This document shows positions 1 to 33,143 of a stretch of 33,143 nt of DNA, in pieces (the first letter of the stretch is position 1; every line of letters starts with the position of its first letter). This stretch comes from a virus. Both the position numbers and the translations under genes were made by a program. The notes beneath the pieces were generated by a model, which was given only the letters and a program-made list of their open reading frames with translations, had not been told where the DNA came from and made no database searches. Where the stretch lies: the UHGV virus genome UHGV-0358485; one strand, 5' to 3'.

Positions 1-138
1 TATGTAGAACATGTCTATAATCACTCAGCGATCATTCGTATTGAAAACACGATGGAATGTGATAAGTGGTTAGCGAAAAGCAAAGAGAATTTAGCAGTAG
101 CGAGATTGGTGGATATGGAACTAATCAATGACAAATAA
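1..138 (+). CDS. 3' end of an upstream early-region gene (partial, 45 codons, no stop until the TAA at 136-138)
   Basis: Open frame from position 1 to the stop at 136-138. Truncated by the window edge. No identifiable motif. Confidence 0.35.
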   Translation, partial: YVEHVYNHSAIIRIENTMECDKWLAKSKENLAVARLVDMELINDK

Positions 139-215
139 AAAAAGCCGGATCGCTCCGACTGATGTAATAAATCCGACAAGTTTATTATATCACATAAAAG
201 GAGCGGTTTGACTTG

Positions 216-632
216 ATGCAATTGTTACGAGAGGTAGATTTCAAACAGACAAGATGTAATGCGAGAGATGTGCTGAAGAACTTTCGGCGTTTGGAGCGGA
301 TGGCAGGTCGCTCTTTGATAGATATTAAGTCTCCGATTATTACGGATATGCCGAAGGCACCGAAGCACGGCAATAAGGCAGAAGACGCGATCATTCAGAT
401 GATGGATATAGAAGCAGAGAGAGATGCGATTTTAGCGGCTTTGATGGCTCTTAGTCTGATTAGCCGTCAGATACTCTACTACAGCTTCTGTGACGTAAAC
501 AAGCACTCTAATTATGAAATAGGGCAATTGATACGAGGATACGGAGAGAAGAACGTAGAGAAGCTGAAATCCATCGCATTAATCGAATTTGCAGAAGCGT
601 ATAAAAGAGGTTCGCTGATTGCGTACCTGTAA
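216..632 (+). CDS. ArpU-family-like late gene transcriptional regulator (putative)
   Basis: 138-aa protein. RBS AAAGGAG at 197-203, ATG at 216 (TTG at 213 also possible). Sits immediately upstream of the packaging module where ArpU/late activators lie in Enterococcus/Listeria-type phages. Family assignment is by resemblance only. Confidence 0.5.
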   Translation: MQLLREVDFKQTRCNARDVLKNFRRLERMAGRSLIDIKSPIITDMPKAPKHGNKAEDAIIQMMDIEAERDAILAALMALSLISRQILYYSFCDVNKHSNYEIGQLIRGYGEKNVEKLKSIALIEFAEAYKRGSLIAYL

Positions 633-636
633 AAAC

Positions 637-669
637 GTAGGGTTTTTGTAGGGATAGTGTAGGGTTTTT
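637..669. repeat. Three tandem 11-bp repeats: GTAGGGTTTTT, GTAGGGATAGT, GTAGGGTTTTT
   Basis: Read directly from the sequence, 5 nt after the ArpU-like stop codon. The period is one helical turn, as in a protein-binding array. Confidence 0.8.
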
Positions 670-778
670 GAGCGTTTTAACGTGATATTATGGTAGTGTC
701 GAAAGATTAGTGATAGGTCTGAGACAAAATAATAATAAAAGGAACATCGTTTTATTATTGTTTCACAATTAAGCTTCG

Positions 779-867
779 ATAGACAGTAGCGGAAATATTA
801 AGAATAAGGATGTGAATTTCAACTCCTTCTAAATTGTTCTTATTATCTATCATCCGTTGCTGTCTAT
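779..867. repeat. Imperfect ~90-bp palindromic region: arms ATAGACAGTAGCGG (779-792) and CCGTTGCTGTCTAT (854-867) match 12/14, with partial inner symmetry
   Basis: Seen in sequence. Lies in the 420-bp non-coding gap between ArpU-like and the packaging genes. Confidence 0.45.
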
Positions 868-876
868 TGTTATTAT

Positions 877-953
877 GTCACTGTGGCGGAAAGGTGTATC
901 GCTCATCTAAAATTTAGGTGCAAACTGCAAGGTTCGATTCCTTGCCAGTGACT
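877..953 (+). other. tRNA-like element or degenerate tRNA pseudogene. It has a 7-bp acceptor stem, a D-arm with GG and a canonical T-arm GGTTCGATTCC. The anticodon loop is aberrant.
   Basis: Acceptor GTCACTG/CAGTGAC. D-stem GCGG/TCGC. T-stem CAAGG/CCTTG with loop TTCGATT. Anticodon stem CATCT/AGGTG with loop AAAATTT, which gives A at position 33 and T at position 37. There is one extra nt between the T-stem and the acceptor stem. Confidence 0.35.
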
Positions 954-1092
954 TTGGTTTACGGTAATCCATAACTGCCTGTCAGTAAAACCGTACAGAG
1001 GTATAACTGCATCTCATCGCCGAGGTGTAGTTTTTACATATTAGATCACTCGTTGAGTGGTCTTTTTATTTTACACAAAGGAGGTAACAACA

Positions 1093-1260
1093 ATGTATAG
1101 ACCACAATACTTAGAACAGAAGTATGAAGTAATCACTGTGCAAAATGGTAACGGTGAGATAGTACGAAAGTATAGAAGACCAATAAAGAGCGATACATAT
1201 AAACGAAAGGAAAGCAATGAAGTTATTCCATTGTATGGCAAAAGAATAGCTAAGCATTAA
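1093..1260 (+). CDS. Small basic hypothetical protein (55 aa)
   Basis: Strong RBS AAAGGAGG 8 nt upstream of ATG 1093. The GTG at 1057 would give 67 aa. First gene of the late cluster. Confidence 0.5.
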   Translation: MYRPQYLEQKYEVITVQNGNGEIVRKYRRPIKSDTYKRKESNEVIPLYGKRIAKH

Positions 1261-1285
1261 ATAAGATTGCGAAAGGAGACGGAAC

Positions 1286-1630
1286 ATGACCGAGGAATTC
1301 TATAGATGGCTATTACAGTTGATAAGAGAAGATCGTATGGTTAAGTTCTATCAGTCTCCTAAATGGCGTAGGCTTAGAGAGAAAGCGATGAAACGAGATC
1401 ACTATGAATGCCAAGAGTGTAGAAGACTAGGTAAGTATCATAGAGTAGAGAACGTTCATCATATAAAGGAAGTCAAGGATAGACCTGACTTAGCTTTAGA
1501 TTTAGATAATCTTATTTGTTTATGTGTTGAACATCATAATGAAGTTCATGGCAGATATCTTACAGTGTTAGATAAACAAGAGAAGAAGATAGAAAGCTTT
1601 GCTAACTTCGATGCAAGTGAAAGGTGGTAA
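1286..1630 (+). CDS. HNH endonuclease (terminase-associated, cos-phage type)
   Basis: Motif HYECQECRR...HHIKEV...CLCVEHHNEVH has the Cys pairs, the HNH histidines and Asn. Sits just upstream of TerS/TerL. Confidence 0.85.
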   Translation: MTEEFYRWLLQLIREDRMVKFYQSPKWRRLREKAMKRDHYECQECRRLGKYHRVENVHHIKEVKDRPDLALDLDNLICLCVEHHNEVHGRYLTVLDKQEKKIESFANFDASERW

Positions 1631-1634
1631 GTGC

Positions 1635-1916
1635 ATGATCATCAATGACAATGGCAGAGAGTATGATACAGAGAAGATTGAAGAGTATTCATCTTATACA
1701 CAAGGATTAATTAAACGTTTGATATACGTTCGCTATGTAGGTATTAGGGATCTGTTATCAGATAACTGTTGCAGTAAATACAAAGTGAATCAAGTAAGAG
1801 AAGCGTTGAATAAAGATAATAACGTTGAAAGAATAAAAAATGTTTTTGGATATGGCATTGAAGAGATTAATTATTACATTGACTTCGCTGAAGCTTTCAT
1901 TCCGATGGTGAGATAA
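1635..1916 (+). CDS. Hypothetical protein (93 aa)
   Basis: RBS GAAAGGTGG before ATG 1635. The track ORF starts at 1599, but that start overlaps the HNH gene. Confidence 0.5.
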   Translation: MIINDNGREYDTEKIEEYSSYTQGLIKRLIYVRYVGIRDLLSDNCCSKYKVNQVREALNKDNNVERIKNVFGYGIEEINYYIDFAEAFIPMVR

Positions 1917-1967
1917 CCCCCCTTAAAATAAATCGCAAATTTTTTGGGGGTGATGAAACGGAGGGGG
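1917..1967 (+). other. GC-rich hairpin cluster (CCCCCC...GGGGG, then GAGGGGG). Candidate cos/packaging site or terminator.
   Basis: C6 at 1917-1922 and G5 at 1946-1950 flank an AT loop. A second G-run sits at 1961-1967. It lies between the HNH gene and TerS in a 35% GC genome. Confidence 0.35.
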
Positions 1968-2017
1968 CTGTCAGGAAAAGAGATTTTTTCGAACTTTATC
2001 ATGAAAGGAGGGCTAAA

Positions 2018-2332
2018 ATGTTTAAAAACGAATTGTCTCAAAATCGCTACAGAGAAAAATTACGCCGCTCTTTAATAAGCCAATTGGAAAGTCAGAAAAC
2101 AAATATTGAGCCATTCTTAGATAATGTTGATCGTTATATCAGTTTATGGGAAACGGCGATATCACTGGAAGAGGATATATCCGAGAACGGCATTAGACTG
2201 GAGAATGGTAAAAAGAATGAATCAGTAGCGTTGCTTGTTTCTGTCAACAAACAAATGGGATTGATGTTGGATAAACTTGCCATTACTCCTGAATTGGTAG
2301 GTGAAGCAAATGAATCAATTCCTGAGTTATAA
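2018..2332 (+). CDS. terS: Terminase small subunit (P27-like)
   Basis: 104-aa protein immediately upstream of and overlapping TerL. RBS GAAAGGAGGG. Typical size and position. Confidence 0.7.
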   Translation: MFKNELSQNRYREKLRRSLISQLESQKTNIEPFLDNVDRYISLWETAISLEEDISENGIRLENGKKNESVALLVSVNKQMGLMLDKLAITPELVGEANESIPEL

Positions 2333-4004
2333 GCATATTGAAAATTGGTTCAAAGCTATAGAAGAAGGCACTATCAAGGTATGCAAAGAGCAATTATTGC
2401 TAAAAAAGTATCTAGAAGAAAGAGTCTTTACTAGAGAAGATATTTACTTCGATAAGCAAATGGTAGAGGATTCAATCAATATACCAGCACAATACTTTCC
2501 ATTTGAATTAATACCGTGGGAAAAATTTCTACAATGTTTTATTTATGGAGTCCGATGGAAAAAAGATAAAACGCTTGTGTTCAATAGATATTTAACTCTG
2601 ATGGGTCGAGGAAATGGCAAAACGGGTTATGCATCATGGAACAACTTCTTTCTACTAACCGCTAAACATGGTATTAAAAATTATAATATTGACATTTTTG
2701 CGAATAATGAAGATCAAGCCAAGACTAGCTTTGAAGACGTCTATCAAGTGATTAAAGCTCATCCTGATTTAGATAAAAAAGTATTTAAAGCAACCAAGGA
2801 AGTCATTAAAAATATTGCTACAAATAGCAAACTTCGTTATAACACGGCGAACGCTAGAACAAAAGATGGTAAACGGCCAGGAGCAAACCGCTTTGATGAA
2901 ATTCACGAAAATGAAGATTATTCAATGATGAATGTAGCTACTTCTGGTGGTGGTAAAATTCGAGATTATAGAGAATTTTATGATACAACTAATGGTCATG
3001 TTCGAGGTGGACCACTTGATGACATTATAGAAGAATCAAAAATGATTCTTTCTGGAGAACTTGGAATTGATAAGGATGGAGCAGAATTTTCTAGTTTGTT
3101 TCCATTTATTTGTCGCTTGGATAACGACAATGAAGTTGATGATCCTGACATGTGGGAAAAAGCTTGTCCAACTATTAATTACAATGCAGATCTAAAACGG
3201 AAAATGTTTCAAGAATACTCTCAAATGCAACGTAATGCTGGTTTAAGACTTACGTTCATGACGAAACGAATGAACAGACCAATGGAAGACACACGCTTTG
3301 CTGTAGCTTCATATGATGATGTTCTTCATACGAAAGAAAAAGAATTTCCTGAAAAAATGGATGAAGTGATAGGAACAGTCGATTTTGCTGATAGACGAGA
3401 TTTTGCCAGCGTTGGGTTGCTAGGAAAATATGATAAAGATGTGTATTTTACACAACATACTTTTATCCACGAATCAGCTCTTCGATTACAGAACATAAAA
3501 CGAGAGATTATAGATATTTCTATAGATCAAGGTAAATCACAGATCGTTCATGGGAAAAATATAGAAGCTGATTATATCGTAGGTTGGTTTCTTGAAATGA
3601 GTAATAAATATTACATTAAAAAAATCTCTATGGATATGTACCGTGCAAAAATATTGAAGCCCGCTTTAGAAGAAGCAGGTTTTACTGTAGAAATTGTTCG
3701 AAGCGGATCTGTTACACATGGTATGTTAAAAGATCTGGTTGATGACCTTTTTATTAATCAACGTTTATATTTTGGTGATGATGCAATTATGCGTTGGTAT
3801 TGCATGAATGTATATGAAGAGCATATTTCTAATGGGAATATACGCTATGAAAAAATAGAACCTGAAACTAGAAAAACGGATGGCTTTTTTTCATTCCTTC
3901 ATGGTTTGAATTTTTTAGATGATATTTATGATTCTGCTCCTGTAACAGTCACAAATAGCTCAGTAGAAAATACAGGAACTGGATTTACTCCTCTAGTATT
4001 CTAA
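2301..4004 (+). CDS. terL: Terminase large subunit
   Basis: 567 aa. ATPase P-loop-like LMGRGNGKTGYAS. Acidic nuclease-type C-terminal half. Overlaps the TerS stop. Confidence 0.9.
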   Translation: MKQMNQFLSYKHIENWFKAIEEGTIKVCKEQLLLKKYLEERVFTREDIYFDKQMVEDSINIPAQYFPFELIPWEKFLQCFIYGVRWKKDKTLVFNRYLTLMGRGNGKTGYASWNNFFLLTAKHGIKNYNIDIFANNEDQAKTSFEDVYQVIKAHPDLDKKVFKATKEVIKNIATNSKLRYNTANARTKDGKRPGANRFDEIHENEDYSMMNVATSGGGKIRDYREFYDTTNGHVRGGPLDDIIEESKMILSGELGIDKDGAEFSSLFPFICRLDNDNEVDDPDMWEKACPTINYNADLKRKMFQEYSQMQRNAGLRLTFMTKRMNRPMEDTRFAVASYDDVLHTKEKEFPEKMDEVIGTVDFADRRDFASVGLLGKYDKDVYFTQHTFIHESALRLQNIKREIIDISIDQGKSQIVHGKNIEADYIVGWFLEMSNKYYIKKISMDMYRAKILKPALEEAGFTVEIVRSGSVTHGMLKDLVDDLFINQRLYFGDDAIMRWYCMNVYEEHISNGNIRYEKIEPETRKTDGFFSFLHGLNFLDDIYDSAPVTVTNSSVENTGTGFTPLVF

Positions 4005-4023
4005 CTTGAAAGGAGGTGAGAAA

Positions 4024-5202
4024 GTGGGGATTTTTCAAAAGGCGGTAGGATACTTCACAAAAAAAGCAACGGTTCCTTTAGAAGAATACTTTTGTAAATT
4101 GCAAGTTGATTTTGTGTATCGAAAATTTGCGATTGAAACTTGTATTGATTTGATTGCAAATGCGATGAGTAAAGCAGAATTCAAGTCATATGAAGATGGA
4201 AAAAATAAAAAGAATGATCTGTACTATAGGCTGAATGTAGCTCCTAATAAGAAAAATAATGCAACAGAATTTAGAAAAAAACTGATCAGGAGATTAATAT
4301 TCTACAATGAAGTATTGATCGTTTCTCCATCTAATAATTCTAGCGAAATATTTATTGCGGATAGTTGGGATGTCACAGAATATGCATTGAAAGATGATGT
4401 GTTTTCTCAAGTGCAAATTAACAATATAGTCCTTGATAGAGAATTTCTAGAAAGTGATGTTATCTATATAAAATACGCAGATCAACAAATTAGGCAACTA
4501 GTTGATGCGTATTATCAAGCGTATGGGAAACTCATTTCTAGTGCTATGAATGTTTACAAGCGTTCTAACGCTCGTAGATACGTACTGAAAGGTAATTTAT
4601 TCCGTTCGCAAGACAATACAACACAAGATCAAATCAATAAAATGATGACATCGCAGTTCAAACCATTCATGGAAGCGGACAATGCAGGGGCAGTATTCCA
4701 ACTACAAGAAGGATTCAATTTAGAAGATTTCAGCGGAAACTTCCAAAGCAATTCAAGAGATATAAAAAACTTAATAGACGACATCTTTGAGATGACAGCA
4801 GCAGCGTTTCACGTTCCGAAAAACCTACTAAAGGGAGACATGAGTGGGTTATCGGATCAAGTGGACGCTTTTTTAATGTTCGAAATCATACCGATTGCTG
4901 AACTTATTCAGGATGCGTTTAACGCTAGTCTCTATGAAGCAGAAGAATACTTGTCAGGGAATTTTGTACGTGTGGATACAACTATGATCAAGATTACTAG
5001 CTTCAAAGATTTGGTTGACGCTATTGATGTAGGCATTAGAAATGGGGTATTTACAATCAACGAAGGAAGAGAACGCGTTGGAAATGATCGCTCTGATAAG
5101 GCGATGGCAGATGAAATATTTATAACTAAAAACAACCAACAAGTATCGAAAGGAGGTGAGGCGAATGACAACAATGAAAACATTTCTAGCAGTAAAGAAT
5201 GA
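4024..5202 (+). CDS. Portal protein
   Basis: About 392 aa directly after TerL. RBS AAAGGAGGTGAG at 4009-4020 and GTG at 4024. The track TTG at 4006 lies inside the RBS. Confidence 0.85.
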   Translation: MGIFQKAVGYFTKKATVPLEEYFCKLQVDFVYRKFAIETCIDLIANAMSKAEFKSYEDGKNKKNDLYYRLNVAPNKKNNATEFRKKLIRRLIFYNEVLIVSPSNNSSEIFIADSWDVTEYALKDDVFSQVQINNIVLDREFLESDVIYIKYADQQIRQLVDAYYQAYGKLISSAMNVYKRSNARRYVLKGNLFRSQDNTTQDQINKMMTSQFKPFMEADNAGAVFQLQEGFNLEDFSGNFQSNSRDIKNLIDDIFEMTAAAFHVPKNLLKGDMSGLSDQVDAFLMFEIIPIAELIQDAFNASLYEAEEYLSGNFVRVDTTMIKITSFKDLVDAIDVGIRNGVFTINEGRERVGNDRSDKAMADEIFITKNNQQVSKGGEANDNNENISSSKE

Positions 5203-5851
5203 AGGCACAGTACCGCAAATTTTTATTCAGGGATTTATTGGTTCTAGTTGGTTCTTTGAAGGGAATACTGACAAGGGAATCAAAAATATTTTGGATAGTC
5301 TAGGTGATCAAGAAGAAATTGAAGTAGTGATTAATTCAAACGGTGGAGACGTATTTCAAGGGATTGCTATTGGGAACTTACTTAAGTCAAATAAAGCAAA
5401 AGTTAACGTTGTGATTAACGGCTTAGCCGCTAGTGCTGCTTCAATTATCGCAATGGCTGGCGATACTATAAAAATCTACAACAATGCACAATTGATGATT
5501 CACCGCGCTTCCACATATGGAGAAGGAAATGTCGATGATTTTCGCACGATTGCTGACCAACTGGAATCAATTGATAAATCGGTAAAGGCTTCATATAAAA
5601 CACGATTCAACGGTACAGATGAAGCATTGCAAGAACTTCTTGAAAAAGAATCGTTTATGGATGCAGAAACAGCTTTGAGTTATGGATTGGTCGATGAAAT
5701 TATCGATGCAGAAAATAGCGCAGGTACTGAAGCTAAGAAAGAACAAAGCGTTGAAGAAATTTTGAATGACGTTGAAGAAAAAAGAGCAGAAAAAATTGCT
5801 GCATTTACAGCAGCATTAAATAAAACATTTGGACAAGGAGATGCAAAATAA
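5165..5851 (+). CDS. Prohead (head maturation) protease, ClpP/S14-like, with a helical C-terminal extension
   Basis: Motif VINSNGGDVFQGIAIGN...GLAASAASIIAMAGD...MIHRAS is a ClpP-type Ser-His protease core. RBS AGGAGG at 5151-5156 and ATG at 5165. Confidence 0.85.
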   Translation: MTTMKTFLAVKNEGTVPQIFIQGFIGSSWFFEGNTDKGIKNILDSLGDQEEIEVVINSNGGDVFQGIAIGNLLKSNKAKVNVVINGLAASAASIIAMAGDTIKIYNNAQLMIHRASTYGEGNVDDFRTIADQLESIDKSVKASYKTRFNGTDEALQELLEKESFMDAETALSYGLVDEIIDAENSAGTEAKKEQSVEEILNDVEEKRAEKIAAFTAALNKTFGQGDAK

Positions 5852-7011
5852 TGACAGTTAAAAATTTAAAAGGTGTAACAGCTGCAAGCGACCAATTGAT
5901 GAAAGCTTTTAAAGATGGTAACGAAGAATCTTTTAGCGCAGCTATGGTAAGTTTATCTAAGGAAATTCAGGATAAAATTTTAGAAGAAGCAACAGCAAAA
6001 AATCAAGATCAATTAGTATTAATGAACCGTGGTCAGCGTGTACTAACTACACAAGAAACAAAATTCTATAACGAAGTAGTGAATAACGAAGGTTTTGCAG
6101 GAGTTGAAGAATTAGTACCAGCTACTGTATTTGAACGCGTATTTGAAGATCTAGAACAATCTCATCCACTATTGCAAAAAATTACTTTTGTTAACACAAC
6201 TGGTGTAACAGAATGGATTGTGTCACGTGGAGTCAATCCAGCATGGTGGGGTAAACTTTGCGAAGCTGTTAAAAAAGTTTTAGATAATGGCTTTGACGTA
6301 ATTAACATGAAGCAGTTCAAGCTATCAGGTTATATTCCTGTATGTAAGGCAATGCTTGACTTAGGTCCAGTATGGTTAGATCGTTATGTCCGTACTGTTT
6401 TAGTAGAATCATTGAGAATTGCATTAGAACAAGCAATCGTTGATGGTACTGGTAAAGATATGCCAGTCGGAATGATGCGTGATATGAGCAAACAAACTAG
6501 CGGAGAATATGCTGAAAAAACAGCAGAACCTATTACAGCTTTAGATGCTGCAACTATGGGCGGTTTGATGGCGCGACTATCGAAATTCAATATCGAAGGT
6601 GTAGATGATCCGATTTATCGTAATGTAAATCCTTCTGATGTAGTCCTAATTGTGAATCCAACAGATTACTGGGCTAAAGTTTTCCCAGCTAAGACTGTAC
6701 TAACTGCTAATGGAGAATATGTACAAGTATTGCCAGTACCAGTTTCAGACTTGCAGTCAACTGCTGTGCCAGAAGGAAAAGCAGTTATTGGGGTAGCTTC
6801 AGATTACTTTATGGGTGTAGGATCTACGCTGAAAATTGAAGCTTCAGATGAATACCATTTTGTTGAAGACGAACGCATTTATCTAGCTAAACAATATGCA
6901 AATGGGCAACCTAAACGCAACGATAGTTTCATTGTGTTAGATATTAGCGCTTTGGGAACTACTACTACAACTACAAAACCAACAACCACAACAACTACAA
7001 CACAAGCGTAG
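5851..7011 (+). CDS. Major capsid protein. Unusual C-terminal tail GTTTTTTKPTTTTTTTQA.
   Basis: 386 aa immediately after the prohead protease. ATGA overlap with the protease stop. Poly-Thr tail encoded at 6955-7008. Confidence 0.75.
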   Translation: MTVKNLKGVTAASDQLMKAFKDGNEESFSAAMVSLSKEIQDKILEEATAKNQDQLVLMNRGQRVLTTQETKFYNEVVNNEGFAGVEELVPATVFERVFEDLEQSHPLLQKITFVNTTGVTEWIVSRGVNPAWWGKLCEAVKKVLDNGFDVINMKQFKLSGYIPVCKAMLDLGPVWLDRYVRTVLVESLRIALEQAIVDGTGKDMPVGMMRDMSKQTSGEYAEKTAEPITALDAATMGGLMARLSKFNIEGVDDPIYRNVNPSDVVLIVNPTDYWAKVFPAKTVLTANGEYVQVLPVPVSDLQSTAVPEGKAVIGVASDYFMGVGSTLKIEASDEYHFVEDERIYLAKQYANGQPKRNDSFIVLDISALGTTTTTTKPTTTTTTTQA

Positions 7012-7020
7012 GTGATCAGA

Positions 7021-7896
7021 ATGAAGTATATTCTTTGTCAGCCGGCAATCAATCGGTTTAAATGGGAGCTTGAAGTTTGTTTAACTAATCTGAAGAAACT
7101 AGGAATCAAAGATATCGTATTGCTTTTCAGCAGACACGATGATCAGATTCCTATTTTTTTTGAGAAGGAATATGGCGTTGAAGTTCATGTGTACGATGAT
7201 CTGCGGGACGACAAAGAGTATATTCCTTCGATTAAACCATATTTATGGTGGAAATATTTAGAAGAAGATCATTCGCGTGAGGACGATCGATATTTCTATA
7301 TCGATTCGGATGTCATTTTCAATAAAAGAATTAATTTGCGCAAATTGCCTTCTAAAGATGATGTTTGGTATTGTAGCGACTGCTGTAGTTATTTAAGTCT
7401 TGATTATATTAGAAGCTGTGAAAACGGAGAAAATATTCTAAAAGATATGGCAAACATTGTAAATGTTACAGTAGAATCTTTGGAAACTATAAACACTAAT
7501 TCAGGAGGCGCACAGTGGGTTATTAACCGTCCTAAAGCGAATTATTGGAAAAAGGTTTATCTAGATTCTAATCGGCTATATCGCTACCTTAGAGGGCAAA
7601 AAACAAATTTACAGATTTGGACAGCCGAGATGTGGGCACAGCTTTGGAACATGATGTATTTCAATATTGGTCCTAAAGTTCACGAGGAATTAGACTTTTG
7701 TTTTGCTACCGATCCAATAGAAAAAGTTAAAGAAGTAAAAATCTTACACAATGCTGGAGTAACAACAAACGATGAAGATTTATTTTTCAAAGGGAGATAC
7801 GTGACTTCTACGCCTTTTGATGAAGATTTATCATTTGTAAACAAGAAAAAATGCTCTTACGCATATGTTAAAGCAATTAAGGCGGTGGTTAGATGA
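7021..7896 (+). CDS. Putative GT-A-fold (GT8-like) glycosyltransferase. Candidate virion-protein glycosyltransferase.
   Basis: DxD-type motif RYFYIDSDVIF. Downstream NSGGAQWVINRPKANYWKK resembles the GT8 FNSGV..IN..KWR motif. C-terminal ILHNAG resembles the GT8 H-x-G..KPW region. No TM segment. ATG at 7021 with AGGTGA upstream; GTG at 7012 is also possible. Motif-based call only. Confidence 0.45.
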   Translation: MKYILCQPAINRFKWELEVCLTNLKKLGIKDIVLLFSRHDDQIPIFFEKEYGVEVHVYDDLRDDKEYIPSIKPYLWWKYLEEDHSREDDRYFYIDSDVIFNKRINLRKLPSKDDVWYCSDCCSYLSLDYIRSCENGENILKDMANIVNVTVESLETINTNSGGAQWVINRPKANYWKKVYLDSNRLYRYLRGQKTNLQIWTAEMWAQLWNMMYFNIGPKVHEELDFCFATDPIEKVKEVKILHNAGVTTNDEDLFFKGRYVTSTPFDEDLSFVNKKKCSYAYVKAIKAVVR

Positions 7897-8204
7897 CGCC
7901 TGAACAAGTGACTGAAGAATTGCTAATAGCTGTGAAGGATAATATTTACGTTACCTGGAACGAAGAAGATGAGTCAATTAAAAAGATGATAGCTAAAAAT
8001 GCTGTTTATCTTCAAAGTAAAGTGAGTACAACACTTTCTTTTTCTCCTGAAAGCTTAGAATACGGATTGCTAATCGAAAGATGTAGATACGACTGGAATC
8101 GTGCTTTAGATGAGTTTGAACAAAATTTTGCTAGTGAGTTATTAGGTTTCATTCAACATTATGCGCTACAAGAATATATTGCAGGTGATGGGAATGGCGA
8201 ATAA
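7893..8204 (+). CDS. Head-tail connector (gp6/SPP1 gp15-like)
   Basis: 103 aa. ATGA overlap with the previous gene. First of the MCP-to-MTP small-protein series. Confidence 0.55.
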   Translation: MTPEQVTEELLIAVKDNIYVTWNEEDESIKKMIAKNAVYLQSKVSTTLSFSPESLEYGLLIERCRYDWNRALDEFEQNFASELLGFIQHYALQEYIAGDGNGE

Positions 8205-8547
8205 TCGTAGACTCGAAGAAACATTCAACGATGGTTGGTTAAAGATTTTGACGCAAACTACCAAAAGAAATGAACTAGGAAAAAAGATTGGTGTAGAAGA
8301 TACAGAAATCACTTCTTTAAAATTTAGAAATCTTTCCATGAGAGATAGTGATATAACAGCTATGGATGCGATGGGATCGAAATTAACTAAGAAAGTAAAG
8401 ACTCCATTTCATCCAATCGCCAAGAAATTTAATAAAGATCAATATTTTATCGTAATCGATAGTATGCGTTACAACGTTATCTATGCCGATTACGATAATT
8501 TTTATATCTATTTTTATCTTGAAAGTGTGGGTGAATATGGTGATTGA
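8194..8547 (+). CDS. Head closure / head-tail adaptor protein (SPP1 gp16-like)
   Basis: About 117 aa. ATG at 8194 or 8188, overlapping the previous stop. Typical size and position. Confidence 0.5.
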   Translation: MANNRRLEETFNDGWLKILTQTTKRNELGKKIGVEDTEITSLKFRNLSMRDSDITAMDAMGSKLTKKVKTPFHPIAKKFNKDQYFIVIDSMRYNVIYADYDNFYIYFYLESVGEYGD

Positions 8548-8938
8548 TAATTCTAAAGAAAAAGAACGTTTAAATAAGCAAATTTCTGCTATCAAAACTT
8601 CCTTAGAAGAACATTTTGGCCTCAAACTCTTTCAAGACTCCGTAGGCGAGGATGAGCTACCTGATGATTTTAATTACTTCATTCTCGAAACAGGAGAAAT
8701 AGAAATGATCACTGAACCAAAATATAGCGTGGGTCAAAATCTATATCTAACTTTCTATTCAGAAAATAGAGAAGATTTAACAGGAGATTCACTAGATATT
8801 ATTTCATTGATTCAAAATCGTTCGATTCGTTTTCAGAGAATGGATCCCAACCATTTAAAACTAGAAAATCAAGATCGCTATATCGATCAATTGGTATTTA
8901 CGTTTAGACGATTATTGAAGAGTGATTGTCATGGCTAA
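8537..8938 (+). CDS. Head-tail joining / neck protein
   Basis: 133 aa. ATG at 8537. Position in the neck gene series. Confidence 0.45.
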   Translation: MVIDNSKEKERLNKQISAIKTSLEEHFGLKLFQDSVGEDELPDDFNYFILETGEIEMITEPKYSVGQNLYLTFYSENREDLTGDSLDIISLIQNRSIRFQRMDPNHLKLENQDRYIDQLVFTFRRLLKSDCHG

Positions 8939-9335
8939 AAATAGTTGGGAGCTAAAAATAAATGGACATGATGAACTTCTTGTGCGGATGGAACGCTATT
9001 CAAGCGAGAGCGAACGACTGATTAACGAAGCATTGAAATCAAAAGGTTCAGATATTGCAGTGGATAGGATTACGGAAAAAATTCCTGTTTCTGAAGCAGA
9101 TTTAAGAAGAGGACACCAACACGCAAAAAATAGTCGTCCACTTAAGACTCAATATATTAATTTGGGTTTCATCATTAGACCTACAAGAAAATTTGAGTAT
9201 TTAAAATATCCTGATTTGGGGATAGGTACTTCTAAAAGAAATCAGCCAGACGAATTTATGAGAAGAGGATTAGGTCTTGCACTTGATCCAATTACAGAAC
9301 TTCTGATTCGTCAATTCGATAAATTAAATAAATAG
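8931..9335 (+). CDS. HK97 gp10-family-like tail component (tail terminator/completion)
   Basis: 134 aa. N-terminus ELKINGHDELLVRM resembles the gp10-family start. Lies immediately upstream of the MTP. Confidence 0.45.
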   Translation: MAKNSWELKINGHDELLVRMERYSSESERLINEALKSKGSDIAVDRITEKIPVSEADLRRGHQHAKNSRPLKTQYINLGFIIRPTRKFEYLKYPDLGIGTSKRNQPDEFMRRGLGLALDPITELLIRQFDKLNK

Positions 9336-9346
9336 GGGGAACAACA

Positions 9347-9952
9347 ATGGCTAAAACAACAACTGTAGTAACAACGTTCGATAACGTGAGTATCAAACGA
9401 ATTGCTTTTAATTTTAAGAACGCAGAAAATGCAATCGCAACAGATTGTAACGGACAATTAGATGGCGAAACAGAAATGCAAACGGTGGTTAAAAAATGTG
9501 GAGCGACAGAAGTAAAATCAAAATCTAAACCAATCAATATGACGGTAACAATTACTGCACATGTACCGATGGAAGTTTATCGACGTTTCAATGGATTGAA
9601 ACAAGATGAACGTATTAAACCAGGCATTTACTCTTACGGTCCTGATTCCGTAGGCGAAGATTTCTCACTTGCTGCAGAGATCGTGGATGACTTCGAAGAA
9701 AATAGCAAGTTAGTTGGTATGTTAGCATGCACTTCGAATACAGGATTAACATTCTCTATTGAAAATGGTGCGGATGAAGTAGCTGCGTTAGAACTAGAAA
9801 CAAAAGTTATGCAAGATGAATTTGGTAAATTCTATCATGAAGCAATTGTTGCAGAACTTGAAGAAGACTTAACAGATCAATGGATGACGAATCTATCTGC
9901 TGATGTGATTAAAAAGAGTTCAACAACCACTACTACAACGACTCAAGCTTAA
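9347..9952 (+). CDS. Major tail protein (phi13/TP901-1-like). C-terminal tail SSTTTTTTTQA.
   Basis: 201 aa. RBS GGGGGA. Lies upstream of the chaperone and TMP. Poly-Thr-QA tail encoded at 9917-9949. Confidence 0.75.
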   Translation: MAKTTTVVTTFDNVSIKRIAFNFKNAENAIATDCNGQLDGETEMQTVVKKCGATEVKSKSKPINMTVTITAHVPMEVYRRFNGLKQDERIKPGIYSYGPDSVGEDFSLAAEIVDDFEENSKLVGMLACTSNTGLTFSIENGADEVAALELETKVMQDEFGKFYHEAIVAELEEDLTDQWMTNLSADVIKKSSTTTTTTTQA

Positions 9953-9973
9953 ACATAAAACGGAGGTAGCAAA

Positions 9974-10336
9974 ATGAACGAAGATTACTCAAAAATTGAA
10001 CTAAACGATGGAACAATTTTGAATTTAGAACCTAAACTGAATATCAAGAAATTATTGATGATCAATAGAGATTTTAACACAGACGAGTTTGCAAAAATGA
10101 CTGTGGGAAAAGGATCCATGGATATTTCTGTTATTCAAGGTGCAAAGGCTGTGTATATTGCTTACCGCCAAGCGAACATGACTGATTATATTTCATTCGA
10201 TGAATTTATCGATAAATGGGATTTTGATATGGCTACTGCCAGCTATATTTATCAATTGATGATGTTCAAACAAGCACGCGATGCTTATCAAAAAGAATTT
10301 GAAAAAGCAAATAAGGAAAAAAAGCTTCAAAAGTAA
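9974..10336 (+). CDS. Tail assembly chaperone (gpG-like)
   Basis: 120 aa, acidic, between MTP and TMP. RBS GGAGG. Confidence 0.7.
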   Translation: MNEDYSKIELNDGTILNLEPKLNIKKLLMINRDFNTDEFAKMTVGKGSMDISVIQGAKAVYIAYRQANMTDYISFDEFIDKWDFDMATASYIYQLMMFKQARDAYQKEFEKANKEKKLQK

Positions 10337-10521
10337 AAATGCCAAAGCTCTTAGTTGAAACGTGGGTCGATGTCTATTCGATGTTGACCGACGTTTTTTC
10401 TATGCCTTCAGATTTGGTTTTAAGCGATATCTGTTTAGATGACATTTTACAAATGGCTTCCAACAAGAGCGCTTATGAAGGATGGAAGAACTACGCAATA
10501 AATCAATCCCAAAAAAATTAA
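9974..10521 (+). CDS. Tail assembly chaperone G-T fusion produced by programmed -1 ribosomal frameshift
   Basis: The downstream ORF 10339-10521 is in the -1 frame relative to G and has no RBS of its own. The slippery heptamer A_AAA_AAG at 10318-10324 lies 4 codons before the G stop. Confidence 0.55.
10318..10324 (+). promoter_or_regulatory. -1 PRF slippery site A AAA AAG (dnaX-type)
   Basis: Read in the zero frame of the chaperone. Canonical X XXY YYZ heptamer. Confidence 0.55.
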
Positions 10522-10537
10522 AGAAAGGAGGTAAAAA

Positions 10538-13500
10538 ATGGCTAAAAAGAGAACAGAAGCAGAAGTAACATTCATAGCTAACGATGACGGATTGAAATCT
10601 ACGTTAAAAGAAATCAGTGCTGAATTAACTAAAAATAGAGCAGAATTAAAACTAGAACAAGCTCAATTACAACAGACTGGTTCTGAATCAGACAAGTTAG
10701 GAAGTAAATTATCTTCTTTAGAAAAGCAGTATGAATTACAAAGTCAAAAAGTTGAAGTAACTAGTCAACGTTTAGCCAATGCCAAAAAATATTATGGAGA
10801 AAATTCCACCGAAGTTCAGAAACTTGAGAGAGAACTGATTAACCAACAAACAGCGCAACAACGTTTGTCAAACGAAATTGATAAAACGAGTAATGCACTA
10901 GCTCAAGCAAAAGGCGAAATACAGACGTACGAGTCTACAATGCAACAGTTGGATAGTGAACAGAAAAATGTTCAAGCTAGTGCTTCTCTGATTGAATCCG
11001 AATACAAAAAGTGGCAAGCAACTGCTGGTCAATCAGCTTCTGAATCCGAGAAATTAGCGAAAGCCCAAGAATATGTTTCTCAACAATCTGAAAATGCAGA
11101 GAAAACGATAGATATCCTAAGACGACAGTTAGAAGCTACACAGTCTGAATTTGGCGCTACATCTACAGAAGCAATGCAGATGGAAGCGAAGCTTAATGAT
11201 GCTGAACGTGAATTTGAAGAGTTAGGACAAGCTGCTAAAAATGTAGATACAACTAACTTGGACGATATCGGAAGCAAAATAGATATGAATAATTTAATGG
11301 AAGCTTCTGACGTTTTAAGCGACATTGGCGATAAGCTTACAGAATTAGGGAAACAAGCAGTAGACTCTGCTAATAGTGTAGGTAGTTCCCAGAGTAAAAT
11401 ACAAGCTAATTTTGGTTTGACTAAACAAGAGGCTGAAGAATTAACGAATGTAGCCAGAGACATTTATTATAAAGGTTTTGGAGAATCGTTAGATCAGTCC
11501 ACAGATGCATTGATTTTGGTAAAGCGTAATTTAGGCGATTTAAATAATCAAGATTTACAAAATATCACGGAACAAGCTATGGTCCTAGAAAACACCATGG
11601 GCGCTGATATGGATGAAACGTTACGTGGTGTAAATGGCTTAATGGTCAATTTCGGCTTGAGCGCTCAAGATGCAATGGATTTAATGGTTTCGGGTACTCA
11701 AAACGGTTTAGATAAAACGCACGAATTAGGCGACAATATGGCAGAATATAGCCAATTATGGAGTCAAATGGGATATTCAGCTGATGAAACGTTCGGAATG
11801 CTTCAAAATGGTTTAGATGCGGGTGCTTATAACCTTGATAAAGTCAATGACTTAGTTAAGGAAATGGGAATATCGTTAACAGATGGTCGATTTGAGCAAA
11901 ACATGGATATGTTTAGTGAAAGTACTAGAAAAGCTTTTGAAGAGTGGAAAAATGGCGGAGGAACACAAAAAGACGTTATTAATTCCATGATTCAAGATTT
12001 TAGCAATATGGATGGTCAATACGACCAATTAAATAAAGCTTCTACAATTTGGTCTGCACTTGGCGAAGATAACGCGATGAAAGTTGTCCAATCTTTAACT
12101 GATGTTAACCATACATTTGATGATGTTAGTGGATCTGCACAAAAAATGAATGAAGATTCTACTACTCCGTTGCAAGAGTTGAACGGGAAAATAGCTGAAT
12201 TAAAGGATTCATTAGCTCCTATAGGCAACACAATCATAGATGCACTCGAACCAGTAATTGATTTTCTAGGAAAGATGGCTGATGCGTTTAATAATCTTCC
12301 ACAACCAGTACAGGATTTCATTGTTGCTATAGGTGGTCTTACAGCAGCATTTGGCATACTGTTACCGGCAATACTAGCCGTGTCATATTTATTTGGTCCG
12401 ATGATGCTTATAATTGGAGGAATTATAGCTGTTATAGCAGGCGTTATTGTGGCAATTAAGAACTGGGGTGCAATTACTGACTGGTTTAGTGGTTTATGGA
12501 AAAAATTTACTGATTGGTTGGGTGATACTTGGGAAAGTATAAAAGACGGAGCCTCATCAGTTTGGGATGGGGTTAAAGAAACCTGGTCTGGATTTGTAGA
12601 TTGGGTTCAAGATATTTGGCAAGGCGTTTCTGATTGGTTTGGAGAGTTATGGAGCGGATTAGTTGAAGGAGCTTCCAACATCTGGCAAGGAGTCCAAGAG
12701 ACTTGGCAAACATTCGTTGATTGGGTTTCAAATATTTGGAACGGAGTCAAAGAAGTATGGTCGATTATTTGGGCAGATATTGTAGGGATTGTTCAAATAC
12801 CATGGACCTTAATAACGTCATTGATTCAAGCTGGCATTAATATTATCGTGGGTATTTTTGATGTAGCTGGACAGTTATTAGGCGCAGCTTGGCAAGCTGT
12901 TTGGACACCTATTTCTGATTTCCTTAAAAATACTTGGGATACTATGACACAATGGATAAGTATCGCTTGGAATGGGATTGTAACTACATTCCATACTATA
13001 TTTGATCCAGTAGTGGCATGGTGGAATGGTATATGGACAGCTATTAGTACTACGGCTTCAAATATTTGGAATTCAATTAGTGCAACAGCTTCTAGTATTT
13101 GGAACAGTATCAAGAATACAATCACTAGCTTGGTACAAGCAGCTGCTACAGTAATTCAAAATGTTTGGTCAACTGTATCTAGTTGGTTAGGTGGAATTTG
13201 GAATTCAATCAGCTCTACAGCATCAAATATCTGGAATAGTGTGACTAGTAGTATAAGCAATGCTATAAACGCAGCTAAAAGTGCCATTCAAAGTGTTTGG
13301 AATAGTATATCTTCGTGGATCAGCGGAATTTGGAACGGTATCAAAAACACTGCTTTGAATCTTTGGAATGGAATTACAAGCACTATTAGCTCTAAAGTAA
13401 ACGATGGAAAAAATGCAATTTCAAGCGGTTGGTCCAATCTAACAGGTATTGTTTCCGACATATTCAATAATGTTAAAAGTACAATTGCTAACATTTGGGA

Positions 13501-13957
13501 AGGTATCAAAAAGACTGTTAGCGCTCCGATTGATTGGATTAGAGATAAAATCAGTGGTATTTTTGATAATTTGAATATTTCTATACCACATATTCCGTTA
13601 CCACATTTTAAATTGAGTGGGGAATTCAATCCATTGAAGGGAAAAATCCCAACGTTGGGTGTTGATTGGTATGCGAAAGGTAGTGTGTTTAATTCTCCGA
13701 ATATTATCGGTGTCGGTGAAGCAGGACCTGAAGCAGTCTTACCTTTGAAAAGATCTGTTCTGCAAGAAATTGGTGATCGTATCTTGAGTAGCACCTCAGT
13801 TTCATCTAGGACACAAGCGGTTCAACCTGTGAACAATTACGAATTCAATTTCACAATTGATGGTAACGCAGATGAAGTCACTATGAAGCATACAACTCAA
13901 CAAATCATTGATAGCATTACAAAAGTTCAAAATGATAATGCTTCGGCATGGCGTTAA
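10538..13957 (+). CDS. Tail tape measure protein
   Basis: 1139 aa. N-terminal coiled-coil region, central TM/hydrophobic segment, and a C-terminal array of Trp-periodic repeats (..W..I/V.NW...). Confidence 0.9.
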   Translation: MAKKRTEAEVTFIANDDGLKSTLKEISAELTKNRAELKLEQAQLQQTGSESDKLGSKLSSLEKQYELQSQKVEVTSQRLANAKKYYGENSTEVQKLERELINQQTAQQRLSNEIDKTSNALAQAKGEIQTYESTMQQLDSEQKNVQASASLIESEYKKWQATAGQSASESEKLAKAQEYVSQQSENAEKTIDILRRQLEATQSEFGATSTEAMQMEAKLNDAEREFEELGQAAKNVDTTNLDDIGSKIDMNNLMEASDVLSDIGDKLTELGKQAVDSANSVGSSQSKIQANFGLTKQEAEELTNVARDIYYKGFGESLDQSTDALILVKRNLGDLNNQDLQNITEQAMVLENTMGADMDETLRGVNGLMVNFGLSAQDAMDLMVSGTQNGLDKTHELGDNMAEYSQLWSQMGYSADETFGMLQNGLDAGAYNLDKVNDLVKEMGISLTDGRFEQNMDMFSESTRKAFEEWKNGGGTQKDVINSMIQDFSNMDGQYDQLNKASTIWSALGEDNAMKVVQSLTDVNHTFDDVSGSAQKMNEDSTTPLQELNGKIAELKDSLAPIGNTIIDALEPVIDFLGKMADAFNNLPQPVQDFIVAIGGLTAAFGILLPAILAVSYLFGPMMLIIGGIIAVIAGVIVAIKNWGAITDWFSGLWKKFTDWLGDTWESIKDGASSVWDGVKETWSGFVDWVQDIWQGVSDWFGELWSGLVEGASNIWQGVQETWQTFVDWVSNIWNGVKEVWSIIWADIVGIVQIPWTLITSLIQAGINIIVGIFDVAGQLLGAAWQAVWTPISDFLKNTWDTMTQWISIAWNGIVTTFHTIFDPVVAWWNGIWTAISTTASNIWNSISATASSIWNSIKNTITSLVQAAATVIQNVWSTVSSWLGGIWNSISSTASNIWNSVTSSISNAINAAKSAIQSVWNSISSWISGIWNGIKNTALNLWNGITSTISSKVNDGKNAISSGWSNLTGIVSDIFNNVKSTIANIWEGIKKTVSAPIDWIRDKISGIFDNLNISIPHIPLPHFKLSGEFNPLKGKIPTLGVDWYAKGSVFNSPNIIGVGEAGPEAVLPLKRSVLQEIGDRILSSTSVSSRTQAVQPVNNYEFNFTIDGNADEVTMKHTTQQIIDSITKVQNDNASAWR

Positions 13958-13958
13958 A

Positions 13959-13984
13959 CAGGAGAGTATTTCTCCTGTTTTTTT
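13959..13984 (+). terminator. Intrinsic terminator/attenuator after the TMP
   Basis: Stem CAGGAGA/TCTCCTG, loop GTATT, then a T7 run. Confidence 0.6.
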
Positions 13985-14007
13985 AGTATTAAAAAGGATG
14001 TGAAAAA

Positions 14008-14745
14008 ATGACTGATTGTATACATTCTATAATCGATGGATTTCCTGATTATTTGCATAAATTGGCTTTAGCTGAAAGACCAACCATACCTTCTCCAAAA
14101 AGACAGAGAGTTGAAACTTCTGTTTTAGGAAGGTTAGGTGGCTTAGTGCAAGATTACTCGTTTGAAGACATGTCGTTTACATTGCACTATAACTATTTAG
14201 AGGATGTGGAAGACCATCAAGCGTTCAAGCAATCGTTTTATATCATGCGTCATTGGTTAAACTATGCAAAGAAATTAGAATTTTCTGATGATCCCAATGT
14301 CTATTATGTTATCCAGACTATCGATATTGGGGATGCGGAAAACGATATCGTTGAATGGGGAGAGTTCGATGTAAACATTACTGCGAAACCATTCGCAAGA
14401 GTTCAAGAAGATGTGCCTATAACTGTAGATAAACCACGGTCATTTAGCTTGCTTAATAATAGTTTAGAAGAAAGTTTTCCAAAGATTATCATCACTCCTT
14501 CAGCTACTTCATGTCAGTTCATCTTAAATGATTATGTGTTTAGTTTTGAAGGCTTAGTAGTAGGAACTGACATAGTCATTGATAGTGATCTAATGCTTTG
14601 CTACGAAGAGCAATCGGACGGAGATATTTTAGATCGGTCCAACAAAATGAAGACCATGCAATATCCGACATTGCAAGTGGATATTAATTATTTTAATTGT
14701 ACTGGTTTGAGCAAAATACAAATTTATCGTAATGGGTTAAGGTAG
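14008..14745 (+). CDS. Distal tail protein (Dit)
   Basis: 245 aa immediately after the TMP. Typical size. Confidence 0.7.
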   Translation: MTDCIHSIIDGFPDYLHKLALAERPTIPSPKRQRVETSVLGRLGGLVQDYSFEDMSFTLHYNYLEDVEDHQAFKQSFYIMRHWLNYAKKLEFSDDPNVYYVIQTIDIGDAENDIVEWGEFDVNITAKPFARVQEDVPITVDKPRSFSLLNNSLEESFPKIIITPSATSCQFILNDYVFSFEGLVVGTDIVIDSDLMLCYEEQSDGDILDRSNKMKTMQYPTLQVDINYFNCTGLSKIQIYRNGLR

Positions 14746-14754
14746 GTGAAATAG

Positions 14755-17046
14755 ATGATCGATAATTTAATAACTATTTACGATAAAAACGACGCGAATA
14801 ATTTAACTGAACATTTATATGATACGCAAGGTTTAGGTGCTTTATCAGACTGGTTAACAGCTACTGTTAGCAATAAATTAAACGGAGCCGAGATATTTCA
14901 GGGTACTTATCCAATAAGCGGAACTAATGCAGACTTGATTATAGAGGGGCGTATTATTCAGTGCTATGTAGATGAAAATCGAGCAAAACAGCGTCTACGG
15001 ATTTATTATGCAAAGACTTCCGTAATAGGAAATACGATAGAAGTAAAAGCTGAACCTATTTTCAATGATATAAGAAAATCGGTGTTGAATAAATATGACA
15101 GCGGAACAGAAAAGATCACTGCTACTCAGGCATGGCAAAACGCAAAAACTTTAGCGAAACCAGCTATCCCTTCGCAGTTTTCTTTCTCATCGTTAGTAGA
15201 TACGCTTGCTAATGTGAAGATAGAAAAAGCGAATTTTTTAGAATTCTTTGGTGGAAAAGAGGGGTCTATTCTAGATCGATTTCATGGGGAATTTCTTAAA
15301 GATAATAACACATTACGTCATGAAAAAAGGCTAGGTACGGATCATAAAATCAAAGCGATTTATACTAAAAACTTAACTGGTCTTGACTTAGAGATAGATG
15401 CTCAAAGCGTTTTAGTTGGAGTTTATCCATTCATTAGCAGTTCTTCAGAAGGAGAAGACGAGATCACTCTACCAGAAGAAGTTATTTTCACGGATTACGT
15501 GGATGATTATCCTGCTGGATATGTTTCTTTTGTTGATTTTAAAGACAAAGCGACTGATGTAGCCTCATTAAGGGAAGCTGCTAAAGACTGGTTGAAAACA
15601 AACATAGATAAACAAAAACCACAAGTGAGTGGTTCGATTGAATTAGTACCATTAAGGCATCAGAGAGGCTATGAAAAATTTGTTGATTTAGAAAAAGTTT
15701 CGATGGGCGACGGAGTAGATGTGTATCATCCACAGTTAAAAGTGAATATGTCAGCGAGAATTGTGGAATATACGTTTAATGTTCTAACCAATTCATACGA
15801 TAAATTAGTTGTAGGAAACGTCAAAACAAACTTCTTAGAAAACACAGAGAATAATGTCAGCAATTTGATTAATGATGCCATTGATCAATTGAAAAATGGT
15901 GGCGAAATCAGTGATTTAATCAATGATATTGTAGATCATCAAACTGATATGATTACTGGTCAAGATGGTGGCTATGTTTTATTAGATCCTAAAGAAGCAC
16001 CTAGTCGTATTTTAATTATGGACACGCCAGATAAGAATACTGCACGGAATGTTTTACAAATCAACAACGCTGGTATTGGTTTCTCTAAAACTGGTATTAA
16101 TGGAACATATGAAACGGCATGGACGTTAGATGGCGGATTCAATGCCTCGTTTATTACAGCTGGTGAGATAGTAGGGATTACTATTAGAGGTACTACATTA
16201 ATTAGTGATGGTGCTGATTATAGAACAAGTATTGCTAATGGCAAAATGACTTGGTACTCAAAAAAAGTTAACAAAGATATTATGGAGCTAGAAGCACGTG
16301 ATTATGTAAGTGCTGATGCCGGTATTGTATCATACACCATGAAAACTGGTGGTGGTTTCATGATTAGAAATCCACAGGGTAACTTGGTTTTTAGTACGTG
16401 GGATAATGGTAATAACAGACCGTTTTTATCTTTTGGTGCGCCAAATTTCAGATACAGTAATGCTAGTTATATAAATGATGGTGACGGTAATTCTTTAGGT
16501 ATTGATGGTAGTGCAGGTAATTCATGGGAATTTAAAGTAGCTGGTAGGACTATGAAATTTACTAGTGACGGTATGCTAACGTTACCAGGTTGTTTTTTTG
16601 GTTCATGGGAAGATGGGAAACTTGCTAGGTTTGAACAATCAACGGTACAAGTATATAAAGATTTTACTGTTAGAGGTACTAAAAACTCAACCGTACCAAC
16701 AGAACATTATGGACAACGACTATTAAACGCTTATGAAACTCCAGAATATTATTTCGCTGATTATGGGGAAGCCGTTACAGGTGATAATGGTAAAGTTCGT
16801 GTTGATATTGACCCCATGTTTGCTGAGACAGTAAATCTAAGTCGGTATATGACACATGTGACACCTACAGAGCTAGTTTTGTGTGCTGTTACTCATGAAG
16901 ATATTGACCATTTCATCATTGAAACTAGTAAGCCAAACGTATTAGTTAGATGGAATTTAGTGGCACACCGTCTAGGGTATGAAGATATTAGATTAAAAGA
17001 GGATACAGCATATGATAGCACAGTGCTTGACCAAAAACGTTTTTAA
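14755..17046 (+). CDS. Tail-associated lysin / tail endopeptidase-family protein (Tal)
   Basis: 763 aa after Dit. N-terminal region typical of siphophage Tal (prophage tail endopeptidase family). Confidence 0.7.
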   Translation: MIDNLITIYDKNDANNLTEHLYDTQGLGALSDWLTATVSNKLNGAEIFQGTYPISGTNADLIIEGRIIQCYVDENRAKQRLRIYYAKTSVIGNTIEVKAEPIFNDIRKSVLNKYDSGTEKITATQAWQNAKTLAKPAIPSQFSFSSLVDTLANVKIEKANFLEFFGGKEGSILDRFHGEFLKDNNTLRHEKRLGTDHKIKAIYTKNLTGLDLEIDAQSVLVGVYPFISSSSEGEDEITLPEEVIFTDYVDDYPAGYVSFVDFKDKATDVASLREAAKDWLKTNIDKQKPQVSGSIELVPLRHQRGYEKFVDLEKVSMGDGVDVYHPQLKVNMSARIVEYTFNVLTNSYDKLVVGNVKTNFLENTENNVSNLINDAIDQLKNGGEISDLINDIVDHQTDMITGQDGGYVLLDPKEAPSRILIMDTPDKNTARNVLQINNAGIGFSKTGINGTYETAWTLDGGFNASFITAGEIVGITIRGTTLISDGADYRTSIANGKMTWYSKKVNKDIMELEARDYVSADAGIVSYTMKTGGGFMIRNPQGNLVFSTWDNGNNRPFLSFGAPNFRYSNASYINDGDGNSLGIDGSAGNSWEFKVAGRTMKFTSDGMLTLPGCFFGSWEDGKLARFEQSTVQVYKDFTVRGTKNSTVPTEHYGQRLLNAYETPEYYFADYGEAVTGDNGKVRVDIDPMFAETVNLSRYMTHVTPTELVLCAVTHEDIDHFIIETSKPNVLVRWNLVAHRLGYEDIRLKEDTAYDSTVLDQKRF

Positions 17047-17069
17047 AACGAAGACAAGGAGGTATATAA

Positions 17070-19289
17070 ATGGCTAGCAGTTTATATAATTTGGCTTTAG
17101 ATTTCAGCAAAGAATTAAACTACACCAAAGCTATTATGGCTCGTCAAGGTGACAAAGGGATTACGGTGACTGTTAAACCATTTTTAAATGGCTTGCAGAT
17201 GGATACGAGTAGCGGAACCTTTACATTAAAAGGAACAACACCATCTAACCGTTACGTAGATAGTGTCGCTACTAGTGTAACTAGTGAAGAAGTCACATTT
17301 TCTCTTGATGGCACATTTATGAGTGAAGCAGGATATTATAAACACTGCTACGTAGAATATAGAAAAGACAATCAAATTTTAACAACGCAAGATATCATTT
17401 TTTTCTCACTAGGAGTGTCTGACATTTCGCAAGGCCAAGCCGATGAATACGTTTCGCAATTGGAAGAGTTGATTCAAAAGTATAACGAAACTTTTGATGC
17501 TTTTATGGCTGAAATCGAAGGTAGAGTGGACAGCTTAAATAAACAGATTACTGATTTAACTGGTCAAGCTAAAACACTACAAGACAAGTTAGACGCTCTG
17601 AAAGAAGAAATTTCTAAATTAGGTAACTTGCAGGTGATGTACAGTAACAGCATCGACTTCGGGGGCTATGATTATAGTGGGAATCCTAACTTAATGATTC
17701 CGTTAAAAGCTAGTAGTTTTTATACGCAATCTGGGGTTACTATAGAAGACTCTGGGGATGCCTTAAAAGTAACTTTCACTAAAACTGATGGGGCTGCTTT
17801 TTTAGAATCTATGAAAAATGTTCCAGCCTTATTACCAGATACTCAATATACATTAAGCGCAGATGTTACGGTTATGGAAGGCTACACAGGAAAACTAGAA
17901 AATTTAAGGTTAGGGTATAGGAAAAGTCCTAACGGAACGATTATATTACCGTTAACAGGTAAAGATGCTTCTGTTGGTCAGAAGACTAGAATATATACAA
18001 CAGCCAATTCTAGCGCTGCAACAGACCCATCAAAGTTTGATAGAATGTACTTCACAATTAATACAACATCAACAGAACCATTTGTTGGAACGGTTTTAAT
18101 CGAAAATATTAAAGTTGAGCAAGGAACAAACGCTACACCATACCAGCCCAACTTACTAGATGACCCTTACTGGCTAGGTAAAGCGCCTTTGGGTGAGAAT
18201 ATCGCAAACAAAGATGTTCAGTTTCCTATTACTACAACTGAATACTCTGTTTATTCAAAAGCCAATGTAGAAGACTACAAAGTTAACCAGAAATATGTGT
18301 TAACTATGAAAGCAACCAAGCCAGCAATTCAGCGATTTATAGCATATCTAAACGGCGGTACAATTAAAGCTGCTGATTTGTATCCAGTTGAAGGATTAAC
18401 AGATACATGGCAAGGAGAGTTCACAGTAACACAGGCTAGCATAGACGCAGGCGCACTACGAACTCTAGCTGTATATCAGTTTCCAAGTGAAACAAAAGGT
18501 ACTGTAAAAATAGAATGGATAAAACTAGAAAAAGGCAACATCCGAACTCCGAATATTGGTGAGTATAAATATCGTGGTACTGGTATGCGTGATTCTAATA
18601 ACCCATATGATTATGTATGGGATATAGAACCTAGCTATGTTGAGAATAACCTAGCTACAGATATCAAGGTTGCTGAAATCACAGGTAAAGCAAACAATTA
18701 TACCGATGGGAAAGTATCGGAGATTAATTCGCAGTTGACTGCTTCAATTCATGCGGTAGACACCGTAGCTAAGGATGCTCAAACAAAAGCGAATGCTAAT
18801 GCGACTGCTATAAAGAGTATGGATAGTAGGGTTGATGAGATAGAGAATAAAATCCCTTTGTACGCCATTTATGGTGAAGGTGCAAATCTTTCTAAAGTTT
18901 CTGGTGGTACTAAAATACCTATAGGGGCTCTTATCGCTACGGATTTTGCCCACACTTCTAGTGATTTACCTTACACGATAGGTAGTGATGGAAATACTTT
19001 AACAGCAACTAGAGATTGTGTTTTATTTTTCGAGGGTTCTGTAAAACTTCATGGAGATAACACATTAAAATACGCCTATGTAAAAATTAGGAAAAATGGA
19101 AGTGATACGAATTTTACTAACTTGGGTAGTAGCGTGAATTTCAATTATATGACTACTCAAGCTGGTCAGTACGTCCACACTTTAGTTACAGGAGATAAGG
19201 TAGAGTTTACTATAGAAACAGCTGCTGGAGGAATCATGTTTGCAACACAACTATTATCCTTAAAAATATCAGAAGTAAAACCTGTATAA
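17070..19289 (+). CDS. Receptor-binding / tail fiber-like protein (BppU-like N-terminus, coiled coil, C-terminal beta-rich domain)
   Basis: 739 aa. Last structural gene before the lysis cassette. Coiled-coil segment about aa 120-190. Confidence 0.5.
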   Translation: MASSLYNLALDFSKELNYTKAIMARQGDKGITVTVKPFLNGLQMDTSSGTFTLKGTTPSNRYVDSVATSVTSEEVTFSLDGTFMSEAGYYKHCYVEYRKDNQILTTQDIIFFSLGVSDISQGQADEYVSQLEELIQKYNETFDAFMAEIEGRVDSLNKQITDLTGQAKTLQDKLDALKEEISKLGNLQVMYSNSIDFGGYDYSGNPNLMIPLKASSFYTQSGVTIEDSGDALKVTFTKTDGAAFLESMKNVPALLPDTQYTLSADVTVMEGYTGKLENLRLGYRKSPNGTIILPLTGKDASVGQKTRIYTTANSSAATDPSKFDRMYFTINTTSTEPFVGTVLIENIKVEQGTNATPYQPNLLDDPYWLGKAPLGENIANKDVQFPITTTEYSVYSKANVEDYKVNQKYVLTMKATKPAIQRFIAYLNGGTIKAADLYPVEGLTDTWQGEFTVTQASIDAGALRTLAVYQFPSETKGTVKIEWIKLEKGNIRTPNIGEYKYRGTGMRDSNNPYDYVWDIEPSYVENNLATDIKVAEITGKANNYTDGKVSEINSQLTASIHAVDTVAKDAQTKANANATAIKSMDSRVDEIENKIPLYAIYGEGANLSKVSGGTKIPIGALIATDFAHTSSDLPYTIGSDGNTLTATRDCVLFFEGSVKLHGDNTLKYAYVKIRKNGSDTNFTNLGSSVNFNYMTTQAGQYVHTLVTGDKVEFTIETAAGGIMFATQLLSLKISEVKPV

Positions 19290-19307
19290 AATTATAATTT
19301 TGCTACC

Positions 19308-19338
19308 AACACGCTCAATAGAGAGTGTTTTTTATTTT
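19308..19338 (+). terminator. Intrinsic terminator after the tail genes
   Basis: Imperfect stem AACACGCTC/GAGAGTGTT followed by TTTTTTATTTT. Confidence 0.55.
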
Positions 19339-19360
19339 GCAATGAAAGGAGGCTAGTTGG

Positions 19361-19603
19361 TTGAAAGACGAAGCAATACAAGACGTGGTAGAACGCTTAG
19401 TGCGTATTGAAACGAAACTGGATAATTACGAATCATTACGCGAAAAAGCGGAAAGTGCAAAAGATAGAGCGGATCAGGCATATTCTATTGCGCTTAATAA
19501 TGCAGAAGATATCAAAGAAATGAAAGCCAATAATAAATGGTCGTGGGGTTACATGATCGGTTTAGGCATTACGATCATTGGCTATTTCTTGACTAAATTG
19601 TAA
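19361..19603 (+). CDS. XhlA-like lysis-associated membrane protein (N-terminal coiled coil plus one C-terminal TM)
   Basis: 80 aa. TTG start with RBS GAAAGGAGG. The TM is WSWGYMIGLGITIIGYFL. Confidence 0.6.
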   Translation: MKDEAIQDVVERLVRIETKLDNYESLREKAESAKDRADQAYSIALNNAEDIKEMKANNKWSWGYMIGLGITIIGYFLTKL

Positions 19604-19618
19604 AGGAGGTTAGAAGAA

Positions 19619-19816
19619 ATGATTTTACCCGATAAGTATTATCAAGTCATTAAATGGACGGTTTTAACAGTTTTACCAGCTGCATCTGTTTTAGTAGCCA
19701 CGTTAGGAAAAGCGTATGGATGGAATGGAACAGATATGACAGTACTCACTATCAATGCAGTAGCAACATTTTTAGGCGTTATCACTGGCGTGTCGGCTTA
19801 TAATTTGAAAAAATAG
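19619..19816 (+). CDS. Holin (phi LC3/Dp-1-type small holin with 2 TM)
   Basis: 65 aa, two hydrophobic helices, charged C-terminus. RBS AGGAGG. Confidence 0.7.
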   Translation: MILPDKYYQVIKWTVLTVLPAASVLVATLGKAYGWNGTDMTVLTINAVATFLGVITGVSAYNLKK

Positions 19817-19826
19817 GAGGAAACAA

Positions 19827-20846
19827 ATGAAAAAGAAAATTACTATTACTGCGATGAGCCTGTTAACGGCTCTTTTTTTATTGCCGATTAATGGGTTTGC
19901 CTATACGATTAACAATGAATTTAATTTGGGCCCAAACGAAGGTAGCTCACAAGTAGCAAATAATCAGTACATTTTACTGCATGAAACGGCTAATGAAACA
20001 GCAACAGGACGCAATGAAGCGCAGTATATGCAACGTTCATGGACTAGCGCTTATACTGCTTATATTGTGGGAGACGGCGGAATTGTTTATCAAGTCGGTC
20101 AACCTGGTTATGTACAGTACGGGGCTGGTTCGTATGCTAATGCCAACAGTCCTGTGCAGATTGAGTTACAGCACACACATGATAAAGCAACGTTTGAGAA
20201 AAACTACAAGGCATACGTTGAATTGGCAAGAGATTCAGCAATGAAATATGGTATTCCATTAACATTAGACACTCCTTATAACCAACCAGGAATCAAATCG
20301 CATTTGTGGGTAACACAAAATATTTGGGGCGATCACACTGATCCTTACGGTTATCTTTCTGAAATGGGCGTAAGTAAAGAAAAATTAGCCTATGATTTGG
20401 CTCATGGTTTTACCGATGAAAATCCAACTACTTCAGATGATAAACCAGTCATTGATCCAACTAGAGCAGGTGCAGCAAATCCTACGCTGACAGATGGAAC
20501 AAATTACGCCCACATTGATCAGTTCGGAGAAATCGAAAACGCAAACTTACACGTCGCTGGATGGCACATCGCTAACTATAAATACGAGTATATTTTCATC
20601 ATGGACTATAATACTGGAAAAGAACTAGCACGAGTAAATGCTAATGGCGTTTCACGCCCAGATGTAACCCAATCTTATAGTACTTATGGAAACGTTGGTT
20701 ATCATGTATCGTTCAACATGCGTAATTTCCCTAATAAGAAAGTCTATGTCATGATGCGTGCAACGAATGATCCGAAAGGTAACACGCAAGGCGGAGCGCA
20801 AGATTTTCATGATAAACGCTGGTATTTGAATATTCCTAAACGATAA
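19827..20846 (+). CDS. Endolysin: N-acetylmuramoyl-L-alanine amidase (Amidase_2/PGRP-like) with N-terminal Sec signal peptide and a C-terminal wall-binding region
   Basis: MKKKITITAMSLLTALFLLPINGFA has KKK followed by a hydrophobic core and AxA-like cleavage site. Catalytic region YILLHETANE...QIELQHTH is Amidase_2-like. Confidence 0.8.
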   Translation: MKKKITITAMSLLTALFLLPINGFAYTINNEFNLGPNEGSSQVANNQYILLHETANETATGRNEAQYMQRSWTSAYTAYIVGDGGIVYQVGQPGYVQYGAGSYANANSPVQIELQHTHDKATFEKNYKAYVELARDSAMKYGIPLTLDTPYNQPGIKSHLWVTQNIWGDHTDPYGYLSEMGVSKEKLAYDLAHGFTDENPTTSDDKPVIDPTRAGAANPTLTDGTNYAHIDQFGEIENANLHVAGWHIANYKYEYIFIMDYNTGKELARVNANGVSRPDVTQSYSTYGNVGYHVSFNMRNFPNKKVYVMMRATNDPKGNTQGGAQDFHDKRWYLNIPKR

Positions 20847-20851
20847 AAATA

Positions 20852-20869
20852 GCTCCTCGTTGAGGAGCA
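20852..20869 (+). terminator. Stable hairpin after the lysin (GCTCCTC/GAGGAGC). Weak U tract.
   Basis: 7-bp GC-rich stem with loop GTTG. An A-run precedes it. The downstream sequence is only moderately T-rich. Confidence 0.4.
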
Positions 20870-20882
20870 TTACATAACTATA

Positions 20883-20912
20883 TTGACAACTATAAAAATT
20901 ATTCGATAAAAT
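20883..20912 (+). promoter_or_regulatory. Sigma-A-like promoter driving the tRNA: TTGACA, 18-nt spacer, TAAAAT
   Basis: -35 at 20883-20888 and -10 at 20907-20912. Confidence 0.5.
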
Positions 20913-20921
20913 AGTGATGTT

Positions 20922-21034
20922 GTCGCATATCTTCACTATCACTCATAAATAGTCACACTCCAAGATATGCGATAACAGGTTTGTTGCCACATATTCTACT
21001 GGTTGATTGTTTATGGCTTTATGTGGCAACAACC
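20922..21034 (+). other. Two consecutive long imperfect hairpins between the promoter and the tRNA 5' end
   Basis: Hairpin 1 has stems at about 20922-20933 and 20962-20972. Hairpin 2 has stems at 20978-20992 and 21021-21034. Each has a 28-nt loop. Hairpin 2 abuts tRNA nt 1 (21036). Sequences are given in the corresponding finding. Confidence 0.5.
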
Positions 21035-21035
21035 A

Positions 21036-21109
21036 GTACCCTTAGCTCAGTTGGTTAGAGCAGACGGCTCATAACCGTCCGGTCGTAGGTTCGAGTCCTA
21101 CAGGGTACA
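21036..21109 (+). tRNA. tRNA with anticodon CAT (elongator Met or Ile2-lysidine type). No encoded CCA.
   Basis: Acceptor GTACCCT/AGGGTAC. D-arm AGCTCAGTTGGTTAGAGC. Anticodon stem GACGG/CCGTC with loop CTCATAA (U33, CAT, A37). T-arm GTAGG-TTCGAGT-CCTAC. G1-C72, so not an initiator. Confidence 0.85.
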
Positions 21110-21184
21110 TTAATGTAGCCATTTGAATCGTTGTGTGTTAGAATTTTTTGAAGAGTATTATACAAGCTAAAGCTTTTCTTCATT

Positions 21185-21210
21185 GCCACTCAAATGAGTG
21201 GCTTTTTTAT
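21185..21210 (+). terminator. Intrinsic terminator of the tRNA transcript
   Basis: Stem GCCACTC/GAGTGGC, loop AAAT, then a T6 run. Confidence 0.75.
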
Positions 21211-21334
21211 GTATCCTTTTATGGATTAATGAAAGGATGTTGCACATAGTTATACTTCTGTATATTTGAAAAGTTTTACTTTGATTTTTAAATGGAAAGA
21301 CATTTGGGTTATATTGTGAGATAATAATAAAGAA

Positions 21335-21396
21335 GAGTTTAAAGCGTTCCCCAAAAACCACTCCCCCATAAGTGTGTTACGCTTTAAACTCTTTTA
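21335..21396. other. Perfect 13-bp-stem hairpin (GAGTTTAAAGCGT/ACGCTTTAAACTC) with a 31-nt C-rich loop, followed by TTTTA
   Basis: Seen in sequence. Possible bidirectional terminator or structured sRNA in the 500-bp non-coding gap. Confidence 0.45.
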
Positions 21397-21597
21397 TATT
21401 TGAAGCCATTAAAAAGCATACCATATTTTTGAAAAAAAGTGAGAAAAAAGGCTTACAATTGGAGTGGTAGTTAATTAGTGACTTATTTTTGATTTTATAG
21501 CACTGATACTATAAGATATAGATATCATCATATTACACAATCTTAATACCAACTTAAAAATATCTCCTTTCATAAGTATGGTGATAAAATCCGTTCC

Positions 21598-21618
21598 GGG
21601 CTACCTTTTTAGGTAGCC
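21598..21618 (-). terminator. Terminator for the minus-strand moron gene
   Basis: Stem GGCTACC/GGTAGCC. On the minus strand it is followed by ATTTTAT, immediately after the stop of 21623-21934. Confidence 0.5.
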
Positions 21619-21622
21619 TACT

Positions 21623-21934
21623 TTAATCTTTATACCTTTCTGGATCAACGAAAGTATACTTCAAATAGTCATAACGCCGATGATCGCTCCGTGCGTCTGG
21701 CACATCAGTCACGATATCAAACAAAAAATATACGTCTTTCTTCATTCTAGTTTTCGCAGCAGGAATTTTGAAATAGTTCTTATTAGAATAGTAGAGATTG
21801 ATTAATAAGCTATCTTCGATTGCTAAAAAGAAAACTTCTGAATCCCACACCTTATAAAAATCTTTGACAAATCTATTCGAAGGATCAAATTTAAACCATA
21901 ATTGTGTTTTTCCTTCCATCAACATAATGTTCAC
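21623..21934 (-). CDS. Hypothetical moron protein (103 aa) between the lysis module and attP/int
   Basis: Clean ORF, very AT-rich, with its own terminator. No recognisable motif. Sits at the lysin-att position typical of lysogenic-conversion cargo. Confidence 0.5.
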   Translation of the reverse strand: MNIMLMEGKTQLWFKFDPSNRFVKDFYKVWDSEVFFLAIEDSLLINLYYSNKNYFKIPAAKTRMKKDVYFLFDIVTDVPDARSDHRRYDYLKYTFVDPERYKD

Positions 21935-22014
21935 CTCAAAAAGAGTATACGAACAAACGTTCTTTTTGTAAAGGTGGAATTTATTATACTAAATAAATAG
22001 GTGAACAAGTACTT

Positions 22015-22033
22015 GTGCCAAATTATGTGCCAA
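22015..22033. repeat. Direct repeat pair TGTGCCAA, 11-bp spacing. Candidate integrase arm-type sites.
   Basis: Copies at 22015 and 22026. The same octamer pair recurs at 22187-22206. Confidence 0.5.
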
Positions 22034-22147
22034 AAAAAATCGAATTTAATAAAACACAAACAAAAAGAAATCCTATTATGATAACATTTCTTATAATAAC
22101 AAACACAACAGAAGACGTGTAATAGTTAGTCAGGAACGTACAAATAA

Positions 22148-22187
22148 CCCCTGTATCCTTTGTGATACAGGGGTTTGTTTTGTATTT
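22148..22187. terminator. Perfect 10-bp hairpin CCCCTGTATC/GATACAGGGG plus a T-run, 35 nt downstream of the int stop. Int terminator (bidirectional) and/or part of attP.
   Basis: Seen in sequence. Flanked on both sides by the TGTGCCAA repeat pairs. Confidence 0.55.
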
Positions 22188-22206
22188 GTGCCAAAAATGT
22201 GCCAAA
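22187..22206. repeat. Second direct repeat pair TGTGCCAA(A), 11-bp spacing, abutting the int stop codon
   Basis: Copies at 22187 and 22198. Confidence 0.5.
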
Positions 22207-23346
22207 CTAGTTATCATTTTTATATAAACTATCGAACACAGCATTGATTTTTTCTTTATCCTGATCTTCAAGCTCTCGAACAATATGAAGATAAGTAGAC
22301 ATTGTAGTTTCTAAACTGCTATGTCCTAAACGTTTCGATACGCTAAGTATATTTACTCCTTGATAAAGTAAAATAGATGCATGTGTATGCCTTAGTCCAT
22401 GCAAAGTAAATTGCTTTTCAATCCCTAATTCTTTTAATTTTTTGCGCAAATATTTGCTGACGGCGTTTGATGAAACTAATCCATTTTTTAAGTTGAAAAA
22501 AACAAAATTATGAGGGTTTTTAACTTCAAAATTCTCGAACAATTCTTTTTGATTGATTTTAAACTTCTTTAAGAGATTAATTGTATGTTTATCAATTGAA
22601 ATTTTCCGATTTGAAGTTTCGTTTTTTGTTTTTCCCCATTCATTTAATTTATAATTCCATGTTTTATTAATAGTGATGATTTGATCTTCAAAATCGATAT
22701 CTTCCCATGTTAATCCTAGAAGTTCAGCAAATCGCATTCCAGTAGCACCAGCAACTAACACGAGCATAGGAGAAGAGTACTGTGCAGAAAGGTTTTCTTC
22801 TACGAGTTTCATTAAAGATTTAAATTGATCATAATCTAAATATTTATCTTCTTTTGGCTTCAATGAATCTTTTCCTTTGATTACTGCTTTTCTAGTTGGA
22901 TCAAACGGAATTAATCCTTCTTCTACGGCATCTTTCAACGATGCTCTAATATGGTTATTAAACTTAATAACGGTGGATTTTACATGGTCTTTCGCATACT
23001 TATTTAAAAAGCGTTGATATCCAACTCTATCTAAATCAGAAATCAATACCGCTGGCATATATTTCTTTATGTTCATTAACGTATCTTCGTATTTTCTATA
23101 AGTGATAGGAGATACTGTTCCTTCTTTATAAAGTTGCATCCAATCCTCAAAGTAATCTGATAATAATAGATTTTTGCGATCCCCTTTAAGGCCTTTGTTC
23201 AAGTTATATTCTAATTCGTTGGCGGCATCTTTTGCTTCGCCTTTTGTCTTAAATCCTGATTTTCTTATCTTCGTGTATTTTCCGTCATCTTTTTTGTATG
23301 AAATTTCGTATTGCCAGCTATTTCCACGTTTCACAAATCTTGCCAT
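22207..23346 (-). CDS. int: Tyrosine site-specific integrase (phage integrase family)
   Basis: 379 aa. N-terminal arm-binding-type domain. Catalytic region ...GMRFAELLGL...HGLRHTHASILL...LGHSSLETTMSTYLH carries the R..H..R..Y signature. Confidence 0.9.
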   Translation of the reverse strand: MARFVKRGNSWQYEISYKKDDGKYTKIRKSGFKTKGEAKDAANELEYNLNKGLKGDRKNLLLSDYFEDWMQLYKEGTVSPITYRKYEDTLMNIKKYMPAVLISDLDRVGYQRFLNKYAKDHVKSTVIKFNNHIRASLKDAVEEGLIPFDPTRKAVIKGKDSLKPKEDKYLDYDQFKSLMKLVEENLSAQYSSPMLVLVAGATGMRFAELLGLTWEDIDFEDQIITINKTWNYKLNEWGKTKNETSNRKISIDKHTINLLKKFKINQKELFENFEVKNPHNFVFFNLKNGLVSSNAVSKYLRKKLKELGIEKQFTLHGLRHTHASILLYQGVNILSVSKRLGHSSLETTMSTYLHIVRELEDQDKEKINAVFDSLYKNDN

Positions 23347-23420
23347 GATTGAATCGGCTCACTTTCTTTGATACAATAGACACTATAAAGAAGCCTATTA
23401 TGTAGGTTTGTTTTTTTTAG

Positions 23421-23466
23421 AACACGCTCGCTTTGGTCGGTGGGGCGTGTTTTATTATTTTTTACT
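23421..23466 (+). terminator. Hairpin AACACGC/GCGTGTT with a long T-run on the plus strand, upstream of int
   Basis: Seen in sequence. Overlaps the 3' end of the 23455-24090 gene. The orientation suggests it blocks plus-strand read-through into the lysogeny genes. Confidence 0.35.
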
Positions 23467-24090
23467 TACTTTACTATTAATCATATCCCATTGAGCATAG
23501 GATTTTTCGATGTTCGATCCTCTTGAACTAATTTCTCCTGTAAAAGTTACTTTATCTCCTTTTACAAATGTATCGGCATTTTTTACGTCCTTAGCAAAAA
23601 TTACAGAAGAAACTTTAGGTGTTGTAGAAATATCGTTCCAATTTTTACCATCGTATTCTTTGTCTGCTATAATGGCTATTCTAGTAGTCATTGTTTCGAT
23701 AACAGTTCCTTCAAAAGTAAATGTTTTTCCACTAATATATTTAGTAAAAGCTGTATTTTGCTCAGTAACTGGAGAAATAGAATAATAACTATCTAAGAAA
23801 GCACCCCAGTCATGGTTATTTGTCTCTAAAAATTCTTCAAATTGAGTTAAGCTTTCATTGCTGCTGTTAGATGTAGTAGTTTTAGTCTCAGACGATGAGC
23901 TTTCCTGTTTATTATTGTCATTTGTCTCGTTTGATGAGGAAAGTGAGAAACCTATGGCAGTAAAAATAATCCCGAAAATAAGGATAATCATAGGTGTTTT
24001 TTTATTTGTTTTTTTGATAAATCTTACAATCAACATGATTAATCCTATAATAAATAAAACAATACCAGTAAAACCGAATATGCCGTCCAT
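23455..24090 (-). CDS. Membrane-anchored protein: N-terminal TM(s), Ser/Thr-rich linker, beta-rich extracellular domain. Candidate superinfection-exclusion or lysogenic-conversion protein.
   Basis: N-terminus IVLFIIGLIMLIV ... ILIFGIIFTAIGF, then SSSSETKTTTSNSSNES, then C-terminal ...GKTFTFEGTVIE...VKGDKVTFTGEISS. Confidence 0.65.
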   Translation of the reverse strand: MDGIFGFTGIVLFIIGLIMLIVRFIKKTNKKTPMIILIFGIIFTAIGFSLSSSNETNDNNKQESSSSETKTTTSNSSNESLTQFEEFLETNNHDWGAFLDSYYSISPVTEQNTAFTKYISGKTFTFEGTVIETMTTRIAIIADKEYDGKNWNDISTTPKVSSVIFAKDVKNADTFVKGDKVTFTGEISSRGSNIEKSYAQWDMINSKVSKK

Positions 24091-24123
24091 TAATAAATCA
24101 TCCTTTTCTTTTGATAGTTAATA

Positions 24124-24585
24124 TTACAAACCAAGCAATTCTTTTTTCTTAAAATCAAATTCTTCTTGATTAATAATACCTTCATCCAACAACTCTTTAT
24201 ACTTTTTAATTTCATCTGCACTTGAAATTTGTGTTTCTTTGGAATTATTATCTAATCTAGATTGTTGCTTCTCTATATATTTTTTTAAATTTTCCATTTC
24301 ATTCCAATATTTTTTTGTAAACATAACGGTGTTTTCATCTTTCGTGGCCGCTAATATTCCTCCGCGACTTTCGTTTCCACCCAGCAGAGTAAATTGTATA
24401 TAACCATTGCTCATACCTGGTTTTTTTAATTGTACGGCTGATATATTTTTAAAGGGAATAGTTTTTTCACCTTTAATACCTTGATTAACTAGATTTATAA
24501 ATCCTTTTCTAATAATTGAAATAGAATCGTCAGTTACTTTAATCAAGGTTTTTCCTGGAGATTTTATTAAAATCTCTTTTTCCAT
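24124..24585 (-). CDS. Bacterial PH-like domain protein with C-terminal SHOCT domain. Accessory gene in the int-repressor interval.
   Basis: 153 aa. N-terminal beta-rich YokE/bPH-like region. C-terminus SADEIKKYKELLDEGIINQEEFDFKKKELLGL is a SHOCT-type motif. Confidence 0.6.
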   Translation of the reverse strand: MEKEILIKSPGKTLIKVTDDSISIIRKGFINLVNQGIKGEKTIPFKNISAVQLKKPGMSNGYIQFTLLGGNESRGGILAATKDENTVMFTKKYWNEMENLKKYIEKQQSRLDNNSKETQISSADEIKKYKELLDEGIINQEEFDFKKKELLGL

Positions 24586-24643
24586 TTTTTCTTCCTCATT
24601 TCTATGATATGATTTTCTAGTAGAAGCTCATATATGAGGAAAG

Positions 24644-24671
24644 AGTCCGTGTTGCAGCACGGGCTTTTTTT
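24644..24671. terminator. Hairpin AGTCCGTG/CACGGGCT plus T7 between ImmA and the accessory genes
   Basis: Seen in sequence. Strong T-run on the plus strand, pyrimidine-rich on the minus strand. Confidence 0.5.
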
Positions 24672-25098
24672 ATATAAGAAAACGATAAGCGCTTTCTGGA
24701 AGTCCGTAAAGTTTTTTTAATTCCTCGATTTTTCTAGGATATTGATCGTTGTCTTCTTTGTATAAAGAAACAATGAGATTAGCAGCAAAGCAATTAGCTT
24801 CGCTTTCAGATTTGCTTCTAGATGTTCTTGTTGATACGTAATAGCTAGATAAGCCACGATGAAAAATAGCGTGACCTAATTCGTGAGCGCAAATGTAGAA
24901 TCTTTCCTCAGAGTCTCGCAGTTCATCATTTAAAAAGATTATCGCACGATCTCTAATTTCTTGAAACTGCCCTTTGGGATTTTCGATAAAAGGAACGTAT
25001 TGAATTTTAATGCCCATCTTTTCACAAATATAGAAAGGATTAGCGGACTGGTATTTCCGCTTCAATTCCTCGACTAAATTAATCGTATCCATCTCCAT
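24670..25098 (-). CDS. immA: ImmA/IrrE-family zinc metallopeptidase (repressor-cleaving anti-repressor protease)
   Basis: HEXXH motif in CAHELGHAIFH. Encoded immediately downstream of, and overlapping, the XRE repressor gene. Confidence 0.85.
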   Translation of the reverse strand: MEMDTINLVEELKRKYQSANPFYICEKMGIKIQYVPFIENPKGQFQEIRDRAIIFLNDELRDSEERFYICAHELGHAIFHRGLSSYYVSTRTSRSKSESEANCFAANLIVSLYKEDNDQYPRKIEELKKLYGLPESAYRFLI

Positions 25099-25102
25099 AA
25101 GC

Positions 25103-25477
25103 TCACATCTTTTTGCCTTTTTCTTTGTCTTCTTTCACAATATCCCAGAAAGTCGCTATCAGGATATCTTTTACGCGTTGGACCTGTTCAGGCGTCAGTG
25201 TTTCTCCGCCATAAGACATATTGACATTTGAATCTAGTAATTTATCAAGTTCAACTACTTCATCTTTTGTTGCCCAGTCAGGAACTTGGTTTCTACCGAG
25301 TAAATAATCAGTAGTTACATTAAAATAATCTGCTACAAGTTGTAGTCTTTTAGTACTAGGAGTTCTATTTTTCCATTGATAAATCGTGTTTTTAGGTATA
25401 TTTAATTCTTCTTCCAGTTGAGTTATACTTATACCTCTTTTATGAGCTAATTCCTTTATTCTATCTAGTAAATTCAT
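25103..25477 (-). CDS. XRE-family HTH repressor (CI-like/ImmR)
   Basis: N-terminal HTH ...RGISITQLEEELNIPKNTIYQWKNR. Divergent from Cro. ATGA-type coupling with ImmA. Confidence 0.9.
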   Translation of the reverse strand: MNLLDRIKELAHKRGISITQLEEELNIPKNTIYQWKNRTPSTKRLQLVADYFNVTTDYLLGRNQVPDWATKDEVVELDKLLDSNVNMSYGGETLTPEQVQRVKDILIATFWDIVKEDKEKGKKM

Positions 25478-25503
25478 TTTCGCACCTCACAAGCTACGAA
25501 AAC

Positions 25504-25521
25504 ACTAATAAAAAAATTAGT
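25504..25521. promoter_or_regulatory. Operator: perfect palindrome ACTAAT-N6-ATTAGT
   Basis: Seen in sequence. An identical-architecture site is at 25679-25696. Degenerate half-sites occur near 25536-25554, 25597-25602 and 25711-25715. Confidence 0.6.
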
Positions 25522-25529
25522 TAAAGGTG

Positions 25530-25558
25530 TTGACAACTAATAAAAGTGTTAGTATACT
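25530..25558 (+). promoter_or_regulatory. Rightward early promoter: TTGACA, 17-nt spacer, TATACT. An operator-like site lies in the spacer.
   Basis: -35 at 25530-25535 and -10 at 25553-25558. Spacer contains ACTAATAAAAGTGTTAGT. Confidence 0.65.
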
Positions 25559-25678
25559 GTTTTCGTAAGCTAAAATATTAGCTAAAAAGACTTGATAACT
25601 AATAAACACTTCACGGTCGGCAAACTCTGAAATGTAAATTACTAGGCATTTCTGTGTCTTATTTAGCTATGTCTATAT

Positions 25679-25696
25679 ACTAATAAAAATATTAGT
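25679..25696. promoter_or_regulatory. Operator: perfect palindrome ACTAAT-N6-ATTAGT (second copy)
   Basis: Seen in sequence. Overlaps a minus-strand TTGACA (plus-strand TGTCAA at 25700-25705) with a TAGTAT -10-like element, a candidate leftward repressor promoter. Confidence 0.55.
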
Positions 25697-25762
25697 TATT
25701 GTCAACGAATATTAGCTAATTTTTTAGCTTACAGATTTTTTTTTTAGAAAGGAGCTATTTTT

Positions 25763-25948
25763 ATGTCTGAGAATTTGGACTTAAAAATTCGAGCGGAGAT
25801 GAGAAAAAGAAGAATGACTTTCAAAGAACTAGCTGCGCTTGTTGGTATTTCAGGAGCTTATTTATCAGATATTCTAAACGGCAATCGTGATGGAAAAAAA
25901 GCTAAAGAACACATAGAAACTGTAAAAAAAATATTAGGTATTCAATAG
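25763..25948 (+). CDS. cro: Cro-like XRE HTH regulator
   Basis: 61 aa. HTH MTFKELAALVGISGAYLSDILNG. RBS GAAAGGAG. Divergent from the repressor. Confidence 0.8.
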   Translation: MSENLDLKIRAEMRKRRMTFKELAALVGISGAYLSDILNGNRDGKKAKEHIETVKKILGIQ

Positions 25949-25960
25949 GAGGAACAGCTA

Positions 25961-26299
25961 ATGCAATATCTAGAAGCAAAAATCCCAATTCCAGAAGGCT
26001 ATGTAATTATCTCCCAAGTGGATTATGAGGAGTTAAAAAAAGCTGATGATACTGGTAGATGGATGACGTTGCCAGAAGTGCTAGAACGGATTAACAGAAA
26101 ATATGATTGGTTTACTTCTAGAGTTTTAAAGAACCCAAGATATAGAAATATTATCGATATCGAAAAAAACAAAAATGGATTTGTCTATTATCCAGTTGAA
26201 GGAAGAGACACATATCTATTTTTAAGAAGTAAAACACTTGAATTTTTAGAAACAAATTTTTCGGAAATCTTAAGGAGGCAAGCGGATGGGAAAATTTAA
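25961..26299 (+). CDS. Hypothetical early protein (112 aa), possible winged-helix DNA-binding
   Basis: RBS AGGAGG. Second gene of the early rightward operon. The WMTLPEVLERIN stretch is HTH-like. Confidence 0.55.
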   Translation: MQYLEAKIPIPEGYVIISQVDYEELKKADDTGRWMTLPEVLERINRKYDWFTSRVLKNPRYRNIIDIEKNKNGFVYYPVEGRDTYLFLRSKTLEFLETNFSEILRRQADGKI

Positions 26300-26456
26300 T
26301 AGAGCGCTAGTATTCAGCGCACCGCTAATCATCTACGCTTTAGGACTTTGGGGAAGCAGGCAAGCGTTGATAGGAACGATCGTTTACATGGTCTGGATTT
26401 TTATAGGTCTTGATGAAGCTGAGTACAAAACAAAAAAGCCAGCCGGGAGGGACTGA
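26286..26456 (+). CDS. Small membrane protein (56 aa, two TM). Not in the ORF track because it is shorter than 60 aa.
   Basis: RBS AGGAGG at 26273-26278 and ATG at 26286. Hydrophobic segments ALVFSAPLIIYALGLW and LIGTIVYMVWIFIGL. Confidence 0.45.
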   Translation: MGKFNRALVFSAPLIIYALGLWGSRQALIGTIVYMVWIFIGLDEAEYKTKKPAGRD

Positions 26457-26459
26457 CTA

Positions 26460-26633
26460 ATGAAAAAAAGTTTAATGACTATAAACGAAAAACAATTGAA
26501 AGAAAATTTTAATGATCTCATCAAAGAATTTGTAAAAGAAACTGGAGAATTTCCTAATCAAATTCATCTAGTTGCGGAGGGACATAGCCAGTATCAAGCT
26601 GTGAAATTTGAGATGAAGAAACAAATCTATTGA
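26460..26633 (+). CDS. Small hypothetical protein (57 aa)
   Basis: RBS GGGAGGG 8 nt upstream of ATG 26460. Its 3' 80 nt overlap the convergent minus-strand gene 26554-27219, so one of the two calls may be wrong. Confidence 0.3.
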   Translation: MKKSLMTINEKQLKENFNDLIKEFVKETGEFPNQIHLVAEGHSQYQAVKFEMKKQIY

Positions 26634-27219
26634 ATTTAGCAGTACCTCTACTTGTAAGAACATTTATTGTAATGTTTTTTTCGACTAAAGATTCATCGTA
26701 TCTAAAAACCAACGTAGTAATTTTTGACTCATACGGTGGAATGGTAATAGGTAATGACAACGGAGGAAAGTTTGATAGATCAGTACCTTTTTTTAAAGAT
26801 TTACCAGAATACGCACGTATACCATGTGGAAGTTCGTCATACATCGATTTTACCGTTACAGAATAATTATCACCAATCATTGTAAAAGCATTTAAAGTAT
26901 CAGGAATTCCAGAAATCGAAAACTCAATAATTGTAACAGGTAAAGAACTGTTATTTGTTAACAATACAGAATCTATAATCCTGAATTTATTTTGATGGTA
27001 AACATCTGGTTTGGAATCACTTTCTCTATCTATCAACCATTCTTCGCATTCAGCGAAGAAATCCAATTTTAAATTAAATTTTTTGTTTTTTCTATCTGTA
27101 TAGGAGATATAAAAAGCAAATGTTGAAAATACTAGAGACGTAATAGGCAAAATAAAATCTTTAATGGTTTTAACAATGTTATTCCAGTCAAATTGTTTAA
27201 TAAAGTCAATAAGACTCAA
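26554..27219 (-). CDS. Antisense-oriented membrane-anchored moron protein (221 aa) inside the early operon. Candidate abortive-infection or exclusion gene.
   Basis: 666-nt stop-free ORF in a 30% GC stretch. TTG start with GGTGGTGG RBS-like sequence upstream. N-terminal TM ILPITSLVFSTFAFYISY, then a 170-aa soluble domain with no recognisable motif. Confidence 0.55.
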   Translation of the reverse strand: MSLIDFIKQFDWNNIVKTIKDFILPITSLVFSTFAFYISYTDRKNKKFNLKLDFFAECEEWLIDRESDSKPDVYHQNKFRIIDSVLLTNNSSLPVTIIEFSISGIPDTLNAFTMIGDNYSVTVKSMYDELPHGIRAYSGKSLKKGTDLSNFPPLSLPITIPPYESKITTLVFRYDESLVEKNITINVLTSRGTAKFNRFVSSSQISQLDTGYVPPQLDEFD

Positions 27220-27273
27220 TTTATACCACCACCATTTTTTATCTACATTATATCAAAGAGGAGAGAAGAAATA

Positions 27274-27972
27274 ATGCAAGAATTAGTAATTTTGAAAAAT
27301 AAAGAAGCTGTGACTACGAGTTTGCAAGTCGCAGATAGTTTTGAAAAAGAACACAAAAATGTTTTGAGAGATATTGAAAAGTTAAAAGAAGATGTGCTCA
27401 ATTTTGAGCAGATGTTTGTGGAAGGTAATGAACCAGATTCATACGGCAGAAATCGACGAGTTTTCTTCATTAGTAGAGATGGTTTTTTCTTGTTGGCTAT
27501 GGGTTTTACAGGAAAGAAAGCTATTTACTTCAAACAAAAATACATTGAAGCATTCAACGAAATGGAAGATGTTATTCGCAAGAATACTGTTCCTCAAACA
27601 ATTGAAGATATGATGATCTACCAACTAGAAGAAATGAAAGATGTTAAAAAAGATGTCTCCATGCTTAAAGATACTATGCGAATTAGCGGACAACAAGAGT
27701 TTGAAATTAAGCAAAAAGGAAATATGAAAGTTATGGAAGTTCTAGGAGGCAAAGAAAGCCGAGCTTATGAAGAAATCAGCAAAAAAGTATTCTCAAAATT
27801 TTGGTCTGAATTTAAACGTACCTTTTCAATCCCAAGATATGGCGAGTTACCTCGTAAGAGATTCGATGATGCTGTTTCATTTATTGAAATGTGGTTACCA
27901 GAAACTGGGATCCGCATGGAAATCGATCAACTGAACAGACAACAAAGACTTTTCGGTGATGAAAATGAATAG
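27274..27972 (+). CDS. Rha-family phage regulatory protein / anti-repressor-like
   Basis: N-terminus ...VTTSLQVADSFEKEHKNVLRDIEKL matches the Rha (Phage_pRha) signature. RBS AGAGGAGAG at 27258-27266 and ATG at 27274. Confidence 0.7.
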   Translation: MQELVILKNKEAVTTSLQVADSFEKEHKNVLRDIEKLKEDVLNFEQMFVEGNEPDSYGRNRRVFFISRDGFFLLAMGFTGKKAIYFKQKYIEAFNEMEDVIRKNTVPQTIEDMMIYQLEEMKDVKKDVSMLKDTMRISGQQEFEIKQKGNMKVMEVLGGKESRAYEEISKKVFSKFWSEFKRTFSIPRYGELPRKRFDDAVSFIEMWLPETGIRMEIDQLNRQQRLFGDENE

Positions 27973-28089
27973 AGCTGAAGCGCTAAGAATAGGGACGGTA
28001 ATTGCTAATCGCTGGTGGAGACACAATAAACCAAGCATCCTAAGCCAACAACATATTGATAAGCAAAAAGCATGGCAACAAATAAAAAA

Positions 28090-28117
28090 GTGACTCCGCC
28101 GACAAGCAAAGAGTCAC
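28090..28117 (-). terminator. Hairpin GTGACTC/GAGTCAC (14-nt loop). Its T-run is on the minus strand.
   Basis: Plus strand has an A-run before the stem. The minus-strand RNA would read stem-loop-stem then UUUUUUAUUUGUU. No minus-strand gene lies upstream. Confidence 0.3.
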
Positions 28118-28148
28118 AAAGAAAATACATCTAAGGAGATGTTACCAC

Positions 28149-28514
28149 ATGGAAAAAGAACTTTCCACTCTAGATCAATATTTAACTGATCCTAGTTGGG
28201 GCAAATCGAATATCAAGGAAACAATCAATCGAAAAATCAGACGAAATCTTTTGACAAATGAAGAACTAGCATGTGATCAAGACGATTGGGGCAATTTTGT
28301 GAGTATTTGGGATCATGTCTATCTTATCCATCTATCGAAGCATTCGAATAAACCTGAATATATTTACGTCATCGAAGATGGCTTGATTGACGCGCTAGAA
28401 GAGTACGACAGAGATAACTTGATTGATATCTCTTATTACGGATCAGGTAAGAAATACATTGCTGAAATGGAGGCAGAATTTGATGAGTGGAAAGGAACAA
28501 CCTTTGAAAAATAG
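28149..28514 (+). CDS. Hypothetical early protein (121 aa)
   Basis: RBS AAGGAG. Acidic protein, no motif recognised. Confidence 0.55.
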   Translation: MEKELSTLDQYLTDPSWGKSNIKETINRKIRRNLLTNEELACDQDDWGNFVSIWDHVYLIHLSKHSNKPEYIYVIEDGLIDALEEYDRDNLIDISYYGSGKKYIAEMEAEFDEWKGTTFEK

Positions 28515-29256
28515 AAGTGATAATACGCTTTTTAATACCTTATACAAAATAAATGTGAAAGATGTTACTGAAAAACGAAATAACCTCACTTATCTTTCGT
28601 GGGCATGGGCTTGGGCAGAAGTTAGCAAAGTGTGTGAGGCAGTAGATTATGAAATCTATCATGATCCAGAAACATATCTGCCGTATGCCTTTGATAAGAA
28701 AACAGGGTACATGGTTTTTACCAGTATCACAGTCAACGGAGTAAAGCGTGACATGTGGTTACCAGTCATGGATGGTGCAAACAAGGCAATGAAAGATGAG
28801 CCATATACCTACGAAGTCAATGATTATCAGTGGAATAACGAAACGAAGAAAAAAGAGATTGTTGGAAAAATCGAAAAGCGAGTTGAAGCAGCAACTATGT
28901 TTGATATCAACAAAACGATCATGCGCTGTCTTGTAAAAAATCTAGCAATGTTTGGGCTAGGGCTATATATATTTGCTGGCGAAGATATGCCAGAAGATGT
29001 CTCGATGCTTGAACCAGCTACTCAAAGAAGCAAAAAGCTATTCTTGGATGCTTTACAACTGGTTGCTAACAAGTACGAAAAATCAATTGATGAAGCAATT
29101 GTTGCATTGACTGATGCGGCTTCTATAACCGCTGATGACAGTAAATGGACCAAGAGAGACTTGGGCATTCTAAAACGAGGCGTTAACTGGATTGAAGATC
29201 AGTACAGAGAAGAAACAAAAGAGAAGAAACAAAAGAGAAGTGATATGAGTGTTTAA
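28483..29256 (+). CDS. Sak/RAD52-like single-strand annealing protein (DUF1071-like), putative
   Basis: GGAGG at 28469-28473 and ATG at 28483. N-terminal NLTYLSWAWAWAEV motif resembles lactococcal Sak/RAD52-family SSAPs. Position in the recombination/replication block. Confidence 0.5.
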   Translation: MSGKEQPLKNRSDNTLFNTLYKINVKDVTEKRNNLTYLSWAWAWAEVSKVCEAVDYEIYHDPETYLPYAFDKKTGYMVFTSITVNGVKRDMWLPVMDGANKAMKDEPYTYEVNDYQWNNETKKKEIVGKIEKRVEAATMFDINKTIMRCLVKNLAMFGLGLYIFAGEDMPEDVSMLEPATQRSKKLFLDALQLVANKYEKSIDEAIVALTDAASITADDSKWTKRDLGILKRGVNWIEDQYREETKEKKQKRSDMSV

Positions 29257-29935
29257 ACCATTAATCGATTCATATTCAGCGGTTCTGAAAAAGTTCAAAG
29301 GAAAAGACATAGGCGCAACAATTAATGAAGAAGTGAACATCGAACGTTTGAAGACGATGTACGACGGATATGATGGCGATCGGATTATTGAAGTTCGATT
29401 TATTGATCCACGTCGATTTACTGTGCAGCAACGAAACTTCATCTATGCGCTGATAGGCGATATTTTTATCGATACAGGCATGCCAACGGACTTCTGGAAG
29501 GAATTCTTCTACTTCCGTTTTGAAGGTGTCACAGGGCGCAAAATAAGCCTCAAAGACGAATCGAATACAACTGTGAGTGATGCTAATGTCTTAGCAAATA
29601 TCATCTTAGATTTCATCTTTGAACACCATATTCCTTTCAAAGAAGGCTATGAGATTTTACCAGCGAATCAAGAATATTACTTCTACAAATGCATTACAAA
29701 AAGAGTTTGTTGCATCTGTGGCAAAACAGGAGCTGACATCGATCACTTTGACAAAGCGCTGGGAAGACGAAAGCGCAAAGAAGTTGATCATTCAGAGTAC
29801 ACATTTGCAGCACTCTGCAGAATCCATCACACAGAGAAACACAAAATAGGTGTGATTAATTTCAAAAATAAGTATCAAATCAAAGGGATTAAGTTAAACC
29901 AGGAAACAATTAAGAAACTTAGAATAGGAGGGTAA
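29249..29935 (+). CDS. Hypothetical protein with C-terminal HNH/Zn-finger-like nuclease motif
   Basis: GTG start overlapping the Sak stop. C-terminus CCICGKTGADIDHFD...CRIHHTEKH has a Cys pair plus D-H and H-H residues, as in HNH nucleases. Confidence 0.5.
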   Translation: MFKPLIDSYSAVLKKFKGKDIGATINEEVNIERLKTMYDGYDGDRIIEVRFIDPRRFTVQQRNFIYALIGDIFIDTGMPTDFWKEFFYFRFEGVTGRKISLKDESNTTVSDANVLANIILDFIFEHHIPFKEGYEILPANQEYYFYKCITKRVCCICGKTGADIDHFDKALGRRKRKEVDHSEYTFAALCRIHHTEKHKIGVINFKNKYQIKGIKLNQETIKKLRIGG

Positions 29936-29941
29936 AAAATA

Positions 29942-30769
29942 TTGTCTGACAACAAACGCTACTACTATTTAAAACTAAAAGAGAATTTTTTCGATAGTGA
30001 CGAGATGGTTCTCTTAGAAAGTATGCCAGATGGCTATATTTATTCTAATATTCTTCTCAAACTTTATTTAAGAAGTCTAAAACACGAAGGTAAGTTGATG
30101 TTTAATGACAGGATTCCATTTAACTCTACAATGCTCGCAACTATTACAAGACATTCTGTAGGAGTCGTAGAAAAAGCGGTACAAATTTTCCGTGATTTGC
30201 AGCTTATTGACGTATTAGATAACGGAGCAATCTATATGTCTGATATACAAAGTTTCATTGGAAAATCCTCAACTGAAGCAGATAGAAAAAGAGAATACAG
30301 AAAGAAAATAGAAGAGGCAAAACGGAATTTAATAACTGGAGGACAAGTGTCGGACAAATGTCCAGACAAAACTACACCAGAGTTAGAGATAGAGATAGAG
30401 AAAGATATAGATAAAGAAGAAAAGAAAGGTAAGTATTCTGACGAACACTTACGCCTTGCTAAAAAGTTGCAAAGTAATTTAACTGAAGATTTTCCAAAAG
30501 AAATGAATAAAGTAGATATCGAAAAATGGGCAGACACAATCAGGTTGATGGAAGAAAGAGATAAAGCATCTATAGAAGCGATTGAGTATGTGATCAATTG
30601 GCTACCTACAAATGAATTTTGGTTTGGAAATATTAGAAGTGCTAAGAAATTGAGAGAAAAATTCGAGAAGCTCAAATTCGAAATCAAAGCAGACAAGAAG
30701 AATCATAAAAAGCAAAGTCAAAAACTACAGTACAGCAATCCTAGTGAATATGACGACTTGCCAATTTAA
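29942..30769 (+). CDS. Phage replisome organizer (N-terminal Phage_rep_org_N-type domain, DnaD-like)
   Basis: N-terminus RYYYLKLKENFFDSDEMV is the characteristic start of the replisome-organizer N-domain. TTG start 10 nt after AGGAGG. Internal AT-rich iteron-like repeats at 30382-30420. Confidence 0.75.
   Translation: MSDNKRYYYLKLKENFFDSDEMVLLESMPDGYIYSNILLKLYLRSLKHEGKLMFNDRIPFNSTMLATITRHSVGVVEKAVQIFRDLQLIDVLDNGAIYMSDIQSFIGKSSTEADRKREYRKKIEEAKRNLITGGQVSDKCPDKTTPELEIEIEKDIDKEEKKGKYSDEHLRLAKKLQSNLTEDFPKEMNKVDIEKWADTIRLMEERDKASIEAIEYVINWLPTNEFWFGNIRSAKKLREKFEKLKFEIKADKKNHKKQSQKLQYSNPSEYDDLPI
30382..30420. repeat. Iteron-like hexamer array GAGATA/GAGAAA/GATATA/GATAAA inside the replisome organizer gene. 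Candidate phage origin.
   Basis: Seen in sequence (encodes ELEIEIEKDIDKEE). Origins are often embedded in organizer genes. Confidence 0.35.
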
Positions 30770-30785
30770 AAAGGAGATGCATCAC

Positions 30786-31637
30786 ATGGAAAGCCTAGCA
30801 AATGCTATGGAGAAGCTAATAAGAAGAGTATTAGTGCAAAGCGGAAAATGTCCAGAATGTAGCGAACCTTTGTATAGTTGGCGAGCTAAAAATAAGGATG
30901 GTTCAGAACGTTGTAAACCAACATGCATGAGTTGTGGTTATAAAGCGTTACGTGTGAAAGAGGATATACAGACCGAACGGATATATAACGACAGCTTAAA
31001 AGCACGAGCATTGAGTTTTTTTCAAAATGGTTCGGTATTAACAGATAAAACTTTGTTTAAATGCAAAATGGAGAATTATCACGTAGTGGACCAAGAAACG
31101 AAAATTGCTTTAGAAAGAGCTAAAAGCTATGTAAATGATGTCCTACTGAACCATCCTGCACATTTCATTCTATCAGGGAAATCAGGAAGCGGAAAAAGCC
31201 ACTTATCAATGGCGACAGCTTGGGAAATACTTGAGCGCTCAAATTATGACAAGAAAATACTTTTTATAAGCTATCAAGAGTTATTAGAGCAAATAAAGTT
31301 TTCTTATAACAATGCTGAACTGAGAAAAGAAATTGAAGGATCGCTTATAGCCGATATCAAAACAACTGATTTGGTGGTTTTTGACGATATTGGAGCTGAA
31401 TTAGGTAGCGGGGTATCAAATAGTAGGCAGTTTACAAACAACACGTTAAACACGCTCTTAGAAGCCAGACAGAACAAGGCAACGATCATCACAACAAACT
31501 TATCTGGTCCCGAACTAAGAGAAGCCTACGGCGAAAGAATTGTTTCTAGGATATTTAAGAATTCAGAAGGTTATGCGCTGAAATTCCAACAAACAGCAGA
31601 CAAGCGCATAAAACCAGTGAAAGGTAGTATCGCATGA
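30786..31637 (+). CDS. DnaC/IstB-like AAA+ helicase loader with N-terminal Zn-ribbon
   Basis: Walker A SGKSGSGKSHL. Walker B LVVFDDIG. N-terminal CPECSEP...CMSCGY. RBS AAGGAGA and ATG at 30786. Confidence 0.8.
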   Translation: MESLANAMEKLIRRVLVQSGKCPECSEPLYSWRAKNKDGSERCKPTCMSCGYKALRVKEDIQTERIYNDSLKARALSFFQNGSVLTDKTLFKCKMENYHVVDQETKIALERAKSYVNDVLLNHPAHFILSGKSGSGKSHLSMATAWEILERSNYDKKILFISYQELLEQIKFSYNNAELRKEIEGSLIADIKTTDLVVFDDIGAELGSGVSNSRQFTNNTLNTLLEARQNKATIITTNLSGPELREAYGERIVSRIFKNSEGYALKFQQTADKRIKPVKGSIA

Positions 31638-31993
31638 ATAAATACCGTAATAAAAAAACTGTTCATCGAGGTATCAAGTTTGATTCTATCGCAGAAGCAG
31701 AGTATTACGATCTAGCCTTGTGGCAAGCTGAAGCGAATGGCTGGAAAGTAAAACTTCAAGAAAGATTTGAGCTGATGCCGAAATTTGAACTAGAAGGAAA
31801 GAAGTATCGCAAGATCGAGTATATTCCCGACTTCACATTTTATAAAAACGGCAAACTTGTCAAAGTCGTAGATGTCAAAGGAATGCAGACAAAAGACTTT
31901 AAGATCAAGGCAAAGTTGTTCTGTCATCAATATCAAGTGCCGTTGATATTAGCTAAAAAATATCGGAATACGTTCAAGGAAGAACGGTTTTAA
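31634..31993 (+). CDS. DUF1064-like protein (restriction-endonuclease-fold, putative resolvase/nuclease)
   Basis: 119 aa. ATGA overlap with the DnaC-like gene. Pattern KFDSIAEAEYY...YIPDFTFY...VVDVKG matches the DUF1064 architecture commonly found after dnaC in Firmicute phages. Confidence 0.65.
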   Translation: MNKYRNKKTVHRGIKFDSIAEAEYYDLALWQAEANGWKVKLQERFELMPKFELEGKKYRKIEYIPDFTFYKNGKLVKVVDVKGMQTKDFKIKAKLFCHQYQVPLILAKKYRNTFKEERF

Positions 31994-32007
31994 CGAGGTG
32001 GTCCATC

Positions 32008-32181
32008 ATGACAACAGAAGAAGTGATTCAAATGCGTATTCGAAGCCTTCAGCGTGAGATTGACGATCTGGAACGAACAAAGGCAGTGATGGTCAATGAA
32101 ACGGCGAGAAAGGCAATCGGAATGGCAATCGATTTTCACATAGAAGACTTAAGAAGGGAAATTCGTAGATTGGAGGAATGA
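32008..32181 (+). CDS. Small coiled-coil protein (57 aa). Not in the ORF track.
   Basis: RBS GAGGTGG and ATG at 32008. Heptad-like sequence. Ends with a TGA that overlaps the next start. Confidence 0.4.
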   Translation: MTTEEVIQMRIRSLQREIDDLERTKAVMVNETARKAIGMAIDFHIEDLRREIRRLEE

Positions 32182-32183
32182 GC

Positions 32184-32483
32184 GTGGATAAGAAAGCAGC
32201 AATGAAACGAATCATCGAACTGACACATTCTGAGAATTGGCAAGAAGACAAAGAAATAGTTGCAGAAGTCCAGAAGCTTGGCAAATTAATGTGGACTGAA
32301 AAGCCTAAACGGAAAACGCCGAGAAAAATTGCAATCTGGCATGGTGATCGAATTCTAGTAACAGGTACTGCTGAACAGTTATCTGAAATTACTGGATTAA
32401 GCAAAAACATTATCTGGGATAGAGCTAGGAGCTTATGGATTGATTCAAAAGGACGACAGTTTAGGTATGTGGAGGAGAAATAA
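32184..32483 (+). CDS. Hypothetical protein (about 100 aa)
   Basis: GGAGGA followed by GTG at 32184. The ATG at 32178 is directly adjacent to the RBS. Confidence 0.5.
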   Translation: MDKKAAMKRIIELTHSENWQEDKEIVAEVQKLGKLMWTEKPKRKTPRKIAIWHGDRILVTGTAEQLSEITGLSKNIIWDRARSLWIDSKGRQFRYVEEK

Positions 32484-32794
32484 TGAACGAACTAATCACA
32501 AAAGTAGAGAAGTGGGCAAAAGATAAGGGATTGGATCAAGCTGATTCCAGCAAGCAAATGTTAAAAACGATCGAAGAGATTGGGGAAGTTGCCGCTTCTC
32601 TAGCTAGAAAAGATGAACATGGTTTAAGAGACGGAATTGGAGACGTAGTAGTAACCTTGATTATTTTAGCTATGCAAAATGATATGGATTTGTACGAGTG
32701 TCTGAACCAAGCATACAACGAAATCAAAGGACGCACAGGGAAAATGGTAGATGGTGTATTCGTGAAGTCGAGTGATTTGGAGGAAGCGGAATGA
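32483..32794 (+). CDS. MazG-like nucleoside triphosphate pyrophosphohydrolase
   Basis: EEIGEVAASL ... GDVVVTLIILA carry the E-x-x-E and E/D metal-binding helices of the MazG/NTP-PPase fold. ATGA overlap with the upstream gene. Confidence 0.7.
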   Translation: MNELITKVEKWAKDKGLDQADSSKQMLKTIEEIGEVAASLARKDEHGLRDGIGDVVVTLIILAMQNDMDLYECLNQAYNEIKGRTGKMVDGVFVKSSDLEEAE

Positions 32795-32988
32795 ACAACA
32801 GACACCGCAGAGTAACAAAACTAAGAGAACAAGAACTGAATGTACTGAAGGCGAAGTTTGAAAAAGAATACGGAGTTTCAGCAGAAGAAGTATATAAAGT
32901 TTTAAGTCAGTGTGTTGCTGATGCGAGTGACGCTATTCGAAAGTTTGGAATTTCGATACTAGATATTAAATGGGAGGAAATGAGATGA
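32791..32988 (+). CDS. Hypothetical protein (65 aa)
   Basis: Overlapping-start coupling. No motif. Confidence 0.45.
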   Translation: MNNRHRRVTKLREQELNVLKAKFEKEYGVSAEEVYKVLSQCVADASDAIRKFGISILDIKWEEMR

Positions 32989-33143
32989 AACTAAAAGACG
33001 GATTTTACGCTAGTAGTCATGGTATCGGCGGTTTAATGCTAGATATGCCGACAAAGAATCCTAAAACACGTAAGAAATCAAAATTCAAAGTCGGTGACAT
33101 GGTCCGATGTGAAGCAGAGGAGTTCATCTATCCATTTCGTGGA
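32985..33143 (+). CDS. Hypothetical protein, 5' part only (truncated by the window end)
   Basis: RBS GGAGGA and ATG at 32985. Open to the end of the window. Confidence 0.45.
   Translation, partial: MKLKDGFYASSHGIGGLMLDMPTKNPKTRKKSKFKVGDMVRCEAEEFIYPFRG

Follow-up and report, generated by a model that had tools for sequence, protein, structure and literature searches.

Why does a gene for a 291-aa protein stand between the capsid and connector genes of a phage whose capsid and tail-tube proteins both end in a run of threonines? The virus genome UHGV-0358485 raises this question within the stretch of DNA analysed here (33,143 nt in all, hereafter the window). Our answer is that a phage-encoded transferase quite probably O-glycosylates a portable C-terminal poly-Thr tag. 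The features concerned are the following:

5851..7011, + strand: major capsid protein gene (MCP, HK97 type), 386 aa (PF05065, E 1.5e-16; phrog_10, E 9e-64; TIGR01554)
6958..7008, + strand: C-terminal tail of the MCP, TTTTTTKPTTTTTTTQA, with 13 Thr, proposed glycan acceptor, read from sequence
7010..7014, + strand: Shine-Dalgarno-like AGGTG, overlapping the MCP stop, 6 nt before the transferase ATG
7021..7896, + strand: putative protein O-glycosyltransferase, GT-A fold, GT8-like, 291 aa, PHROG 4417
7303..7311, + strand: D95-S-D97, DxD motif, predicted metal and nucleotide-sugar ligands, invariant in 42 diverse homologs
7498..7515, + strand: NSGGAQ motif with invariant G163, A164 and Q165 (homolog alignment)
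7747..7794, + strand: H243-N-A-G ... F-F-K257-G258 with invariant His, Lys and Gly (homolog alignment)
9347..9952, + strand: major tail (tube) protein gene (MTP), 201 aa (phrog_117, E 7e-19)
9917..9949, + strand: C-terminal tail of the MTP, SSTTTTTTTQA, second proposed acceptor, read from sequence

A preliminary description of this DNA had noted identical heptathreonine-Gln-Ala tails on the two proteins, encoded by DNA stretches that differ synonymously, and all of its statements on these sequences hold. The MCP reading frame terminates in GTTTTTTKPTTTTTTTQA and a stop codon at 6955-7011, that of the MTP in SSTTTTTTTQA and a stop codon at 9917-9952. Six differences separate the final 27 nt of one gene from those of the other, 6/6 synonymous. 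The MCP tail is appended past a conserved core ending ...DISALG, and the MCP homologs of PK5.2 and BMBtp13 end 6-8 residues beyond the same ...LG; OP745419 lists the counterpart of this ORF as a major capsid protein. The MTP is 41% identical to PSA Tsh and 43% identical to the PK5.2 major tail protein. Because the two tails are the only Thr runs in the ORFs of the window (at least 40 aa, all six frames), they lie far beyond chance. Among near-identical prophages with a readable MTP tail, the tail is absent in one and present as a degenerate TSVVTTTATQSQ in 28; the MTP tail, at least, is therefore dispensable.

The 291-aa ORF at 7021-7896 is real, as had been supposed: Enterococcus phage 4995_1, 98% identical, carries it as an annotated CDS, and the homologs of its product form 904 clusters (at 90% identity). 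The protein matches the PHROG 4417 profile over its full length (E 3.8e-156, residues 1-289 on positions 1-291 of 293), a family listed with "unknown function". Its assignment outside the canonical head-neck set agrees with the syntenic phages PSA, PK5.2, BMBtp13 and A40, which have no such gene and in which the MCP is followed directly by small connector genes. The AGGTG over the MCP stop indicates translational coupling of the 291-aa gene to that of the MCP; the stop of the 291-aa gene in turn overlaps the start of the downstream gene (7893). The stretch between the MCP and transferase genes gave neither a promoter signal above background nor a terminator signal.

The predicted model of the 291-aa protein is a single Rossmann-like alpha/beta/alpha domain that matches solved GT-A structures, with GT8 enzymes as its nearest structural neighbours; GlyE, LARGE1, xylosyltransferases and LgtC are among the closest relatives. 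D95-S-D97 directly follows strand 90-93, that is, the end of the central strand, and H243 lies at the end of strand 241-243. The motifs YFYIDSDVIF, NSGGAQWVIN and ILHNAG, on which the preliminary description had based its call of a GT8-like GT-A transferase, are all present in the ORF. Of that call, the GT-A fold with the DxD at DSD (in the predicted structure) and the GT8 neighbourhood are borne out. The Pfam search gave no match for the protein, and 42 members of the family left PF01501 unmatched at E up to 10; the NCBIfam search was non-significant, and the PDB profile search found no transferase. A SKA1 match in the latter search (E 0.08) is spurious. Aligned against glycogenin with hhalign (probability 0.4%, E 0.16), the sole paired stretch was the DxD region with FMDAD. 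Among the annotation routes, structure prediction alone was informative. NSGGAQ resembles the NSGV/NAGV motif and catalytic-pocket Gln of GT8 enzymes, and H243...K257-G258 their HxxGxxKPW metal/diphosphate-binding motif with an insertion; both may be equivalents, as judged by motif resemblance rather than superposition. Where GT8 enzymes have the canonical KPW, the 291-aa protein has FFKG, and 9 residues are inserted. Since the protein has no significant sequence similarity to characterised glycosyltransferases, donor, linkage and even catalysis rest on the fold and the conserved residues.

These residues bear on whether the protein is an enzyme at all. A position among head and neck genes would be quite in keeping with a GT-A-fold protein that lacks catalytic activity and binds the Thr tails as an assembly factor or chaperone, or with a minor virion protein or a decoration protein. 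We consider this highly improbable, because the DxD motif and the His, Gln, Glu and Lys do not vary across about 900 clusters of homologs, a pattern typical of active enzymes. In addition, the annotated record of phage 1706 marks the neighbours as structural proteins and leaves the transferase-family gene unmarked, and the homolog in the LP65 record is not marked structural, unlike its neighbours identified by proteomics.

The association between gene and tail is family-wide and two-way. At least one Thr-tailed ORF lies within 5 kb of the gene in 72 of the 73 distinct carrier loci, and two or more in 52 of them; at the 73rd locus, the ORF directly upstream ends in a degenerate ...PQTTPATTAG. 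The gene is found directly 3' of a tailed gene, either that of the MCP or that of the MTP depending on the lineage. The tails, of 6-45 residues (median 16), are spread over unrelated protein families: they occur on capsid proteins (phrog_10, 544, 909) and tail proteins (phrog_117, 88, 238, 6686, 14018), and also on a portal (phrog_64) and a connector-like protein (phrog_749). Five relatives that lack the gene (PSA, PK5.2, BMBtp13, A40 and phiEf11) have no Thr runs. Together with the GT-A/GT8-like fold, the association supports the overall reading of the preliminary description, that of a candidate virion O-glycosylation system. In the reverse direction, 6/120 random T8-coding stretches from IMG/VR adjoin a family member, the baseline being roughly 570 carriers among 2.9 million contigs, which counts in favour of the association. 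Poly-Thr by itself is no predictor of such a system: the majority of runs coding for poly-Thr in viral contigs have no link with the transferase family, lie internally or are out of frame. No Thr runs lie near the distant homologs LP65 orf49 and SAC12B gp125, which fall outside the tail rule.

Such distant homologs would fit a genuine glycosyltransferase with another acceptor, either host wall teichoic acid or polysaccharide precursors (for superinfection exclusion or receptor masking, cf. prophage TarP/Gtr) or phage DNA, the Thr tails being unglycosylated hydrophilic spacers or bristles. Prophage-encoded GT-A enzymes such as S. aureus TarP do modify teichoic acids, and the fold alone does not identify the acceptor. 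This explanation nevertheless seems unlikely to us, as it accounts neither for the 72/73 co-occurrence, nor for the position beside tailed genes in structural modules that are not homologous, nor for the absence of tails from related phages without the gene. Conversion genes of the TarP/Gtr type have a moron-like position and their own promoter, are expressed in the lysogen and are confined to temperate phages; the present gene stands between those of the MCP and the connectors in the late head-tail operon, coupled to the MCP gene and with no promoter above background, and it also occurs in strictly lytic phages (Herelleviridae and 86-90 kb siphophages). As for DNA, the annotation of this Enterococcus prophage shows no genes for base hypermodification.

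The tail ends of one phage undergo concerted evolution. The residues that follow the threonines are identical in 29/76 within-phage pairs versus 4% between phages. Most of the identical-end pairs are nearly saturated at synonymous sites, and the KKA and KKV variants represent outright gene conversion. The RA variants show no co-variation between MCP and MTP, and end-matching is thus a tendency rather than a rule. The common end motif raises a testable question about substrate recognition by the transferase.

We propose that the 291-aa protein acts as a cytoplasmic, metal-dependent and probably retaining (alpha-linking) nucleotide-sugar transferase, which would be expressed from the late operon alongside the virion proteins. 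Its targets would be the threonines of the short, disordered C-terminal poly-Thr tails on the MCP and tail-tube protein; in other phages, portal, connector or decoration proteins may be glycosylated as well. A genome of about 39 kb suggests a T=7 capsid, in which case a tail on every subunit would give thousands of glycosylated threonines per virion, a mucin-like brush. Within this scheme, we infer the attachment of a sugar, its type and linkage, any recognition of the tail by its free C-terminus and what the phage gains.

No second transferase was found in the prophage, and the priming role of the single one has to be assumed. Many GT8 enzymes extend glycans rather than prime protein Ser/Thr, and this holds for several of the structural neighbours named above, GlyE, LARGE1, xylosyltransferases and LgtC. 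The enzyme might merely extend or decorate a first sugar added by a host enzyme, or it might act on a different modification of the tails, for example phosphorylation. We find this improbable: a compatible priming enzyme would be needed in hosts as different as Enterococcus, halophilic Bacillaceae, Clostridium, Staphylococcus and Lactococcus, the prophage has one transferase only, and retaining GT-A enzymes can prime protein residues directly, as glycogenin and the clostridial toxins do.

Direct glycosylation of the tails by the phage enzyme may extend well beyond this locus. The family occurs exclusively in phages and prophages, and its carriers are hundreds of phages of Gram-positive bacteria, across the host range just given; Lactococcus phage 1706, phiFL1A, iLp84, PLE3 and Bacchae are among them. 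The presence of the gene in dairy, halophile and clostridial phages argues that antibody evasion is not its general role. A broader proposal, for and against which we find the case evenly balanced, is that poly-Thr plus a phage-specific end motif forms a portable 'glyco-tag', read (possibly via the free C-terminus) by a previously unrecognised family of GT8-like protein O-glycosyltransferases. Any virion protein acquiring the tag would then be glycosylated, and hundreds of Firmicutes phage lineages, siphophages and myophages of gut enterococci, lactobacilli, staphylococci, dairy lactococci, clostridia and halophilic bacilli, would carry a mucin-like sugar coat. Its role would be general (colloidal stability, protection from proteases or futile adsorption, mucus or matrix adhesion) and not antibody evasion.

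To our knowledge, phage virion glycosylation has so far been shown in mycobacteriophages only. If our reading is true, it is widespread in Firmicutes phages, among them therapy candidates that infect E. faecium, E. faecalis or relatives of S. aureus, and phages of dairy and probiotic bacteria. The system would be unlike that of the mycobacteriophages and much simpler, with an enzyme and a short tag as its two parts. Our reading would give a function to a large 'hypothetical' family, PHROG 4417 (about 900 clusters at 90% identity), and account for a low-complexity feature that stands out in many capsid and tail proteins. It would also bear on phage immunogenicity, pharmacokinetics and mucus interactions, and provide a small enzyme and tag with which proteins and phage particles could be glyco-engineered in the cytoplasm.

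A literature search found no comparable system of transferase and poly-Thr tail; details of the mycobacteriophage system come from secondary descriptions. In SDS-PAGE of phiEf11, the MTP (predicted 21.5 kDa) was observed at 28-30 kDa and the MCP as two bands (PMC5221750). We rejected these anomalies as indirect support, since phiEf11 has neither the gene nor a Thr run, and gel shifts alone are therefore not diagnostic. A glycostain study of ten phages detected no glycoproteins, the phages named there not being among the carriers listed here. The BH1 proteome paper held nothing relevant to virion glycosylation, and papers on JBD30 and an S. aureus prophage and an adsorption review concern pilus or teichoic-acid glycosylation, not virions.

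Among known systems, the retaining GT8 enzymes (LgtC, glycogenin, GlyE, WbbM; also the GT8-like GT24 UGGT) have no detectable sequence homology to the phage-exclusive 291-aa family and carry KPW in place of its FFKG and 9-residue insertion. PBCV-1 A64R and other giant-virus capsid GT-A enzymes belong to a eukaryotic virus, with atypical N-linked glycans on a jelly-roll capsid protein and no C-terminal poly-Thr tag. The glycosylated serine-rich-repeat adhesins of Gram-positive bacteria and eukaryotic mucin domains form a further group for comparison; the adhesin systems require a GT-B priming pair (GtfA/B, plus a GT8 such as GlyE) and an accessory Sec system for an acceptor of hundreds of residues, in contrast to one enzyme and a 6-45-residue tail here. 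Listeria phage PSA, whose syntenic module encodes a homologous MCP and MTP, 50% and 41% identical to those here, decorates the same C-termini by a programmed-frameshift recoded peptide extension instead of a Thr tail and transferase gene.

The mycobacteriophages offer the nearest parallel in outcome. Virion glycosylation was reportedly described in Che8, Corndog and Myrna by Freeman et al. in 2023, and C-terminal regions of capsid and tail tube are said to be the targets. Among the best 50 BFVD structural matches of the 291-aa protein there is no mycobacteriophage protein, which makes a close relation to Che8 gp110 or Corndog gp38 unlikely. According to published accounts that cite Freeman 2023, mycobacteriophages glycosylate capsid and tail-tube proteins by their own transferases (PMC12363180, PMC11256854), the genes of the Maravista/Che8 type lie near the right genome end (PMC11256854), and they often stand alongside methyltransferases (PMC13313380). 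In both cases the transferase is phage-encoded (here a putative one, assigned by its fold), the targets (here candidates, read from sequence) are the two most abundant surface subunits, and the outcome would be a glycan coat over the whole virion. The hosts, however, are Firmicutes rather than Actinobacteria, a single putative transferase of an unannotated family is present, its gene lies within the structural operon directly 3' of a candidate substrate gene, and the proposed acceptor, a poly-Thr tag of stereotyped form, has an end motif common within each phage. As read from its genes, the present system would thus parallel mycobacteriophage virion glycosylation but differ from it in enzyme family, acceptor and gene position.

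Three late genes are of concern in the window, a prophage that shares 98% identity with Enterococcus phage 4995_1 from E. faecium (OP745419).

5851-7011, major capsid protein (MCP), HK97-type (PF05065, phrog_10, TIGR01554)
7021-7896, 291-residue protein, candidate GT8-like protein O-glycosyltransferase
9347-9952, major tail protein (MTP; phrog_117), 41-43% identical to the annotated tail proteins of phages PSA and PK5.2

The MCP ends in GTTTTTTKPTTTTTTTQA and the MTP in SSTTTTTTTQA, and these are the only Thr runs in the window (ORFs of at least 40 residues, six frames). Alignment with tailless homologs places both tracts beyond the conserved ends of the proteins: the MCP reads FIVLDISALG followed by TTTTTT, where PK5.2 reads FLVFDITNLG and terminates with TETPTP, and the MTP reads ADVIKK followed by SSTTTTTTTQA, where a tailless homolog reads PELVKA and terminates with VPTP. 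The final 27 nt of the MCP and MTP genes show six differences, all of them synonymous, which bears out in full the preliminary description of a shared Thr-Gln-Ala tail encoded by synonymously different DNA.

The ORF at 7021-7896 begins 10 nt past the MCP stop codon, which is overlapped by a Shine-Dalgarno-like AGGTG, and its 3' end overlaps the next gene by 4 nt. Between it and its neighbours there is no promoter or terminator signal above background, and it is therefore part of the late head-tail operon. In the syntenic modules of Listeria PSA, Geobacillus PK5.2, Bacillus BMBtp13 and Enterococcus A40, the MCP gene is followed directly by small connector genes. The ORF is thus an insertion relative to the canonical head/neck set, and the earlier claim that it lies outside this set is upheld by the gene order of these four phages.

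Sequence searches with the 291-residue protein gave no match in NCBIfam or the PDB, and none in Pfam either for it or for 42 aligned members of its family (E up to 10); its sole profile match is PHROG 4417, of 'unknown function'. The AlphaFold2 model built from the 42-sequence alignment has a mean pLDDT of 96.5 and a pTM of 0.92. Foldseek matches it to WbbM, UGGT, GT6 alpha-3-GalT and ABO transferases, and glycogenin (E ~1e-7, TM ~0.5). In BFVD, beyond its own family (which includes LP65 Orf49), the closest viral structures are cyanophage and giant-virus enzymes of GT8 type, with no mycobacteriophage protein among the best 50 matches. Invariant across the family are D95 and D97 of the DSD motif, right after the strand 90-93, together with G163-A164-Q165, E203, H243-x-A245-G246 and K257-G258. 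We infer that H243 and K257 are the counterpart of the GT8 HxxGxxKPW motif and that Q165 and E203 match residues of the catalytic pocket. In an hhalign comparison with human glycogenin (sequence checked against PDB 3t7m), the sole aligned stretch pairs YFYIDSDVIF with CVFMDADTLV and is not significant (E 0.16). The protein is thus predicted to adopt a GT-A fold, with GT8 enzymes as its nearest structural neighbours and a catalytically plausible residue set, but it is not a GT8 member at the sequence level; the initial GT-A/GT8 call stands for the fold and not for sequence membership. That the protein is an inactive assembly factor is very improbable, being contradicted by the invariant catalytic-type residues.

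The family is widespread. Its 904 homolog clusters, all named hypothetical except 'Prophage pi2 protein 34', come from Enterococcus, Lacticaseibacillus, Listeria, Staphylococcus, Lactococcus, Clostridium and many halophilic Bacillaceae. The gene is present in 77 isolated phage genomes, including temperate siphophages (phiFL1A/2A, iLp84, PLE3, bIL285), lytic siphophages (1706, phiCTP1, the 86-kb Enterococcus 9183/nattely group and the 90-kb Staphylococcus Sextaecvirus group) and myophages (Herelleviridae of L. plantarum). Distant members, 26-33% identical, occur in Lactobacillus phage LP65 (L138, 20073-21101) and in SAC12B (L139, 19989-20966), where, within the replication region of these Herelleviridae genomes, they directly follow small virion proteins or Ig-domain proteins; no Thr run lies nearby, and their acceptor may be different. 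SAC12B has a second annotated glycosyltransferase, and LP65 also encodes the EPS sugar-transferase-like orf42. A Saccharimonadales MAG contig binned to a CPR bacterium (L129) carries a member at 5001-5873 whose upstream ORF is Thr-tailed (AASTTTTT), and a Poseidonia MAG contig binned to a marine archaeon (L132) has a partial match at 1-474 (39%); these two may be binning artefacts or reflect a broader host range.

The survey of gene and poly-Thr tail co-occurrence proposed in the preliminary description was run on 131 loci with relatives of the ORF (IMG/VR and species-representative genomes), then on seven isolated phages. Once duplicates were removed, 73 distinct loci were left, of which 72 have one or more ORFs ending in a Thr-rich tail no more than 5 kb away and 52 have at least two, in counts that ignore kinship; in the sole exception (L095), the ORF immediately upstream ends in PQTTPATTAG. 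Across the diverse loci surveyed, the gene almost always sits just downstream of a tailed gene, which is that of the MCP in Enterococcus, Lacticaseibacillus and Lactococcus prophages and that of the MTP in the phiFL phages, 1706, phiCTP1 and Bacillaceae prophages. Exceptions include L093 and L102, in which the MTP alone is tailed. Staphylococcus SA2 has a short Thr-rich ORF separating the family gene from the tailed MTP. In Enterococcus 9183 the MCP that precedes the gene is untailed, and a weak tail is present on the MTP alone. In phage Bacchae the gene is flanked by three small Thr-tailed ORFs distant from the main structural module. The proteins that bear tails are of unrelated families, with MCPs (phrog_10, phrog_544, phrog_909), tail proteins (phrog_117, 88, 238, 6686, 14018), one portal (phrog_64) and one protein resembling a connector (phrog_749) among them.

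Related phages without the gene served as controls. PSA, PK5.2, BMBtp13 and A40, the closest MCP/MTP relatives among isolated phages (MCP 41-50% identical, gene order shared), have no HMM match to the family and zero Thr runs genome-wide. Neither feature occurs in the first 22 kb of phiEf11, where its structural and lysis genes lie; the phiEf11 MCP ends in FPEADNVFQATVLPDSKK, and the homologous MCP of a carrier locus (L080) in FPEAENVLQAKVLVPGKTTTTTTSHA. The phiEf11 MTP (L265, 9121-9714) has been reported to run 6-8 kDa above its predicted mass, and the MCP as two bands (PMC5221750). With no transferase or Thr tails in this phage, these gel shifts are ruled out as a sign of Thr-tail modification, and shifts of this kind also arise in other ways.

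A reverse scan of IMG/VR for any run of eight ACN codons found a family member in the same locus for 6 of the first 120 stretches listed. About 570 of 2.9 million IMG/VR contigs are pattern-positive carriers, a lower bound because it depends on peptide patterns; the enrichment is therefore on the order of 100-fold or more. Most of the 120 stretches are unconnected with the family, being out of frame, internal or of giant-virus origin. The gene is thus a near-perfect predictor of the tails, but poly-Thr is a weak predictor of the gene. Other viral contigs from the scan (L145, L228, L240) have several ORFs with T8-T17 ends, with no family member within the short stretch fetched, and the tail in L228, TTTTTTTTVAPTTTTTTAA, has the same architecture as that of the window; either the gene lies beyond the fetched stretch or other transferases serve similar tags. 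An enzyme directed at cell-wall polymers or DNA, with the tails as bare spacers, would leave both the gene-tail association and the operon position unexplained, and we consider it unlikely.

Among 113 distinct tails, the median length is 16 residues (range 6-45) and the median Thr count 11 (66% Thr); often they consist of two Thr blocks with a Pro-containing spacer between them (KP, QP, VKP, EP), and their final residue is Ala in 47%, Gly in 18% and Val in 15%. In SA2 (L135), the 3' end of the MTP gene is overlapped by an ORF (14658-14930) that consists mostly of Thr/Ser runs of 16, 7 and 20 residues and that may be a frameshift extension that gives some tail-tube subunits a very large Thr tract; the prohead protease/scaffold ORF of the same phage (9874-10983) has three internal T7 runs. 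The holin-annotated orf3 of Lactococcus phage 1706 (L137, 461-865) has a T7 run five residues short of its C-terminus (VTTTTTTTVKEPE), without the HHD end found on that phage's capsid and tail proteins.

The residues after the final Thr run tend to agree between different proteins of one phage: QA/QA in the window, SHA/SHA in Lacticaseibacillus and L. cremoris prophages, HHD/HHD on the protease-capsid fusion and MTP of 1706, and SA, GA, KG, EAQ or AAGV in other phages. Ends are identical in 29 of 76 within-phage pairs versus 4.3% of between-phage pairs (counts ignore kinship). Where the last eight residues are identical, the DNA usually differs at 3-8 of 24 positions, near synonymous-site saturation, and the identity is therefore maintained at the protein level. 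Among near-identical Enterococcus prophages (L002-L066, L071, L072, L074; MTP region corresponding to 9917-9949), rare variants end in KKA/KKA (two loci) or KKV/KKV (one locus) with the last 27 nt identical in both genes, which indicates gene conversion between the tails; RA variants show no co-variation of MCP and MTP. In this set the MCP tail is always kept. Of the prophages with a readable MTP tail, 28 (26 + 2) have a degenerate one (TSVVTTTATQSQ or TSVVATTATQSQ), a state seen in about 44% of the near-identical prophages, and one MTP is tailless (ADVIKKLQL). One testable idea for the matching ends is that the transferase reads the free C-terminal end.

Based on the above data, we propose that the product of ORF 7021-7896 would be a cytoplasmic, metal-dependent, probably retaining nucleotide-sugar transferase, which would be produced together with the virion proteins and would O-glycosylate Thr residues in their C-terminal tails, resulting in a dense mucin-like glycan layer on capsid and tail tube. 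Such glycosylation is the best-supported explanation and, in our judgement, a probable one. The prophage annotation contains no further transferase or sugar-pathway gene; we give little credence to an enzyme that merely extends a host-primed sugar, or to tails that bear another modification.

In the literature searched, virion glycosylation is described only for mycobacteriophages Che8, Corndog and Myrna and predicted for other actinophages (PMC12363180, PMC11256854, PMC13313380). For Firmicutes phages, full-text searches gave no report of Thr tails or of glycosylated virions. The system proposed here from sequence and model resembles that of the mycobacteriophages in that a phage transferase would act on capsid and tail-tube subunits. 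It differs in enzyme family and host range, in its single gene placed inside the structural operon and adjoining the presumed substrate, and in its acceptor, a portable poly-Thr tag of stereotyped form whose end motif is matched within a given phage. The wide ecology of the carriers (dairy, halophilic, clostridial, gut) suggests that antibody evasion is not the general selective reason. The PK5.2 MCP (L261, 3981-5114) and MTP (6845-7432) both end in PTP. Listeria phage PSA (L260), whose MCP and MTP are 50% and 41% identical to those of the window, produces C-terminally extended versions of both (3976-5290 and 6712-7363) by annotated ribosomal slippage. With this frameshift extension on the same two C-termini in the PSA lineage, decorating these ends appears to be a solution that recurs by different routes, and the PSA/PK5.2/window lineage seems to use recoding in one case and a Thr tail with a transferase in the other.
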